A DNA stretch of 64,000 nucleotides from Candidatus Latescibacterota bacterium. Lineage in GTDB: Bacteria; Latescibacterota; UBA2968; GCA-2709665. The DNA is taken from the NCBI GenBank assembly GCA_965205485.1, contig OZ242180.1, forward strand, positions 1,088,001 to 1,152,000. Direction: 5' to 3'. How positions within the stretch are numbered: position 1 is the first letter of the stretch; each line of letters begins with the position of its first letter. The translations under genes were made by a program, and so were the position numbers. The notes below the pieces were generated by a model that saw nothing but the letters and a program-made list of their open reading frames with translations, was not told where the DNA came from and did not search any database. This document shows positions 1 to 64,000 of the stretch, piece after piece.

Positions 1-591
1 CAGATGCCGGAGATGGACGGTTTGGAGGCGACGCGGATAATCAGGGACGGCGAACGGTCGACAGGCGAGCACGTTCGAATTGCGGCGATGACGGCCCACG
101 TGATGCAGGGCGACAGGGAGCGGTGCCTGGAGGAGGGGATGGACGATTATCTCCCCAAACCCATCCGTGCTGGAGATCTTTACGATATCGTGGAGAACGA
201 TGTCCCATCGGACGATGCAGCGCCGGCCGAACCCAATGTCGATTCCGGTACGCTGGACTGGCAGGGTGCGCTGGAGCAGGTTGGCGGCAACGAGGCGATT
301 TTGGCGGAACTTGCCGGACTCTTCGTTACGGAATACGCGAGGCACCATCAAGAAATGAAACGGGCGATCGGCCACAGCGACAGTACCCTGCTGCGGCGCG
401 CGGCGCATACGCTGAAGGGCTCGGCGGCTGTCTTTCTTGCCAATTCCACCGTAGAGGCGGCGCTGAGGCTGGAAAACATGGCGCGCGAAGGGGACCTGGA
501 AGACGTGAATGAGGCGTTCGCCGCGCTCGAACGAGCGGCTGACGAACTCCTGCCCGCGCTCAAGGAAAGAGCCGCCGCGCTGATTGTGTAG
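1..591 (+). CDS. C-terminal part of hybrid sensor kinase/response regulator (receiver + Hpt domains), truncated by window edge
   Basis: QMPEMDGLEA...AMTAH...GMDDYLPKP receiver motifs and AAHTLKGS Hpt motif; frame is open from position 1. Confidence 0.9.
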   Translation, partial: QMPEMDGLEATRIIRDGERSTGEHVRIAAMTAHVMQGDRERCLEEGMDDYLPKPIRAGDLYDIVENDVPSDDAAPAEPNVDSGTLDWQGALEQVGGNEAILAELAGLFVTEYARHHQEMKRAIGHSDSTLLRRAAHTLKGSAAVFLANSTVEAALRLENMAREGDLEDVNEAFAALERAADELLPALKERAAALIV

Positions 592-601
592 TGGATCGAA
601 T

Positions 602-665
602 GCGGACCTTGCTTTACGATTGGCGCAATATCGGACTTCTCGCATCGTAGCCACCTTCGGTCCGC
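602..665. other. Imperfect ~64-nt inverted repeat just after the kinase stop codon
   Basis: GCGGACC (602-608) pairs with GGTCCGC (659-665); inner TACGAT/ATCGTA. Confidence 0.4.
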
Positions 666-769
666 TTGAAGACATGCGCAGCGGCCATGCCGAAAATCCC
701 TCAAACCTGAAATATTACAGAATGTAGAGTCTATCTTATCGGAAACATCGCATCCAACAGGAGCATAAA

Positions 770-1015
770 ATGTCAATGGAATACCGGCTTCGTCTTCAAA
801 TCAGGCGAGTAGAAAACGGTCAATTCCTGGCTACATCAGAAGATTTCGACGGACTTGTGGCACAGGGGCGAACAGTGGCCGAGACGGTTGAAATCGCTCA
901 AGATGTTGCCAGGAAGCTTGTCGAATCCTGCAGGGAACATGGCGACCCGCTGCCGGATGGTTTGCATGCGATAAATATGGACATCGTGGAATTGGATATT
1001 CCCGTAGGTGTTTGA
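770..1015 (+). CDS. hicB: HicB-family antitoxin (short, no C-terminal DNA-binding domain)
   Basis: ATSEDFDGLVAQGRTVAETVEIA motif; AGGAG SD; stop overlaps hicA start (TGATG). Confidence 0.8.
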   Translation: MSMEYRLRLQIRRVENGQFLATSEDFDGLVAQGRTVAETVEIAQDVARKLVESCREHGDPLPDGLHAINMDIVELDIPVGV

Positions 1016-1239
1016 TGGGCCGGCTCGCGGGTTTCACATATAGACAGTTAATCCGAAGATTGAGGCGGTTGGGATTCACATTTGACCGACACGCACGAGG
1101 CAGTCATGAGATTTGGTGGAATCCCGTTACTCAACGTCGAACGACGATTCCCAATCACTCTGGAGACCTGCCGGAGGGTACCGTAGCGGCCATTCTGAAA
1201 CAAGCCGGAATCACGGCAGTAGAATTTCTTCGAGCGTAA
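1015..1239 (+). CDS. hicA: HicA-family mRNA interferase toxin
   Basis: LGF..DR.ARGSHEIW...TTIPNH.GDLPEGTV.AILKQAG signature; ATG at 1015. Confidence 0.88.
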   Translation: MGRLAGFTYRQLIRRLRRLGFTFDRHARGSHEIWWNPVTQRRTTIPNHSGDLPEGTVAAILKQAGITAVEFLRA

Positions 1240-1249
1240 GATTCCGTTA

Positions 1250-1309
1250 GTCGAATTCGAAATACGATGATGCCCCGTCCGGGGCGTTTTTTGTATATTA
1301 GAATCTGAC
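1250..1309 (+). terminator. Long hairpin with U-tract, probable intrinsic terminator
   Basis: ATGCCCCG-TC-CGGGGCGT followed by T-run; outer arms also pair imperfectly. Confidence 0.6.
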
Positions 1310-1403
1310 AGACCGAATTCCATTCAAAATGCGTACAACTCTAGTCGTGCTACTCGCGTACGGTAACGCGTTGAAATCACCCCACCGGAACAGCCGTCGC
1401 TGG

Positions 1404-1422
1404 CCCTTCGACAAGCTCAGGG
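1404..1422 (+). repeat. REP-like short repeat CCCTTCGACAAGCTCAGGG
   Basis: Core CTTCGACAAGCTCAG recurs on the minus strand at 53330-53344. Confidence 0.65.
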
Positions 1423-1443
1423 GACCGGATTGACCTTTGCGGA

Positions 1444-1461
1444 CTCCCCCTCAAGGGGGAG
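1444..1461. repeat. Short palindrome CTCCCCCTCAAGGGGGAG
   Basis: 8-bp perfect stem; resembles the palindromes at 45361-45384 and 59848-59872. Confidence 0.5.
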
Positions 1462-1602
1462 CAATTGGACAGTTGAACGGGCTCCTGCCTATCCGGCTGA
1501 CGCGGATGGCATTGCCAAATCCCTTTTCGAATTCTGTTGCCCCGATCAACAAACCCGAGGGACGCCATCTTGCAGTGCGAAACCACGCCCGGAGGGCTTG
1601 AC

Positions 1603-1899
1603 ATGAATACGATCGCGCCAGACGATTTCAGGAGGTTTGTTGGTACGCTTCATGGAAAAACGCTTTATACATTGGCACGAAACCGTCCTTTCACCGTCGT
1701 GGTGACCGAAAAAGGCTTCGAATATACACCTCAGTCTACCAATGCCAAGCGACTTCATCGATTTCCCCGAGTACGAATTTATCTTGAGACATTTGCTCGT
1801 ACCGGATCACTTGAGGGCAATGTCTATCACGGGGGCAGTAACCAATCTTACGTTCTGGCGTTGATGAATCTATATAAGGATCGCTATTTGGATTGCTGA
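1603..1899 (+). CDS. Hypothetical protein (98 aa)
   Basis: GGAGGG SD before ATG 1603; protein-like composition; no family recognised. Confidence 0.65.
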   Translation: MNTIAPDDFRRFVGTLHGKTLYTLARNRPFTVVVTEKGFEYTPQSTNAKRLHRFPRVRIYLETFARTGSLEGNVYHGGSNQSYVLALMNLYKDRYLDC

Positions 1900-1985
1900 C
1901 TTGGCGGCTTTGACAGAGTATCCCTGCGATCATCTACATCACAGATCAAATGACCCGAAGCAGTGATCTGAGTCCTTGAAAAGAG

Positions 1986-2918
1986 TTGAATTGCATGTAC
2001 GACGACTGTGATCGCCGACGTATGGCAGAAATCGTAAACAACGCGATTGCTTCATCCAACTTTCGGCTAGTTGTCGAAGAGCTCACGAAGGACGACTTCT
2101 CACCCGACGATAAACGCCCGTTGATCTACTTCTCGACATCTTTTTTTGCTCCAGATCCTCTGGAGAAAATCTTCGCCAAATGTGCAGTCGATCGGCGTTT
2201 AGACTGTCGTCAATTCTACCACTTCAAGTCCGTGGAGAGGGCCATTGACATTCTCAAGAAAGGAACGGTTCAGCTGACTGCGCTTTACTATCATTCGGAA
2301 AACGACAATGAAGAGTACTCAGAATTCTTCCGACGAACCGGCCACACTTATCCGTTGATCACTGGCAATATAAGCGAATTGAAGAAAAAGTCGTTCGTCC
2401 TGTGTCTATCTAAGAGTGCAAGCCGAGAGAAGTTCTGGAACCAATATGCGAAACAGGATAGAGGTGTCTGCCTTGTATTGCGTTACCACATTGGTAGAAT
2501 GGTTTTACAGGAATGCGTAGATTTTCGAGACATCTCGTACGGCACCGGGTACCCTTTCGACTTTATTAAGGAGATTCGGGACCGATTCTTCAGTGAATTT
2601 TGTAAACCACCGTTCATTGACGGGGTATTGAAGTTCGCACGATTCTACAAACGCGCGAAGTACTCGTGGGAGGACGAATCACGAATCTCTTTCGACTACA
2701 ATTATGATTACTCTTCGTTACTATGCAGATCATTTCCGATACAGAAGGTTTTGGAGAACGGAAGGATGCGGGAGTACATAATAGTTCCGTTGAAGAACGA
2801 TTACTTTACATTGGAGGTCAGTGAGATCATCTGTGGGAAGCAGGTTTGTAATGCAGATCTTTCTCGTTTACTTGCCGTGTCTAATTTGCCTACGGATAGG
2901 ATTAGGGTGCGAAAATGA
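1986..2918 (+). CDS. DUF2971-like protein
   Basis: YHF.S...ND.EE...FVLCLS...FWNQYA...GVCL...K..YSWEDESR pattern; start may be ATG 1995 or 2022; AT-richer DNA. Confidence 0.65.
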   Translation: MNCMYDDCDRRRMAEIVNNAIASSNFRLVVEELTKDDFSPDDKRPLIYFSTSFFAPDPLEKIFAKCAVDRRLDCRQFYHFKSVERAIDILKKGTVQLTALYYHSENDNEEYSEFFRRTGHTYPLITGNISELKKKSFVLCLSKSASREKFWNQYAKQDRGVCLVLRYHIGRMVLQECVDFRDISYGTGYPFDFIKEIRDRFFSEFCKPPFIDGVLKFARFYKRAKYSWEDESRISFDYNYDYSSLLCRSFPIQKVLENGRMREYIIVPLKNDYFTLEVSEIICGKQVCNADLSRLLAVSNLPTDRIRVRK

Positions 2919-3066
2919 CTCCACTCAACGATCCAACAGAAATTGCGACTGAAATTCTGCATTGACCGTCAATTCCTGCGGTTAAACTTCGGTAACCGCT
3001 TTGCGGTGGCCTATCAGAACAGGTCAGATATGTGGGGACCGCTGGATGTTTTTGATTGTAAGTAAG

Positions 3067-3126
3067 ACTCCGATTGTGAATGGAGATGATGCCCTCGTTG
3101 GGGGCATTTTCTAGTATATATGGAGT
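3067..3126 (+). terminator. Long hairpin related to the one at 1250-1309, possible terminator
   Basis: GATGATGCCCTC-GTT-GGGGGCATTTT; outer ACTCC/GGAGT. Confidence 0.5.
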
Positions 3127-3265
3127 GCGGAGATTTCAGGGTGATGCGTTTCCGTACAGTCGCGAATCCCCAGGGCTGATGGTAAATGTCGGAGATATTC
3201 CTGCGCTTCAGTCGTGAAGTGATAAAGCAACGAATTTAGGCGCTTCTCTTCAAAGGTCGCTGTAG

Positions 3266-4033
3266 ATGGCATATCCCGATGCGATCGACTTTGACAAGTT
3301 TGTATTTCAAGCTCTTAACGCAATCGGAACAGCAATTAACGGATGGCTTAGTGGGCATCCTCGAGAAGAGGTTGCGCTTATGAATAGAGTCACGGAGCAA
3401 CTGTCTAAGCGCAGGCGGAACTGTGATGTTGGCGCTAAATCGCCCGTTGCTATGGAGTCGGAGGTGTATCAATTACATCGAAGAGGTAGTCAAGGAAAGG
3501 ACCAGTACGGTTCTGATTTAGCAATTACCATGAGTGTTCCTGAATTAAAATGGATCAAGACTGCACTCTTTCAGATTAAGCGTTCAATTGATACATCAGT
3601 TGTAGTCGAAAGACATCAGATATCCGAGGCTTCAAGACTCAATCTGGTTTTGGAACGATCGTTTGTTATCGCAGTTGACGAACAACGACGTTTGATACGC
3701 ATTGAAAGTGCATCCAATATTCGCGATGATTTTAATTGTCAACCTGCCGAGCAGAAAACTCGGACTCTTGACTGTCGCAATTGGGATGGTCTGGTGCATT
3801 GGCTTCACAAATGGCTACATTGCGATGTGGGTGCAGAAAGCAGATCCGACGATCCTAATGGAGTAGAATCTCTTCTACGATCATTTGTTGTGGAGCCTAC
3901 GAACAGAGAAGTCTTCGGCGATTTGCAACCTGATCAGTTGGAAGATTACCTGCCAGCGAGAATTTGGATGCAATTGACATTTAAAGGAACTCCCTCGCAA
4001 GAAGAGTTAACGCTTAAGCGCAGATCAACCTGA
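3266..4033 (+). CDS. Hypothetical protein with PD-(D/E)xK-like (restriction endonuclease fold) motif
   Basis: E in first helix (PREE), GSDLAI, KTALFQIKR (D...QxK variant); AT-richer DNA. Confidence 0.55.
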   Translation: MAYPDAIDFDKFVFQALNAIGTAINGWLSGHPREEVALMNRVTEQLSKRRRNCDVGAKSPVAMESEVYQLHRRGSQGKDQYGSDLAITMSVPELKWIKTALFQIKRSIDTSVVVERHQISEASRLNLVLERSFVIAVDEQRRLIRIESASNIRDDFNCQPAEQKTRTLDCRNWDGLVHWLHKWLHCDVGAESRSDDPNGVESLLRSFVVEPTNREVFGDLQPDQLEDYLPARIWMQLTFKGTPSQEELTLKRRST

Positions 4034-4173
4034 TCTACTTCACGTTACGTCTCACGGTGGGCTGCGCGCATCCACGCTTTGGCCAGGTTGGCAAGGGGGC
4101 TCTTTAGCTACCACTCGCTTTCGGTGAGGTGTGAGGGCAAATAGCCAGTTTTACTCCAGAATTGGAGGCTCAA

Positions 4174-4392
4174 ATGACCCAACTTCTCGAAGAAGCGATT
4201 TCGGAAATCAAGAAGCTTTCGAATGATGAGCAGGACGCGATTGCGGCCGTCCTGATGGCTGAGTTGGCGTCAGAGCGCCAGTGGGAACGCGCATTTGACT
4301 CGTCGGCGGCGCAGTTATCAAACCTTGCAAACGAGGCTCTCGATGAATACCGGGCAGGCAAGACTGAGCCATTCGAGTCGCGCGGCTCATGA
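4174..4392 (+). CDS. Putative antitoxin partner of RelE/ParE-like toxin
   Basis: MTQLLEEAI..IKKL...EQDAIA...W..AF..S...L..LA.EAL.EYRAGKT pattern; GGAGG SD; ATGA overlap with toxin. Confidence 0.75.
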   Translation: MTQLLEEAISEIKKLSNDEQDAIAAVLMAELASERQWERAFDSSAAQLSNLANEALDEYRAGKTEPFESRGS

Positions 4393-4653
4393 CATCCCGG
4401 ACAACCCGTCGTTTTCGTGACGCGCTACTCGATCTTCCCAGACTCCGTTCAAGCTGCCGCTGCTTATGCCCGTTTTCGGATTAATCCGAACCATCCGAGC
4501 TTGCGATTCAAAGAGATACACCCTACCGAACCGATCTACGCTGTCCGAATCACGCGATATTACCGTGCCGTGGGCGTGCGGGCAGAGGGATTGATTGTCT
4601 GGTTCTGGATCGGATCCCATGCCGGCTACGAGCAGCTCATTTCCCGCCTTTAG
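4389..4653 (+). pseudogene. RelE/ParE-like toxin with a 1-nt frameshift near 4437-4440 (real or assembly error)
   Basis: ATG 4389 gives MTSRTTRRFRDALLDLP; the +1 frame continues DSVQ...NPNHPSLRFK...YRAVG...WFWIGSH. Confidence 0.75.
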
Positions 4654-4751
4654 GTGAGCATCCTCGGATCTTCCATGACCGAATAACGATGGTTTGATCG
4701 TGCGCGTCCATAGAGTTGGCGCGGTTCGCAGCGACGTTTCGGAGATACCGC

Positions 4752-5135
4752 ATGATTCGAGTCTACGGACTGAGGAAACATCTGGATCCAGTCAAGGCGA
4801 AGTTATCTGATGTGATCAACGAATGTATGGTCGACGCCCTGTCATTTCCGGGTGACAAGCGCGCTCATCGCTTCATTCCAATGGATCCTGAGGACTTCTT
4901 CTATCCCGATGGCCGTACGGATGCGTACACGGTAATTGAGATTTCTCTGATGGAAGGACGGTCAGACGAAGCCCGGAAGAGGCTCATCCGCCTTTTGTTC
5001 GACCGAATTGAGGAGGATTTGGGGATTGCGCCGATTGACGTGGAGATCACCCTCTTCGAGACTCCTGCCAGTAATTGGGGTTTCCGAGGAATGACGGGGG
5101 ACGAAGCCGCGTTGAACTACCAGGTGGACGTTTAG
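4752..5135 (+). CDS. Tautomerase-superfamily protein without N-terminal Pro
   Basis: LSDVI..C.VDAL.FP.DKRAHRF...RTDAYTVIEI...GRS...NWGFRG; GGAG SD. Confidence 0.8.
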   Translation: MIRVYGLRKHLDPVKAKLSDVINECMVDALSFPGDKRAHRFIPMDPEDFFYPDGRTDAYTVIEISLMEGRSDEARKRLIRLLFDRIEEDLGIAPIDVEITLFETPASNWGFRGMTGDEAALNYQVDV

Positions 5136-5252
5136 GCCTTACGAAGCTGCCGGAACCGCTTTGACTCGCGGCGAAGGGTTCAAGAATGACGTACACAAAC
5201 TGAAGAAGTCGTCGTTTTATAGAATTGGCCTTGGATTCCAGGAGACTTGAAC

Positions 5253-5468
5253 ATGAGAAATGAATTCACGGCGGTGATTGAACGCGACAACGAATGGATC
5301 ATTGCTTATTGCCCCGAGATCCCAGGCGCCAATGGGCAGGGTAAGACCCGGGATGAAGCACTTGCAAGCTTGCGGGATGCGATATCGCTTATCCTAGAGG
5401 ACCGGCGCGAGGACGGACTTCGCGCTGTACCCGCGGATGCCGAACGTGAAGTCGTCGTGGTCGAATGA
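5253..5468 (+). CDS. hicB: HicB-family antitoxin (short)
   Basis: FTAVIE...IAYCPEIPGANGQGKTRDEA..L.DAI; AGGAG SD. Confidence 0.88.
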   Translation: MRNEFTAVIERDNEWIIAYCPEIPGANGQGKTRDEALASLRDAISLILEDRREDGLRAVPADAEREVVVVE

Positions 5469-5656
5469 AACGCCAGGCATTGCAAAAGCACTTGCGTCGT
5501 CACGGTTGCCATCTCAAGCGCGAGGGGCGTTCTCACTCCCTTTGGACAAACCCACAAACAGGCGCAGTCGAGGCGGTGCCGCGACATATCGAGATTCCAA
5601 ACCTTCTCGCGCGCAAGATATGCAGAGAACTTGGAGTACCTGATATAGGTCAATAA
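5465..5656 (+). CDS. hicA: HicA-family toxin
   Basis: MKR..L.KHL...GC.L.REG.SH..W.NP...VPRH.EI; ATGA overlap. Confidence 0.88.
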   Translation: MKRQALQKHLRRHGCHLKREGRSHSLWTNPQTGAVEAVPRHIEIPNLLARKICRELGVPDIGQ

Positions 5657-5669
5657 ATGTGCATTGTAA

Positions 5670-5930
5670 TTGCAAAAGGAGAGTTGTCCAATTAATCTGT
5701 GCTTCAGACGCATCGTCGTTGTCGTCCTGGTAGCCGTGAGTGGTTTGCTGGTAGGCGTGCTTCCGTTTGTCCTCGGAACGGTGAATACCACCCTTCCGCT
5801 CTGGTTGTGGGGCATCGTCACCGCCGGCGCCGTGACGTTACTGAGTTCGGCTTCGGCCGTTGGAACCGCGTTGATTGCCAGGATGGCGAAGCAGCGAGCG
5901 CCGTGGGGTGCGGGCGGTGACGCGGTGTAG
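5670..5930 (+). CDS. Possible small two-helix membrane protein
   Basis: Two hydrophobic stretches; weak start context. Confidence 0.3.
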   Translation: MQKESCPINLCFRRIVVVVLVAVSGLLVGVLPFVLGTVNTTLPLWLWGIVTAGAVTLLSSASAVGTALIARMAKQRAPWGAGGDAV

Positions 5931-5949
5931 TTAAGAAGATAGTTGGAGG

Positions 5950-6657
5950 ATGAGACCCTTGCGCATCTCAGCGATTTCATTTGACGGCGACATGACGTTG
6001 TGGGATTTTCACAGGGTCATGCGGCATTCACTGAAACATGCATTGGTGGAACTGCGCAGGAAGGTCCCAACAGAACCTGCATTGTGCCTCACGGTCGATG
6101 AGATGATTGACGTTCGCGATCGGGTTGCCGACGAATTGAGGGGCAAGGTCTGGAATCTCTCGGAAATCAGACGAATTGCATTTGAGAGGACGCTCGAGCG
6201 TGTAGGCTGTCACGACAGAAGTCTGGCTCGTCATCTGAATCAGGTATATCGGAAACACCGCTTTGAAGACATCGAGTTGTACCCGGATGTGTTGCCGGCT
6301 CTGGATGTTCTATCGCCACATTTCAAGATCGGACTTTTGTCAAACGGGAACAGCTACCCCGAACAATGCGGACTTGAAGGACGATTTGCCTTTGTCGTAT
6401 TCTCCCAGGATGTGCGTATCGAGAAGCCCGATCGACGGATTTTTGAGATCACCGCGCGACGTGCGGGCTGTGCGCCGGAGCAGCTTCTGCACGTGGGGGA
6501 TTCCCTGGAAAACGACGTTGCGGGAGCGCGTCATGCCGGAGCGCCTGCCATGTGGCTGAATCGCGATGGCGCGAGAAACGACTCCGGGATCCAGGCGGAT
6601 TACGAGATTACTTCGTTGGCTGAACTGCCTCCGCTATTGGGAGTTGGTCGCGGCTGA
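5950..6657 (+). CDS. HAD-family hydrolase
   Basis: FDGDMTL, LSNG, EKPD, HVGDSLENDV motifs; GGAGG SD. Confidence 0.9.
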   Translation: MRPLRISAISFDGDMTLWDFHRVMRHSLKHALVELRRKVPTEPALCLTVDEMIDVRDRVADELRGKVWNLSEIRRIAFERTLERVGCHDRSLARHLNQVYRKHRFEDIELYPDVLPALDVLSPHFKIGLLSNGNSYPEQCGLEGRFAFVVFSQDVRIEKPDRRIFEITARRAGCAPEQLLHVGDSLENDVAGARHAGAPAMWLNRDGARNDSGIQADYEITSLAELPPLLGVGRG

Positions 6658-6787
6658 TCACTTGCCGGGTACGTGGATTCCTTGACGTTTGGAATCCTGG
6701 CTCTTCCGAAGAGAATACGGCAACAACAGCAACGCCGACCTCCATCCGAACCTATATTTTTCGCTTCCAGATTAACAGAAAGAGAGT

Positions 6788-7243
6788 ATGGCAAAACAGA
6801 AGGTCTATTTGGACTCAACTGTTGCAAGTGCATATTACGATTCAAGAACGCCTGAACGGCAGGGTCAGACCCTTGAATTCTGGAAGTTTCTATTGCTTGA
6901 ATTTGAAGCTGTCATTTCAACCGTTGTCCTGTCAGAAATTCGCGGCACTCCAGATGCCGGCAGAAGACGGCAATTGGAAGATCTGGTGGAGGGATTTGGA
7001 GTCCTGGCGTTTGACGAAGAAGCCGACGCTCTCGCTCAGGAATATGTCCGAAGGGGAGTATTTCCCGAAAAATATATAGATGACGCCAACCACGTTGCTA
7101 TTGCAGTGACCAATGGAATTGGGTATTTTTGCAGTTGGAATTTCACACATCTTGTAAAGGTAAACACGCGACGGGAAGTTAATGCGATCAGTGTATTGAA
7201 GGGGTATGGTCCGCTGGAGATTTTCGCTCCACCGGAGCTATAG
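6788..7243 (+). CDS. PIN-domain (VapC-like) toxin
   Basis: VYLDSTV...VLSEI...DANHVAIA...SWNFTHLV. Confidence 0.85.
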   Translation: MAKQKVYLDSTVASAYYDSRTPERQGQTLEFWKFLLLEFEAVISTVVLSEIRGTPDAGRRRQLEDLVEGFGVLAFDEEADALAQEYVRRGVFPEKYIDDANHVAIAVTNGIGYFCSWNFTHLVKVNTRREVNAISVLKGYGPLEIFAPPEL

Positions 7244-7253
7244 GAGAAGATCC

Positions 7254-7439
7254 ATGAGGGAATTGACCCACGTAGAGAAGGAGAAGATCCGGGAGGATGT
7301 ACGGAAGGAATTTCCAAATGACGAAATGATGCAGGAAATCCACTTCATTCGGCAGGTGCACTATCTTCAGACCAAAGATTCATCGTTGGAAGAACGCCTT
7401 CGCTTTTTTGAAGCTTCGAATCAAAAGGCATCGGTTTAG
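7254..7439 (+). CDS. Small protein, probable PIN-toxin partner
   Basis: AGGAG SD and ATG 7254, 10 nt after the PIN stop; charged helical 61 aa. Confidence 0.6.
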   Translation: MRELTHVEKEKIREDVRKEFPNDEMMQEIHFIRQVHYLQTKDSSLEERLRFFEASNQKASV

Positions 7440-7474
7440 TCGGATACGTAACTGACGATGGTAAGCCCCGCATG

Positions 7475-7512
7475 TGACAGCCCTCTATCGTTTGACGCGA
7501 AGGGGGCTGTCA
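7475..7512. terminator. Hairpin downstream of the PIN pair
   Basis: TGACAGCCCTC / GGGGGCTGTCA stem; no U-tract. Confidence 0.4.
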
Positions 7513-7602
7513 GCGTATAGCCCTTACGGTCGCGCCGCGGTCGTGGAGTTAATCCTCAGCTCGAATACGACAACGGCGACGACATTCTGATGGAGGATCC
7601 GG

Positions 7603-8187
7603 ATGGTGGGCTGGATCGAATTGACATTCACGGTTGACACCGGCAGGGAATCTCTGGTTGTCGTCGATGACGAACGAGTCCGTTTGCTCGCTGACCCCCT
7701 TCGCCGGTGCATCCTGGAAACTCTCGAGGAAGGGAAAACCGTGGCGGAGATTTCGTCGACGTTGGGTGTGACTGATTCCCGCATCCTCCGCCACCTGGAG
7801 CGACTTGCGGAATCAGATATCGTACATCTTCAGCAAAGCGGTGGCGATCCGACTGCATGGCGCTGTCTCCCGGCGGCAGACCGAATTCGATTTCCGGACC
7901 CACGTGACAATAATGCCGAATCCACCGAGGCGGTATCTTCAGAAGTGGCCTGCCAGTTCAACCAGGCGTTTCGGGAGAGTGCGGACGGTATATTCGGGCC
8001 GAGATTTCAAAGCTCCGTCAACCACAACCGCGCTCGACTTTCGGAACGGCAGGCGGCCGAATTCAACCGTCGGCTCCTGGAACTGATAGAGGAGTACTTT
8101 CCACCCGGCAAGGGAGATCCTTCCGGAATCAAGTATGGCTTTTTCGGCGTGCTGACTCCAATTGATCTTGCGCCTCTTGAGGCGTGA
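7603..8187 (+). CDS. ArsR-like winged-HTH regulator
   Basis: LADPLRRCILETL...TVAEISSTLG...HLERL; C-terminal LSE.QA.EF...L..LIEEY. Confidence 0.75.
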   Translation: MVGWIELTFTVDTGRESLVVVDDERVRLLADPLRRCILETLEEGKTVAEISSTLGVTDSRILRHLERLAESDIVHLQQSGGDPTAWRCLPAADRIRFPDPRDNNAESTEAVSSEVACQFNQAFRESADGIFGPRFQSSVNHNRARLSERQAAEFNRRLLELIEEYFPPGKGDPSGIKYGFFGVLTPIDLAPLEA

Positions 8188-8245
8188 CTCAGGAGATTCG
8201 TCGCGATCCAGGGTGTGGACAAGAAAAACCGGAAAACAGGTACCC

Positions 8246-8848
8246 ATGATGCGCTGCCACTTTATTCGCCATGGTAAGAGAGAACTTAGGATCGGCGATC
8301 CGCCATTGACCCCGGAAGGTCGGGAAGAGGCCGAACGGCTCGCCGGGAAGTTGGCAACACACGATATCACAAGAATCTTCAGCAGTCCACTGGCGCGTAC
8401 AAGAGATACTGCGGGGATCATCGCCGCTGTCTTGAATCTCGAAGTTACCGAAGATTCACGGCTGCGGGAACGAGTGAATTGGGGAGACATTGAGGGCCAA
8501 TCATTCGATGAATTTATGGCTCAGTGGGAGCGCTGTTCCAGAGAACGGGACTACCAACCCGCTGTTGGTGATTCAAGCGTAGCGGCCGGGAGGCGCATTG
8601 AGGACTTCGTTACCGATCGCTATCGTCAGTTATCCCGGGATACTGTGATCGGGGTGACCCATGGTGGTGTCCTGGCAGACTTCCTTCTCAATGTCTTTTC
8701 GTCTGAAAAGCTGACTCGTGTCAGACCGAAATTCTGCAATGACCCATACGGTGGAGAAGTCTTGCGAGAATGCTCGATTACGACCGTTGCATACGATGGC
8801 AGCGAATATCGACTTGAAGCCGTTGGGGCCATCGTAATAGAAAATTAA
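8246..8848 (+). CDS. Histidine phosphatase (phosphoglycerate mutase family)
   Basis: RHG, SSPLART, LRER, VTHGG motifs. Confidence 0.9.
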   Translation: MMRCHFIRHGKRELRIGDPPLTPEGREEAERLAGKLATHDITRIFSSPLARTRDTAGIIAAVLNLEVTEDSRLRERVNWGDIEGQSFDEFMAQWERCSRERDYQPAVGDSSVAAGRRIEDFVTDRYRQLSRDTVIGVTHGGVLADFLLNVFSSEKLTRVRPKFCNDPYGGEVLRECSITTVAYDGSEYRLEAVGAIVIEN

Positions 8849-8968
8849 CTTCGGGCAGGGGTTGCCTGATCATTACGTCTACAGCGGCCCCCGCCAATTG
8901 AGGAAACAAAATTCGGACAACCATTGGTAGTCGCATTTCTGCGTGGATTATCACGAATATGGAACCCC

Positions 8969-9769
8969 ATGACCGTTAATCGCAATACTGTTCAGGTCAA
9001 GGCTTTTTGTGTCGGACAGGCGAAGTCCGGTACGGCATCTCTCGTCGGTCTGCTTTCAGCGAATTACCGCGCGGCACACGAACCAGAGCGACCGGAGTTG
9101 CTCGATATGATACTCGGAGAATCCCGAGGCGAAGTCTCAGCCCTCGCACTTCGAGAGTTTCTCGTCGAGCGCGATGCCCGGCTCAACCTGGAATACGATG
9201 TTTCGTGGGCGAACCAATTCGTCATTGGCCATTTGCTGGACGTCTTCCCCGCGTCGAAGTTCATCGTTCTCATCCGTGATTGTTATACGTGGCTTCAATC
9301 GGCCGTCGGGCACCTCGTCAGCCGCGAGATGCCCCCCGAAATCCTGGACTTCCTTCCCTGGTGGACCAAACCTGAACGATATCCCCACTCGCGTCACGAT
9401 CGCGCCCTTGCGGAGAGAGGGCTTGATTCGGTTGCGGCTTTCCTGAATACCTGGAACGAGCACGTGGACAGGTGCCATGCAATCCCGCCGGGCCGGCGGC
9501 TGGTGATAAGGACCCACGAACTGGCCCGTTCGCATCGGCGACTGGCAGACTTCCTGCAGATACCCGTGGACACGCTCGACGCGGGAAGTGGACATCAGAA
9601 CCGCAGTACCTGGCACGAACGAATCGAGTCTCTCGTCGATCCGTCCTACATCGCCGACATGGTCCAATCGATCTGCGCTGACAACATGGCACGGTATTTC
9701 CCCGAAGTCCGAAGCATTCAGGATGTACCCGGGTTGTGGGAAGCCGCGCAGCGTCAACCTGCGGCGTGA
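8969..9769 (+). CDS. Sulfotransferase-like P-loop protein
   Basis: GQAKSGTASL (5'-PSB-like) and KFIVLIRD...W.QS (3'-PB-like). Confidence 0.7.
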   Translation: MTVNRNTVQVKAFCVGQAKSGTASLVGLLSANYRAAHEPERPELLDMILGESRGEVSALALREFLVERDARLNLEYDVSWANQFVIGHLLDVFPASKFIVLIRDCYTWLQSAVGHLVSREMPPEILDFLPWWTKPERYPHSRHDRALAERGLDSVAAFLNTWNEHVDRCHAIPPGRRLVIRTHELARSHRRLADFLQIPVDTLDAGSGHQNRSTWHERIESLVDPSYIADMVQSICADNMARYFPEVRSIQDVPGLWEAAQRQPAA

Positions 9770-9824
9770 TTGAAGTTTGGAAACGGCCGGACGTCATTCA
9801 AGAAGGTGGAAATCGAGAAATCTA

Positions 9825-10607
9825 ATGGTCCGAACTGCGGTTCAAGCGATTCTATTCGACCTTGACGAAACCCTCATTCTCGAAAAACCGATTGCGATCA
9901 AGGCGCTCGAACAAACCGGACAACGCGCGAACGCTGCCGCCGGCGTCCATCCGCCTGAACTCCGGGACAGGGTCCTGGAGCAGGCCGGCGAACTCTGGCG
10001 TTCAACGCCGGTAATCGACTACTGCCGCCGGGTCGGGATCAGTTCCTGGGAGGGCCTGTGGGCCGGGTTCGCCGGGGAGGATGAAAATCTCGTCTGGCTG
10101 CGGGAATGGTCTCCAACGTACCGGTTCGAGTCGTGGTCACGGGCTCTGAAGGATCTGGGTGTCGACAACGAACGGCTGGCCCGGATCCTTGCTGACGAAT
10201 TCGTCGAGACCCGGACGGGACTGTTCGAGTGTTTTCCGGAGACAGCCGAGATAATGGATGAACTCGTAGGAGCGGTTCGATTGGTTCTGGCCACAAACGG
10301 CGCATCCGATCTGCAGCGACTGAAACTCGAAACCAGCGGTCTGACGGATTATTTCGACGACGTGCTTGTCTCGGCTGACATCGGATTCGCCAAACCCCAT
10401 CCATTTTTCTTTGAGAACGCGATTCGACTTGCGGACGCCAAACCGGAGCAGATTCTGATGGTAGGAGACAATATCCGGAGAGACATCGTTGGAGCGCAAG
10501 AGGCCGGAATCAGGGGAATCTGGTTGAATCGAAAAGACAGAGAACCCGGCGACATCCAGCCATTTGCGGAGATCGGGAACCTGCTGGAGCTGCGTAAGTT
10601 TCTCTAA
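9825..10607 (+). CDS. HAD-family hydrolase
   Basis: FDLDETL, TNG, AKPHP, MVGDN..RDI. Confidence 0.9.
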   Translation: MVRTAVQAILFDLDETLILEKPIAIKALEQTGQRANAAAGVHPPELRDRVLEQAGELWRSTPVIDYCRRVGISSWEGLWAGFAGEDENLVWLREWSPTYRFESWSRALKDLGVDNERLARILADEFVETRTGLFECFPETAEIMDELVGAVRLVLATNGASDLQRLKLETSGLTDYFDDVLVSADIGFAKPHPFFFENAIRLADAKPEQILMVGDNIRRDIVGAQEAGIRGIWLNRKDREPGDIQPFAEIGNLLELRKFL

Positions 10608-10727
10608 TCGGCGGCCTCGTTGTGACGTCGACCACCGGATGCGCGCGTTCTTGGCGTGCGCCCGTTGCCAGATCGTATTCGCGGTTCTTCGCTTGCTGAC
10701 AGGAACCTTTTTTGAATTGAAGCCTGA

Positions 10728-11537
10728 ATGAGCGAATACATCAGGAACTATTACGACGCGGCGCCTGAACGCGAGTGGGAGCGGCTGGAAACCGGGCTTT
10801 CGCGAATCGAATTCGCAGCCACCCTGCGCCTGATTGAAAAATACTTTCCCGAGAACGGGGACGTTTGCGACATCGGGTGCGGACCGGGTCGATACGCCAT
10901 CGAACTCGCCAGACGCGGGTACCGGGTGACGCTGTTCGACCTTTCCGGCAAACTGCTGGTGAGAGCAAAGCAAGCGTTTACATCGGAAGGAATCAGCGCG
11001 GAACGCTTCATTAAAGGTGACGCACGCGACCTTGCCTGCTTTGACGACGAATCGTTCGATGCCGTACTGCTTCTCGGTCCTCTGTACCACCTGATCAAGA
11101 TGGATGATCGATCAAAGGCCTTGCGTGAGATGGTCCGCATTCTGAAACCGGGCGGCAGGGCAATAGTAGCCTTTCTCAATTCGTGGGGGCTGCTCAGAAG
11201 TGGTGTCGTCGATTTCCCGAAGCGTTTCCGAAATCCCGCTTTTCTGCGGAGCATGCTCGGCGAACAGGCATTTGAAGACCATGAACTCTCCGGATTCACC
11301 GAATGTCACTGGTCCAACCCCGATATCGCCAGCGAGGAACTTCAGGATGCGGGGCTGCGAATCATCAGCTATGCGGGTGCGCAGGGATTCCTGGGAGGCA
11401 TGGCGCAGCTGTTCGAGTCACTCAGGAAGGATGAACCGGAAGCATACGAAAACGTCCTGGAGTTCGCGGCTGAAACGTCGGAGTTGCCCCAGTTCAGAGA
11501 TGCAACCGACCATGTACACTTTGTGGTTGAAAAATAA
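10728..11537 (+). CDS. Class I SAM-dependent methyltransferase (copy A)
   Basis: DIGCGPGRY, GDARDL, FDAVLLLGPLYHL, LKPGG. Confidence 0.92.
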   Translation: MSEYIRNYYDAAPEREWERLETGLSRIEFAATLRLIEKYFPENGDVCDIGCGPGRYAIELARRGYRVTLFDLSGKLLVRAKQAFTSEGISAERFIKGDARDLACFDDESFDAVLLLGPLYHLIKMDDRSKALREMVRILKPGGRAIVAFLNSWGLLRSGVVDFPKRFRNPAFLRSMLGEQAFEDHELSGFTECHWSNPDIASEELQDAGLRIISYAGAQGFLGGMAQLFESLRKDEPEAYENVLEFAAETSELPQFRDATDHVHFVVEK

Positions 11538-11644
11538 CGCGCGTCGATGATCTCGAGGCTTCGGCTCACGGATCTCGGCCTCAATGGCAAGATACGGGAT
11601 TGAGAATTGCCAGTCGTTTGAGAATAGACGGACCTGGACGGAAT

Positions 11645-12379
11645 ATGAAGATCGCTGTATTGACAGACGTGCACGGCAATCTGCCTGCGCTTCAGGCTGC
11701 CCTGAGGACTATTCGACGTGAGGGCGTCGATGCGGTATATCATACCGGCGATGCAATAGGCATTGGACCATTTCCCGCAGAATGCCTCGAACTGATGTTG
11801 AGCACGCCCGGCATGAAACTCATCCGCGGGAATCATGACTCCTGGTTTGCGAACGGACTACCAAAACCGACGCCGCCGTGGATGAGCGACGGTGATTTGG
11901 AACACCAGAAGTGGGTACATTCCAGCCTTGAACCAGAATTTCGCAATTCAATAAGACAATGGCCCTACCTGATTGAAGGCGTATTCGAAGGTGTTCGAAT
12001 ATCGTTCCTTCATTACGCACTCACAGCGTCCCGGGATGATTTCGCGTCCGTCGTCCGGGAGCCACGTCCTGCCGACCTGGACAGCCTCTTTACGGACATC
12101 GAGTCCGATCTCGTATTCTATGGCCACGATCATTGGCCGTCAGACTTGAATGGGAAGGCCAGATACGTGAATCCCGGTTCTCTGGGCTGCCATTCCGAAC
12201 CGATCGCCCGTTTCGTCATTCTGGAATGTGACTCCGGGAAATACGAGTTGGAAATGCGGCGCGTTCCGTACGATGATCGCGCTCTGTTCCAGCAGTTTGA
12301 AAGCCTCGAAGTTCCCCACCGGCATTTTATCTACAAGTCATTGTTCGGTGGAAGAAATGCACCAGCCGAGGCAGGTTAA
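11645..12379 (+). CDS. Metallophosphoesterase (calcineurin-like)
   Basis: DVHGN, GD, RGNHD, GHDH, NPGSLG. Confidence 0.9.
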   Translation: MKIAVLTDVHGNLPALQAALRTIRREGVDAVYHTGDAIGIGPFPAECLELMLSTPGMKLIRGNHDSWFANGLPKPTPPWMSDGDLEHQKWVHSSLEPEFRNSIRQWPYLIEGVFEGVRISFLHYALTASRDDFASVVREPRPADLDSLFTDIESDLVFYGHDHWPSDLNGKARYVNPGSLGCHSEPIARFVILECDSGKYELEMRRVPYDDRALFQQFESLEVPHRHFIYKSLFGGRNAPAEAG

Positions 12380-12459
12380 GATTGCCTCTGAAGGCCACTT
12401 CGCCAGATCGCTTTCGTGATTTGGTGTCAGTGAAGCCGTATTCTGAAATCATTGAATGA

Positions 12460-13269
12460 ATGAGCAAGCACGTCAGGAACTTCTACGATTCAGTGCCCGA
12501 ACGCGAGTGGGGCCGATTGGAGGCGGGGCTCCAGCGAGTCGAATACGCTTCCACCCTGCGCCTGATTGAGAAATACTTTCCCTCGAACGGCGCGATATGT
12601 GACATCGGGTGCGGGCCGGGCCGCTACGCTATCGAGCTCGCCAGGCGCGGGTACCGGGTGGCTCTGTTCGACCTCTCGGAGAAGCTGCTGGAGAGAGCAA
12701 AGAAGGCGTTTGCATCGGAAGGAATCACCGCCGAACGGTTCATTCGAGGAGATGCACGAGATCTGGACGCGTTTGAAGAAGAATCGTTCGACGCTGTCCT
12801 GCTTCTCGGCCCCCTTTATCACCTGATCGCGAGGGACGATCGATCACTTGCCTTGGGTGAGTTGGTCCGCATACTGAAGCCGGGAGGCAGGGCGATTGTC
12901 GCGTTTCTCAATTCCTGGGGTATGCTCCGAAGCGGTATAGCCGGGTTCCCGAAGCGTTTCATCGATCCCGCCTTTCTTCAAAGCATGCTCGGCGAAAGGA
13001 CCTTCGAAGATCAGGAGCGTCCCAACTTCACCGAATGTCACTGGTTCAACCCGGAAATCGCTCGCGAAGAACTTCTGGATGCAGGGCTGCGAATTGTAAG
13101 CTATGCCGGCGCAGAGGGCTTTTTGGAAGGCATGGCGCCGCTTCTCGAGGCGCTGAGGACGAACGAACCAAAGGCATACGAAAACGTCCTGGAATTCGCG
13201 GCTGAAACTTCGGAATTGCCGCAGTTCAGAGATGCGACGAACCACGTTCACTTCGTCGTGGAGAAGTAG
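12460..13269 (+). CDS. Class I SAM-dependent methyltransferase (copy B)
   Basis: Same motifs and same length as copy A; about 78% identical by manual count. Confidence 0.92.
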   Translation: MSKHVRNFYDSVPEREWGRLEAGLQRVEYASTLRLIEKYFPSNGAICDIGCGPGRYAIELARRGYRVALFDLSEKLLERAKKAFASEGITAERFIRGDARDLDAFEEESFDAVLLLGPLYHLIARDDRSLALGELVRILKPGGRAIVAFLNSWGMLRSGIAGFPKRFIDPAFLQSMLGERTFEDQERPNFTECHWFNPEIAREELLDAGLRIVSYAGAEGFLEGMAPLLEALRTNEPKAYENVLEFAAETSELPQFRDATNHVHFVVEK

Positions 13270-13305
13270 GGCGCGCAGCAGACTAAGGAAGTTATGGGAG
13301 GCAAG

Positions 13306-13584
13306 ATGAAAAAACATTCCGGTAGCAACTTTGACAACTTCCTCGCCGAAGAGGGCCTTCTCGGTGAAGCGGAAGCCACAGCAACGAAACGGGTAATTGC
13401 GTATCAGTTGAATCAGTTCATGGAGGAGAACAAACTGTCCAAGTCGGCGATGGCGCGGCGCATGCAAACCAGTCGTTCGGCGCTGGACCGTCTGCTCGAC
13501 TCCTCCAATTCCTCCGTAACGTTGCGTACCATGGACCGCGCTGCGCGGGCCCTGGGAAAGCAGCTCCGCATCATCCTCACCTGA
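13306..13584 (+). CDS. XRE-family HTH antitoxin-like regulator
   Basis: HSGSNFDNFLAEEG...KRVIAYQL...MARRMQTSRSALDRLLD...VTL.T; GGAGG SD. Confidence 0.85.
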   Translation: MKKHSGSNFDNFLAEEGLLGEAEATATKRVIAYQLNQFMEENKLSKSAMARRMQTSRSALDRLLDSSNSSVTLRTMDRAARALGKQLRIILT

Positions 13585-13699
13585 TTTCCCGGCGCCGGAT
13601 AGTAGCTATTGATAGAACGCCCGCGGGACCTGGATTATCACGAAGCTGCCGGAACAGCGTTCGTTCGGACTCCCTGATGGAGATACCCAATGAGTCGGC

Positions 13700-13728
13700 T
13701 TGCCTTGAGGCCCGGTTATGATTATTAT
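13700..13728 (+). promoter_or_regulatory. Putative sigma70 promoter of the ankyrin gene
   Basis: TTGCCT-17 nt-TATTAT. Confidence 0.55.
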
Positions 13729-13734
13729 AACCGT

Positions 13735-13862
13735 CGAGCTCAACAGGGAGCCTCCGGTCCGCGGAAAGGGCTAAGCCCACCCACCTCGCCAGATCCTGAA
13801 ATTCCGATAGCACCTTCTTTCTGCCCGATAATGCGGACGCCGGGCGACTCTGCGAGAGGAGG
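13735..13862 (+). ncRNA. Candidate structured cis-regulatory leader RNA
   Basis: CCGGTCCGC (13754-13762) pairs with GCGGAC[GC]CGG (13833-13843); inner GGGC-TAA-GCCC; ends next to SD AGAGGAGG. Confidence 0.45.
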
Positions 13863-13867
13863 CTGCT

Positions 13868-15097
13868 ATGCCCCGCCGTCGAAGTCTTCCCGTTAGACCC
13901 AACATCGAGAACCTCAGGAAGCAGGCTAAATCGCTTCTGGACGCCTTTCGGACGGGCGATCCTGAGGCGATTTCCGCATTTGAGGGTCTGCATCCACGAG
14001 ACGTTTCCGCCGAAAGCGCCAGGCTGGCCGACGCCCAACTCGTACTCGCGCGATCGTATCGATACCCAAGCTGGCCCAGAATGCAGATTGCGGCCAGACT
14101 GTGCGCAGCTGTGTCTCGCGACGACCTGAAGTCCGTACGTGATCTGGTCGTGAAGCACCCCGAACTCCTGACTGAAGGGGCTCGGGGGCGGGGTTCACAC
14201 TGGGGCGCTGCGATGGGCTTTGCTGCTGAATTGGGCAAGACCGAGATTGTAGAGATGCTGGCCGACCTGGGTAGTCCGGAGATCCAACACGCTTTCGGGC
14301 GAGCCATCCTGCAGGGAAATGCCGATACGGTTCGCGCGCTGGTAAAGAAAGGCGCAAAGGTAGAGCGCGGAGTCGCGATGGGAGCCTGTGAAACCCTGAA
14401 TAGCAGGGGACTGCAGATGGTTCTTGATCTCGGCGGCGAACTTTGCGACGCGGACGGGGATTTTTTCGCGCCGGCTGCGATGGTTCTTGAGACCTACAGC
14501 CGCAGCCCGGCCGGAAAACATGAGTGTCTGAGAATTCTGGCCGAAAGTGGCGTGGAATTTCCAGACACCCCCGCTATGGCCTTCCATTTTGGGCGGATCG
14601 ATTTGCTGGAGCGTCATATGGACAGGGATCCCGAACTCATTTCCCGCAGATTCCGGTATGACGATATCTATCCCTCCGGCTTCCGTGTGGGCGACGACAC
14701 CGGTCTCCACGGTACACCGCTGGATGGGACAACGCTCCTGCACATGGCTATCGAATTTGACGAGGATGAGATATTCGATTGGGTTATCGATAACGGCGCG
14801 GACGCGAACGCCGTTGCCGACGTCGATCTCGACGGCTTTGGGGGTCACACGCCGCTGTTCAACTGTGTCGTCAAGAAAGGCCGGAAGGAGGACAGAATGG
14901 CTGTCGTGCTCCTCGAAAGGGGAGCGGACCCGTCCCATCGAGCGTCCCTTCGAAAGGGCCTTAAGTCAACCCCCGACGAAGCTGTACGTGAGTATAAGGG
15001 CGTTACACCCATTGAATACGCCGATCGATTTCACGACCAGAGCTATGTGAATCAAGCGGCGGTAAAGGCGATTGAATCCCGGATATTCTCAGGCTGA
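13868..15097 (+). CDS. Ankyrin-repeat protein with small N-terminal helical domain
   Basis: LPVRPNIENLRKQAKSLL...LADAQLVLARSY...SWP N-terminus; GTTLLHMA, GHTPLF, GADP ankyrin motifs. Confidence 0.85.
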   Translation: MPRRRSLPVRPNIENLRKQAKSLLDAFRTGDPEAISAFEGLHPRDVSAESARLADAQLVLARSYRYPSWPRMQIAARLCAAVSRDDLKSVRDLVVKHPELLTEGARGRGSHWGAAMGFAAELGKTEIVEMLADLGSPEIQHAFGRAILQGNADTVRALVKKGAKVERGVAMGACETLNSRGLQMVLDLGGELCDADGDFFAPAAMVLETYSRSPAGKHECLRILAESGVEFPDTPAMAFHFGRIDLLERHMDRDPELISRRFRYDDIYPSGFRVGDDTGLHGTPLDGTTLLHMAIEFDEDEIFDWVIDNGADANAVADVDLDGFGGHTPLFNCVVKKGRKEDRMAVVLLERGADPSHRASLRKGLKSTPDEAVREYKGVTPIEYADRFHDQSYVNQAAVKAIESRIFSG

Positions 15098-15182
15098 TCG
15101 AGAGAGGGGGTTGCGTGCCTGACCCCGACGAAGCATTGGTGGGAAAGCGAGGACAGTTGAACCTGCCGATTCGGAAAGCCTA

Positions 15183-15857
15183 ATGAGTCACTCCGTCCGC
15201 GGCCACCTTCGTCTAGAGATTGATGCCTACGACGAAGCCATCCGCCAGTTCATCCCTGGCTACGAGGAAGGCCTGAACAGGATCGCCGGCGAAATCGCCG
15301 CGATCCGCCCTGCCCTGGCGCTGGACCTCGGCACCGGAACGGGCGCCCTCGCCGAAGCGATGCTCGAGCACGAGAGCGTCGGCGCCGTGGAAGCCGTTGA
15401 CGTCGATCCGGAGATGCTGGACCGGGCCCGCACCCGGCTGAAGCGTTTCGGTGCCCGGGTGCGTTTCCGCGAATGTTCATTCGAGGCGCCGCTCCCCGCG
15501 TGCGACGCCGTGGCCGCCTGCCTGGCCCTCCACCATATTCCGGCGATGCAACGCAAGCGTACCCTGTACAAGCATATTTTCCGTGCACTCCGCCCCGGAG
15601 GGGTGTTCGTGACCGCCGACGTGACGATGACCGCAGACCCGGAGGAAAGGGAGCGGTGCTACCGAATCTGGACGGCCCACCTCGTTTCGCGCGGCATCGA
15701 CGAACAGCGCGCCCGCGAGCACTTCGACGAGTGGTCCTCCGAAGACACGTACTTTCCGGTCGAAGAGGAGCTCGCCGCGATGCGTGAGGCCGGGTTCGTT
15801 GCCGAATGCACGTGGCAGGACCCTCCCAACACGCTCCTCGTGGGACGGCGACAATAA
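15183..15857 (+). CDS. Class I SAM-dependent methyltransferase
   Basis: LDLGTGTG, LALHH, LRPGG. Confidence 0.9.
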   Translation: MSHSVRGHLRLEIDAYDEAIRQFIPGYEEGLNRIAGEIAAIRPALALDLGTGTGALAEAMLEHESVGAVEAVDVDPEMLDRARTRLKRFGARVRFRECSFEAPLPACDAVAACLALHHIPAMQRKRTLYKHIFRALRPGGVFVTADVTMTADPEERERCYRIWTAHLVSRGIDEQRAREHFDEWSSEDTYFPVEEELAAMREAGFVAECTWQDPPNTLLVGRRQ

Positions 15858-15900
15858 GGTTTGGAGTCGTTCTCGAATCCAAACTTGGAATAGAGCGCTG

Positions 15901-16938
15901 ATGAGTGAGCAGCTACACCATTACCTGCACGCCGCCGATCGAGCCCTGGAATACTACGATATCGGGGAAGTCCGCATCGCCGAGCGCAGGCAAGTGGGCC
16001 ATATCGGCTTTTCCGGCTACCGCATGGTCAAGTTTCGCGCGGACGGCGCATCCGGGCCTTACCTCGTCACCGTGTATTATGCCAGGGGAGACGGAGACAT
16101 CCATGATTATCGAACGGCCATCCGGTCCCACCTTCTCTGGCTCGATGCCCTGGACCGCGACACCGATCTGGTCATACAGAAACCCGTCCGCAGTCTGTCA
16201 GGCGACTTCATCACCGACGTGCAGCCCGATGGCGATCGGTCTTTTCTCGTCACCCTTCTCCGCTGGGTCGACGGCGAGTTGGTCTGGGACAACTACGGGG
16301 ACGAGGTGTTCGTCGACCTGCCATCGGAAATACTTTACAACGTCGGAACGGTCCTCGGCAAAATCCACCGGCACGGCAGTCAGTGGACCCTTCCCGAAGG
16401 CTTCTTTCGTCCCGGGAGCGAACATGAAGACCTGCAACTCGACCTGAACCGCTTGCATCCGGCCGCAGAGGACGGACGGATCGCCATCGATGATTTCGCG
16501 GTTCTGGAACGGACTGTGCGCCAGATTATCGAGCACCTCGCGAAAATGAACAGATCACCGAAATCCCGGGGACTCCTTCACGGAGATTTCTCATGCGGAA
16601 ATTGCATCGTGCATCTGGGCGGGATCCGTCCGATTGATTTCGACTGGTGTCGGTTCGGGCATTTACTGGCAGACGTTGGATGGTGCTTCGCCGTAAATCC
16701 GATGAGTCCGGCGCTGTGCCAGGCTTTTCTCGACGGGTACGAAGAACAAATCCTGTTGCCCGATAACCATTTGCGAGTCATCGAAAGTTTCTTTATCGAG
16801 TCCTGCATTCGACTCCTGTCCTGGCGTACTGAGAATCCTGGCGAGGATTTCCCGACGCTGCCCCGTTTCGTGAAAGGCGCCTGCCGGAAATATCTCGAAG
16901 GCGAACCGTTCGTCCTCGAGTGGATGGAGGACCTGTGA
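15901..16938 (+). CDS. APH/homoserine kinase II-like phosphotransferase
   Basis: LLHGDF...N and IDFD motifs. Confidence 0.85.
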   Translation: MSEQLHHYLHAADRALEYYDIGEVRIAERRQVGHIGFSGYRMVKFRADGASGPYLVTVYYARGDGDIHDYRTAIRSHLLWLDALDRDTDLVIQKPVRSLSGDFITDVQPDGDRSFLVTLLRWVDGELVWDNYGDEVFVDLPSEILYNVGTVLGKIHRHGSQWTLPEGFFRPGSEHEDLQLDLNRLHPAAEDGRIAIDDFAVLERTVRQIIEHLAKMNRSPKSRGLLHGDFSCGNCIVHLGGIRPIDFDWCRFGHLLADVGWCFAVNPMSPALCQAFLDGYEEQILLPDNHLRVIESFFIESCIRLLSWRTENPGEDFPTLPRFVKGACRKYLEGEPFVLEWMEDL

Positions 16939-16990
16939 ATAGGGAATCGCGACCGGACCCAGTTCGCACGACCTCCGTTGGCATAGAAAT

Positions 16991-17015
16991 GTAGGGGCAG
17001 GTTTAAAACCTGCCC
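16991..17015 (+). repeat. GTAG-type REP
   Basis: GTAG followed by palindrome GGGCAGGTTT-A-AAACCTGCCC. Confidence 0.7.
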
Positions 17016-17082
17016 TTTCGGTCGGAACGTAGGGAGGTGTCCCATTTCGGCAACGAACCGTTATTCGTACGGAGAAAAATCG

Positions 17083-18423
17083 ATGACGGCATCAGCAGTA
17101 TTCTCTTTCATCCTCATTCTTCAATCCGCGATGACACCCGCATTTGCGAGTGACCGGCTCGATTCGGAGGATGATTACGGCCGCGCGCGGATAGGCGGCA
17201 TGAAGGGCAGGATCACGTGGGAGTCAATGCTTCAGGGCGAGGGTCTTGAGGGCTGGAAGCCAGGCAACCAAGCGGTATGGTCCCGGGAGGGAGACACCAT
17301 CATTGCGAAAGCGGGCGGAAAGGATGGCGCAACCAGACTCGTGCAGGGAGACAGTACATGGTCACACTATGAGTTCAAGGTCCAGGTTACGCGGGTAAAG
17401 GGCGCAAACGTGCAGATCCGCTTCGGCATAACCGACGAGAGCCGGGAGTATATGGTCGACTACCTCGGTGGCTGGAAGGCGCTGGCGATCAGCACCTACG
17501 AGCGCGGTAAACGCGGCGTCACCAAACTCGACGTTGTCAACCTGGTCCTTGAGCGAGGACGTGAATACGATCTCGTTCTGGCAGTCCGGGGACATTCCGT
17601 TACCACCTACGTAAACGGAAGGCTCGTCAACCGGTTGACGCTCGAAGCGAATCCGAAAGGTGCGGTTGCGCTGGGCACCTGGGGACGTCACGCGGTTGCT
17701 CGATTCAGGGACCCGAAGATCAGACACTATAACGGACGCTCACGAACCGTAATCTTGAATCCGAATCAATCCAGGGAGCGCTCTATGCAAGTTACGAAAC
17801 CTGCCCGACGCCACCCTTCATTTGTGGAAATAACCCGCGATCCGAACCTGCCGGACGTGCTCCTGATCGGGGACTCGATTTCGATGGGATATACGATTCC
17901 GACTCGAGAACGGCTCAGAGGTAAGGCGAACGTCCACCGTCCATCTCGGAACTGCGGTCCGACGAGCCGCGGGCTCGCGGAGCTGGAAGTATGGCTGGGC
18001 ACTCGGAGGTGGGATGTCATCCACTTCAATTGGGGCCTGCATGACCTCAAATATGTCGATGACGAGGGTAAACTCACCGACTCAGGAAAGGGCAGACATT
18101 TCACGTCTGTCGATCAATATAAGGAGAATCTGGCGAAGCTGGTGTCGAGGCTGAAGACGACGGGAGCCAAGCTGATCTGGGCGACGACGACACCCGTGCC
18201 GACGGGGGCCAACGGTCGGAAGAAGGGAGACGCGGCGAAATACAACGCCGTCGCGAAGGAGATCATCAATCAGCCTGGCATTACGATTAACGATCTCTAT
18301 GCCTTCGCCCTGCCGCGACTGAAGGAAATCCAGCTACCGCAAAACGTACACTTCACAAAAGAGGGCTCCGGGCGTCTGGCAGATCAGGTAGCCATAGCAA
18401 TCCTGGAGCGCCTGAGCGAGTGA
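17083..18423 (+). CDS. DUF1080-like (3-keto-glycoside hydrolase-like) domain fused to SGNH/GDSL hydrolase; possibly two genes
   Basis: Hydrophobic leader; L.GW...W..EG.TI...YVNG...G.V.L...F.D.KIR; then IGDSI, FNWGLHD, NVHF; internal SD and ATG at 17785. Confidence 0.75.
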   Translation: MTASAVFSFILILQSAMTPAFASDRLDSEDDYGRARIGGMKGRITWESMLQGEGLEGWKPGNQAVWSREGDTIIAKAGGKDGATRLVQGDSTWSHYEFKVQVTRVKGANVQIRFGITDESREYMVDYLGGWKALAISTYERGKRGVTKLDVVNLVLERGREYDLVLAVRGHSVTTYVNGRLVNRLTLEANPKGAVALGTWGRHAVARFRDPKIRHYNGRSRTVILNPNQSRERSMQVTKPARRHPSFVEITRDPNLPDVLLIGDSISMGYTIPTRERLRGKANVHRPSRNCGPTSRGLAELEVWLGTRRWDVIHFNWGLHDLKYVDDEGKLTDSGKGRHFTSVDQYKENLAKLVSRLKTTGAKLIWATTTPVPTGANGRKKGDAAKYNAVAKEIINQPGITINDLYAFALPRLKEIQLPQNVHFTKEGSGRLADQVAIAILERLSE

Positions 18424-19241
18424 CGTCGAGATCCATAAAGGAATTGAAAACGCCAAATTCAGGAGCGGCGCCCAAATTGCCGAAAACATACCCGATCCTG
18501 GAGTTCGATGAGGAACGGGAAGCAGTCATCGAGCCGTCGATAGCGATCAGGCATCGAGACGTCCCGGAGCACTGCGTCGTCTGCTACTTTCGACAGACTA
18601 TCGAGCAGGAAAAGCAGCGACTGGCGCTGCGACACCTCCGTCCTGTCAAGTGTATCATGGGGGAGATCTCCGTCTATTCAGGTACATACGACGGGCAGGA
18701 GTTCGCGATTCTAACAGGCGCGGTCGGCGCCCCACTCGCCGTGGGATGCCTGGAAGAAATCATCGCACGCGGCGGCCGCAAGTTCATCGTGTGCGGAAGC
18801 GCGGGAGTCCTGGACCGGTCCATCGCCAGCGGCCATATCGTTGTCCCTACGGCAGCCTTGCGGGACGAAGGCACGTCGTACCACTACCTGCCCCCGAGTC
18901 GGGAGGTCGAACCAACGCCGGACGCCGTCAAAGCGATTGTCGCGTCGCTTGAAGAGAACGGATACCCGTACGTCCATGGAAAAACCTGGACGACAGACGC
19001 GTTCTATCGAGAAACCCGGTCGAAGGTTGAAAGACGCCGGCAGGAAGGATGCATCACCGTTGAGATGGAAGCTGCAGCGCTATTCGCGGCCGCAAGATTC
19101 CGCGGCGTACAATTGGCGCAGCTATTGTACGGATCGGACGACGTCAGCGGCGCGGAATGGGACCCGAGAGAAATGGGAAGAGAAAAGTCTGCCAGAAAGG
19201 CACTTTTCCGGCTGGCGTTGAATGCTTGTCTCAGACTCTGA
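18420..19241 (+). CDS. Nucleoside phosphorylase (PNP/UDP family)
   Basis: VGAP, CGSAG, RDEGTSYHY, WTTDAFYRET, VEMEAAA. Confidence 0.9.
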   Translation: MTSRSIKELKTPNSGAAPKLPKTYPILEFDEEREAVIEPSIAIRHRDVPEHCVVCYFRQTIEQEKQRLALRHLRPVKCIMGEISVYSGTYDGQEFAILTGAVGAPLAVGCLEEIIARGGRKFIVCGSAGVLDRSIASGHIVVPTAALRDEGTSYHYLPPSREVEPTPDAVKAIVASLEENGYPYVHGKTWTTDAFYRETRSKVERRRQEGCITVEMEAAALFAAARFRGVQLAQLLYGSDDVSGAEWDPREMGREKSARKALFRLALNACLRL

Positions 19242-19419
19242 TGGTAAGAGTAAATGAATCCTGCGGCCGGTACTCAGGCAATTGTCCTCATGGGTCACCA
19301 GGCGGCGGGCAGGATGACGTACACCTCCCCAAAAACGAAATCTGCAATTAGCAGGAAGTTGTCACCCATAATTCCCCCTTACTGATATCCGTCGCCTTCT
19401 CAATCCATGTCATACCGGC

Positions 19420-21873
19420 ATGTTCAAGAACTATCTTGTCGTTGCTCTCCGAAACCTGCTGAGGCACAAGGGTTATACGTTTATCGTCCTTTCTGGATTG
19501 GCCCTTGGTATGGCCCCTGCGCTGATGATCGCACTCTATGTACAATCTGAATTGAGCTATGATCGGTTTCGACCCCATTCTGACCGGATCTACAGAATTC
19601 TCAGGGAGACACGGTGGCCGAGCGGACGCATTCAATGGTCAACAGGTCAGAAGGGTGCGCTAGCCTCGGCCCTGCGCGAAGACTTCGGAGATGTGGAAGA
19701 TGCAACGCGATTCTGGGCGGTTTCCAGCTGGGTGAGTTCCGGTGACACGGGATTCAAACAGAGGTTTTGTCTCGCGGACAAGAACATCCTGGAATTCTTC
19801 GGTATCGAAGTTCTACTCGGCGAACCTGAATCCGTACTTTCAGAACCGTCATCGGTTGTACTCACACAGGAGATGGCGCAGAAATACTTCGGAATTGAGA
19901 ATCCGATAGGGAAGGTCATTACGGCAGAACGCCTGTATTTCGGGAGGGTGGACCTGAAAATCACCGGGGTTCTGGCGGACATGCCCTCCAATTCTCATTT
20001 CAGGTTTGATTTCATAACAGCAACTCCGACAGATTACATTCGCAGGGAGCAACTCTGGGACGATTGGAAGAAACACGGAGTCACGACCCCTGCTCACACG
20101 TACGTACGGCTTGCAAGAGGTGGCTCCGCGTCGGTAATTGAGCGCAAATTGCCCGATTTGCTCGCTATGCATCTGGGTCCGGGCAGGGGCGAACATAAAG
20201 GCACCGAGAATCTCTATCATCTTCAGCCGCTAAACCGCATTCACCTCTACTCCGGTCTCGACTATGGATACCGTCGGGGCGGAAGGGGCGATATACAGGA
20301 CCTGTATCTATTGATTTCCATCGGTGCCTTTGTTCTCATCATCGCATGTATCAATTTTACGAATCTCGCCACAGCCCGCGCCACAAACCGCCTTCGAGAA
20401 GCCGGAATGCGAAAGGCAATGGGGGCAAAGCGTCATCAACTGATTACGCAGTTCCTAGGCGAGTCCGTTTTTCTGTCCGGCCTGGCCATGTTGCTTGCGC
20501 TGTCAATTGCAGCGCTGTTATTGCCCTACTTCACGATGTTCGTTGGCGGCGGATTATCACTGGGTCTGATCACGAATTCGACGGCGCCAGTCTGGCTGAT
20601 TGGAATTGCCCTTTTTGCAGGGCTTCTTGCTGGCAGCTATGCAGCCTTCTTCATGTCGGGCTTTCAACCGGCGGGCGCTCTACGTGGAATATCGAAGCCC
20701 GGCTCGAGTGCCGTCTGGTGTAGAAAATCGCTCGTTGTTTTACAGTTTGCGATTGCCACACTGTTGATAATCTGTGCGTTCGTCGCGTATCGGCAATTGG
20801 AATTTATAGACAAAAAAGACCTGGGTTTCGATAATGAGCACGTGCTGGTTATGCCTGTTTTCGACAATACCCAACTGATGAAAGCGGAAAAGAGCGCCCT
20901 GTCGAACAAATACGAGATCGTTAAGCAGGAATTTCTTAAACATCCCAATGTCTTGATGGCGACAGCCTCGCGTGGAATCCCCGGCGGACTTCGAAGCGGA
21001 AGTTATGCTCCGACTCTGACGACAGAAGACGACAGAGAGATTGAAGTTCGGATGTTTGATGTAGATCTGGACTTTATTCGATTTTTCGATTTAAAGCTTG
21101 TATCTGGCAGGTCGTTTTCAGATAGAGACGCCTTGAGCTGGCGTGGAAACTCTGAGATAAGTTATATCCTGACGGTAACAACGGCCGGAATGTTGGGATG
21201 GGAGGATCCCATTGGTGAGGCATTGAGGGGAAAGGGACATCAGTCGCAAGGACGAGTCATTGGCGTAATCGAAGACTTTCATATGGATTTGCGGCACCGG
21301 ATGGAGCCGGTTGTCTTAACGGTATCCCCTGTCAGATTGAGGTTTCTGTCACTGAAGATTCGAACGGAAGCGCTAATCGAAACCATGAGTTTTCTCAAGG
21401 CAACCTGGAGGCGATTTGTGCCGGATCGACCTTTCAATTATCACTTTCTCGATGAACGGATCGATTCGCTATATCGAAAAGAGGTCCGGCATGGACAGAT
21501 GTTCGGAATCGGAGCGCTTCTCGCGATCTTCGTCGCCTGTCTGGGGCTGCTGGGCCTTGCCTCGTTTACTGCAGAGCAGCGGACGAGAGAAATCGGCATC
21601 AGGAAGGTCTTGGGAGCATCTGTGGTGTCTATCGTGGTGCTGCTCGCCAAAGCAACCTTAAAATGGGTGGTCATTGCCAATGCGGTTGCCTGGCCGCTTG
21701 CATATTATCTTGCGTCGAATTGGCTTCAACGATTTGCATATCGCGTCGATCTCGGTGTGGAGCCGTTTTTTTGGGGCGGCTGCGCTGTGTTGCTCTTGGC
21801 CATGTCGACGGTAGGTTATCACGCATTGAAGGCAGCTACTGCAGAACCGGTCGCTTCGCTGAAATGCGAATAA
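19420..21873 (+). CDS. ABC transporter permease (MacB/FtsX duplicated type)
   Basis: MFKNYL.VALRNL, IACINFTNL, EQRTREIGIRKVLGAS. Confidence 0.92.
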   Translation: MFKNYLVVALRNLLRHKGYTFIVLSGLALGMAPALMIALYVQSELSYDRFRPHSDRIYRILRETRWPSGRIQWSTGQKGALASALREDFGDVEDATRFWAVSSWVSSGDTGFKQRFCLADKNILEFFGIEVLLGEPESVLSEPSSVVLTQEMAQKYFGIENPIGKVITAERLYFGRVDLKITGVLADMPSNSHFRFDFITATPTDYIRREQLWDDWKKHGVTTPAHTYVRLARGGSASVIERKLPDLLAMHLGPGRGEHKGTENLYHLQPLNRIHLYSGLDYGYRRGGRGDIQDLYLLISIGAFVLIIACINFTNLATARATNRLREAGMRKAMGAKRHQLITQFLGESVFLSGLAMLLALSIAALLLPYFTMFVGGGLSLGLITNSTAPVWLIGIALFAGLLAGSYAAFFMSGFQPAGALRGISKPGSSAVWCRKSLVVLQFAIATLLIICAFVAYRQLEFIDKKDLGFDNEHVLVMPVFDNTQLMKAEKSALSNKYEIVKQEFLKHPNVLMATASRGIPGGLRSGSYAPTLTTEDDREIEVRMFDVDLDFIRFFDLKLVSGRSFSDRDALSWRGNSEISYILTVTTAGMLGWEDPIGEALRGKGHQSQGRVIGVIEDFHMDLRHRMEPVVLTVSPVRLRFLSLKIRTEALIETMSFLKATWRRFVPDRPFNYHFLDERIDSLYRKEVRHGQMFGIGALLAIFVACLGLLGLASFTAEQRTREIGIRKVLGASVVSIVVLLAKATLKWVVIANAVAWPLAYYLASNWLQRFAYRVDLGVEPFFWGGCAVLLLAMSTVGYHALKAATAEPVASLKCE

Positions 21874-21989
21874 ATGGTAAACCCCGCTGAAACTTGCCGG
21901 GCTTATTGCGCACATTGCGATGATGGGTCCAACCTGTAAGCACGGACAGCCTGGAGGTCTTCTCACGAGGCAGGAGGGAATCCGAATAA

Positions 21990-22997
21990 CTGAAACCATT
22001 CGAGGAACTGACGTATCGAGGACAGCTTCGCCGCCTTCGTCGCCTCGCGCTCGAGGCGTTTGCGTCCTACGACCTGGGTGACTTCACGCTTCGGCCAATA
22101 CAACACCGGCACAACGCCACGTTCCTGGTTCGGTCCGGGGGCTGCCGATACGTCCTGCGCGTCAACCGGCCGGGGCACAGGGATCTGGCGCTCATCAGGT
22201 CGGAGCTGATGTGGCTGGATGCGATTGCCCGGGAGACGGACCTCGTTGTGCCCGCACCGGTCGCGGATCGGGAAGGAAATCTGCTGACGGTCGCCTCGGC
22301 GCCGGGGATCCCGAAACCGAGAGTCTGCGCGCTGTTTCGGTGGGTGAAGGGACGCTTTGTCAGCCAGCACGACCTGACCGGGCGACATCTGGAAATGGTC
22401 GGCCGCCTTATGGGCAGGCTGCAACGCCACTCTGAGAGGTTTGTGCCGCCCGCCGGATTCACGCGCATCCGATGGGGCGCTGACGGGCTGCTCGGCGGTG
22501 TCTACGGAGGAACGATCGCCCATGCGAAAGCGGTACTCGATCCCGCAAGAAAGGCCATCGTTGACCGGGCAGAATCGATCACGCGCCGCGCAATGGAGCG
22601 GTTGGGAGAGGCCCCGTCCGTTTTCGGTCTGATACACGGCGATTTGCACCAGATGAACTACGTATTCCGGAAGGGCGAAGCGCGCGCACTGGACTTTGAC
22701 GACTGCGGATGGGGCTACTACCTCGGCGATATGGGTGCTACCCTCGGCCCTCTGGTCAGCCGGAAGGATTTCCCCGCGCTGCGAGCCGCCTTTCTTCACG
22801 GATACAGGGATGTCCGACCCCTCGATTCCGGCCACGAGCGAACGCTGACCTCCTTCCTGATCGCAGACCGCCTGAAGATCGCCGTCTGGATGTCCGGCCG
22901 CCTCGACAACCCGGTCCTGCGTGACGGCGTCGCGGAATTCGTACGGGACCGGGTCGATCAGATGGACGAAATGATGCGCTGGAATCCAGGAGCCTGA
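21990..22997 (+). CDS. APH-like phosphotransferase with apparent CTG start
   Basis: Frame is open 73 codons upstream of ATG 22209 (LKPFEELTYRGQLRRL...NATF.V...YVLRV); in-frame TAA directly before CTG; SD AGGAGG at 21972; IHGDL and LDFDD motifs. Confidence 0.82.
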   Translation: MKPFEELTYRGQLRRLRRLALEAFASYDLGDFTLRPIQHRHNATFLVRSGGCRYVLRVNRPGHRDLALIRSELMWLDAIARETDLVVPAPVADREGNLLTVASAPGIPKPRVCALFRWVKGRFVSQHDLTGRHLEMVGRLMGRLQRHSERFVPPAGFTRIRWGADGLLGGVYGGTIAHAKAVLDPARKAIVDRAESITRRAMERLGEAPSVFGLIHGDLHQMNYVFRKGEARALDFDDCGWGYYLGDMGATLGPLVSRKDFPALRAAFLHGYRDVRPLDSGHERTLTSFLIADRLKIAVWMSGRLDNPVLRDGVAEFVRDRVDQMDEMMRWNPGA

Positions 22998-23026
22998 TCT
23001 GGCGACCGCGAAAGCGGAAAGAAGCT

Positions 23027-23443
23027 ATGAGCAATGCTTCGATAACCTACAGCGAAACCCGGGACATTCCGCTCGTTGACCTGTTGAGGCTCTACTCGGC
23101 CGTCGAATGGTCGTCCGCTAACAAGCCGAATGAGCTTCGCGATGCGTTGACGAACTCCCACACTCTGCTGACGGCGTGGGATGGCGCCCGTCTTGTCGGG
23201 CTGGGCAATGCCATTTCGGACGGGCATCTCGTTGTCTATTATCCGCACCTGCTGGTGGATCCCGAATATCAGGGCAACGGAATTGGATCGGAACTGATGA
23301 GAAGATTGAAGGCTATCTACGAAGGCTTCCACCAGCACGTGCTGATTGCGGATGGAAGGGCGATCGATTTCTACGAAAAGTGCGGTTTCACCAGGGCAGG
23401 CAAAACGGAGCCGATGTGGATCTACGCCGGAAAGGATCATTAG
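23027..23443 (+). CDS. GNAT N-acetyltransferase
   Basis: LLVDPEYQGNGIG, FYEKCGF. Confidence 0.9.
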   Translation: MSNASITYSETRDIPLVDLLRLYSAVEWSSANKPNELRDALTNSHTLLTAWDGARLVGLGNAISDGHLVVYYPHLLVDPEYQGNGIGSELMRRLKAIYEGFHQHVLIADGRAIDFYEKCGFTRAGKTEPMWIYAGKDH

Positions 23444-23446
23444 GCG

Positions 23447-24781
23447 ATGGGTGATAGAGATTCGGGAAGCGGTCGGGTGTCCCCGGCTTTTCGGACGACG
23501 CTTCGACGGGAACTTGACGTCTGGGTGAACGAAGGCGTTGTCGACTCCGATCAGTCTGCCGCGATATCAAAACGCTATCGGCTGAACGAGTTGACGCAGA
23601 AGTCCGGCGGCATGGTTGTCCAGGCCCTCTATCTGATCGGGGCCTGTCTGATCGGCGGCGGCGCGATCAGCTTCGTGGCGTCACGATGGGAAGAGATCCC
23701 CGTGCCCCTGAGAATGGCGCTCCTGTTCAGTACGCTGCTTGCGTTCGAGGTCGCGGGGTTCTACCTCTGGAAGGTGTCCGGGACCCGAAAGAAACTGGGG
23801 GAGGCCCTCGTCGTACTGGGCGGGCTGGTCTTTGGCGCCAATGTCGTACTGATCGCGCAGATGTTCAATCTGCACGGCGACCCTCACGGCGCCTTCGGGA
23901 TCTGGGCGATCGGTACGGGCGTCATCGCCTATGCGACGATGAGCGGACCCTGCATGTTACTGACGTGCGTCACGAGCCTTGTCTGGTTCGTCGGCCATGC
24001 CGAGGGGAACCCGCACTCATTCTGCTGGTATCCTCTGGTGATCGGGGCTGCGGGTCTTCCGTTTCTGAAACGTTACAGCAATTCGGCGTTCGCTGGCGTC
24101 ATCCTGGCGGCGGGGGCGGCAATCCCGGTTTGCGCGGGCTTCGACAGTGGCGAAGGCTGGCCGGCCGTTCTAGCCGTTTCGGTAATCGCCGCGTTGCTCT
24201 ACGGCCTGGGTCTCCGGCTGGAAGAAATCGAACCGGCAAGGCTCATGGGGGTCATTTCGAGGACTGTCGGAATAACCGGGACTCTGCTGCTGGCTTACAT
24301 GATGTCGTTTCGGGAAGTCGCGACGGAACTTTTGGAGCGCCCGTGGCAGTCGACCGGCCTCTTGTGGACAGTACCGTTCGGGCTGGTTTGTGTGGCCGGC
24401 GTTGCTGTCTGGATATCGGTGACTCGGAAGCCTCCTGAGAGGAACGATCTGAGACACCGCTCGAAAGCGGTCCTTCTTGCCGGCGTCCTGCTGGCTTGTG
24501 GCACGTTGACGATGCAGCCCGTCGGATTTACTCTCGCAGCTCACCTGGCCGTCGCCGCAATCGGGATCAGCCTGCTCTATACTGCAGTCAAGATCCATCG
24601 CAGGATATCCTTCTGGACGGGTCTGTTGCTTCTGGCATGGGTCATCTTCCAGAACTTCATTCAGTGGGATACCAATCTGCTTCTCAAGTCATTCGTCTTC
24701 ATCGCCTGCGGAATCGGGGTGATTCTGGGAGGGATCCGGTTCGAGCGGCATCTCAAACAGGGGGGCGTGGAAAATGGCTAA
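23447..24781 (+). CDS. DUF2157-family membrane protein
   Basis: W..EG.V...Q, G.ISFVA..W..IP, GAN..LIAQ.F; many TM helices. Confidence 0.85.
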   Translation: MGDRDSGSGRVSPAFRTTLRRELDVWVNEGVVDSDQSAAISKRYRLNELTQKSGGMVVQALYLIGACLIGGGAISFVASRWEEIPVPLRMALLFSTLLAFEVAGFYLWKVSGTRKKLGEALVVLGGLVFGANVVLIAQMFNLHGDPHGAFGIWAIGTGVIAYATMSGPCMLLTCVTSLVWFVGHAEGNPHSFCWYPLVIGAAGLPFLKRYSNSAFAGVILAAGAAIPVCAGFDSGEGWPAVLAVSVIAALLYGLGLRLEEIEPARLMGVISRTVGITGTLLLAYMMSFREVATELLERPWQSTGLLWTVPFGLVCVAGVAVWISVTRKPPERNDLRHRSKAVLLAGVLLACGTLTMQPVGFTLAAHLAVAAIGISLLYTAVKIHRRISFWTGLLLLAWVIFQNFIQWDTNLLLKSFVFIACGIGVILGGIRFERHLKQGGVENG

Positions 24782-25412
24782 AAGATACGTCTGGTTTGCC
24801 GCCGCGCTGCTCGTGCAGATTGGCATCCTGGCCGCGCTGCCCCTGGGCCGGGAAGCGTCTGGAAGAAGGATATGGCTTTCCGCGAAGGTTACGAATCTTC
24901 GGGATGTGATGCGAGGGTCGGGTATTCTACTGGACTATGACGTCGCACGGCTCAAGGTCCGTCAAAAGCGGGGTGAGAAAGTCTACCTCACACTGAGCAT
25001 GCAGCCGGATTCCACGTGGACCGTTAATCGAACGTCCAGGGAAAAGCCGCAAGAGCTATCGGCGGGGAACGTATTGATCCGCGGCAAATCGGCTCGTCGC
25101 CATATGCCCGTTCACGTCCTGTTGCGGGAGACCTCCGCGGGAGAGTGGAAGGCGGATTCGGTGGCGACCGGACACGCGGAAAAGCCCTTTGGAGCCCTGG
25201 GAAAGGACGAAGCCGTCGCGTGGGCGTCTGTGTGGCAGGAATTCGTGGACATCGGAATCTCCTACTGCGACGTTCCGGAACGGCAACGCGAGCGGATTAT
25301 CGAAGATATCCGGAAGCATCCCGGGGATTTCGCCGCGCTCGTTCAGATCGACCCGGAGGGACGCGCATCGCTTCTGGGATTTCGGATCAGGGATCGGGAG
25401 CACGAGTTCTAG
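24774..25412 (+). CDS. GDYXXLXY-like membrane-anchored protein (degenerate motif)
   Basis: N-terminal TM helix; RDVMRGSGILLDY; coupled to DUF2157 as is typical. Confidence 0.65.
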   Translation: MAKRYVWFAAALLVQIGILAALPLGREASGRRIWLSAKVTNLRDVMRGSGILLDYDVARLKVRQKRGEKVYLTLSMQPDSTWTVNRTSREKPQELSAGNVLIRGKSARRHMPVHVLLRETSAGEWKADSVATGHAEKPFGALGKDEAVAWASVWQEFVDIGISYCDVPERQRERIIEDIRKHPGDFAALVQIDPEGRASLLGFRIRDREHEF

Positions 25413-25422
25413 CCTTCCTTCC

Positions 25423-27282
25423 CTATTCACATTCCCCGAAGCTGTAGATGTGCGACCCGCTTCCGAAGTAGATGCGTCCGTTCAGCCAGTCCCCGCCGAA
25501 GCTGACAGGTACCGGAGACGCGACCAGCATGGTGAGGCTGTGGTCTGACGGGTTGACGCGGACGATTCCCCTGACGAAGAGCAGGTAGACGTTGCCGGCC
25601 GGCGTGGTCACGAAGACGCGGGGGCCCTGCTGTCTGGCCGTCAGTCCGCAGCTTTCCGCCGTACGTTCGCTGCGGACAACTTCCCTGGAATCGGGATCGA
25701 ACGCGAAGAAGCGTTCCTCGTCGACAACTCCGTAAATCACGCCGTCCGGACCGGGACAGAGATCCGTGTACGATTGCGCACCGGGAAAAACAGCCTCGCG
25801 CCAGAGGACCCGCCGGGTTGCCAGTTCCATCAGGTAGAGTTCGGCTTCTTTCGCCTTTTGCTCGCCGCCCGTGCCCGGATTGGTGGTGGAGCCGCCCAGG
25901 AGGTTGCCGTCCGTGAGGGCGATAAGGCTCATCGTGCTGTGATCGGGAAGAATATCGGTGTGTTCGAGCAGTTCGCGCGACCCGGTTTCGCGGTCCCAGA
26001 ACAACATTCCGCCTCCCGTGAGGCCGTAACCCGGCGTGCCCGCCAGAATGACGGTCTTCCGGTCGGGATGGGCAAGCAGCGTATGCGGCCGGTTGATGGC
26101 GGGTTTGCATTCGGTCAGGAAACGCGGATTGGAGCCGGGGTTGCCCTTTTCCGTAGGCACCCACGTGCTGGCGGGATCCCATTCCAAAAGAAAACCCCCG
26201 GTATAACCGCCGGCAAAAAAACGGTCCGTCTGCCTGGTGACCGTGTTCCACTGGCCATGGTTGGGGCGGTTGATCCAGCTGTCCGAATCGGGATTGTAGC
26301 AGAAGAAGCGCGCTGGAAACGTGGTGCCCCCACAGATCGTGTTGTCGGGCGCCGCGGCGAGGCCCATCACGTGGGCGCCTTCGGTCGTGTATTCAAAGCC
26401 GACTTCATGGATTTCATCGGAATTGGGATCTTCAACCGACAGCGTACGCGTCTCCAGATCACAGGCCACGATGCGTTTACCGTCCGGGAAGCCCCGGTGA
26501 AAGAGGCCCTGGCTGCCCGTCACGATCGGCTTTTCGTTCCTGTCCTCAAGCGGCCCGACCGGTATGCGCTCGCCTTTGTGTAGTTCGAACCATCCCCGGG
26601 AACTCTCCCCGGTGTGTCCGTAGACCTTCCCGTTGAGGTCGCGGTAGACGTGGCCGCTACCGTGGACGCGTTCTCCTTCCGACAACACGGACTCCACGGC
26701 CCCCGAGTCCGGCTCCAGGCAGATGATCTGGCTGGCAGTGCTGCCGATACCGAAGTAGATCCATCCCGCGTCGTCCGCGGCAACCGAACGCGGATATTGC
26801 CGCCAGTTCTGCTCGTAGACGTGACCGTAGTCCCGGAAGGCGCCGGAACGGGGATCGTAACACGTAACGCCGCTGTCCGGGTGGGTGGCCGCCCAGATGC
26901 GGCCGCCATCGTCTTCGGTCATGCCCATGGCCATCTGCGGTACGGTCTCGTGGCAGAATGTAAACGCCCGTTCGACGGGGTCGAAGGCCAGGAAGTGGCT
27001 GTGAAAATGGGAGCAGAAGAGGTTGCCGCTGGTGAGTATTGACGAAAACGGACACGCGTTGAAGTCGTCGCCCGGAGGAAAAGGGAGGGGGAACTGTTCG
27101 CTGGCGCCGGTTTCCGCGTCGATCAGCAGAAGGCCGTAGCAGCCCCTGCGATCGTACAACCAGAGCATGACCGCGTTCCGGCCCTCACCGTCCACGGTGG
27201 CGACTAGCCCCCGGCTGTTGGCGATGTCGGTCGCAACTCCGTGGTGGCGGAACCCGTTGCCGAGATCCTGAGATGCGTGCAT
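25423..27282 (-). CDS. Hypothetical beta-propeller protein
   Basis: Repeated D.GRIW / DG.IYG / YDP blade motifs; AGGAG SD. Confidence 0.7.
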   Translation of the reverse strand: MHASQDLGNGFRHHGVATDIANSRGLVATVDGEGRNAVMLWLYDRRGCYGLLLIDAETGASEQFPLPFPPGDDFNACPFSSILTSGNLFCSHFHSHFLAFDPVERAFTFCHETVPQMAMGMTEDDGGRIWAATHPDSGVTCYDPRSGAFRDYGHVYEQNWRQYPRSVAADDAGWIYFGIGSTASQIICLEPDSGAVESVLSEGERVHGSGHVYRDLNGKVYGHTGESSRGWFELHKGERIPVGPLEDRNEKPIVTGSQGLFHRGFPDGKRIVACDLETRTLSVEDPNSDEIHEVGFEYTTEGAHVMGLAAAPDNTICGGTTFPARFFCYNPDSDSWINRPNHGQWNTVTRQTDRFFAGGYTGGFLLEWDPASTWVPTEKGNPGSNPRFLTECKPAINRPHTLLAHPDRKTVILAGTPGYGLTGGGMLFWDRETGSRELLEHTDILPDHSTMSLIALTDGNLLGGSTTNPGTGGEQKAKEAELYLMELATRRVLWREAVFPGAQSYTDLCPGPDGVIYGVVDEERFFAFDPDSREVVRSERTAESCGLTARQQGPRVFVTTPAGNVYLLFVRGIVRVNPSDHSLTMLVASPVPVSFGGDWLNGRIYFGSGSHIYSFGECE

Positions 27283-27348
27283 CGGCGGTTTCTCCTCGTT
27301 ATGAGACGCAAAATCGACTTCCCGAATGTCCGAAAATCGGCAACGGCA

Positions 27349-28704
27349 TCACGCCGCGTCCGAAAGCGTTCCTTCCATTTCTTTTCGGAGGCGGAGAACG
27401 TCGCTGTCTTCGTCGAGTTCCACGTCGGATCTATGGATCGGCTGACCGGCGGCAATTCGGCGTTTCAGCCTGAGTTGGTGAGCAAGGCCGATAGGCAGGA
27501 TTCCGTCCCTGACGGCACTCGCTGCCGGCATGAGTTTCCCGTAAACGCGGTACCCGCCCTCCCCGTCGAGGATCTCCCCCGCCGCGAGGTCCCGCTTGGC
27601 GGTGGCGGCCACGTCCGCGACAAACGCGCGTGGAGCGCCGGTTGCCTCGCCATGAATCCCGGCCCGCATCACGCTGGTGGCAAGTTCCATGCCCACAAGG
27701 TGATAGGGGCGGTAGACGGCGGTGTACCGACCGGAATCGTCCATGGGCAGCCCGTATTCGGTGAAGCAGCGCCGGATATAGTCTCCCGATCCTTCGATGG
27801 TAACGTACACGCCCCATCGCAGGTGCTGATCGACGGCGGCGCCGTCCGGATGCACGCAGGATACAACCTCGACCGTCCCTCTGTGGGCAAGCTGACCGCC
27901 CTCGTCCCGGGGCCGGCAGACATTCGGCAGCCGGTCGATGCCGCAGGGCGGGAAGTTCAGCCCTTCCGGCTGAGGCTCGAGTCCCGTGGCGTTCGAGACT
28001 GCGGCCATCTCGATGGCCGATTTCGTGCCGTCCAGGAAAGAATTGAACATCCGCGGGTTCATCCCCCCTCGGGCCGCCGTTTCCGCATCGATTCCATAGT
28101 GGTCCCAGACGGTATCGGGGGTGGATGTATGGTAGACGGGCCGGTGTTTTGTGCCTTTACCGGCGCAGACGACGTCGAATCCGTTGGTACGCGCCCAGTC
28201 CACGAGTTCGCAGATCAGGGCGGGCTGGTCGCCATAGGCGAGCGAGTAGACGAGGCCGGCGGTCTTTGCCCGCTGCGCCAGTACGGGACCCGCGAGAACG
28301 TCGGCTTCAACGTTGACCATGACCAGGTGGCGGCCTTCGCGGATGGCGTTAAGGGCATAGCGGATGCCGGCGAGCGGATTGCCCGTGGCTTCGACCAGAA
28401 CGTCCAGGCCCCCGGCGCCGACGAGAGATTCGGCGTCGTCCGTGACGTGAGTGCCTCCGGACTTGAGTGCGTTGTCGAAGTCCGTTGCGGCAAATTGTGG
28501 CGGGGGCCACTCAGCGCGCGCAAGCGCTTCACGCGCACGATCGATGGAAAGATCGGCCACGCCCAGTACATGAAGACCCGGAATCCGGCGGGCCTGGGCC
28601 AAAAACATCGTGCCGAATTTTCCGGCGCCGATCAGACCCACCCGCACGGGATGGTCGGGACCGTCGCCCCCCGGTCGCCGAGGTGAGCCTCGCGTGTCTC
28701 GCAT
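27349..28704 (-). CDS. NAD(P)-dependent oxidoreductase, homoserine dehydrogenase-like with C-terminal SAF domain
   Basis: GLIGAGKFG, NVEAD, GDQP, DGTKSAIEM, AKRDL.AGE.LDGEGG. Confidence 0.85.
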   Translation of the reverse strand: MRDTRGSPRRPGGDGPDHPVRVGLIGAGKFGTMFLAQARRIPGLHVLGVADLSIDRAREALARAEWPPPQFAATDFDNALKSGGTHVTDDAESLVGAGGLDVLVEATGNPLAGIRYALNAIREGRHLVMVNVEADVLAGPVLAQRAKTAGLVYSLAYGDQPALICELVDWARTNGFDVVCAGKGTKHRPVYHTSTPDTVWDHYGIDAETAARGGMNPRMFNSFLDGTKSAIEMAAVSNATGLEPQPEGLNFPPCGIDRLPNVCRPRDEGGQLAHRGTVEVVSCVHPDGAAVDQHLRWGVYVTIEGSGDYIRRCFTEYGLPMDDSGRYTAVYRPYHLVGMELATSVMRAGIHGEATGAPRAFVADVAATAKRDLAAGEILDGEGGYRVYGKLMPAASAVRDGILPIGLAHQLRLKRRIAAGQPIHRSDVELDEDSDVLRLRKEMEGTLSDAA

Positions 28705-28748
28705 CGGGTACCTCGTAAATCAATTCGTCTCTTCTGTCCGGGCGCCTC

Positions 28749-29519
28749 TTACCCACGACCTGCGAAGCAGACACCTACGTCTCTCAGAAACTGCTCCGGA
28801 TTGACCCGGCGATACCGTTCCACGCAAGAATGGCCGGTTCGTGATTCATGCTCATCGTCCGACACGGGCAGATGCTCCGCCGACAGACCCTTGAGTTGCG
28901 ACAGCCGCCATACGCTTTGTTTCGCGACCTTTTTCGCGTTCGAATTGCCGCGAATCTCGATATTGGGCTCGCCGGTTCTGTAATAGAAGACCGCTTTGAG
29001 GCGCGTCCGCATGATCTTGAACGCGTATTCGGGCAGCTTGTCTTCACCTTCGCCGGGGACAAACGACTCGGGCCAGAACAGGCGGTTGATATGGAGATCG
29101 AAAGCGCTCTTGAGTGCACCGTACACGCTGCCGTCGGACGGAACCCACTGGGAGTCCGGCCACACGTCCAGGTTGCCCCACGGCCAACCCAGGCGCTCCC
29201 TGTCCAGGCGTAGGCGTCCGCTTCCGGAATTGACCCCTTGCGCCGAAATGTCGAGAATGGCGAAGTGCTGGGGATAGATGAAGAAGTCGTCCGTCCGGGC
29301 GCGCCAGGCGTCGTAAAAGGCCGTGGTCAGAGCCAGAATCGCATGGGAGGTGTAGATGATGCCGTCTTCCAGAAACGGGGAGACGATGCCCGTGCGGTCC
29401 GACTCATGGTAATCGGGACAGAAGGATTCGAAGGGCACGCGCTGAAAACCGTTCCCGTCCCGTTGCCTATATTCGAAATCCCGGGCGGAAAGTACCTGAC
29501 TGGTATGCATTTCGGGCAA
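28749..29519 (-). CDS. Hypothetical protein (start may be ATG 29510)
   Basis: Long ORF within the minus-strand run; TTAFYD...FFIYPQHF...W..LDVWP. Confidence 0.7.
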   Translation of the reverse strand: MPEMHTSQVLSARDFEYRQRDGNGFQRVPFESFCPDYHESDRTGIVSPFLEDGIIYTSHAILALTTAFYDAWRARTDDFFIYPQHFAILDISAQGVNSGSGRLRLDRERLGWPWGNLDVWPDSQWVPSDGSVYGALKSAFDLHINRLFWPESFVPGEGEDKLPEYAFKIMRTRLKAVFYYRTGEPNIEIRGNSNAKKVAKQSVWRLSQLKGLSAEHLPVSDDEHESRTGHSCVERYRRVNPEQFLRDVGVCFAGRG

Positions 29520-29600
29520 CCTTGAGTATTGTGATGAACCGAACCGGCGCGACCTGCCGGCAGGTCTTTCGCACGCGCAGCGGGTCAGTGAGACCTCGGC

Positions 29601-30305
29601 TCATACCTCGCCGGCGGAAACCGCGTTGTCGCGCGCGTCCCGGATCCGGCCCCTCCGCACGACCGACTTCATGGATCGATACATTGCGTAGATGGAGATC
29701 AGCGCCCAGACCAGGGCGATCGGATAGGCCAGGACCGGCGCATCCCAGTGCCGGGCGAGAATGCCGGCGTCGGTGCGTTCGGCATATTGCCAGAGATCCG
29801 TACGGAAGTCGTAGAGGGAATAGAGGCAGAGCATCACGCCGACCCACGTGGCCACCCAGCGCGCAACCCTGGGGAGCAGAACGGCCGAGACCAGAAGAAC
29901 AAAGCCGCTCGCGAGTCCAAACAGGAAATCGATCCCGCCGAAAGGGGTGTAACGTACCGCCATCCCTATCGTGAGACCGCCGACCCCGGCAAGCAGAATC
30001 CGTTGCAGCAGAGGCCAGGAACTGACGTAGATGAAAAAGGCGCCCAGAAACGCGGACCCCACGTAACCCGCGGAGGCAATGATCGGAAATATCCCGCCCC
30101 GGCTCCGCGCGTGGCCGGATTCGTCCCAGTTGATGCGGACTTCAAGGACTTCGCCTCCCGTAACCAGGGTGGCCGCCACGTGGCCCATTTCGTGGATGAG
30201 CACCATGAAGACCCGGAACGGTTTGACGTAGGGCGTGTCCCAGAACGCCAGGGCGACAATGGCGCAGACGATCGCGGGCCAGAATTGTTTGAGGGTATTC
30301 AGCAT
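29601..30305 (-). CDS. M50B-like membrane metallopeptidase
   Basis: HEMGH, ASAGY.G, TDA..LA; TM helices. Confidence 0.85.
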   Translation of the reverse strand: MLNTLKQFWPAIVCAIVALAFWDTPYVKPFRVFMVLIHEMGHVAATLVTGGEVLEVRINWDESGHARSRGGIFPIIASAGYVGSAFLGAFFIYVSSWPLLQRILLAGVGGLTIGMAVRYTPFGGIDFLFGLASGFVLLVSAVLLPRVARWVATWVGVMLCLYSLYDFRTDLWQYAERTDAGILARHWDAPVLAYPIALVWALISIYAMYRSMKSVVRRGRIRDARDNAVSAGEV

Positions 30306-31063
30306 TTCAGCGGGTGGTGCTTGTTGACGATTGCGAGGTCTGTGTTTCCTGATTCCACTTCGATGAACTTGACGAGCAGGGATACCCGGTTCGCTTCGTC
30401 AAGCAGATTCCAGTAAAAATCGCGGTTCGTATCGATACCGTCATGCAGCTCGACGGCATACGGTTCGCCGGAAAATGCCGGCGGGGGATCTCCGTCGTCC
30501 GTGTATGTCGTGATGCAATGGCCGATTCCGGGTATGGCCGTTTCGTAGCTGAAGTACTGTCTGGACGCGGATTCGCCGTTCCCGGCAAGGGCTTTCAGAA
30601 TGCCGATCCTGTAGGCGGCGCCGGAATCGTCCAGGTCCACGATGCCGGCGATACGCGGCGTGAAGATGGGAGGATCGGGTTCGAATGTGCGCGTGTTCAG
30701 GGCCGATTCGAAGGAGCCGCCGCCCCGTATCGCTTCGCAAATGGTGTCCGTATGGTCGCCGTTGGAAACGATGTGACAGGCGTTCAGGACTCGGATCGGA
30801 CGATAGACGACGAGGCTCGGGTTTTCCAGCACGGACTCGTCGAATGCGCGGGTCCTGACCGTCTGTTCGTCGGTGACGAAGACCCGGTTCCGGCTCCCGG
30901 CACTCCTGCCCATGATCCAGTAGACCTGGACGAAGTGCCTGGCGTCGGGCGTCCGGCCGATGACGATGCCCCGTCCCGGATATCGTGAGTTCCGGAGTGC
31001 GTCGAGGTTGGTTTCAACGGCCCCTTCCACTTCGCTGCTCTCCTCCGCAGTCCCATCAGGCAT
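30299..31063 (-). CDS. IMP cyclohydrolase-like protein (PurO/Ntn fold)
   Basis: YPGRGI, YWIMGRS..SRNR, VSNGDHTD, FEPD.P.FTPRI, ITTY. Confidence 0.85.
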   Translation of the reverse strand: MPDGTAEESSEVEGAVETNLDALRNSRYPGRGIVIGRTPDARHFVQVYWIMGRSAGSRNRVFVTDEQTVRTRAFDESVLENPSLVVYRPIRVLNACHIVSNGDHTDTICEAIRGGGSFESALNTRTFEPDPPIFTPRIAGIVDLDDSGAAYRIGILKALAGNGESASRQYFSYETAIPGIGHCITTYTDDGDPPPAFSGEPYAVELHDGIDTNRDFYWNLLDEANRVSLLVKFIEVESGNTDLAIVNKHHPLKC

Positions 31064-31933
31064 CTATTCGACCAGCGCGTCGTAGACGGCTCTTGAAAGC
31101 GCCGCGAGGCTGAGGTCGAAGGTCATCCGCTCACGGCTGGTGACGTGTTTGGCCATGATCGCTATGGTATACGGGCCGGTGGGCGAATAGACGATGCCCG
31201 CGTCTGCGCGCACGCCCAGATAAAAACCCGTTTTGTGGGCAACCGTGGTCCCTACGGGCAGCGCGTACGGGATCACGGTCCTGAGTTGCTGGCGCTTCAG
31301 GATATCCAGCGCCCCCTCCGTGGACTCGGGCGATAGAATTTCGCCGGAATACAGCAGCTCGAGGAGTCTGCACATGTCGCCCGGAGATGAAACGTCGGAC
31401 CGGTCGGGATCATAACCCGCCGCGTCGTGTACGTATTCCTCATTGAACAGCCGTAGGGCGCAGAGGTCATAGGTATGGGCGACATTCTCCGGGTCGAGAC
31501 CGACGACGCTGAAGAGCAGTTGCCTGACCGTCATCGGAATACGGGTCTGATGGAATCCGAGTTCCCGCATCGTGTTGTTGAGATTGTCGCCGCCGATCAG
31601 ATCATAGAGGATATCCGTCGCCGTATTGTCGCTGATGATGATCATCAGCATCGCCAGATCGTGAAGGGTCGGGTTGAGTCCCGCTTCCATTTCCTTGAGG
31701 ACGCCCGAGCCGGGCACGCGAAGGCCGTCGGTGAGCTCGACGCGCCGGTTCAGGTCGATTATGCCGAGGTCCACCTGCCGGTAGAGTTCCACGAGTACGG
31801 GGACCTTCAGCGTACTCGCGGTGAAGAACACGTCGTCCGCGTTGTGTCGAATCTCCCTGCCGGATTTCAAGTGCCGGGCCGACACGCCCACGGTCGCCTC
31901 GATTCCTGATATCGCTGTTTCGATAGACGTCAT
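31064..31933 (-). CDS. Class A beta-lactamase-like serine hydrolase
   Basis: STLK, SDN and KTG motifs; start trimmed to ATG 31933 because the upstream extension is a REP. Confidence 0.85.
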   Translation of the reverse strand: MTSIETAISGIEATVGVSARHLKSGREIRHNADDVFFTASTLKVPVLVELYRQVDLGIIDLNRRVELTDGLRVPGSGVLKEMEAGLNPTLHDLAMLMIIISDNTATDILYDLIGGDNLNNTMRELGFHQTRIPMTVRQLLFSVVGLDPENVAHTYDLCALRLFNEEYVHDAAGYDPDRSDVSSPGDMCRLLELLYSGEILSPESTEGALDILKRQQLRTVIPYALPVGTTVAHKTGFYLGVRADAGIVYSPTGPYTIAIMAKHVTSRERMTFDLSLAALSRAVYDALVE

Positions 31934-31966
31934 TTCGGGTTTCCGAATCCGCGAACATTGAAGAGC

Positions 31967-32068
31967 GGGCGGTTCCCGAACCGCCCCTACGAAATCCAAA
32001 CATCCGTGAATCGATCTTGGGGGGCTACGCGTTGTCGTTGTATTTGTAGGGGCGACCGGCGGGTCGCC
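31967..32068. repeat. Inverted doublet of GTAG-type REPs (REPIN-like)
   Basis: GGGCGGTTCCCGAACCGCCCCTAC (31967-31990) and GTAGGGGCGACCGGCGGGTCGCC (32046-32068). Confidence 0.7.
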
Positions 32069-32128
32069 TATGTAATGGCGCTGACATCGTTGATAGATTC
32101 CGCGTGTCCTTATCTCAAACCGGTTTTG

Positions 32129-32156
32129 GCTGATGGCTGACAGCTGATCGCTGACG
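32129..32156 (+). repeat. GCTGANN heptamer x4
   Basis: GCTGATG GCTGACA GCTGATC GCTGACG. Confidence 0.7.
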
Positions 32157-32218
32157 GCTTATTGTCGTGCGGCCCTCTGCCGCCGTCCGTCTCCCTGCCT
32201 TCGTGCGTTTCGCCGGTT

Positions 32219-34126
32219 TCAGGATATCTCCATGGAAAGCGCCAGCGCTTTCAACTCCCCGTAGAGCCGGGTCTCATACGCCGGCAACTGGCTTTCGCGC
32301 AGGTCAAACCCGAAGGCGCGTTTGCTGAGTACGATGATCGGCGGCGCCTGGACGCGCTTGAAGTAGTTGATCCGCACCTGCCGCGCGATCCACTCCAGGT
32401 CTTCAATCCAGCTGTTTACGTCGGGAAACCACGCGCGGAATTTCTCCCTGTCACTCCACCCGATCTCGTCCAGCAGAATTCCGTTCACGAACCATTGCAG
32501 AAAATCCACCGGGTCTTTCCGGTATTCGATGATCTGGCGAAGCATGGCATCGTGGTAACCGTATTTGATAGGGTCGCCAAGGCCCCGGGTTACGTCCTGG
32601 GCCTCTGATAGTTCCGCGCTGGGCACCGTCTCGCCGCTGATCAGGTTATCCGGAATGACCTCCCTGCCGAACACCTCTTCGTTCAGGAACCGTGCCAGTT
32701 GCAGCACCTGGACCTTATAGAGGTCCGCGATCGGGGCCACGGCACCGTTCACGTCCCCGTAGAGCGTGGCGTAGCCCAGCGCCGTCTCGGTCTTGTTGCC
32801 GTTGTTTGTGAAGACCAGCCCGAATCTGGCGGCCAGTCCGGCCAGAATATCCGCACCACGGATGCGCGCCTGAAGGTTCTCGTCAACAAGGCGGGTATAG
32901 ACGCCCGAGGTGCTGGAAAAGCTCACGCCCTTGATTTTATCGGACAGGTACTCGTACAGGTCCTGGATCGGGCAACTCAGGTAATCCACCTCGAGCGTCC
33001 GGCAGACCTGCCGCGCGTTTTTCTGCGTAATGGACGCGTTGAACCGCGTGGGCATATTCACCGCGAACACCCGCTCAGGCCCGAAGGCCTGAGCGAGCAT
33101 GGATACCACCACGCTCGAGTCGATGCCTCCACTGACGCCAACCAGAAACCGGTTCTCCCTTTCGCGGACGTCGTCCAGATGCCGCAGTCCCGTCAGGATG
33201 GCATCGTAGATCGCCGCGATCTCGTCCTGGGAAGAAGCGGGCGGCTCTCCGCTCCGGCAAAGGACCGTCTGCTCCCGCCAGGGCTGCGCGCGGCGCAGGA
33301 TTTCGCCCTGGGGAGAATAGACCGTCGTATCGCCGTCGAAGACGATGATGTTCTTGCCGTTGTTCTGCGCCCCCACCTGATTGACGTAGAACACCGGGAT
33401 TGGAGAACGCCGGAGGATATCCCTCACGACCCGGTTTCGCTTTACGTTCTTCTGCCAAGTCCAGGGGGACGACGACAGGTTGAACAGCGCCTGCGCCCCC
33501 CGGTCGTGGAAGACGCGCAGCGTATCGAGAATCTCTTCCCTATAGCTGTAGTCCCGGCACCAGATATCTTCGCAGAGTTGCACGCCGAACCGGAACGTCC
33601 GTCCATCCCTCAGGCGGACCTCGAACGGCACGGTCCAGTCGTAGACGGATTTCCCGCGGGCATCGGCCTGTTTGCGAAGTGAGTAGAAATGGCGGTCGTC
33701 ATCGAAGAACCGGTAGTTCGGATGCAGCGTCTTGGGCTGAACGCCCTCGGGAAGCCCTGCCGGGACGTTTTCCCGTGCCACGTAGCCGCCGTTGGCGCAG
33801 ACATGGACGGCATTGTACTTTCGTATCCGGCCGTCTTCGCCGATCTTCGCGCGATCCACCGCCACGTTCCCGAAGAGTACGGTAATGTCATGGCTGGCCT
33901 CGCGGATCGTCTCGCTGTACGCCGCGAAATCCTCGACCAGCGCGTCCACCTCCCACAGGTCGCCCAGAATGTAGCCGGAAATGCAGAGTTCCGAAAAGAC
34001 GATCAGTTCCGCGCCGGCCGCCCTGGCATTGTCGATGTAACGCAGCATGGTCTTGACGTTCAGGTCCGGCCGCGCCGGCTTCACGTCCATCTGGACCAGG
34101 GCGATTTCGGGCAACGCGTCAGTCAT
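32219..34126 (-). CDS. nadE: Glutamine-dependent NAD+ synthetase
   Basis: Nitrilase domain (SELC, KTLHPNY, CEDIW) plus SGGIDS, ENLQARIR, GNKTE..LGYATLYGD, PSAEL. Confidence 0.95.
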   Translation of the reverse strand: MTDALPEIALVQMDVKPARPDLNVKTMLRYIDNARAAGAELIVFSELCISGYILGDLWEVDALVEDFAAYSETIREASHDITVLFGNVAVDRAKIGEDGRIRKYNAVHVCANGGYVARENVPAGLPEGVQPKTLHPNYRFFDDDRHFYSLRKQADARGKSVYDWTVPFEVRLRDGRTFRFGVQLCEDIWCRDYSYREEILDTLRVFHDRGAQALFNLSSSPWTWQKNVKRNRVVRDILRRSPIPVFYVNQVGAQNNGKNIIVFDGDTTVYSPQGEILRRAQPWREQTVLCRSGEPPASSQDEIAAIYDAILTGLRHLDDVRERENRFLVGVSGGIDSSVVVSMLAQAFGPERVFAVNMPTRFNASITQKNARQVCRTLEVDYLSCPIQDLYEYLSDKIKGVSFSSTSGVYTRLVDENLQARIRGADILAGLAARFGLVFTNNGNKTETALGYATLYGDVNGAVAPIADLYKVQVLQLARFLNEEVFGREVIPDNLISGETVPSAELSEAQDVTRGLGDPIKYGYHDAMLRQIIEYRKDPVDFLQWFVNGILLDEIGWSDREKFRAWFPDVNSWIEDLEWIARQVRINYFKRVQAPPIIVLSKRAFGFDLRESQLPAYETRLYGELKALALSMEIS

Positions 34127-34150
34127 GGCTGCCGAGTCACGGATGCAGGA

Positions 34151-35458
34151 TTAGGAGATGCCGAGGGACCGGCTGACGGCGGCGTGGATCCGGTCTTCGG
34201 TTTCGGCCACGTAGGGTCCCGTCCGTTTCCAGTACTGCTGGCTAGCCCACACTTCGTAGCCGCCCTCGGGGATCTGACGCCTGACGGGAACGTAGCCGAC
34301 GATGTCGTTGGTGTACGCCAGGACCATTACATTGTCTACGCGCGGACCCAGTTCCCGTTTCAGCCGCAGGCCGTGCTCCACCGTCATTTCCCCCGCGAGC
34401 GTGACCAGCGCCAGGGCGTTTCCGAAACGCACGGTCTGAATTTCAAAGGGAATATTGGTGACAACCGGCGCGTTGTTTTCGACGCTATCCAGCAAATGCC
34501 GGGCCCAAGCCTGAATGTACCCCTGGTCGGCCTTCAGTCCCGCTCTCACGAGGTCCATGTCGATCGGTTCGGTATTCAGCCCGATAACGTCCTGTCTGAC
34601 GGAAACCGGACCGGTTACCTGATCGAGCCCGCCCGAAGCGAGGACCCGGACCACGGATTCCCCCAGCAGAACGCCGATGTCGCGGATTTCCTGGATGTTT
34701 CTCTGTATGAAACGGTCCTCGGCGGGGTCGACCGGTCGCGTCTTCTGGTCTCCGGCGCAGCCCTGTAGAAAGAAAGCGGTGACGCCGGGGTGCATGGCCT
34801 CCACGTGGTCATACGCGTAACAGACGTAGTCGCCGCCGATGAGCGTGCCGCTCCGGCTCGTGGGATGGCACGCATAGCTGAAAATGACGCTGCGAAGTTC
34901 GCCCTCGGGAGATTCGACGGCCAGCACCGGCACCTCGTGGTCGTGGGGTGCGCCGGGACCGGGTTTCCACTCCACGCCGCCTTGTCCGTCGGATTTACGG
35001 CGGGATACGGCGATATCGCAGTGCCCACGCCCGAACCGAAGGCGGGCCGGCGAACGGGTCTCCCACGCGGTTTTCGCGCAACGGGTGACGCCGTCCAGGA
35101 GTCGCTCGATATAGTCCTCATCAAGGTCGCCGTGGCGATGCCGGTCCATTTCCCGGATGCACGGTCCGCAGTGGGTATGCGATCCGCTCAGGACGATGTT
35201 GGCAGGAACGACACCGGTCAGTGCCGAGATGCGGGACCGGACCTCTTCGGTGTGTTCGTAGAAACCCAGGATTTCAGCGCTTGCGATGATGAGCGGTTCG
35301 TTGCCGTCGTCTATCGCGATGGCGTCGGCTTTCAGAGGATGGTAGACGGCTGTCGAGGGTTCCGTGCGGGCGGCGAACCCGGCCAGATAGATCCCGACCG
35401 GCGGCGTGATGTCTTCACCGCCCACTCCGATGAGGTACGTATCGCTGGGCATCGTCAT
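34151..35458 (-). CDS. Neutral/alkaline ceramidase-like hydrolase
   Basis: DITPP, SHTHCGP, YACHPT, QGCAGD, GYVP...EGGYE. Confidence 0.75.
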   Translation of the reverse strand: MTMPSDTYLIGVGGEDITPPVGIYLAGFAARTEPSTAVYHPLKADAIAIDDGNEPLIIASAEILGFYEHTEEVRSRISALTGVVPANIVLSGSHTHCGPCIREMDRHRHGDLDEDYIERLLDGVTRCAKTAWETRSPARLRFGRGHCDIAVSRRKSDGQGGVEWKPGPGAPHDHEVPVLAVESPEGELRSVIFSYACHPTSRSGTLIGGDYVCYAYDHVEAMHPGVTAFFLQGCAGDQKTRPVDPAEDRFIQRNIQEIRDIGVLLGESVVRVLASGGLDQVTGPVSVRQDVIGLNTEPIDMDLVRAGLKADQGYIQAWARHLLDSVENNAPVVTNIPFEIQTVRFGNALALVTLAGEMTVEHGLRLKRELGPRVDNVMVLAYTNDIVGYVPVRRQIPEGGYEVWASQQYWKRTGPYVAETEDRIHAAVSRSLGIS

Positions 35459-35474
35459 TCAATTTGCTCCCTGT

Positions 35475-36476
35475 CTATAGATGGAATGCCTGTTCTTTGC
35501 GCGCGGACTCTACGATAGCCAGACCCACGCGCAGGGCATTGCGCGCCTCCCGCAGTGTGCCGTGCGCCGGATTTCGACGTCCGATAACGCAGTCCGCGAA
35601 ATGGGTGAGTTCCTGCTCCAGCGCCCCGACGATTCTACCGTGGACTTCAGGCGAGAGATAGAGGTCCGGGCTGGACGTCGCTTCGCCGGTCCAGATCCAG
35701 GCGGCGTCGTTGGGCTCGGAGATGTGGGCCGTCCCGTCCGTGCCCACCACTTCCAGGCCCGCGTCGGACCAGTAGAGCCGCCGGTCCGGCATGAAAAAAC
35801 TCTGTTCGATCACGCCGATGAGACCGCTTTCGAACGTGAGCATGGCCCACCACGCATCAGGGCGACCCGGTTCCGCCATGCTGCGGGTCCTCGCATACAC
35901 TTCCCGGACGTCCTCACCTGCCATCCACAGCAGCTGATCGATGGTATGTATTCCCGGTTGAATCACCAGGGGATAGGGCTTGAAACGCGGCGCGTCCAGG
36001 ATGCCACGCCAGATGTTCCGGCGGCCGTAGATGGAGACGAGTTCTCCCAGTTCACCCGCGTCGATCTTCTGTTTGACATTCGCGCGCCTGACGTCAAAGC
36101 GCTCCAGGAAGCCGACCATGAATACGGCGCCGCTTTCTTCCGCCTCTTCGATAAGCCGATCGTTCTCATCCAGACTGTCGGTCAGCAGGATTTCGCTGAA
36201 AACGTGTTTGCGTAATCGAAGCGCGGCATGCGCGATTTCGGTGTGGCGATCCACTTCGGTCACGATGTCGATTGCATCGACGTCGGGATCCCGAATCAGG
36301 TCGCAATAATCGGTATAGTGCCCGGGTACGTTGTATTCGACGGCAACGCTGCCCGCGCGCTCCGCCGAACGGGAGCAGACCGCGGTGAGTTCGACGTGCG
36401 GCAGTTGAGCGAGGACGCGGGCGTGCTGGACGCCGAAGCGTCCCAGTCCGATGACTCCGATTCTGGCGCGGTTCAT
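35475..36476 (-). CDS. Gfo/Idh/MocA oxidoreductase
   Basis: GVIGLGRFG, GIHTID; the EKP motif reads EIL. Confidence 0.85.
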   Translation of the reverse strand: MNRARIGVIGLGRFGVQHARVLAQLPHVELTAVCSRSAERAGSVAVEYNVPGHYTDYCDLIRDPDVDAIDIVTEVDRHTEIAHAALRLRKHVFSEILLTDSLDENDRLIEEAEESGAVFMVGFLERFDVRRANVKQKIDAGELGELVSIYGRRNIWRGILDAPRFKPYPLVIQPGIHTIDQLLWMAGEDVREVYARTRSMAEPGRPDAWWAMLTFESGLIGVIEQSFFMPDRRLYWSDAGLEVVGTDGTAHISEPNDAAWIWTGEATSSPDLYLSPEVHGRIVGALEQELTHFADCVIGRRNPAHGTLREARNALRVGLAIVESARKEQAFHL

Positions 36477-37474
36477 CTTTCGATTAGTTCGACCACAACC
36501 CTGCCCGTCTGGTTGCCCTGCAGGATGCGCTGGAACTCAGGTTCGAGGGTTTCGAGCGTACGTTCGGTTACCAGGTCGTCCGTTGCATCGGTCTTCCAGG
36601 GGCCGGCGATTTTCTCCCACAGGTACTTCCTTTCCGGCATGGGACATTCGGCGGAGTCGATCCCCTGCAGGCTGACGCCCCGAAGAATGAACGGGTACAC
36701 GCTCGAGTTCAGGTCCGCGGAAGCAACGAGGCCGCAGCACGTGACGAGTCCCCTGCTCCTTGTCGACTTGAGGGCGGTTGCCAGAATATTGCCTCCGACG
36801 GTATCCACAACACCGGCCCAGCGTTCCGCCAGCAGCGGACGCCTTCCGTCATCGTCAACCTCGTTTCGATGCACGACCGCGTTCGCCCCGAGGCCGAGCA
36901 GGAAGCGCTCCCGGTCCGGCTTGCCGGTGGCCGCGACAACGGTGTAGCCCACGCGGGAGAGGACGGCGACCGCCAAGCTGCCGACGCCCCCCGTGGCGCC
37001 GGTGACGAGAATCTCGCCGCTGCCGGGAGCAACGCCGTGGCGTTCCAGCCTTTGGAGCGACATGGCGGCGGTAAATCCGGCCGTGCCGTAGACCATCGAC
37101 TCGCGAAGGGTAAGGCCGTGGGGAAGCGGTACGACCCATCCGGCAGGCACGCGGATGTATTGGCCGTATCCGCCCGGCGTGTTGGCGCCGAGATCGTAGC
37201 TTGTGACGATGACTTCATCGCCAGGGGTAAAACGTCCGTCGGAGCTCTCCTCTACAACGCCTGCCGCGTCTATGCCCGGCGTATGCGGATAGCGCCGGGT
37301 GACGCCCGGGTGTCCGGTGGCCGACAGCGCATCCTTGTAGTTCAGCGAGGAGTAGTGCACCCTGATCAGCACGTCGCCTTCGGGAAGCGTGTCTACGGAC
37401 TTACGCTCTAACCTGCGGACGTAGCCGTCATTCTCCTGGCTCACGACCAGGCATTTGTAGTCACTGTCGGACAT
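36473..37474 (-). CDS. acuI: YhdH/AcuI-family MDR oxidoreductase (acryloyl-CoA reductase-like)
   Basis: SSLNYKDAL, GTAGFTA, VTGATGGVGS, PFILRGVSL.GIDS. Confidence 0.85.
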   Translation of the reverse strand: MSDSDYKCLVVSQENDGYVRRLERKSVDTLPEGDVLIRVHYSSLNYKDALSATGHPGVTRRYPHTPGIDAAGVVEESSDGRFTPGDEVIVTSYDLGANTPGGYGQYIRVPAGWVVPLPHGLTLRESMVYGTAGFTAAMSLQRLERHGVAPGSGEILVTGATGGVGSLAVAVLSRVGYTVVAATGKPDRERFLLGLGANAVVHRNEVDDDGRRPLLAERWAGVVDTVGGNILATALKSTRSRGLVTCCGLVASADLNSSVYPFILRGVSLQGIDSAECPMPERKYLWEKIAGPWKTDATDDLVTERTLETLEPEFQRILQGNQTGRVVVELIER

Positions 37475-37597
37475 CGAAGTTTCCCTGTCCTGTCACGCCG
37501 GTAGCGGGTCCCGGTCGCCGGGGGCGCCTTGCACTTCGGGATCAGCCTCAATTCAACAAAGGAAGACCGTTAGATTGGCCACAAAGAGCCTGAATGC

Positions 37598-37719
37598 GGG
37601 TAGAGGGTAGAGGGAAGACGGTAGAAGAAACCCTTGCCCGATACTTTATTCCTTCTTGCCTACGGCAGGAGAAGAAACTCCACAAGGCAGGAAGTCTCTC
37701 CCGTCTCCCCGCTTCTTTT
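37598..37719. repeat. Purine-rich heptamer run with pyrimidine-rich counterpart
   Basis: GGGTAGA GGGTAGA GGGAAGA CGGTAGA ... TCTCTCCCGTCTCCCCGCTTCTTTT. Confidence 0.45.
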
Positions 37720-37754
37720 ACGAATAAACGTCCCCGAAAAACGACAAATCCTGG

Positions 37755-38888
37755 TTAGAATCGCGTGATCCGATAGGCGTCCAAGCTGATCGGGAGGTCC
37801 CTGCCCTGAATGAGGTCGGCGATGAGCTTGCCGCTGTACGGCCCCAGTTGCAGACCCGTGGGCCCATGCCCGGTTGCCAGCCAGACGTTTTTCCTTCCGG
37901 GAACCGGACCCAGCACGGGCAGGAGATCCTGAGTGTACGGCCGCAGACCGACCCGGATTTCGCGAATCTCCGCCGCGGCCAGCCCGGGCGCCACCCGCAG
38001 CGCCTCGCCGAGCACCTCCCGCACGCCGGCGACGGTAGTACGGGCGTCAAAACCCGATCCGGTCTCCCGCGTGGCGCCCACCACCACCCGGTTGTCCGGC
38101 CAGGGCACCATATAGTGACCGCGAACGGCGCTGACGATTGTCCAGGATGCCGTATCGGCGGCAGGAGGCAATCCCAGATGGACGATCTGACCGCGCTGCG
38201 GCTCCACCGGGATCTGGACCCCCAGCTGAAGGCCGAACGCGTGCGACCACGCGCCGCCTGCGATGACGACGTCGCCGGCCGAAATGGTCTCTCCTTCCGT
38301 GATGACCCCGGTCACCGTATCGTTGGTCATCTCCAATCCATCAACGCCCGTTTCGCTGACGGTGAGCCCGCGGGCTTCCGCGGCGCGGCGAAGCGCGCCC
38401 GTCAACAGCCGGCCGTCGACACGGGCCGCGTTACGGTAGTAAATGGCGCCCTGCACGTCGGCAAGCGCCGGAAACCGGTTGCGGGCTTCTTCGGACGTTA
38501 TCTCGCCTAGGTCCTCCTCGGAGGGCTTCCCCCGGCGATTACGGCGGTCGAAAATGTGCCGGCGGGCGATGTCGAACGGTTCCAGTTCGTCATCGGAAAC
38601 GGCGACGATCATCATGCCGCATACGGCGAAGCCGGTTTCCCCCGGCTGTTCGGCCTCGAGATTCTCGATCAGTCCCGGATAGTATTCGACGGCAAGGGAA
38701 GCCAGACGCTGCCAGGGGTCCGGGTCCCGCGTGTTGGTGGCGGGAGACAGAATGCCCGCACCGGCATCGGTGGCGCGACCCGTGTCCATTCGGTCCACGA
38801 GCAGTGTCCTCGCGCCGGCGTGGACGAGATGCCAGGCGGTGGACATCCCGACGATTCCCCCGCCGATCACGATCGCGTCATAGCTCAT
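37755..38888 (-). CDS. FAD-dependent D-amino acid/glycine oxidase-like oxidoreductase
   Basis: IGGGIVG, AGAGIL, PQRGQ, GLRP, TGHG..GL. Confidence 0.9.
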   Translation of the reverse strand: MSYDAIVIGGGIVGMSTAWHLVHAGARTLLVDRMDTGRATDAGAGILSPATNTRDPDPWQRLASLAVEYYPGLIENLEAEQPGETGFAVCGMMIVAVSDDELEPFDIARRHIFDRRNRRGKPSEEDLGEITSEEARNRFPALADVQGAIYYRNAARVDGRLLTGALRRAAEARGLTVSETGVDGLEMTNDTVTGVITEGETISAGDVVIAGGAWSHAFGLQLGVQIPVEPQRGQIVHLGLPPAADTASWTIVSAVRGHYMVPWPDNRVVVGATRETGSGFDARTTVAGVREVLGEALRVAPGLAAAEIREIRVGLRPYTQDLLPVLGPVPGRKNVWLATGHGPTGLQLGPYSGKLIADLIQGRDLPISLDAYRITRF

Positions 38889-38977
38889 ACTTAACCCGTT
38901 GCCTGTTGGGAATTACCATACGAGATTTCGGAAGAGAACGTGCCGCAAGGCGCCTTTCGGACGATTGGGCGTTTTTT

Positions 38978-39808
38978 TTACAACGCCATTTGGTCTATAA
39001 CATCCATTTCGTCTTCGGACAGCGCCCAGTCGAAGACATCCAGATTGGCGCGGAGGTGTTGTTCCGAACTGGCTTTCGGGATGACGTTCATCCCTTTCTG
39101 TACCAGCCATCTGAGCGCCACGTGCGCGGACGTCCTGTCGTGGCTGCTGGCGATGGTCGTCAGGACGGGATCCTCGAGGATGTTCTTCTTGCCCAGCGGT
39201 GAATAGGCTGTGACAACGACATCGTGTTCCAGGCACCACTGGAGCACGTCGCGTTGCTCATAACCCGGATGATACTTGATCTGGTTCACGCTGATCGGCG
39301 CTTTTGAAACGGAAAACGCCTCCCGCATCTGCTCAACTGAAAAGTTGCTGACGCCGATGCTTCTGGCCTTGCCCGCGTCGAAGATTGCGTTGAACGCGCC
39401 GATGGTCTCTTCCATGGGCACGTCAGGGGGCGGCCAGTGTACCAGGAGCAGGTCCACGTAGTCCATCTGGAGATACTGGAGATTTTCCTCCGCCTGATTG
39501 ATGGCAACTTCGTACTGCAGGTAGTCCTGACCGACTTTGGTCGTGATGAACAGCTCAGACCGGTCGACGCCGGCCTCCTGTAACGCTTCGCCGATCTCGC
39601 GCTGGTTCCCGTAGATCCAGGCCGTATCGAAGTGGGTGTAACCAAGCTCGAGAGCCTGTTTGATCACCCGCTTGCACTGTTCGCCCTTCAGCGGATAGGT
39701 GCCGTGGCCCACCACCGGCATCGTGTGACCGGAAAGCAGAGGCAGGGATTCCATGTTCGACTCCGTGATGTCGGGACGCAAGAGTGTAACGTCATCGTAC
39801 GCTGACAA
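38978..39808 (-). CDS. Aldo/keto reductase (start may be ATG 39754)
   Basis: DTA.IY, ITTK, LLVHWP, IGVSNF, AYSPL, IPKAS. Confidence 0.92.
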   Translation of the reverse strand: MSAYDDVTLLRPDITESNMESLPLLSGHTMPVVGHGTYPLKGEQCKRVIKQALELGYTHFDTAWIYGNQREIGEALQEAGVDRSELFITTKVGQDYLQYEVAINQAEENLQYLQMDYVDLLLVHWPPPDVPMEETIGAFNAIFDAGKARSIGVSNFSVEQMREAFSVSKAPISVNQIKYHPGYEQRDVLQWCLEHDVVVTAYSPLGKKNILEDPVLTTIASSHDRTSAHVALRWLVQKGMNVIPKASSEQHLRANLDVFDWALSEDEMDVIDQMAL

Positions 39809-40137
39809 TTTAGGGCTGCGTCAAACGCGAATACCGCATTGCTGCGGCCCGTAACTTACGAAGAAAAACGCATCGACGGCAAGTTGTAACAGAGCCGGGG
39901 ACAACGGACGGGATGCCCGCCTTCAGGGAGGTGTGACGATGTTGGGGCGGTTGTAGGAATCCGGTTCTCCGCGAAGGGTGTAACCCATGTCTTCCAGCCG
40001 GTGTAGCGGGCGGTAACCGAGGAACTCGGCCTCATTCGGCCGGGTCTTTTTCTTTTTTTCGTTTTGACCCCTTCCTGTGTACTTTGCTGCTACGGAATTC
40101 GGCGTTGATTTTGGCGAGGACGAAAGGAATTCGTGAA

Positions 40138-43100
40138 ATGAAAACCGGACGCACGCTGCATACGGACGACGACGTCCGCAGGATGAAGGACCACGTGGAG
40201 CGGTATCCGGCGGCGAGGAAGATCGCCGATGAGATTGTGGACCGGGCGGAAGCCTGGGCGAAGCTGGATGACGCCTATGTTCGCGACCTGCCGCCACCTG
40301 CGGACATCTTCCGCGGGTTTCTGCCGTCTTTCGACGGGTGTCCGGTCCACGGCGAGGCGGTATTTCAGGCGCCGGGCGGCCCCTGGCAGGTGGATATTTT
40401 CAATCGACCCTGGAAAATCAGGTGCGCCGTGGGCGGCGAGGAGTACCCCTCGAACGACTTCATGGCGTATTACCGGACGGGGGACCGCACGCTGCTTACC
40501 GGCGACTACGCGGACGACGGGCTTGGATGGAACCCGGGGGACGGGCGGTCCCGGTTCTGGTTCGTGGCGCATTACTGTTACAGCCTCTGGCACCGGCTGA
40601 TCCCGGCGCTCCAGGACCTCGGACGCGCGTATCTGATCACCGGAGACGCGCGGTACGGCCGCAAGGGCGCGATCCTGCTGGACAGGATGGCCACGCTGTT
40701 TCCGACCATGGACCACGCCTCCCAATCCTGGTACGGCCTGAATTATCAGGTCGGATATACAGGGCGTTTTCTGTACGCCGTTCAGGAGTCGTTCAACATC
40801 GGGCTCTACGCCGAAGCGTACGACAATCTGTTTCCGGCGTTGCAGTCCAGGAGTGATGTCCATGAATTCCTGAACAAGGAACCCGAAGCGTTGATCCGGC
40901 ACGTGGAAGACAACCTGGTGCGGCAGTCGGTGCGGGATATCTGGGAAGGAAAGATCCGGGGGAACTACGGGCTGCACCAGGCCTCCGCGGTGAAGGCGCT
41001 GGTGGCGATCTACGACGACGCATTTACGGATTGGGCCATCGGGAAACTGGAGACGTTCACGGGATGCGGGCCTACGACGGCGGTCTGGGCGTACGGCGTG
41101 GAGGGATGGGACCACGCGCTGGACAATTTCCTCTTCCGGGACGGTGTCTCGTTCGAGGTGGCGATCGGTTATTCTGCCGGCTGCTGGACGCGCTATATGC
41201 TGGATACGGACCTGGTGCTGAAGCGCCTGGGCAAACGAAGGCTGCCCGGGGAGCACGTGCGTTCGCTGGGCAGCTGGTCCCGGCGACTGGCGTGCTGGGG
41301 CGGCATGATGCCGTCGATCGCGGATACGGGCGCCGGGGTCACCTACCCCATGCTGGACGCTTCATCACTTCAGCGGTTTTACCGGGGCTACGGGTGGCCG
41401 GAGTATGCAAGAGCACTCTTGAACGAGGGCGTGACCGATGAAAGCGGGTTCAGGAGTTACGACGACCTGTTCGAAGCGCCGCTGACGCGAGCCGAACTGG
41501 AGCGCGCCGCGGGCGACCTGCCGCAGTGGCCGGAAACGAGCGATAACCTCGGCGGAACGGGATTCGTGATCCTGCGCAGCGGCCGGGCGGAGAATCAACT
41601 GGCGGCGGTACTCCAATACGGGCACGCCAACGCCGGCCACGCGCATCGGGACCGGCTGAACCTGGAGGTCATCGCGGGCAACAAACGGGTCGTGCCCGAT
41701 ACGGGCTATCCCACCCACGCCGCCGAACATCCGGACCCGCCGGCCTGGGAGAAAAATACCGCCAGCCACGTCACGGTGGTGGTGAACGAGAGCCGGCAGG
41801 ACACGGCGGACGAAGGCCGCCTTGAGCGGTTTGGAGCGGTCCCTCACGTGCAGCACGTGGAACTGTCCGCGCCGCGGGCCTACCTGGATACCGACGTGTA
41901 TCGCCGGGGGGTGACGCTGCTGGACCTGGCGCCTGACCTGCAGGTACTCGTGGACCTCTTCCACGTCAGGGGCGGCTGGGCGCACGACTATTCGTTCCAC
42001 GGGTTCGACGGGGCGTTTTCGACCTCGGGCATGGCGTTTCAGGCGCAGGAGGGCGGCACGCTGGCGGGGCCGGCCGTCCCGTTCCGGAAGCTGTACGACG
42101 ACCCCGAACTGGAACGGCACGCAAGCCTGCCGGGGCTGCCCGGGACAGACGGAAAGCGCAGCTACCACTCGTACCGGGGCAGCGGCTTTTCCTACCTGTA
42201 TGACGTGAAGCGCGGGCGGCCGGCGGGCGAGTTCCGGGCCGATTGGCGGGACGAGGAGATGGGACTGCGCATGATCGTCCCGGAGGGCGTCGCTCAGGAA
42301 GTCATCACGGCCCACGGGAAGCCGCCCAGCAAGCCCGGTGCCGCGGAACACCTCGACTACGTCCTCCTGCGAAATCGGGCAGGCCGCCTGCAGGAGGCCC
42401 TGAACAGCCTCTTCGCCGTTGTCTGCGAAGCCTATCGGAAACATCCGAAGCTGACGGGCGTCCGGCGCCTGGGCCTGGTCGAGGACGAGGATGCGATCGG
42501 ACTCGAGATTTCCTGGCAGGGCGGGAAGTGTTATCTGCTGAACGCGCTGTTGGACGAAGCGAGATCTATCTTCGAGGACGGACTCGAACTGGACGGTGGA
42601 TTCGGCGTGTTGACCCTGGGCGCGAACGACCGCCCTTTGTGGGCATGTCTGGCGGGAAGGCGGTTGAAGTCCGATGGCGTGGAGGTGGAGGGTCCCGGCA
42701 CATGGCGAGGACGAATTGCGGGAATCGACGCCGAAAACTGCCGGGTGACGGTGACTTCGGAAACCGGCGAAGCGCCTCCCGCGGGCGAGACCCTGATGGT
42801 GTCGAACCCGCCTCACGTATGCAACTTCCCCATCAAGTCGGTCGAAGCGTCGGACGACGGATGGCAGTGTTCGCTGGACGCGGAGCGACTGCACATCGGA
42901 CGTTTCGTGGTGGAAGCGGAGACGGAGGACGGCCTGCTGACCAGGACGTGGATTCACCGGGAATGGGAGGATACCGAAGACTCGGGATGCCACTATCTCA
43001 AGGGCGCACGGCTGGCTTACAGAAAGCGGCTGCACACCATCGAGCGGGTGATACCGCGCGAGGAAGGCGGGCACAGGTTCGTGCTGCGCGATCCGATTCC

Positions 43101-43194
43101 GTGGCCCGGCGCGCCCGACGACCTGCCGTTGATCTACGATCTGGGTCCGGGGGACGCGTGTGCGGTTCGGCCGATGGTGTTTGAGGCGCTTTGA
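40138..43194 (+). CDS. Heparinase II/III-like polysaccharide lyase
   Basis: GNYG.H, DG.SFE...GY, GHAHRDRLNL, DTGYP, TASHVTVVVN; no signal peptide. Confidence 0.8.
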   Translation: MKTGRTLHTDDDVRRMKDHVERYPAARKIADEIVDRAEAWAKLDDAYVRDLPPPADIFRGFLPSFDGCPVHGEAVFQAPGGPWQVDIFNRPWKIRCAVGGEEYPSNDFMAYYRTGDRTLLTGDYADDGLGWNPGDGRSRFWFVAHYCYSLWHRLIPALQDLGRAYLITGDARYGRKGAILLDRMATLFPTMDHASQSWYGLNYQVGYTGRFLYAVQESFNIGLYAEAYDNLFPALQSRSDVHEFLNKEPEALIRHVEDNLVRQSVRDIWEGKIRGNYGLHQASAVKALVAIYDDAFTDWAIGKLETFTGCGPTTAVWAYGVEGWDHALDNFLFRDGVSFEVAIGYSAGCWTRYMLDTDLVLKRLGKRRLPGEHVRSLGSWSRRLACWGGMMPSIADTGAGVTYPMLDASSLQRFYRGYGWPEYARALLNEGVTDESGFRSYDDLFEAPLTRAELERAAGDLPQWPETSDNLGGTGFVILRSGRAENQLAAVLQYGHANAGHAHRDRLNLEVIAGNKRVVPDTGYPTHAAEHPDPPAWEKNTASHVTVVVNESRQDTADEGRLERFGAVPHVQHVELSAPRAYLDTDVYRRGVTLLDLAPDLQVLVDLFHVRGGWAHDYSFHGFDGAFSTSGMAFQAQEGGTLAGPAVPFRKLYDDPELERHASLPGLPGTDGKRSYHSYRGSGFSYLYDVKRGRPAGEFRADWRDEEMGLRMIVPEGVAQEVITAHGKPPSKPGAAEHLDYVLLRNRAGRLQEALNSLFAVVCEAYRKHPKLTGVRRLGLVEDEDAIGLEISWQGGKCYLLNALLDEARSIFEDGLELDGGFGVLTLGANDRPLWACLAGRRLKSDGVEVEGPGTWRGRIAGIDAENCRVTVTSETGEAPPAGETLMVSNPPHVCNFPIKSVEASDDGWQCSLDAERLHIGRFVVEAETEDGLLTRTWIHREWEDTEDSGCHYLKGARLAYRKRLHTIERVIPREEGGHRFVLRDPIPWPGAPDDLPLIYDLGPGDACAVRPMVFEAL

Positions 43195-43276
43195 GTGAAG
43201 CGGACGGGCGGAGACTCGAACCCGTTGTAATGTTCAATCGAGACGATACGCGAAAATGAGCTAAGGAGGGAAGCAT

Positions 43277-44311
43277 ATGAAGCAGCGCGCAGGTGTGATC
43301 GGCCTTGGCATTATGGGCAACAGCGTGACGCAGGTCCTGCACCGGAACCCGCTGGTTGAGCTGGCAGCATTCTGTACGCTGGACGCGGAAAAGCTGGGCA
43401 GGGCGCAGGACGAGTTTTCGGTTTCCGCCGGGTATGTGAACTATCACGAGATGCTGGAGAATGAGACGCTGGACATCGTCTATATCGCCACGCCTGACTG
43501 GGCGCACCGGGACCCGGTCATCGCATGCCTGGAGGCGGGTTGTCACGTACACGTCGAGAAGCCGATGACAACCGACCTCGAAGAGGCCACCGAGATCGTG
43601 GAGGCCGTGAAACGCACCGGTCTGAAGCTCCAGGTCTCGTACAATCACCGGTGGCTGGCGCCGTACAACGCCACCTGGAACATGATCCGTGACGGGGAAA
43701 TCGGCAGACCGCTGATGGGCTACGCGCGCAAGAACAACCCCATATCCGTGCCGACCGAGATGTTGCCATGGTCCGCGAAGTCTTCGCCGGCCTGGTTCCT
43801 GTCGGCGCACGATATCGACCTGATATGCTGGTGGTTCGATCAGAGTCCCGTCGAGGTCCACGGCTACGGGATCAAGAAGGTGCTGGCCGCCAGGGGAATC
43901 GATACGTACGACATGATGCAGGGGCTCGTGAAGTTCGACGGCGGTTCCGTCGCCACGTTCGAGTCGGCCTGGATCTACCCCAATACCCATCCGTCGATGC
44001 CGGACTCCTTCATGCAGGTGATCGGTGAAAAGGGCCACGTTAATCTGGACCGGAAGGCCGAGGCGATCGAAATGAGTACGGAGGAGAAATTCAAGTGGCC
44101 GCGGTCGTTGCTGAACTACCGGGTGTTCGACAAGTGGGTAGGGGCGTTTCCGTCGTGCGTGAACAGCTTTGTCGACGCCGTGATCGAGGATCGGGCCCCG
44201 TTTGTGACGGCACTGGACGGGTGGCGCGCCACGGCCGTGCTGGACGCCTGGCACCAGTCCATCGAGAACGGCGGCATCGTGCGCGTTGCGGATGCCCCGG
44301 AGTGGCCGTAG
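43277..44311 (+). CDS. Gfo/Idh/MocA oxidoreductase
   Basis: GLGIMG, ATPD..H, VEKP, HDID; AAGGAGG SD. Confidence 0.92.
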   Translation: MKQRAGVIGLGIMGNSVTQVLHRNPLVELAAFCTLDAEKLGRAQDEFSVSAGYVNYHEMLENETLDIVYIATPDWAHRDPVIACLEAGCHVHVEKPMTTDLEEATEIVEAVKRTGLKLQVSYNHRWLAPYNATWNMIRDGEIGRPLMGYARKNNPISVPTEMLPWSAKSSPAWFLSAHDIDLICWWFDQSPVEVHGYGIKKVLAARGIDTYDMMQGLVKFDGGSVATFESAWIYPNTHPSMPDSFMQVIGEKGHVNLDRKAEAIEMSTEEKFKWPRSLLNYRVFDKWVGAFPSCVNSFVDAVIEDRAPFVTALDGWRATAVLDAWHQSIENGGIVRVADAPEWP

Positions 44312-44493
44312 ATAGCAGTCCGTTGGAAGCGTCGCTCTGGAGGCGAGGCCGAGTCATCGTGGCCGGAGACAAGGCGGCGACCGTGTCGAATCTTGGGATT
44401 CTGGAAGGGAGTGCAACGCAGTCATGCGGCCACAAGGGCCGGACGCAGCCCGGATAGACTCTTTCAAAGGGCTGCTTGACCGAGGACGACTTA

Positions 44494-45342
44494 ATGACAG
44501 GTGGAGAGAAACGGATCGGGTTTGTGGATGACAATCTGGAGAACTTCCACGCCAACGTCTACCTGAAACTGCTCCGGAACGAACTGAAGCATCGGGGTTT
44601 CGTGGTGGCGGGGTGTACGGGGTTGCGTCCGAGAGCCGGCAGGAAGTGGGCCGAGGCGAACGGCGTTGCCTGGTTCTCCAACGCGGACGGGTTGAACGAG
44701 GCGGTGGACTGTTTCATGGTACTGGCGCCCTCCACCCCGGAGACGCACCTCGAGCTGTGCGAACAGGTATTTCCTTTCGGAAAACCCACGTACGTGGACA
44801 AGACCTTTGCCCCGGACCTGCGCACGGCCAGACGGATCTTCGCGCTCGCCGACAGGCATCGGGTGCCCATGCAGACAAGCTCAGCGCTGCGCTATACCGA
44901 AGTGCAGGGCTACGTGGAAGCCGTCGGGAACAGGCAGGTCCGGCACATGGTCACCTGGGGCGGCGGCAGGTCATTCGGAGAATACGCGATCCATCCCCTT
45001 GAACTGGCCGTCAGCTGTATGGGTCCCGGTGTGCGCCGGCTGATGCGCCGCGGGGCGGGAAAACAGTCTCAACTGCTGCTGGATTATACGGGAGGACGGA
45101 CCGCGGTCGTGAACGTTTATACGGGATCGAGTACACCCTATGCGGCTTCGGTGACCACTGCCCAGGCGACGCGGTACTTCCAGGTCGACTCCGGCCGCAT
45201 CTTTCTGAACACCGCGGATGCCGTGCTGGACCTGTTCGAATCCGGAGAACCAGGCATCGACAGGAAGGAAAGCCTGATCATCCGCAGGATTCTGGACGTG
45301 GCCGGTCAGAAGCGGGTATTGTCGGGATTCGTGAATGTGTAA
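44494..45342 (+). CDS. Gfo/Idh/MocA-like oxidoreductase (atypical)
   Basis: GKPTYVDKTFA, SSALRY, YAIHPLE. Confidence 0.7.
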   Translation: MTGGEKRIGFVDDNLENFHANVYLKLLRNELKHRGFVVAGCTGLRPRAGRKWAEANGVAWFSNADGLNEAVDCFMVLAPSTPETHLELCEQVFPFGKPTYVDKTFAPDLRTARRIFALADRHRVPMQTSSALRYTEVQGYVEAVGNRQVRHMVTWGGGRSFGEYAIHPLELAVSCMGPGVRRLMRRGAGKQSQLLLDYTGGRTAVVNVYTGSSTPYAASVTTAQATRYFQVDSGRIFLNTADAVLDLFESGEPGIDRKESLIIRRILDVAGQKRVLSGFVNV

Positions 45343-45346
45343 TTGA

Positions 45347-45455
45347 GACCTACCCCCTGACCCCCTTCCTGAAGGAAGGGGGAAACTTTCACCACTTGTA
45401 GACACTTCGTTCTGCTCCCCCGTTCCTTTAGGAAGGGGGCCGGGGGGGAGAGGTC
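45347..45455. repeat. Palindromic MITE/REP-like element between convergent genes
   Basis: Terminal IR GACCTACCCCCTGACCCCCTTCCT / AGGAAGGGGGCCGGGGGGGAGAGGTC; each arm has its own hairpin. Confidence 0.6.
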
Positions 45456-45506
45456 CCGCAGCCATCACGAATCGATATCGCCAGGCCGTATCGTAGACCA
45501 GGTTTG

Positions 45507-45534
45507 GCTGATTGCTGACGGCTGATAGCTGACA
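45507..45534 (+). repeat. GCTGANN heptamer x4
   Basis: GCTGATT GCTGACG GCTGATA GCTGACA. Confidence 0.7.
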
Positions 45535-45549
45535 GCTTCCATCGCTTCT

Positions 45550-48264
45550 TCACTCCTTCGCCACATACGCCACGCTCTTCAGCAACGTGACGGTGTCGCA
45601 TTCTGTGGCGGGGTAATCCCGAACCGTGATGGATTCTTCGGTGGCGTCCTCGATTTCGTACCCGGTATCGCCGCACAGGAGACAGGTGCCCGGAAGGGTA
45701 TCGGGATCGGGCACAGCGTTCCGCAGGTGGTAGGTGCGATCGGTGACGCGGGCGACTTCAAGGGAGACCTCTTCCCGGTCGATGGTCAGCCCATGCCCGT
45801 TGCAGCGGAGTTCGGTGCCGCAAAGCAGATACGCGCGGAGCAGACGGCCGTCGTCATCGACGGACGCAAAGGCGAACCGGCCCGATACGGACAGCGGTCC
45901 GATGTCGTGGACACCGCCGTCCGGCGCGGAGTAGACGTAGTCCGTACATCCCTCGCGACAGACGGCGACCGCCATCGCGCCGGTGTCCGCATCGTCCAGC
46001 ACGAGTCGGGACGACAGGACGGGCGATCGATTTGTGTAGGGTGAAATCACCGCGGCAAATCCGCTCTTCAGGTGCGTGTCGCCGCGGCGTTCCGCCAGGA
46101 CCTGCTGCACGGGCGGAGCGTTGAGTTCCTCCCCCAGGTCCGAACGCCATCCCGGCGCATCCACCAACAGCAGGCGATGGACGGGGTTGAGCAGGGTGAG
46201 TTCAATTCCCACGCCGTTGTTGTCCCAGGTTGCGGTGAACGGACCCCGGGGTTGGGCTGCGCGGATATTGGACAGCCATTCGATTTGATCGTCGACGGGT
46301 TCCGGGGCGGCGCCGAAAATACCCGTGAGGCGGCCGTTGCTGTGAAAGCCGTACTGGTGAAGAACGCCCCCGGCGACCCGGAACAGGTCGACAGCGTAGG
46401 TCTGATCGCCGGGGACCTGGACCAGCACGCAGGTGCGCCGGTACAGGTCGCACTGCTCGTAAGGCGCGGCGGACGCCTGCACGACTTCAATGCCCGAGCC
46501 CGTTCCGAACAGTTCCAGCGCGGCGGGCTTGTTGTCGCCGGCCTGACTACGGCCGTCCACGGTGACGATGTTGTGTGCAAGCGTGCTGCCGGTCCACGCG
46601 TTTCTGGGGTCGTCCCAGATGTATCCCCTGTCGGCCGCCATCTCCCGGCCATGGGCGACATAGATGATGCCCAGGGTGTCCCGGTGGCGATGGCCGCCGT
46701 ACGCGTAGCCGTTCAGATAAAAAGCGGTATGCCCCCGTGGATTTCCCGCTCGCAGAACGCCGACGTGCCAGCCGGGAAACCATTCCGTACGGTGCGGCAG
46801 GCCGGTCTCGTCGTCCGCTCTCAGATCGGGATCCCGATGCCAGAGGGCGTATTCCTCCCCTTTCTCCGCCAACGGCGCCCCCTGTGAGTTTTCCACCAGA
46901 CCGGCGTAGCGGCTGCCGTAATGGGCGGCGAGCGTCTCGGCGTAGACGGGTTCGATGCTTCGGCCTTCCCTGGAGTCTCCGATAACCGGTTCCTGCAGGT
47001 TCGGGTCCAGCATGCGGACCATGCTTTCCAGCGCCAGACGGTAGCGGTCGAAGTGCCGGAATGGATCCAGGTTCTTCATGGCGGCGCCAGTCCCCGGTTC
47101 GTACCCCTCGGGGTCGGAGTACCCGTCGAGCAGTTCCGGAATCTCTCGCAACTGGTTGAGGTGCATGGCCGAATAGCTCGGCGACTCCGTGCAGAAGCCG
47201 TCGAAATGGAAGGCGTCGTCCATCAGCAACTCGAACCCCTCGACAGCGCGGCGCACGCTTTCCGGCTTATTGAAGAGAATACCCACCGCGGCGCTGAGCG
47301 CCCGCCCGGGACCGCATTTGTTGTTGATGTCATTCCAGTTTTCGGTGTCTGCACACCCCGCCAGGATCAGGTCGTCCACGATGCGCCGGTCCATATCCGG
47401 CGTGATGACGGGTGAACCGTCCGCCTGCCGGGCGCTCCTGACCAGTTCGTAGGCCTGCACGATCGAAAGAAGGTACCAACCGTCGGAACCGCTGCACCCG
47501 AAGCGTCCGGCGCCCCAGAAGCCGTTGTTGAGTACGGCGTGGTCACCCACCCGGTGCCGGCCCTCGAAGGCGGAGATGATGGTTTCTACGGGGAAGCGGC
47601 CCGCGGGGGGATATTTGCCCATGGATTCCGCGACCTCTGCCGGCGGACAGTCCGCAACGGTGCCATCGTAGGAGTGAAACAACCAGTTGGGATACCTCCG
47701 CGCCATACAGTCCATGATCCACGCGCTCATCTGCGCGTACCGGACGTCGCCGGTGAGTGCGTACAGCTTGGCGAGAGGGGATATCTTCTCGAAGCACCAG
47801 CGGCCCTTCTTCGCGCGGATGACGCCGGTCCAGCTTGTATGCACCGGCGTGCGGACCCATTTGAACGCGTGTTCACCCGATCTGTCTTCGGGGTGCGCGC
47901 GTTCCGCCTCGGTAAGATAGAAGGTGAACGTCTGGTTCATCCGGGGCGCGGTAACGCTGCCCGTCTCCGGATAATCGGCGTTGGGGTACTCGGTTCCGCA
48001 GTATTTGCAGACGAGCCGGTCCGGATCGGCCGGGTCCCAATCGTAGATACCGGTTTCGCCCATGGACGAGAGACGGTCCACGCAGACGGGACAGTTCTGG
48101 CCGTACTCCGGCCAGAGGGTGAGTTCGGATATCATCGCCTCGACGAAATCCCGGTCCCGGCTGACGATATAGTCAACCTCTTTCTTCCAGGCTTCGACGA
48201 TGGCCTGCGCCCAGGTGTAGCGCCGCACGTTTTCGCGTGCGCGTTCGACGTTGAGAAGCGGCAT
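45550..48264 (-). CDS. Heparinase II/III-like polysaccharide lyase with CxxC...CxxC motif
   Basis: CPVC, CKYC; DG...ESPSY; GHRHRDTL, DRGY, TLAHNIVTVDG. Confidence 0.8.
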   Translation of the reverse strand: MPLLNVERARENVRRYTWAQAIVEAWKKEVDYIVSRDRDFVEAMISELTLWPEYGQNCPVCVDRLSSMGETGIYDWDPADPDRLVCKYCGTEYPNADYPETGSVTAPRMNQTFTFYLTEAERAHPEDRSGEHAFKWVRTPVHTSWTGVIRAKKGRWCFEKISPLAKLYALTGDVRYAQMSAWIMDCMARRYPNWLFHSYDGTVADCPPAEVAESMGKYPPAGRFPVETIISAFEGRHRVGDHAVLNNGFWGAGRFGCSGSDGWYLLSIVQAYELVRSARQADGSPVITPDMDRRIVDDLILAGCADTENWNDINNKCGPGRALSAAVGILFNKPESVRRAVEGFELLMDDAFHFDGFCTESPSYSAMHLNQLREIPELLDGYSDPEGYEPGTGAAMKNLDPFRHFDRYRLALESMVRMLDPNLQEPVIGDSREGRSIEPVYAETLAAHYGSRYAGLVENSQGAPLAEKGEEYALWHRDPDLRADDETGLPHRTEWFPGWHVGVLRAGNPRGHTAFYLNGYAYGGHRHRDTLGIIYVAHGREMAADRGYIWDDPRNAWTGSTLAHNIVTVDGRSQAGDNKPAALELFGTGSGIEVVQASAAPYEQCDLYRRTCVLVQVPGDQTYAVDLFRVAGGVLHQYGFHSNGRLTGIFGAAPEPVDDQIEWLSNIRAAQPRGPFTATWDNNGVGIELTLLNPVHRLLLVDAPGWRSDLGEELNAPPVQQVLAERRGDTHLKSGFAAVISPYTNRSPVLSSRLVLDDADTGAMAVAVCREGCTDYVYSAPDGGVHDIGPLSVSGRFAFASVDDDGRLLRAYLLCGTELRCNGHGLTIDREEVSLEVARVTDRTYHLRNAVPDPDTLPGTCLLCGDTGYEIEDATEESITVRDYPATECDTVTLLKSVAYVAKE

Positions 48265-48321
48265 GGCATCTCCTGTTCCTGCGATTCAGCCCCCACCCTC
48301 CGGCGGGCGGGGACTGCACGA

Positions 48322-49536
48322 CTATTTCTCCATGAACGGACCGTCCTGTTCAATGCGTTCCAGCGTCTCCTGAAACGCTTCCGTGCCGTCGTCTTCCCAC
48401 ACCTCCAGGCGTATGCCCCGGGTATTGCCTTCGGGAAATCCCGTGACCCGGGGCACGTTTGGAAACCCTTTCGTGTAGAGCCTGTTTCCGCCTGGCAGGT
48501 GCAGGATGCCGATTGTGGTTGGGATAACCGTGGGTTCGTTGGCAGCGCATTCGGCCAGCGCGTCTTCGTCGACCTCGACGCCCAGGCCGGGACCCTCCGG
48601 TATGGGAGACGAACCCGCCGCCACCTCGATCCGCTGTTTGACAACGTCCTGGTCGTACTGGTCGTCCAGGTTCGTGCAATGGGCGACATTTGGTATTACG
48701 GCGCCCATGTGCAGGGCCATCGCCTTGGTCAGCGTACCGCCGGTAAGCTGGATGACCGATGAGACATTGGCCAGGGCCGCGGCAAATCCGCGCACGAGGG
48801 TGGGGCCGATTCCGCCTTCGCCGATCATATAGGCGTCGGCGCAGCCCCGTATGATTTCCTGCCCGCCGCCGAGTTGCGGCACGTGCATCAGGAGCGGGAA
48901 GCTGGTCTTCTGCCGCAACAGGCGCCACCCTTCCACGTCGGAAAGAACGAGGGGGTCCTCGATCATCCCCACCACGGGCGAGTCTTCCAGTACCTTCAGG
49001 ATTCGCAAGACGGCTGCAAGCGGCCGGTTGTGATTGAAGTCGTAGTGCATCTTGAATCCCGGCGGCGCCACGTCCTCCACGGCCCGGGTCTGTTCAAGGA
49101 CGTCGTAATGGGCGCAGGTGTGGATCTTGAAGATCATGTATCCTTCCCCGACGGCCCGCTGGACGTCTTTGGCCAGGTCTTCCGGCGACGCGGGCCGGGT
49201 CCACGCCGCCACGGGCACCCGGTCGCGAATCCTCTGACCCATGAGTTTATACGCCGGAATCTCCAGATGCTTGCCCATGACGTCGTACAGGGCCCCCATC
49301 ATGCCCGAATTCAGATTGGCGTTGATGTAGTCGAAGGGATCGCGCCCGATAACGTGCTCGACGGTGGACAGGTCGGGCGCCTCACAGCGCGCATCGCCGT
49401 ACCCGACGATGCCGTTGTCCGTCGTTATCTTGAAAATGGTACGGTGGTTCAGGTTGATGAAACGGGTCTTCTGATCGGCATTCCGTGCCGCGATTTTCGG
49501 GTAGATCGGGATGATGTCGACGTCGGTGATCTTCAT
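48322..49536 (-). CDS. Mandelate racemase/enolase superfamily enzyme
   Basis: TD.G.VGYG, ALYD..GK...P.Y.L.G, FKIH, DFN, IEDP, PGLGVEVD. Confidence 0.85.
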   Translation of the reverse strand: MKITDVDIIPIYPKIAARNADQKTRFINLNHRTIFKITTDNGIVGYGDARCEAPDLSTVEHVIGRDPFDYINANLNSGMMGALYDVMGKHLEIPAYKLMGQRIRDRVPVAAWTRPASPEDLAKDVQRAVGEGYMIFKIHTCAHYDVLEQTRAVEDVAPPGFKMHYDFNHNRPLAAVLRILKVLEDSPVVGMIEDPLVLSDVEGWRLLRQKTSFPLLMHVPQLGGGQEIIRGCADAYMIGEGGIGPTLVRGFAAALANVSSVIQLTGGTLTKAMALHMGAVIPNVAHCTNLDDQYDQDVVKQRIEVAAGSSPIPEGPGLGVEVDEDALAECAANEPTVIPTTIGILHLPGGNRLYTKGFPNVPRVTGFPEGNTRGIRLEVWEDDGTEAFQETLERIEQDGPFMEK

Positions 49537-49590
49537 GGTGATTTCCTTTAGTGTGGGGATGACCGGCGGGACGTGAACTTAAAACTGAGC

Positions 49591-52500
49591 TTACTTCGCG
49601 ATACAACTGATGACGTGCAGAAAGCCGTCCTCCGAACAGGCCACGATTTCCGGGATGCCGTCACCGTCGACGTCCGCGGGGACGATGTCAATGACAGGTC
49701 CGCCGGCCTGAAACCGGCCGACGGGACGTCCGTCCGCGTTGGCCAGGAGGTACACGGTCCCATCCTCCACGCCCGCTGCGATTTCGAGCTTCCCGTCGCC
49801 ATTGAAATCCGCGGCGGCGATGCAGCGGACGACTTCGCCGAGGTCGGTTCGCCAGTGCAGCGTCCTGCCGTCGCCCCTGACGACGTAGACGTTGAAGCTC
49901 ATGGACGAGGCGACGATTTCATCCACGCCGTCTCCGTCCATATCGGTCATCAGGACGCGGGTGACTTCGTCTCCGGTATTGAATCGCGAGAGCAGGACCC
50001 CCTCCGCGTTGAGGAGGTGGATGTGGGTGTCGGCGCCGGCGAAGGCGACTTCCTTCAGCCCGTCTCCGTCGACGTCGCCTGCCGCGGCGCTGTTGGCGCG
50101 GGGCCCCGTTGCGGGATGATAGGACCACCTGATATCGCCGTTTCCGTCGATGCAGTGCCAGCGGTGGTAGTCCGTTCCGGCGATGACCTCGTCCCGGCCG
50201 TCGCCGTCCAGGTCCGCGGCGCAGCCTGTGGAGGAGGGGCGGACGGTCATCTGGTGCCAGAGTTCCTTCCCGTCGTGGCTGAAGGCGTAGTAGCGCCAGG
50301 ATTCCACGGCGGCGATGACCTCCAGGCGTCCGTCGCCGTCGATGTCGCCGGTGAAGACGGAGCGCACGACGGGTTCCTGGAAGTAGAAGGGGATTTTGAA
50401 GTCCCACTCGAGGTCGCCCGTGGCGTCGAGAACATATACGTGTTCGTCTTCCGAACCGGCGATAACTTCGGGCCGGCCGTCGTTTTCAAGGTCCGCGGCG
50501 CAGACGGAACGCACGGCGCCGCCCGTGGGATACCGCCAGAGCGGGCTTCCGTCCTTGTATGCGTGGATGGCCCCGGTGCGGCCGCCCGCGATGACTTCAT
50601 CCCTGCCGTCGCCGTCCAGGTCCGCGGCCTGCAGGGACAGCAGGGCGTTGTCCTCCCGGTGAGACCAGAGCGAGGAAAGGTCCGGAATACGGCCCATCCC
50701 GCGCGGGGTCCGGAAGCGGGGCACGAAAACTGTTGTGGTCTTTCCGGCCGTGGCGCGGCGGATTCCCGCGAGGGCGGGAGGGATCAGCGCGACGTCGTGC
50801 CTGCCCCCGTGCACACGGAACGTGACGGCGCCGCCGGAGACGTCGGCGTCTGTCGGCCGACCGTCCACTTCGACCTCTGTACTGTTTCCGGCGGACAGTG
50901 TGATTTCCGCCGGCCCGGAGGCAACAAGGGTACCCCGAGCCGCAGACAGGTCGTATTCGAGAGACACGGGACGATCGCTCCTGAATACGGTATCTTCCCA
51001 CGACACTTCCGTACCGTCGACAATGGCAAGAGCAAGCGGAGATATCTGAAACTGGGCGGCCGCGACCCGTGGGCCCGAAGGCAGCGCGGTCGCCGTCCGG
51101 GTCTGCCCGACGCCCGCGAAAACGGTTTCCGGACCGCCGTCAATGCGAACGGCGTTCCCGGCGATCTGCGACATTTCAAGCTTCAACGGTCCGCAATAAA
51201 GCAGGTTGAAGAACCGATAGGCCTCCCCTTTTCCCAGGCGCACGTTGGCAATCTGCTGGAGGATGCGCACGATCGGTTCGGCGTGTTCGTATCGTTCCCA
51301 GTTTTTGCCGGTAACCGGATCGTCCTCGAGCCTGAGTCCGGGCCCCGGCAGGCCGTGGATGAAGAATCGCTCGCCATTTTGCTCGACCGCCAGGCCGCCC
51401 TTGCTGAGCTTCACGTCGCCCAGGGTCTGCCAGACGGCGCGGAAACTGTATTCCGCTTCTCCCAGGGCTTCCATCTCGTCGATGACCAGGAAGAAGGCCC
51501 CACGGTTCCAGAGGATGTTGCGGCGCCAGTCCACGCCGCTGTAGGAACGCAGGGTCGTCTGTGAGAACCCGGTATCCCGGTTGGCGGCAAATCGCTCGAG
51601 TTCCACGAAGGGAGGGATTTCGGCGGATTGTCCGTCCTTGAAGATGAGGACGCCGTTGTGGAATTTGGGCAGCGACTTGATGTAGTCGCAGTCGGCCAGC
51701 CAGATGCGGTTGTTCTGGGTGAGGCGGCAGATCGAATTGCCGTCGTAATGCTTGTGACCGCCGTTGGACAGGCCGTCGAGGAACAGGTACTGGTTTTCGG
51801 GCGCGAACCCGTCCCGGAAGACGACCTTGTCGAAGGTCCTGTCCAAAGGCAGGTGGTCGCTGCCGTTCGTTGAATCGTAATAACTGGGGTCCACGGGGTA
51901 GACCTGCGCCCCCTCCAGGTCCGCGGGCTCAACGGGTTCCACGTCGCGGCTGTGTTCGTACGGGTGGGACCGCGGCGCCATGGCTTTCTTCTTGTCGAGC
52001 ATCCACTGGTAGCGGCCGTCTCCGGTCACGCAGACCATGGCGCGCAGATAGGGCACCTCCGTCCACGTGCCGAAGGGTGAGGCCGTGTCTCCGTTGGGCA
52101 CTGCGCAGCCCAGGTTGTCGGTTGTCAGGATGGCGTAGTCGCCGGCGCGCTGCGCATTTCCCGTTTCGAAAAACGTCATGTCGCCCGTGCTGAGCGTGTA
52201 GCGCATCGCGTGGAAATGGGTGCGCCAATGGTAGTGGCCGCAGTCCTCGTACGGCTTGAACGCGTTGACCTGCACCCTGAAGCATTTCTGCGACAGGGCC
52301 AGCCAATCGTAAGCCTGTGTGGCCCTGTAATATTTCTTGAAATAGGCGCCTGCATAGTGGAGGCCCAGCGCGGCGTACGTTGCGTGGTTGTGGCGGACGC
52401 GATCGTTCCCGACGTCTCCCACGTGCGATACGCAATCCGAAATGAACTCAAACAGGATGCGGGTAATCCGCAGACGGTCCTCGTCGGAGACCGCGGCACT

Positions 52501-53286
52501 CTCTTCCACGAGGTCCCACCCCGGCATGACGTACTGCAGCGCGAAGTCCGCGTCGAACCCCCATACGCTGCCGTAATTGTCGGGGTCGGACAGGACGTGG
52601 TCGTACATCCGGAAGACCAGTCGCTTGTAGATCTCGGCGTAGACGTCTTTGCCGGTAAGTCCGTAGAGCAGGCCCCGCTGCCCGATCCTGCTCCACAGAC
52701 CGGTATGGGAGCCCCGTGCGATGTCTTCTTCGGCTTCCGCCATCTCGGCGTCCGGGTCCGGTTCTTCGGGGATTCCGGCGTCGCTGCGGGCATCCGGTCC
52801 ATACTTGACATCGAACATGGGACCGAGAGCAAGGGTCGATCCCGACTCGAAGCGCTCAAGGAGCAGGCCGGCCGCGGTCTCGACCCCCGATAAATCGCTT
52901 CCGAAAACCCCGACGGCGTTTCTGCCGTTGCCCCAGGGATCGTGGATCGTGTGGAGAAGATGGCCGCCGGCGCCGGGAAAGTGGTCGTCCGCCGGGGTGT
53001 AGCTGTAGCCGTATAGCCGGAAGGCCGCCTTGTTGTTGTTCAGATTGCCCAGAAGGATGAGGTTCCTTCGGGGCGTCCTCGCGGCGGCGTTGTGGTCCAG
53101 GATGGGCAGATCGGCGCCCGAAAGGTCCCGGACTTTTCTCTGGATAGCCTCGGCAACGGCGCCGTACCGGTCTTCCGACGGGCGTACGATGGCGGACGCG
53201 GCGCGTCCGTGTTCCACGAGGACGGTGTCGGGATAGAGCGGTTTGGGCTTCTTCAGGTTTTTCAGGGACATTCTCCGCTGCGGCAT
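49591..53286 (-). CDS. Large lyase-like (heparinase II/III-like) protein with C-terminal FG-GAP propeller
   Basis: HNH, GHKHYDGNSI, HN.V in the middle; about seven D.DGDG..E repeats at the C-terminus; start trimmed to ATG 53286 (GGAG SD). Confidence 0.7.
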   Translation of the reverse strand: MPQRRMSLKNLKKPKPLYPDTVLVEHGRAASAIVRPSEDRYGAVAEAIQRKVRDLSGADLPILDHNAAARTPRRNLILLGNLNNNKAAFRLYGYSYTPADDHFPGAGGHLLHTIHDPWGNGRNAVGVFGSDLSGVETAAGLLLERFESGSTLALGPMFDVKYGPDARSDAGIPEEPDPDAEMAEAEEDIARGSHTGLWSRIGQRGLLYGLTGKDVYAEIYKRLVFRMYDHVLSDPDNYGSVWGFDADFALQYVMPGWDLVEESAAVSDEDRLRITRILFEFISDCVSHVGDVGNDRVRHNHATYAALGLHYAGAYFKKYYRATQAYDWLALSQKCFRVQVNAFKPYEDCGHYHWRTHFHAMRYTLSTGDMTFFETGNAQRAGDYAILTTDNLGCAVPNGDTASPFGTWTEVPYLRAMVCVTGDGRYQWMLDKKKAMAPRSHPYEHSRDVEPVEPADLEGAQVYPVDPSYYDSTNGSDHLPLDRTFDKVVFRDGFAPENQYLFLDGLSNGGHKHYDGNSICRLTQNNRIWLADCDYIKSLPKFHNGVLIFKDGQSAEIPPFVELERFAANRDTGFSQTTLRSYSGVDWRRNILWNRGAFFLVIDEMEALGEAEYSFRAVWQTLGDVKLSKGGLAVEQNGERFFIHGLPGPGLRLEDDPVTGKNWERYEHAEPIVRILQQIANVRLGKGEAYRFFNLLYCGPLKLEMSQIAGNAVRIDGGPETVFAGVGQTRTATALPSGPRVAAAQFQISPLALAIVDGTEVSWEDTVFRSDRPVSLEYDLSAARGTLVASGPAEITLSAGNSTEVEVDGRPTDADVSGGAVTFRVHGGRHDVALIPPALAGIRRATAGKTTTVFVPRFRTPRGMGRIPDLSSLWSHREDNALLSLQAADLDGDGRDEVIAGGRTGAIHAYKDGSPLWRYPTGGAVRSVCAADLENDGRPEVIAGSEDEHVYVLDATGDLEWDFKIPFYFQEPVVRSVFTGDIDGDGRLEVIAAVESWRYYAFSHDGKELWHQMTVRPSSTGCAADLDGDGRDEVIAGTDYHRWHCIDGNGDIRWSYHPATGPRANSAAAGDVDGDGLKEVAFAGADTHIHLLNAEGVLLSRFNTGDEVTRVLMTDMDGDGVDEIVASSMSFNVYVVRGDGRTLHWRTDLGEVVRCIAAADFNGDGKLEIAAGVEDGTVYLLANADGRPVGRFQAGGPVIDIVPADVDGDGIPEIVACSEDGFLHVISCIAK

Positions 53287-53305
53287 CGCGGACTCCGATC
53301 GTCGA

Positions 53306-53346
53306 TTCGAACTTGTCGAAATGTGGACGCTGAGCTTGTCGAAGCG
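53306..53346 (-). repeat. CTTCGACAAGCTCAG REP-like repeat plus degenerate tandem copy
   Basis: Matches the core at 1406-1420; second copy reads TTCGACAAGTTC. Confidence 0.6.
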
Positions 53347-53384
53347 CCCGCGTTTCGGGACCAATTAGCAACCCTGTGCCCAGC

Positions 53385-54167
53385 CTATTGGTTTTCGATG
53401 AGTTGCTTCAGGTATGCGATTTCATGCGCCGCCGTCTCGTACGGCGGATGATGGCTGCCGTGTTCGATCGAAATGTAGCCGTCGAAGCCCTTGCGTTGCA
53501 GGCGCCGGATGAACGCGGTGAAATCCACGTCGCCGGCGTCCAGAAACGTTAGATTCGGCCAGTCGCCCACCCAGTTGTGGGCGTGCAGGTGGACAACGTG
53601 TTTTCCGAGTTGATCGACGGTATGGAAGACGGATTCGCCGACGAGAGGCGTCTGGAGATTGACTGTGAGGTTTTCCATACCCACGTCGTCGAGCAGCTTC
53701 AGCGTACTCGGGCTGGTATCCGTCAGGTTGGGCCCGTGGTGAATGACCTGGTGCGTTTCGAGCGGGAACACGATATTGTACGCGGCGCCCAATTCGCAGA
53801 TTTTCCGCAGGCCCCGGACGCACGCGTCCCATTGGCCGGCCGCGGCGTCCGCGCTTCCCACGTTTCCGGTATAGGTGCGGATAAAGGGACAGTCGAGCTC
53901 GACCGCGTATTCGATAAAGGTTTCGGCATCCCGGATACTTTGGTCCCAGGTGTCCTGGCTGGTGGTGAAGTCGAAGTAGGGGCAGACCTGCACGATCTCG
54001 AGGTCGTGTCCGTCTGCGATTGAGCGGACCCATGCCAGGTCCGCGTGGCTAAGGTACTGCTGCCAGAGTTCGATGCCGTCATAACCCAGTTCAGCCAGGT
54101 AGGGGATGGCTTTTTCCTGATCGGCCTGTTCGTTGCCGAATGCGTTGGTGCAGAATGCGGATTTCAT
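53385..54167 (-). CDS. Sugar phosphate isomerase/epimerase (xylose isomerase-like TIM barrel)
   Basis: GYDGIEL, LETH, VHLHAHN, G.VDF, GFDGYISIE. Confidence 0.85.
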   Translation of the reverse strand: MKSAFCTNAFGNEQADQEKAIPYLAELGYDGIELWQQYLSHADLAWVRSIADGHDLEIVQVCPYFDFTTSQDTWDQSIRDAETFIEYAVELDCPFIRTYTGNVGSADAAAGQWDACVRGLRKICELGAAYNIVFPLETHQVIHHGPNLTDTSPSTLKLLDDVGMENLTVNLQTPLVGESVFHTVDQLGKHVVHLHAHNWVGDWPNLTFLDAGDVDFTAFIRRLQRKGFDGYISIEHGSHHPPYETAAHEIAYLKQLIENQ

Positions 54168-54307
54168 TGGCAGTCGTGACGGAAAACACGCCGGGATGTA
54201 AGCGGAATACTTCTGGAATTCGACCTGACACGACCTTAAAATAGATTCGCGGAAGCTGATATCAAACAGGTATTCGAACAAGTCCATCAAGCAGAAGGGA
54301 GGAACCT

Positions 54308-55891
54308 GTGTCCGGACCCTTTAACTACGGAATCATCTACAACTGGGACGGGGCGCCGCACGGTTATTCCGAGGCGCCTCAGTCGATGGAGGCATTTCTC
54401 GAGAAGGCCTACGCGCCGATCGAGGAAACGCAGGTGGGGGCGCTGTTCTGGTGCATCGGCGAGCACGCCGCCCGCTGGCCGGATTCCGCGCTTGAAATGC
54501 TGGGCGACGTCCACGGGCGAAGGTACGAGAACGTCTCGGCCTATACCCACACCGAAAACATCCGCCTGATGCTCGAGCGAGGGGAGGACCCGCATATCTC
54601 GCTGATCGAACACGGCCGCGCACAGGGCATGGCCGTCTACGCATCCGTGCGCATGAACGACAACCACTTCGACGGGGCGCAGGTGGAAGACCTCCCGACG
54701 CTCCATCACAGCGAACTGACCGGGATGCGGCGGGAGCACCCGGAGTGGGTGCTGGGCGACCGGACGTCGGAGTGGTTCGCGCTCTCATGGAATATGGCTG
54801 TCCCCGAAGTCCGCCAGCAACGGTATACCCATATCGAGGAGGTCGTCACGCGGTACGACTGGGACGGCGTGGAACTGGACTGGCAGCGTCATGCGTTTCA
54901 CCTTCCCGAGGACGAGGCCTACCGGCTGCGGTACGTGCTTACCGACCTCCAGCGCCGGGTCCGGCAGTTGACGAACGACATCGCAAAGCAGCGCGGCAGG
55001 CCGTTCTATCTGGCGGCGCGCGTGGCGGGCTCGCAGGAGATGTGCCGCCGCATCGGCTACGATATTCCGGTGTGGATCGAAGAGGGGCTGGTGGACATCC
55101 TGATTCTGGGAGGAGGCGCCGTAACCGACGCGTCCCTGGAGGTGGCCGCGTTTGCGGAGATGTGCCGGGACAGGGGGATCGCCGTCTACGCGGGATTCGA
55201 CAGCGGATTGCCGGACCCGTTCGTGGGCCCGGAAGCGCTTGAAGTCAAGGACCGAATGCGCACCCGGGCGATTGCCTCCCGCTACCATCGCGCCGGCGCC
55301 GACGGAATTTACACGTTCAACTGGCACGCCAACCGGGACATGAAGCGGGAATTGCTCTCGCAGATCGCCTCGCCCGAAACACTCCGCCGTACGGACAAGA
55401 TCTATGCGGCCACACACCGGTTTATCCAAAAGGAGGGACCCTGGCGCGGCGCCTACCGCATCGACCGGATCCTGGGCGAGGTGCCGGTCGCCCTCAAGAA
55501 TACGATGACGGGTGAAATGCCGGCCATCACACTGGATATTGCCGACGACATCGAAAAGGACAGACCGGACCACATCGAACTCCGTGTCCGCCTGGACCAG
55601 TGGGTGGTCGGCGATCGTGTTCGGGTATGTTGGGACGGCCGGGAAATGGAAGCACCCGAATTCCGTTACTGCGTTATGGACAACACCAATCCTCCTGGGG
55701 GCGCCTTCCAGCCACCGCCCGGCATCCGCCGCATTTCCGACGTGAGCAAGGCGGCGTGGCTGTGCTTTCCGCTGCGCCCCTCTGATATCGCAAATGGGAG
55801 GCATACCGTCGAGGTCGGGCTGGTTGAACGGAATCCGCAAATCGCGTGCGACCTCATCCTGACGGACGTGGAAGTGGTCATTCGCTATTGA
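54308..55891 (+). CDS. Glycoside hydrolase-like TIM barrel (GHL10-like), paralog 1
   Basis: YNWDG, ASVRMND.H, DGVELDW.R, GADGIYTFNW; GGAGG SD, GTG start. Confidence 0.7.
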   Translation: MSGPFNYGIIYNWDGAPHGYSEAPQSMEAFLEKAYAPIEETQVGALFWCIGEHAARWPDSALEMLGDVHGRRYENVSAYTHTENIRLMLERGEDPHISLIEHGRAQGMAVYASVRMNDNHFDGAQVEDLPTLHHSELTGMRREHPEWVLGDRTSEWFALSWNMAVPEVRQQRYTHIEEVVTRYDWDGVELDWQRHAFHLPEDEAYRLRYVLTDLQRRVRQLTNDIAKQRGRPFYLAARVAGSQEMCRRIGYDIPVWIEEGLVDILILGGGAVTDASLEVAAFAEMCRDRGIAVYAGFDSGLPDPFVGPEALEVKDRMRTRAIASRYHRAGADGIYTFNWHANRDMKRELLSQIASPETLRRTDKIYAATHRFIQKEGPWRGAYRIDRILGEVPVALKNTMTGEMPAITLDIADDIEKDRPDHIELRVRLDQWVVGDRVRVCWDGREMEAPEFRYCVMDNTNPPGGAFQPPPGIRRISDVSKAAWLCFPLRPSDIANGRHTVEVGLVERNPQIACDLILTDVEVVIRY

Positions 55892-55947
55892 CGCCCTGCA
55901 AAACCGCAGTGCAAGGGCATGAGAATTTCTGACTGGAGGGAGATACG

Positions 55948-56532
55948 ATGGCCGTTACCGATTCGTTGCGCGAAAGGGTCCGCGCCGAGTTGCCGGAGGC
56001 CGGAGAAATCGTCGACCCCGCATTGCGGGAAAGGGTTATCGAGGCGTGGGCCACGGCGCTTGCCGGCAGCAGCTTCGAGGCGATCGCCGACATCCGCCCA
56101 TCCGGAAACCCGGATACGCCGCCCCTCAGGAAAGGGACGCAGACCGACCACATCCGCGGCGTGACCCGCCTGGCTATGGGAATGGCCGATGAAATGGTGT
56201 CGATGTTTCCGGACCTGACGGTTGACCGTGATATTCTCATTGCCGGCGCCCTTTGTCACGACGTCGGCAAGCCCTGGGAATTCGATCCGGAAAACCAGGC
56301 GCGCTGGAAGCGGGCGCCGGGCGCCGCCGGATACCCTTCAATAAGGCATCCGGCCTACGGCGTTCACGTATGCCTGAGCGTGGGGCTTCCGGAAACCGTG
56401 GCGCATATTGCCGGCGGGCATTCGGGGGAAGGAGAACTGGTGGTGCGGAGCCTCGAGAATACCATCGTAAACGCCGCGGACTACGCTTTCTGGCGGGTGC
56501 TGCGGGCCGGTGGGCTGCTTGAGGATGACTGA
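55948..56532 (+). CDS. HD-domain metal-dependent phosphohydrolase
   Basis: DH..GV, ALCHDVGK, RH, HS.EG, AD; GGAGG SD. Confidence 0.85.
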   Translation: MAVTDSLRERVRAELPEAGEIVDPALRERVIEAWATALAGSSFEAIADIRPSGNPDTPPLRKGTQTDHIRGVTRLAMGMADEMVSMFPDLTVDRDILIAGALCHDVGKPWEFDPENQARWKRAPGAAGYPSIRHPAYGVHVCLSVGLPETVAHIAGGHSGEGELVVRSLENTIVNAADYAFWRVLRAGGLLEDD

Positions 56533-56635
56533 CGGACGATCCGTTCCCTGGTAGCGGAAACATGGGCAAAAAGCAGGTTCCGAAGCGGTCATTCGCTATT
56601 GACACCGCCCGATTCCTACGTTACTTCGTCGCGGG

Positions 56636-58102
56636 TTATTCGATCGTATCCAGGTCAGGCGTCGGAAATGTCCCGTATTCGACGAAGATATCCACATCTT
56701 CGACCACGATCCCTCCTTCGAATCCGGGAGGTCTTTCGCGCAAGGATATTTCGAGTACATTGCGGCCCTTCCGGGGTCGCACGTCTTCCAGGTCGAATTC
56801 CAGCAGTTGTCCCGCGTACGGATCCCGGTACCGGATCGGCGAGCGACGACATGACCCGCTGTCCAGACGGGCGCCGTTCAGCCGGATCTCGAGTCTGTCC
56901 GCCGAGACGAGATTGCTCACACCGATTCTGAGGCCAATGTGCCTTATGCGGTCATTTTCAGATTCGTCGGCGATGGAGAAAGGGATCTGATGAAATCTCC
57001 CCGGGTCGGCTGAGGCGATCTCAAGCGGCAGAAAGGCGCCGTAGTCGTATTCGGATGCCGCGTCGCACCGGCGGCGCAGGAAGTAGTGCTTGTCGGCTTC
57101 CCGTACCAGGTCCGCATCGCCCAGTTGCGTTAGGAGACTGCGGCCGGACTCGTCCAGGGGCCAGGGAAGAAACCAGGTGTACAGGCCGTCGACGTCCAAT
57201 TCCAGGAAATTCGCGGCGGCCGCCCGCATCATGGAGGCGGTCGCGTTGCCCGCCGTATCGAACCGACGGCTCTCGTCGCTGCGGTAAGGCTGAAGCATGC
57301 CGTAGACGGAGATATCGTTTTCGTGGGCGGCCTCCACGAGCCAGCCAACCGGCATATTGGCATCCAGTACGAAGTCGAGATAGAGCATCGGGACCACGAA
57401 GTCCACCAACCCTTCCCGGAGCCAGGTCCGCACGTCAAGCCCGGTCTTCAGGTTCAGTTCTTCGGTGGGGTAGACGCGGGCGCCGATCAACGCGGGACCC
57501 CCCGGCCGGCCCCGGACGATTTCGGCGGTCTCTCTCAGGAAATCTGTCATCACCGGGGTGTATTCGGATACGTCTTCCGTCCTAAGCCAGAAGGGACTGC
57601 CGCCGGGAGAGGCGGCGAAGTCCAGTTCCACGCCTTCCACGGCGTACCTCGTGGCGAGTTCTTTCAGTATCGCCCGCTGATGGTCGCGCACTTCGGGATG
57701 CACGAAACCCCGCCCTCCGTTATTGAGCGCGTGTTCCGCGGCCATGCCGCCGTAGGCGCCCATCCGCAGGCTGGCGATGAAGTCCATTCCCTTCTCGTGG
57801 GCGCGGTCGACCAGGACGGTCAGCGGGTCGAGGCCGCGCGCGATGAGACTCTGCATATTCTCCCAGGCGCGCCACTCGTGGACATGCTGGAACGGTCGAA
57901 GATCGTCACCGAACATCTGGCCGATCCTGGAGGGATAGAAGAGACCGTCGGCACGGGAGACGCCATAGACGAAGGTGTCCACGGCCGTGCCGGCGACTTC
58001 GTCCACGGGCACCCAGGCGTCTTCCAGCCGCATCGGCGGTTCGAAGACGAACAGATAGTAGTGGCGGGCGTCGTTGAAATAGATCGTGCGCTGTTTTCTC
58101 AT
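56636..58102 (-). CDS. Glycoside hydrolase-like TIM barrel (GHL10-like), paralog 2
   Basis: YFNDARH, ASLRM, EGVELDF, VDGLY, DKHY. Confidence 0.7.
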   Translation of the reverse strand: MRKQRTIYFNDARHYYLFVFEPPMRLEDAWVPVDEVAGTAVDTFVYGVSRADGLFYPSRIGQMFGDDLRPFQHVHEWRAWENMQSLIARGLDPLTVLVDRAHEKGMDFIASLRMGAYGGMAAEHALNNGGRGFVHPEVRDHQRAILKELATRYAVEGVELDFAASPGGSPFWLRTEDVSEYTPVMTDFLRETAEIVRGRPGGPALIGARVYPTEELNLKTGLDVRTWLREGLVDFVVPMLYLDFVLDANMPVGWLVEAAHENDISVYGMLQPYRSDESRRFDTAGNATASMMRAAAANFLELDVDGLYTWFLPWPLDESGRSLLTQLGDADLVREADKHYFLRRRCDAASEYDYGAFLPLEIASADPGRFHQIPFSIADESENDRIRHIGLRIGVSNLVSADRLEIRLNGARLDSGSCRRSPIRYRDPYAGQLLEFDLEDVRPRKGRNVLEISLRERPPGFEGGIVVEDVDIFVEYGTFPTPDLDTIE

Positions 58103-58166
58103 CGATTACCTTTCCCATCCATCCCGATGATGTCTCTCCCGGTGCGACGGATCTGTTCCGGCGCGA

Positions 58167-59750
58167 TTACTCCCCGGTAGGTTCGGACGGTCCCAGATCC
58201 GGATCGTCCATCCGGTGATAGCTCCTCCCCATGAGGTACCTGATCTCCAGCTCCAGGTCGCGGACGTAGACGTCCGGTGTGACGTCCGGGTCCCGTTCGA
58301 GCAGGCCGACCTCCAGTTCGTTCCGGCCCTGGCGCGGCCAGTTTGCGCGGTCCGGCCGGAATACGAACCAGTATCCGCAGCCGGTCCGATATCGCGGGGC
58401 GCTCATGCGGTACATCTCGTTGATCCTGCGCAATTGCGCGTCCGGAAGTTCCTTGCCGTTCAAGCGGAAACGAAACCGGTCCTTTTCCGTGGCATTCATG
58501 ATCCGCACGCGAAGCAGAACGTCGTGCACCCGTCCGGTTTCATCCCAGCGGGGGAGGTCATCGCTGATCCTGATTGAAATGTGGACCGGTTCTTCCCGGG
58601 TCAGCGCCGCGGGGAGGCCCATGGCAACGCCGGGTTCGGTGACGGGCCTGGGGTACCGCCCGGTCTCGGTGGGAACGTAGTAGTGCTTGTCCTTCGGGGC
58701 CATCACGTCCGCGTGGGGCAGTTCCCGCAGCTTCTCATAGAATGACGCCTGGTAGGGCCAGTTGCCGAACCAGTGGGCCATGTAGAGGCCGTCAACCCCC
58801 TGCGCCCAGTAGTTGCAGGCCGCCCCCCGGATCATTTCGATGGTGGCTTCGGCCAGGCGATCGGAGTCCACGTGGCTGTGCAGCGCGGCGTGGACCCGGC
58901 ACCCGGTACCTTCGGCCGCGTCGACGAGTTGGCCGAAGTCGACCGTCGAGTCGAGCAGTTCAGGGGTAGAGAATGTCTGCCCGATCAGGACGTCGACGAT
59001 TCCCCGCCGCAGCCATTCCCGAACGTCCAACCCCACCTGCAGGCACCCCTGGATACTGGCCGGAATCCGGACGGCGAGTTCGCGCTCGCGGCCGCTGTTC
59101 TTGACGGCGCGATGGATCCGGGCGATCCATTCGGTCATGACCTTACCGCCATCTTCGACCGCGTCCGGGTGGAAATAATACGGCGTGTAGTTGAGTTGCA
59201 GTTCGAAGCCGTCAACCGGATAGACGTTCAGCGTTTCCTCGACAATGGCGAACCGTTCTTCCCTGACCTCGGAGTGCGTGAAGTCGAGGCAGGTCAGCCC
59301 GGGAAACTCCGGGTCGAGGTCTCCTCGTGCGCCGATTTCCAGGTGGGTATTTTCAAACCGGAAGTCGGAACAACGGACGTCCTCGCCGCGTTCCCCGCGC
59401 CCCTGCTGCACAAGCAGGGTAGGATAGACGAGCATGCCCTTTTCGTGGGCCCGGTCGCAGATGAGGCGCAGGGGATCGTGGCCTTCCCGGATCAGCCGCA
59501 TGGCGTTCCGGTTTGCCCTGTCGAAGATGAGGTGAGGCCAATCATTCACGTTATGGCCCCAGATCTCGCCGACTTTCGTGTCGTGAAGGAACGTGCGGCC
59601 GTCACCAAGACAGAACATGATGGCGTCCACGGGCGTGCCCGCCAGTTCGTCCACGCTCGCTTCGAATTCCTCCTTCTGCATTGGAGGCTCGTACATATAG
59701 ATCAGAGGGTGGCGTCCGTCGTGGTAGAACATCATTCGTGGTTGTGGCAT
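58167..59750 (-). CDS. Glycoside hydrolase-like TIM barrel (GHL10-like), paralog 3
   Basis: YHDGRH, DGFELQ, GVDGLY, DKHY. Confidence 0.7.
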   Translation of the reverse strand: MPQPRMMFYHDGRHPLIYMYEPPMQKEEFEASVDELAGTPVDAIMFCLGDGRTFLHDTKVGEIWGHNVNDWPHLIFDRANRNAMRLIREGHDPLRLICDRAHEKGMLVYPTLLVQQGRGERGEDVRCSDFRFENTHLEIGARGDLDPEFPGLTCLDFTHSEVREERFAIVEETLNVYPVDGFELQLNYTPYYFHPDAVEDGGKVMTEWIARIHRAVKNSGRERELAVRIPASIQGCLQVGLDVREWLRRGIVDVLIGQTFSTPELLDSTVDFGQLVDAAEGTGCRVHAALHSHVDSDRLAEATIEMIRGAACNYWAQGVDGLYMAHWFGNWPYQASFYEKLRELPHADVMAPKDKHYYVPTETGRYPRPVTEPGVAMGLPAALTREEPVHISIRISDDLPRWDETGRVHDVLLRVRIMNATEKDRFRFRLNGKELPDAQLRRINEMYRMSAPRYRTGCGYWFVFRPDRANWPRQGRNELEVGLLERDPDVTPDVYVRDLELEIRYLMGRSYHRMDDPDLGPSEPTGE

Positions 59751-59771
59751 CTGTCGTTCCTTGCAAGATAG

Positions 59772-59802
59772 AGCTGTTAGCTTTCAGTCGTCAGCGATCA
59801 GC
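59772..59802 (-). repeat. GCTGANN heptamer x4 (degenerate)
   Basis: Minus strand reads GCTGATC GCTGACG ACTGAAA GCTAACA GCT. Confidence 0.6.
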
Positions 59803-59909
59803 AAAAGGCGAAAACCAGATTCAGAACCCACATCCACCCAGCCCCGCAGACTTCTCTCCCGCGGGAGAAAGGGAGCAAGGCCAGGTCTTGCCCAATTAAT
59901 GCATTTCAC

Positions 59910-60350
59910 AACTGGCGACCGGGGGTATGGGGGGTTTTTCCGTGCGGATCCGTCCAGCGCATTCGCACTGGCACAGTTGAAGGGTTGGCAGGCCACCCAG
60001 TTCTCGTTTATGCCTCCGGAGTGATTCACGGAAAAACCGGCCCCCTGCCGAAGGGCGCGCTTCTTTTTGGTCCTTTTTCTTACGCGCATAAGAAAAAGGA
60101 CGTAAAAGAAGAAAAACAAAGGATTTATGAGAAAATACTGGAATGCAAGGACATACCTTTCGTTTGCCTTTCCCTTCCAAATCATGCCTACGGCGTGTTC
60201 CTTTTGAAGCGACCAAAAGGAACCAAAAGTCGCCGCTGGGCGCGGGGCCTGCCTTATGCATGGCGCGAACTCCCTCACAGAACTCACCCGATACGCTGGC
60301 CTGCGAACCCCGTAGGAAAACGTAAATCGGTGCGGGACGGAACAACGCGC
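59910..60350. other. Structured non-coding element with two inverted TTTTGG-hairpin modules
   Basis: Perfect stems: 12 bp (59933-59944/60027-60038), 13 bp (60070-60101), 10 bp (60197-60223). Confidence 0.55.
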
Positions 60351-60461
60351 CCTGCTCTGGAAGTACTTTCGAGTAGTATCGCGTTAGACAACCGAATGCC
60401 TGACTGATGGCGAGCTATATGAGCTGGCGATACCATCAGGCGATGGACGCGCTACTACGTT

Positions 60462-60486
60462 GGGCAACCACAAGGGTTGCCCCTAC
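60462..60486 (-). repeat. GTAG-type REP
   Basis: GGGCAACCACAAGGGTTGCCCCTAC. Confidence 0.7.
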
Positions 60487-60555
60487 AATTGCGACGACTG
60501 CGCAATGAGGGCAAGATGCCCTCGCTCCCGGGAACCTCTCCCCCCGGCCGCCAAT

Positions 60556-60689
60556 AAACGGTGAGAGGCGAGACGGGAGCCGGGAGAAGAGATCTTTGCC
60601 GATCTGATCCTCCTCTTCGCCTCCGGCATAAATTGAAACCCAACGAGGCGTGCCATCTCTAACCTCTTACGTCATACGTCTCACCGCTT
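60556..60689. repeat. Inverted heptamer-periodic arms around a short spacer
   Basis: AAACGGTGAGAGGCGAGACGGGAG ... CCTCTTACGTCATACGTCTCACCGCTT. Confidence 0.5.
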
Positions 60690-60712
60690 CTTGGGTGTAG
60701 ATCTGACCCGAA

Positions 60713-62867
60713 TCAGAGTTCGATTTCTTGAGTCATCTGGCTTGAGACGGCGATGCTCCGCCCGTCTATCGCAAGGTGGCGGCCGCCGTGAACGAAGGCT
60801 TTTGACGGACGGTCGTTCTTGTATTCGATGGCGGCGGCGTTTCCCGAGAAGGAGATTTCGCCAGCGGTGACGGAGACACCCGGAGCGGCGTGAAACACGA
60901 GAAGGCGACGGTCTCCGGCGACAATCTGCAGCGCGCGGGGCAGAACCGGGGATTCGGCGCGGCCGTCAATCTGACACGCGAGCGTCGTCACGCTCACATC
61001 GGGACGAGCGCCCCGATACGGCAGCAGGAGGACGTCGAACGGGACGACGGGCTCCTCGACCCCCCAGCCTCGAAGGGCGATGAAATATCGGTCCGGCCAG
61101 GGCGCGGCGGGCGGATCGCCGGAGTATACCGGAATCTCGCGCACCATTTCCTCCAGGTAATCGATCCCGCTGAACGCGTATTTCAGCAGTCTGGGATTCG
61201 CGGGGGCAACGATGAGACCTGCCCGATCGCCTTCGGCGGCGGCGACCGTATCGTGCGTGGTGAAGGGATAAACGCTGTGCAGGTACCAGAGCGCGCTTCT
61301 CCGTCGATGCGAGCACGCGACGGCGTCCGAGACGAGGAAGCCCCACGGTTTGAAGAAGAGGATCCGGCGTTCGATCACAACTCCCGCGCTGGCTTCGTAC
61401 GCGCGGTGACGACCGGAGAAGAAATCCCAGGATTCCCCGCTGCCGAACTGAATCTGCTCGCCGCGGATATCGGGACGGGCGGAAGGCGCACCCTCGATGA
61501 CAAGGTGGTTGTGCGCCTGTTCAGAGCGGAAGTACATGTCCCACGGGGCGTCGTAGGGACCGAAACGGGAGACTTCGGCGACCAGGGGCACCCCGAAGGC
61601 GTAGAGATTGATGTCCAGAATGCCCATGTGGCTGTGGCCGCCGGGCCACTGCCCGTGGTTGACGAACATGAACGCGTCGTCCGGTTCCCATCCCGAGCGC
61701 ATCACGCAGAATTCACTGGAATCCAGGCGCAGGCTCTCGAAACCGGGTTTCACCGGTTCGGGACCGGTTTCGCCCAGCTTGTCGCGGATGGGCCAGAGGT
61801 ACGCGGGGTCTCCGGTGAAGTCGCACGCCTGCTTCAGGATGCCCGTCCCGTCCATGAAGCTGCCGTCGTTGATACCGGGCATTTCTCCCCCCGGCCCGGA
61901 CATCTTGAGAAACCAGGCGTAGGCATTCGAAGTACGCTCCCGCCAGTCGAGCGTCGCCGGCGGCTGAAGGTCCGGGTTCGCTTCCGCCAGAAGGGTGGCC
62001 TCTTCCAGTTGGCGCAGGCAGCCGCTGCCGTAGGAATAGCAGCGTTCGCTGTGGCCGCCGTCCGCGTAGTAGTCCTTCTCCATGTGCTGCTCCAGAAAGT
62101 GCGCGCCGACGGCACGGAAGTCACCGGACTCGCGGAATTCGGGCAAAAGGAACCCGATAAGGATCATGGCGGAGATGCCATGCACCTGCCAGTTTCCCTC
62201 GCGATAGCCTTTGGCGTTCTGTTCCAGCGTCAACCAGCGGGCCGCTCCAAGCAACGACTTGAAGAACAGGCGAATATGGTCCGGGGCAAGCAGGCGGCCC
62301 ATATCCATGAGCTTGACGGCGTCGAGGAAGTTCAGAAACCGGCGGCTTCTCCCGGACAGCCCAAGTTCGTAGAAGACCGGATGCATGCGGCGCGCGCCCG
62401 TGATCTCGTGCCGGACCGCGTACCATTGCCTGATGATCTCAAGATAGGCTTCGATGTACCGCGCTTCGCCCGTGTCCACGGCGGCCCTGGTCAGGCAGTC
62501 CATCCAGCCCAGGTAATGAAAGCCGTATTTGGACTGGTCGCCGAACCAGGCGTTGAACGGGACCGGCCTGGAGAAGTCGACTTCGACCTGTCCGAATCGC
62601 CGGCGCCCCCCGTTGACGATGGTGTCCGCCAGGTCCGGGTTGGCACAACCCTGGACCTGAGTTGTTCCAGCGAACGCCCAAAGGGATTGACCGGGTTGCT
62701 CCGGGAGAGGAATGCCGCCACCAGGCGGCGAACGCCGCATCGTAGCGTTTCGAATCCGCCGCGCACCGGACCGAATCAAGCCCGGGATGATCGGGATCCA
62801 GGGCTTCGAAGAACGAGGCATCCGAGATGTGTACGAGTTGATCGGGGAATTCGTCGTGATGGAACAT
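60713..62867 (-). pseudogene. Heparinase II/III-family lyase with two apparent 1-nt deletions near the 5' end (likely assembly errors)
   Basis: AGGAG SD and ATG 62867; N-terminus spread over three frames; GNWQ, DGGHSE...Y, GHSH, AHN motifs intact. Confidence 0.75.
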
Positions 62868-62881
62868 AAAATGGACTCCTG

Positions 62882-63784
62882 TTACGGCTCGAACGGGCGC
62901 CCGGTCCTGTTCAGGTCTTTCGTGATGCCGATCTGGCAGGTAACGTACGCGTTCTCTCTTCTGAAACCCCGGGTATTCAGCTGGCCCGCGGCGTACCCCG
63001 GCCGCGCGTCGCCAATCGTTCCCACGATCAGGTTGGCGTGTTCCACGGTCGTGTCGTAACGGTCCGCGATGAGACCGACCATGTCCGTCCAGGCGATTTT
63101 CAACGCCTCTTCCCAGTTCGCGCCCATACCGCTGGTGAGGATCTCGCCGGCGGTTTCCACGACAGGCCCGCCCGCGGGAAAACCCGGCGAGCGATCGAAG
63201 CGCAGCGTGAGCGCGGAGTCGATTTCCACGCCGGTGCCGGTAAGCTCGCCGTCCCCCATGCGGGCGTGGACGTCGCCCACGTAGAAATGGCCGCCGTATC
63301 GTTGCGCGCGGATATGCACGGTGCTGCCGGGGCAGATGGAATTGAAGTCCATGTTGCCGCCGTGGTTCCAGGGGCCCGTATCCTGGGAGACGGGCGCCAG
63401 TTGCATCACGCCGATCATCGGGCGGACCGGAACCACGAAGTCCGGGGGGAAGTGCAGGAGCCCGTCCTTGACCGGAGCGACCGAACGCAGGCTGCCTCGA
63501 AACGGTCCGCCGTTGTTGTAATAACCGTAGGGGCCCACTTCGATATCAATGACTTCAATGGAGACCCAGTCGCCGGGATCAATGCCATCTATAAGAAACG
63601 GACCTCCCTGGCGGGAGCCGCGCGGCGTGGTGGTCTCGGGAATCACGCCGGGCTTCAGGTCGCCGTCGGCGCCGCCGGGTGTCTCGATGACGAGCGTTTC
63701 GCCGAGCTGGATCGTGCCGCGAACCTGGCCGCGTTCGACCGCTTCGGACCCAGTCAGATACGGTTTTCGGGTAAAACGGCGCAT
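62882..63784 (-). CDS. Acetamidase/formamidase family protein
   Basis: GP..I.G..PGD, PMIGV, HGGNMD, GDVHA.MGDGE..GTG.E; GGAGG SD. Confidence 0.88.
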   Translation of the reverse strand: MRRFTRKPYLTGSEAVERGQVRGTIQLGETLVIETPGGADGDLKPGVIPETTTPRGSRQGGPFLIDGIDPGDWVSIEVIDIEVGPYGYYNNGGPFRGSLRSVAPVKDGLLHFPPDFVVPVRPMIGVMQLAPVSQDTGPWNHGGNMDFNSICPGSTVHIRAQRYGGHFYVGDVHARMGDGELTGTGVEIDSALTLRFDRSPGFPAGGPVVETAGEILTSGMGANWEEALKIAWTDMVGLIADRYDTTVEHANLIVGTIGDARPGYAAGQLNTRGFRRENAYVTCQIGITKDLNRTGRPFEP

Positions 63785-63914
63785 GAGAAGCCTCCTGTTC
63801 TGAAACGCGGGGGCGCATCAGCAATCGCCCGTTCATGCCCGCGCCTGCTTGTTCGTCGGTGGCCTGCCCGGAAAACGTCATGTCCCGGTCGAAATTGAAA
63901 TGCGTTGAAACCGC

Positions 63915-63943
63915 TTGTTTATCCGTTCCGGGTGAGCCATAAT
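63915..63943 (+). promoter_or_regulatory. Putative sigma70 promoter for a gene beyond the window
   Basis: TTGTTT-17 nt-CATAAT. Confidence 0.4.
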
Positions 63944-64000
63944 AGGGATTGGAAATCGGAGCGTCAAGGTCTTGCGGCAGGGTCTTTCGAACAGGTACAG

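Follow-up and report, generated by a model that had tools for sequence, protein, structure and literature searches.

A double-pseudoknot leader RNA and a small basic N-terminal domain that recur together ahead of unrelated proteins: a candidate autogenous control cassette

Does the leader RNA of a bacterial ankyrin-repeat gene belong to the repeats, or to the small domain with which the protein begins? The question is raised by a locus in a 64,000-nucleotide stretch of Candidatus Latescibacterota DNA (contig OZ242180.1, positions 1,088,001 to 1,152,000; referred to here as the window). An earlier note, made from the letters of this stretch, proposed that leader and domain travel together, with the domain binding its own RNA, or that the leader is a riboswitch-like sensor. 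Here, we report that the RNA-plus-domain module is real, widespread, and apparently undescribed, and we weigh the explanations for it.

RESULTS

Window locus and N-terminal domain

An ORF on the forward strand (13868 to 15097; ATG at 13868) encodes a 409-aa product. The promoter and the two parts of the protein are as follows.

13700 to 13728 (+): sigma-70-type promoter (−35 TTGCCT, 13700 to 13705; 17-nt spacer; −10 TATTAT, 13723 to 13728), placed by sequence match and comparison
13868 to 14083 (+): N-terminal four-helix domain, residues ~1 to 72; net charge, +5; conserved R17, K21, Q57, R62, and W69
14084 to 15097 (+): ankyrin-repeat cargo, the remainder of the 409-aa ORF; Pfam Ank_2, E 2e-12, best stretch residues 282 to 357

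The compact helical domain that the earlier note had separated from the ankyrin repeats is recovered as such in an AlphaFold2 model (~72 aa; four helices; pLDDT, 94.5); it lies ahead of the repeats and had no Pfam or NCBIfam match. The module is single copy in the window's genome, where no paralog was found, and its closest relatives (85 to 96% identical) come from records labeled Candidatus Latescibacterota or Gemmatimonadota. A 68-aa ORF overlapping the leader (13690 to 13896) was rejected as a gene: it has no Pfam match, and its ATG is absent from eight close orthologs.

Architecture of the leader

We picked 48 related leaders in which the core word is matched almost exactly and aligned them by sequence only (mean pairwise identity, 52%). 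Because P1 is out of register in this alignment, segment pairs were also scored as cognate versus swapped, a measure that tolerates misalignment. The leader of the window is ~133 nt long (13735 to 13867), and its elements, with the family-wide values from the 48 leaders, are listed below.

13738 to 13751 (+): P1 hairpin, 13738 to 13741 with 13748 to 13751, loop L1 at 13742 to 13747; cognate versus swapped z, 8.1; arm sequences vary among relatives
13753 to 13765 (+): possible short stem P2, 13753 to 13755 with 13763 to 13765, closing a loop that holds a PK2 strand; seen by eye
13757 to 13762 (+): PK2 5' strand GTCCGC, pairing with 13833 to 13838; 99.3% of cells paired, 4 of 6 pairs changed on both sides; z, 10.5
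13768 to 13778 (+): P3 hairpin GGGC-TAA-GCCC; 97.9% paired, 4 of 4 pairs changed on both sides; top pair in the unbiased scan
13780 to 13782 (+): PK1 3' strand, pairing with loop L1; 78.8% paired across the family, 4 of 5 pairs changed on both sides; z, 9.0
13807 to 13827 (+): 5' strand of the P4/P5 hairpin, with the anti-SD tract at 13813 to 13821 and the P5 strand at 13822 to 13827; P4 83% and P5 80% paired; z, 8.7 and 6.7
13833 to 13838 (+): PK2 3' strand GCGGAC, in the P5 loop; covaries with 13757 to 13762
13841 to 13870 (+): P5 3' strand (13841 to 13846), SD (13856 to 13862, paired in P4), and start codon (13868 to 13870); P4 pair probability in the window, 1.0

Judged by comparison of sequences, the leader is a structured RNA family in which covariation backs five helices. 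The first is a 5' hairpin, and the second is the pseudoknot that its loop forms; then come the GGGC/GCCC hairpin, a long-range pseudoknot of six pairs, and a hairpin in two parts that buries the SD. Across PK1, PK2, P3, P4, and P5, 87% of 1,427 alignment cells hold standard pairs and 20 of 30 pairs have changed on both sides, a level of pairing reached by 0 of 500 shuffles (which ignore kinship). The alignment-tolerant score favored cognate over swapped segments for P1, PK1, PK2, P4, and P5 (z, 6.7 to 10.5; control, −0.7), and an all-pairs scan against a tree-based null ranked one P3 pair and one PK1 pair first, these two being the only ones with E<0.1. G-U pairs are among the compensatory changes, some of which fall in long-range pseudoknots. 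Conservation and covariation of the leader among homologs, which the earlier note had named as a check of its proposal, are thus present, and the conserved 5' structure covers the SD.

The hairpin at 13768 to 13778, the pyrimidine tract, and the SD that the earlier note had described all exist where it placed them, the pyrimidine tract being the anti-SD strand. Its long-range helix (13754 to 13762 with 13833 to 13843) stands in part: the inner GTCCGC/GCGGAC segment is PK2, and the outer half is unsupported. Nor does this helix close the leader; it is instead a pseudoknot into a hairpin loop. At its three tested pairs, the CCGG/CCGG extension past the bulge is retained by 18, 24, and 39 of the 48 rows. 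As an outer helix it is unsupported, with no cognate advantage (z, 0.4), and the same bases pair in P5 instead (z, 6.7). Overlooked in that first reading were P1, the pseudoknot from the P1 loop, and the SD-burying hairpin.

Some elements vary within the family. PK1 has two to three pairs in the window's lineage (the window and eight close orthologs, by eye) and up to five in the family-wide tests. P2 lacks covariation support in the 48 long-form leaders (z, −1.2), and a matching hairpin in the short-form leaders described below is 91% paired. In the window's lineage, an extension of the 3' hairpin (13807 to 13812) pairs over the start codon. The SD hairpin, predicted with no protein present, has a probability above 0.5 in 24 of the 48 leaders and of 1.0 in the window. 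An alternative ON pairing that would free the SD, between the purine tract of the core and the anti-SD, gave no cognate advantage in the 48 leaders (z, −0.6).

Folded alone, the whole leader of the window is about as stable as its shuffles (z, −0.07) and its 5' half gave no stability signal, the 3' hairpin (13807 to 13870; −27.2 kcal/mol; z, −3.1) being the sole part that stands out. The case for a leader structure beyond chance is a comparative one, built on sequences from relatives.

The TTGCCT-17-TATTAT promoter is also where the earlier note had put it. This call is weak when taken alone, because two promoter-like sites were observed within 12500 to 16500 versus 0.8 expected. Among the 48 leaders, 34 have a promoter-like site 25 to 33 nt before the PK2 strand; seven control windows gave 0 to 1 of 46 apiece. 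From this fixed spacing, the RNA probably begins at P1, and we infer a transcription start near 13735. Apart from the two boxes and the base that precedes the −10 box, promoter positions in the same 48-leader set carry <0.25 bit, and no conserved operator was found around the promoter.

Linkage of the RNA to the domain

A covariance model of the RNA and profiles of the domain were run on ten whole genomes (that of the window, seven with many copies of the domain, and two free of it). At an RNA threshold of E<0.01, there were 71 RNA matches, 26 of which belonged to the training set; the 78 domain loci were counted with second copies in one ORF merged and two weak matches in the window's genome left out. 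Sixty-three of the 71 RNA matches lie within 100 nt upstream of a domain and 2 head an operon that has the domain gene in second place, so that 65 precede a gene or operon of one protein family; the other 6 have no detectable domain gene. From the protein side, 63 of the 78 domain loci carry the RNA directly, 2 carry it via an operon, and 13 have no RNA within 1.2 kb. The two genomes without the domain are also without the RNA. That leader and domain travel together, as the earlier note had supposed, is borne out by these counts. Such linkage would also follow from co-inheritance of adjacent DNA, the genomes sampled being related. The RNA structure is conserved, its SD is buried by the 3' hairpin, and the RNA is tied to the domain rather than to the cargo.

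In another phylum (61 genomes), the model gave six matches, and all five of the new ones precede a domain gene. A protein search yielded nine plasmid or phage records, seven of which were examined; six of these score with the RNA model, and in the seventh PK2 is changed but complementary (by eye). One phage record (OQ572412.1, marked UNVERIFIED) combines the RNA (E 1e-6) with a domain gene and is the sole match in 50,697 phage records; its sequence is possibly host DNA. No holder of the leader RNA was listed among sequencing runs.

The six RNAs without a domain gene look decayed, comprising four 5' halves, one damaged copy, and one copy ahead of a truncated domain start, and none of the 71 matches is an intact full-length RNA before an unrelated stand-alone gene. 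Decayed or half copies, some with gene remnants, were seen at loci L175, L216 to L220, and L145, which suggests frequent duplication and loss of the cassette. Another locus (L117:1251-1480) has an intact RNA followed by ~80 extra bases, with a second SD-like site, before its domain gene.

The operons separate the RNA from the domain gene. At L110 and five close relatives, the RNA is followed by a 336-aa gene without the domain and then by a stand-alone domain gene of 95 to 115 aa. At L176 and L221, the RNA leads a FliG_C-like gene, behind which lies a two-domain gene, and at L176 both PK2 strands have changed in step. The RNA-domain link thus needs no physical fusion of the RNA and the domain gene. 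The 336-aa first gene is SnoaL-like (L110:443-1764; L111, L113, L114, L120, and L121).

Short-form and PF20066-type leaders

Genes with glyoxalase cargo carry a ~70-nt short form of the leader that shares the P1-PK1-P3 core (36 sequences). By eye, it has no SD-like tract; a seven-pair helix ends next to the start codon and competes with P1. The short-form helices are 92.9% and 92.3% paired in the 36 sequences, with weak covariation: of 500 shuffles, the counts were 3 to 31 for four of the measures and 224 for the fifth.

A profile-profile comparison (hhalign, 97.9%; E 3.5e-13) shows homology between the domain and the N-terminal ~55 residues of a more distant relative, Pfam PF20066 (Glyoxalase_8). 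The PF20066 profile does not match the window's domain at E up to 1 and matches 7 of 19 domain members weakly (best E, 0.009). We inspected 20 PF20066 loci and aligned 16 with a leader visible by eye, omitting two without a leader, one with a leader, and one divergent locus. The 16 leaders have the same topology in other sequence: 90.6% of cells are paired, and 14 of 24 pairs show a double change. Homologous N termini and a shared leader topology unite the two groups, whereas the window's domain carries an extra helix and the RNA model of its family matched none of the seven PF20066 leaders tried. In a tree of the domains, the short-form set is one clade (support, 0.68) and the PF20066 set is another (0.98), which fits co-divergence of RNA and domain, with the caveat that kin share labels. 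PF20066-type leaders with the double-pseudoknot topology and no Rfam match were recorded at L190, L192 to L202, L204 to L207, and L209.

The domain family and its cargo

A profile built from 19 domains (cutoff, E up to 0.001) retrieved 7,421 clusters at 50% identity. Within the window's phylum, 63 of 151 genomes have the domain, at up to 18 copies each. Among the named carriers are Acidobacteriota, Alpha-, Beta-, and Gammaproteobacteria, a Mycolicibacterium, and an Armatimonadota MAG; carriers in culture include Methylosinus sp. C49, Variovorax paradoxus VAI-C, and Gemmatirosa kalamazoonensis. As the earlier note had stated, the C-terminal partners of the domain vary: cargo from at least 12 unrelated Pfam families was found among 76 domain proteins, which were selected by hand and are not a random sample (ankyrin, 31; FliG_C, 10; glyoxalase, 7; APH kinase, 4; bifunctional nuclease, 3; sigma-54 activator, 3; FliM, 2; AHSA1, epimerase, PcfJ, AhpC, and Clp_N, 1 each). 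Eleven of the 76 have no detected cargo, and stand-alone domains exist. The variety of cargo fits a shared domain and not a shared pathway. FliG C-terminal or FliM cargo recurs, several per genome (L119, L127, L128, L131, L133, L139, L140, L142, L148, L176, L184, and L185).

Lysine or arginine occupies residues 17, 21, and 62 in 95, 99, and 89% of 92 domains, respectively, and W69 is kept in 99%. In a sample of 151 proteins that favors high scores, 87 have two to three copies of the domain, some of them internal. An apparent loss of the basic motif in domains without the RNA (1 of 6 versus 58 of 83) comes from a set too small and too related to count; one domain without the RNA (L136) keeps the motif, and some genes with the RNA lack it.

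Searches with the domain gave no clear match to a solved structure. The best PDB sequence match had an E value of 0.09, a fold search of the PDB reached Z 4.3 at best (rmsd, 4.4 over 67 residues), and Foldseek returned nothing at E 0.001 and no helix-turn-helix match by fold. DUF1244 chain 3fyb scored Z 3.8 and 5.0 against two domain models, within the range of chance helical matches, and OST-HTH matches were weak and confined to 2 of 19 domain members. The predicted RNA binding is therefore not borrowed from a known fold. The best ESM Atlas score (0.86, unnamed clusters) is a lead only. Twenty-three of the 92 domains weakly match the NCBIfam model NF004629 (PRK05973), annotated as a DNA helicase. 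A similar N terminus at locus L208 follows a structured-looking leader of yet another sequence, and this PRK05973-like group is possibly a third leader class.

Relation to described systems

The leader had no match in Rfam 15, an outcome in favor of the earlier note's proposal: there were none at the gathering score in the window, and none at E up to 1 falling on the leader in 14 and 20 related loci. The supplement 5 alignment rows of the Solibacter-1 motif (PMC2864571) are unrelated to the leaders, and five longer signature words of the leader are absent from the supplement file of that paper, in which gapped rows could hide them. The available portions of the supplements of PMC8632094, PMC2864571, and (in part) PMC8040213 gave no match to the leader. 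The module is not described in the accessible main texts of three motif surveys (PMC11109978, PMC8632094, and PMC5737381), the supplements of PMC11109978 and PMC5737381 being places that may hold the motif. A search of full-text literature, mostly outside subscription papers, found no description of the module, which may therefore have been listed before.

Most known cases of autogenous control by a leader RNA concern housekeeping proteins that have a second RNA target. The S15 regulators are structured 5' leaders that cover the ribosome-binding site and are the target of a protein encoded in their own operon; the RNA structures differ by phylum (PMC4137082). The leader here likewise covers the ribosome-binding site, and its binding by the domain is predicted. 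In contrast to the S15 type, the partner here does not belong to the ribosomal proteins, and no second RNA target is known for it; it is present up to 18 times in a genome and is attached to unrelated cargo.

ANTAR domains are fused to sensor domains, and their RNA is a twin hairpin, unlike the double pseudoknot here. Pfam scans of the domain proteins gave no ANTAR match. The ANTAR system pairs a small domain that binds RNA with a cognate motif, which frequently overlaps the ribosome-binding site (PMC8164766); those RNAs precede many target genes, whereas the RNA here precedes the domain's own gene or operon. By analogy, the module would act in the manner of ribosomal-protein leaders, and it resembles ANTAR in joining a small domain to an RNA motif, but it belongs to neither. 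It also resembles in outline the "protein binding candidate" class, described in PMC11109978 as a 5'-untranslated-region motif before a gene for a nucleic-acid-binding protein, probably self-regulating; the main text of that survey does not mention ankyrin, glyoxalase, or VOC genes. A preprint on retron translational repression is, by its abstract and outline, unrelated to the module.

DISCUSSION

Promoter, double-pseudoknot leader, and small basic N-terminal domain probably constitute a portable cassette, to judge from the comparative evidence. We favor, with similar confidence, a negative feedback in which the domain would bind its own leader and repress translation. The leader would begin where transcription begins; the domain, translated from that mRNA, would bind the folded RNA via its conserved K/R residues; and the bound domain would stabilize the structure whose SD hairpin is kept shut by the PK2 pseudoknot, which would turn off translation of the gene for the domain itself or of the gene that opens its operon. 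Cargo behind the domain would then be held at a set level and made again upon loss, sequestration, or change of the protein by the cargo domain. Counting for feedback are the covarying leader structure, the conserved K/R residues, the lack of a conserved operator around the promoter, and a linkage that holds with varied cargo, in split operons, and across the PF20066 divergence; counting against it are the 13 of 78 domain loci without the RNA, the 6 of 71 RNAs without a domain gene, the two to three pairs of PK1 in the window lineage, the only two pairs with E<0.1 in the tree-based scan, the lack of a match to a solved structure, and the failure to find a conserved ON pairing.

More tentatively, the long, short, and PF20066-type leaders, and perhaps more, may be mutually specific classes within an old and widespread superfamily of matched RNA-protein pairs, each joining a small fold not in the PDB to a double-pseudoknot leader. 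Such pairs, up to about 18 per genome, could act as a plug-in dosage controller or as a one-component RNA-level sensor for the fused protein.

Leader and domain are adjacent, so a duplication moves both, and this leaves room for an account that we consider unlikely. The RNA would be a real translational control element read by a separate host protein, by temperature, or through ribosome standby, and the domain would be a localization, oligomerization, or degradation tag copied with promoter and leader as a block. Decayed halves, truncated copies, the two to three domain copies in many proteins, and domain genes without the RNA would all suit such copying. However, the link persists where another gene lies between the RNA and the domain gene and across the split from PF20066, the basic residues are strongly conserved, and the 71 matches hold no intact full-length RNA before an unrelated stand-alone gene.

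If the 5' core P1-PK1-P3 were a riboswitch aptamer for a stress-linked small molecule or ion, with the P4/P5 hairpin as the expression platform, the compact pseudoknotted core, its conserved unpaired A residues, and the interchangeable 3' parts (an anti-SD hairpin in the long form; a helix abutting the start codon in the short form) would be explained. The 12 unrelated cargo families in the 76 proteins, among them ankyrin, FliG_C, glyoxalase, kinase, nuclease, and sigma-54 activator, do not share the pathway expected behind a metabolite riboswitch, however; the domain is the sole constant, and the PF20066 leaders share the topology and not the core sequence. The riboswitch reading is less likely than domain binding, and we rate it as quite unlikely.

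The cargo consists mostly of binding or sensing modules, and the SD hairpin is predicted without protein, so that the default may already be OFF. Both points would suit a ribonucleoprotein sensor, in which binding of domain to RNA needs, or is released by, a signal passed on by the cargo, or in which the domain activates translation. Positive feedback on its own translation would need an extra off-switch, however, and stand-alone domains without cargo exist, which makes this version improbable. That the small, basic, helical domain binds DNA and represses the promoter from which it is expressed, the conserved leader being the operator, is very improbable in view of the G-U pairs among the compensatory changes, the long-range pseudoknots, the lack of conserved bases around the promoter beyond its boxes, and the lack of a helix-turn-helix fold match.

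Apart from these alternatives, one uncharacterized domain and one RNA architecture have apparently been reused as a transferable cassette before thousands of unrelated proteins in several phyla. If domain and leader do bind in the way that we favor, both a large domain family that now lacks annotation and the N terminus of PF20066 would gain a function, and one more RNA-binding fold and one more RNA family would be added. The classes would also offer naturally diverged RNA-protein pairs with directly testable specificity, which might serve as orthogonal feedback parts.

Neighboring genes in the window

Directly upstream of the promoter lies a 96-aa helix-turn-helix gene (HTH_37; 13294 to 13584, +), which we take to be antitoxin-like; no obvious partner gene was found beside it. 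Farther upstream, two similar 269-aa SAM-dependent methyltransferase genes (10728 to 11537 and 12460 to 13269, both +) stand on either side of a metallophosphoesterase gene, and the pair is a local duplication.
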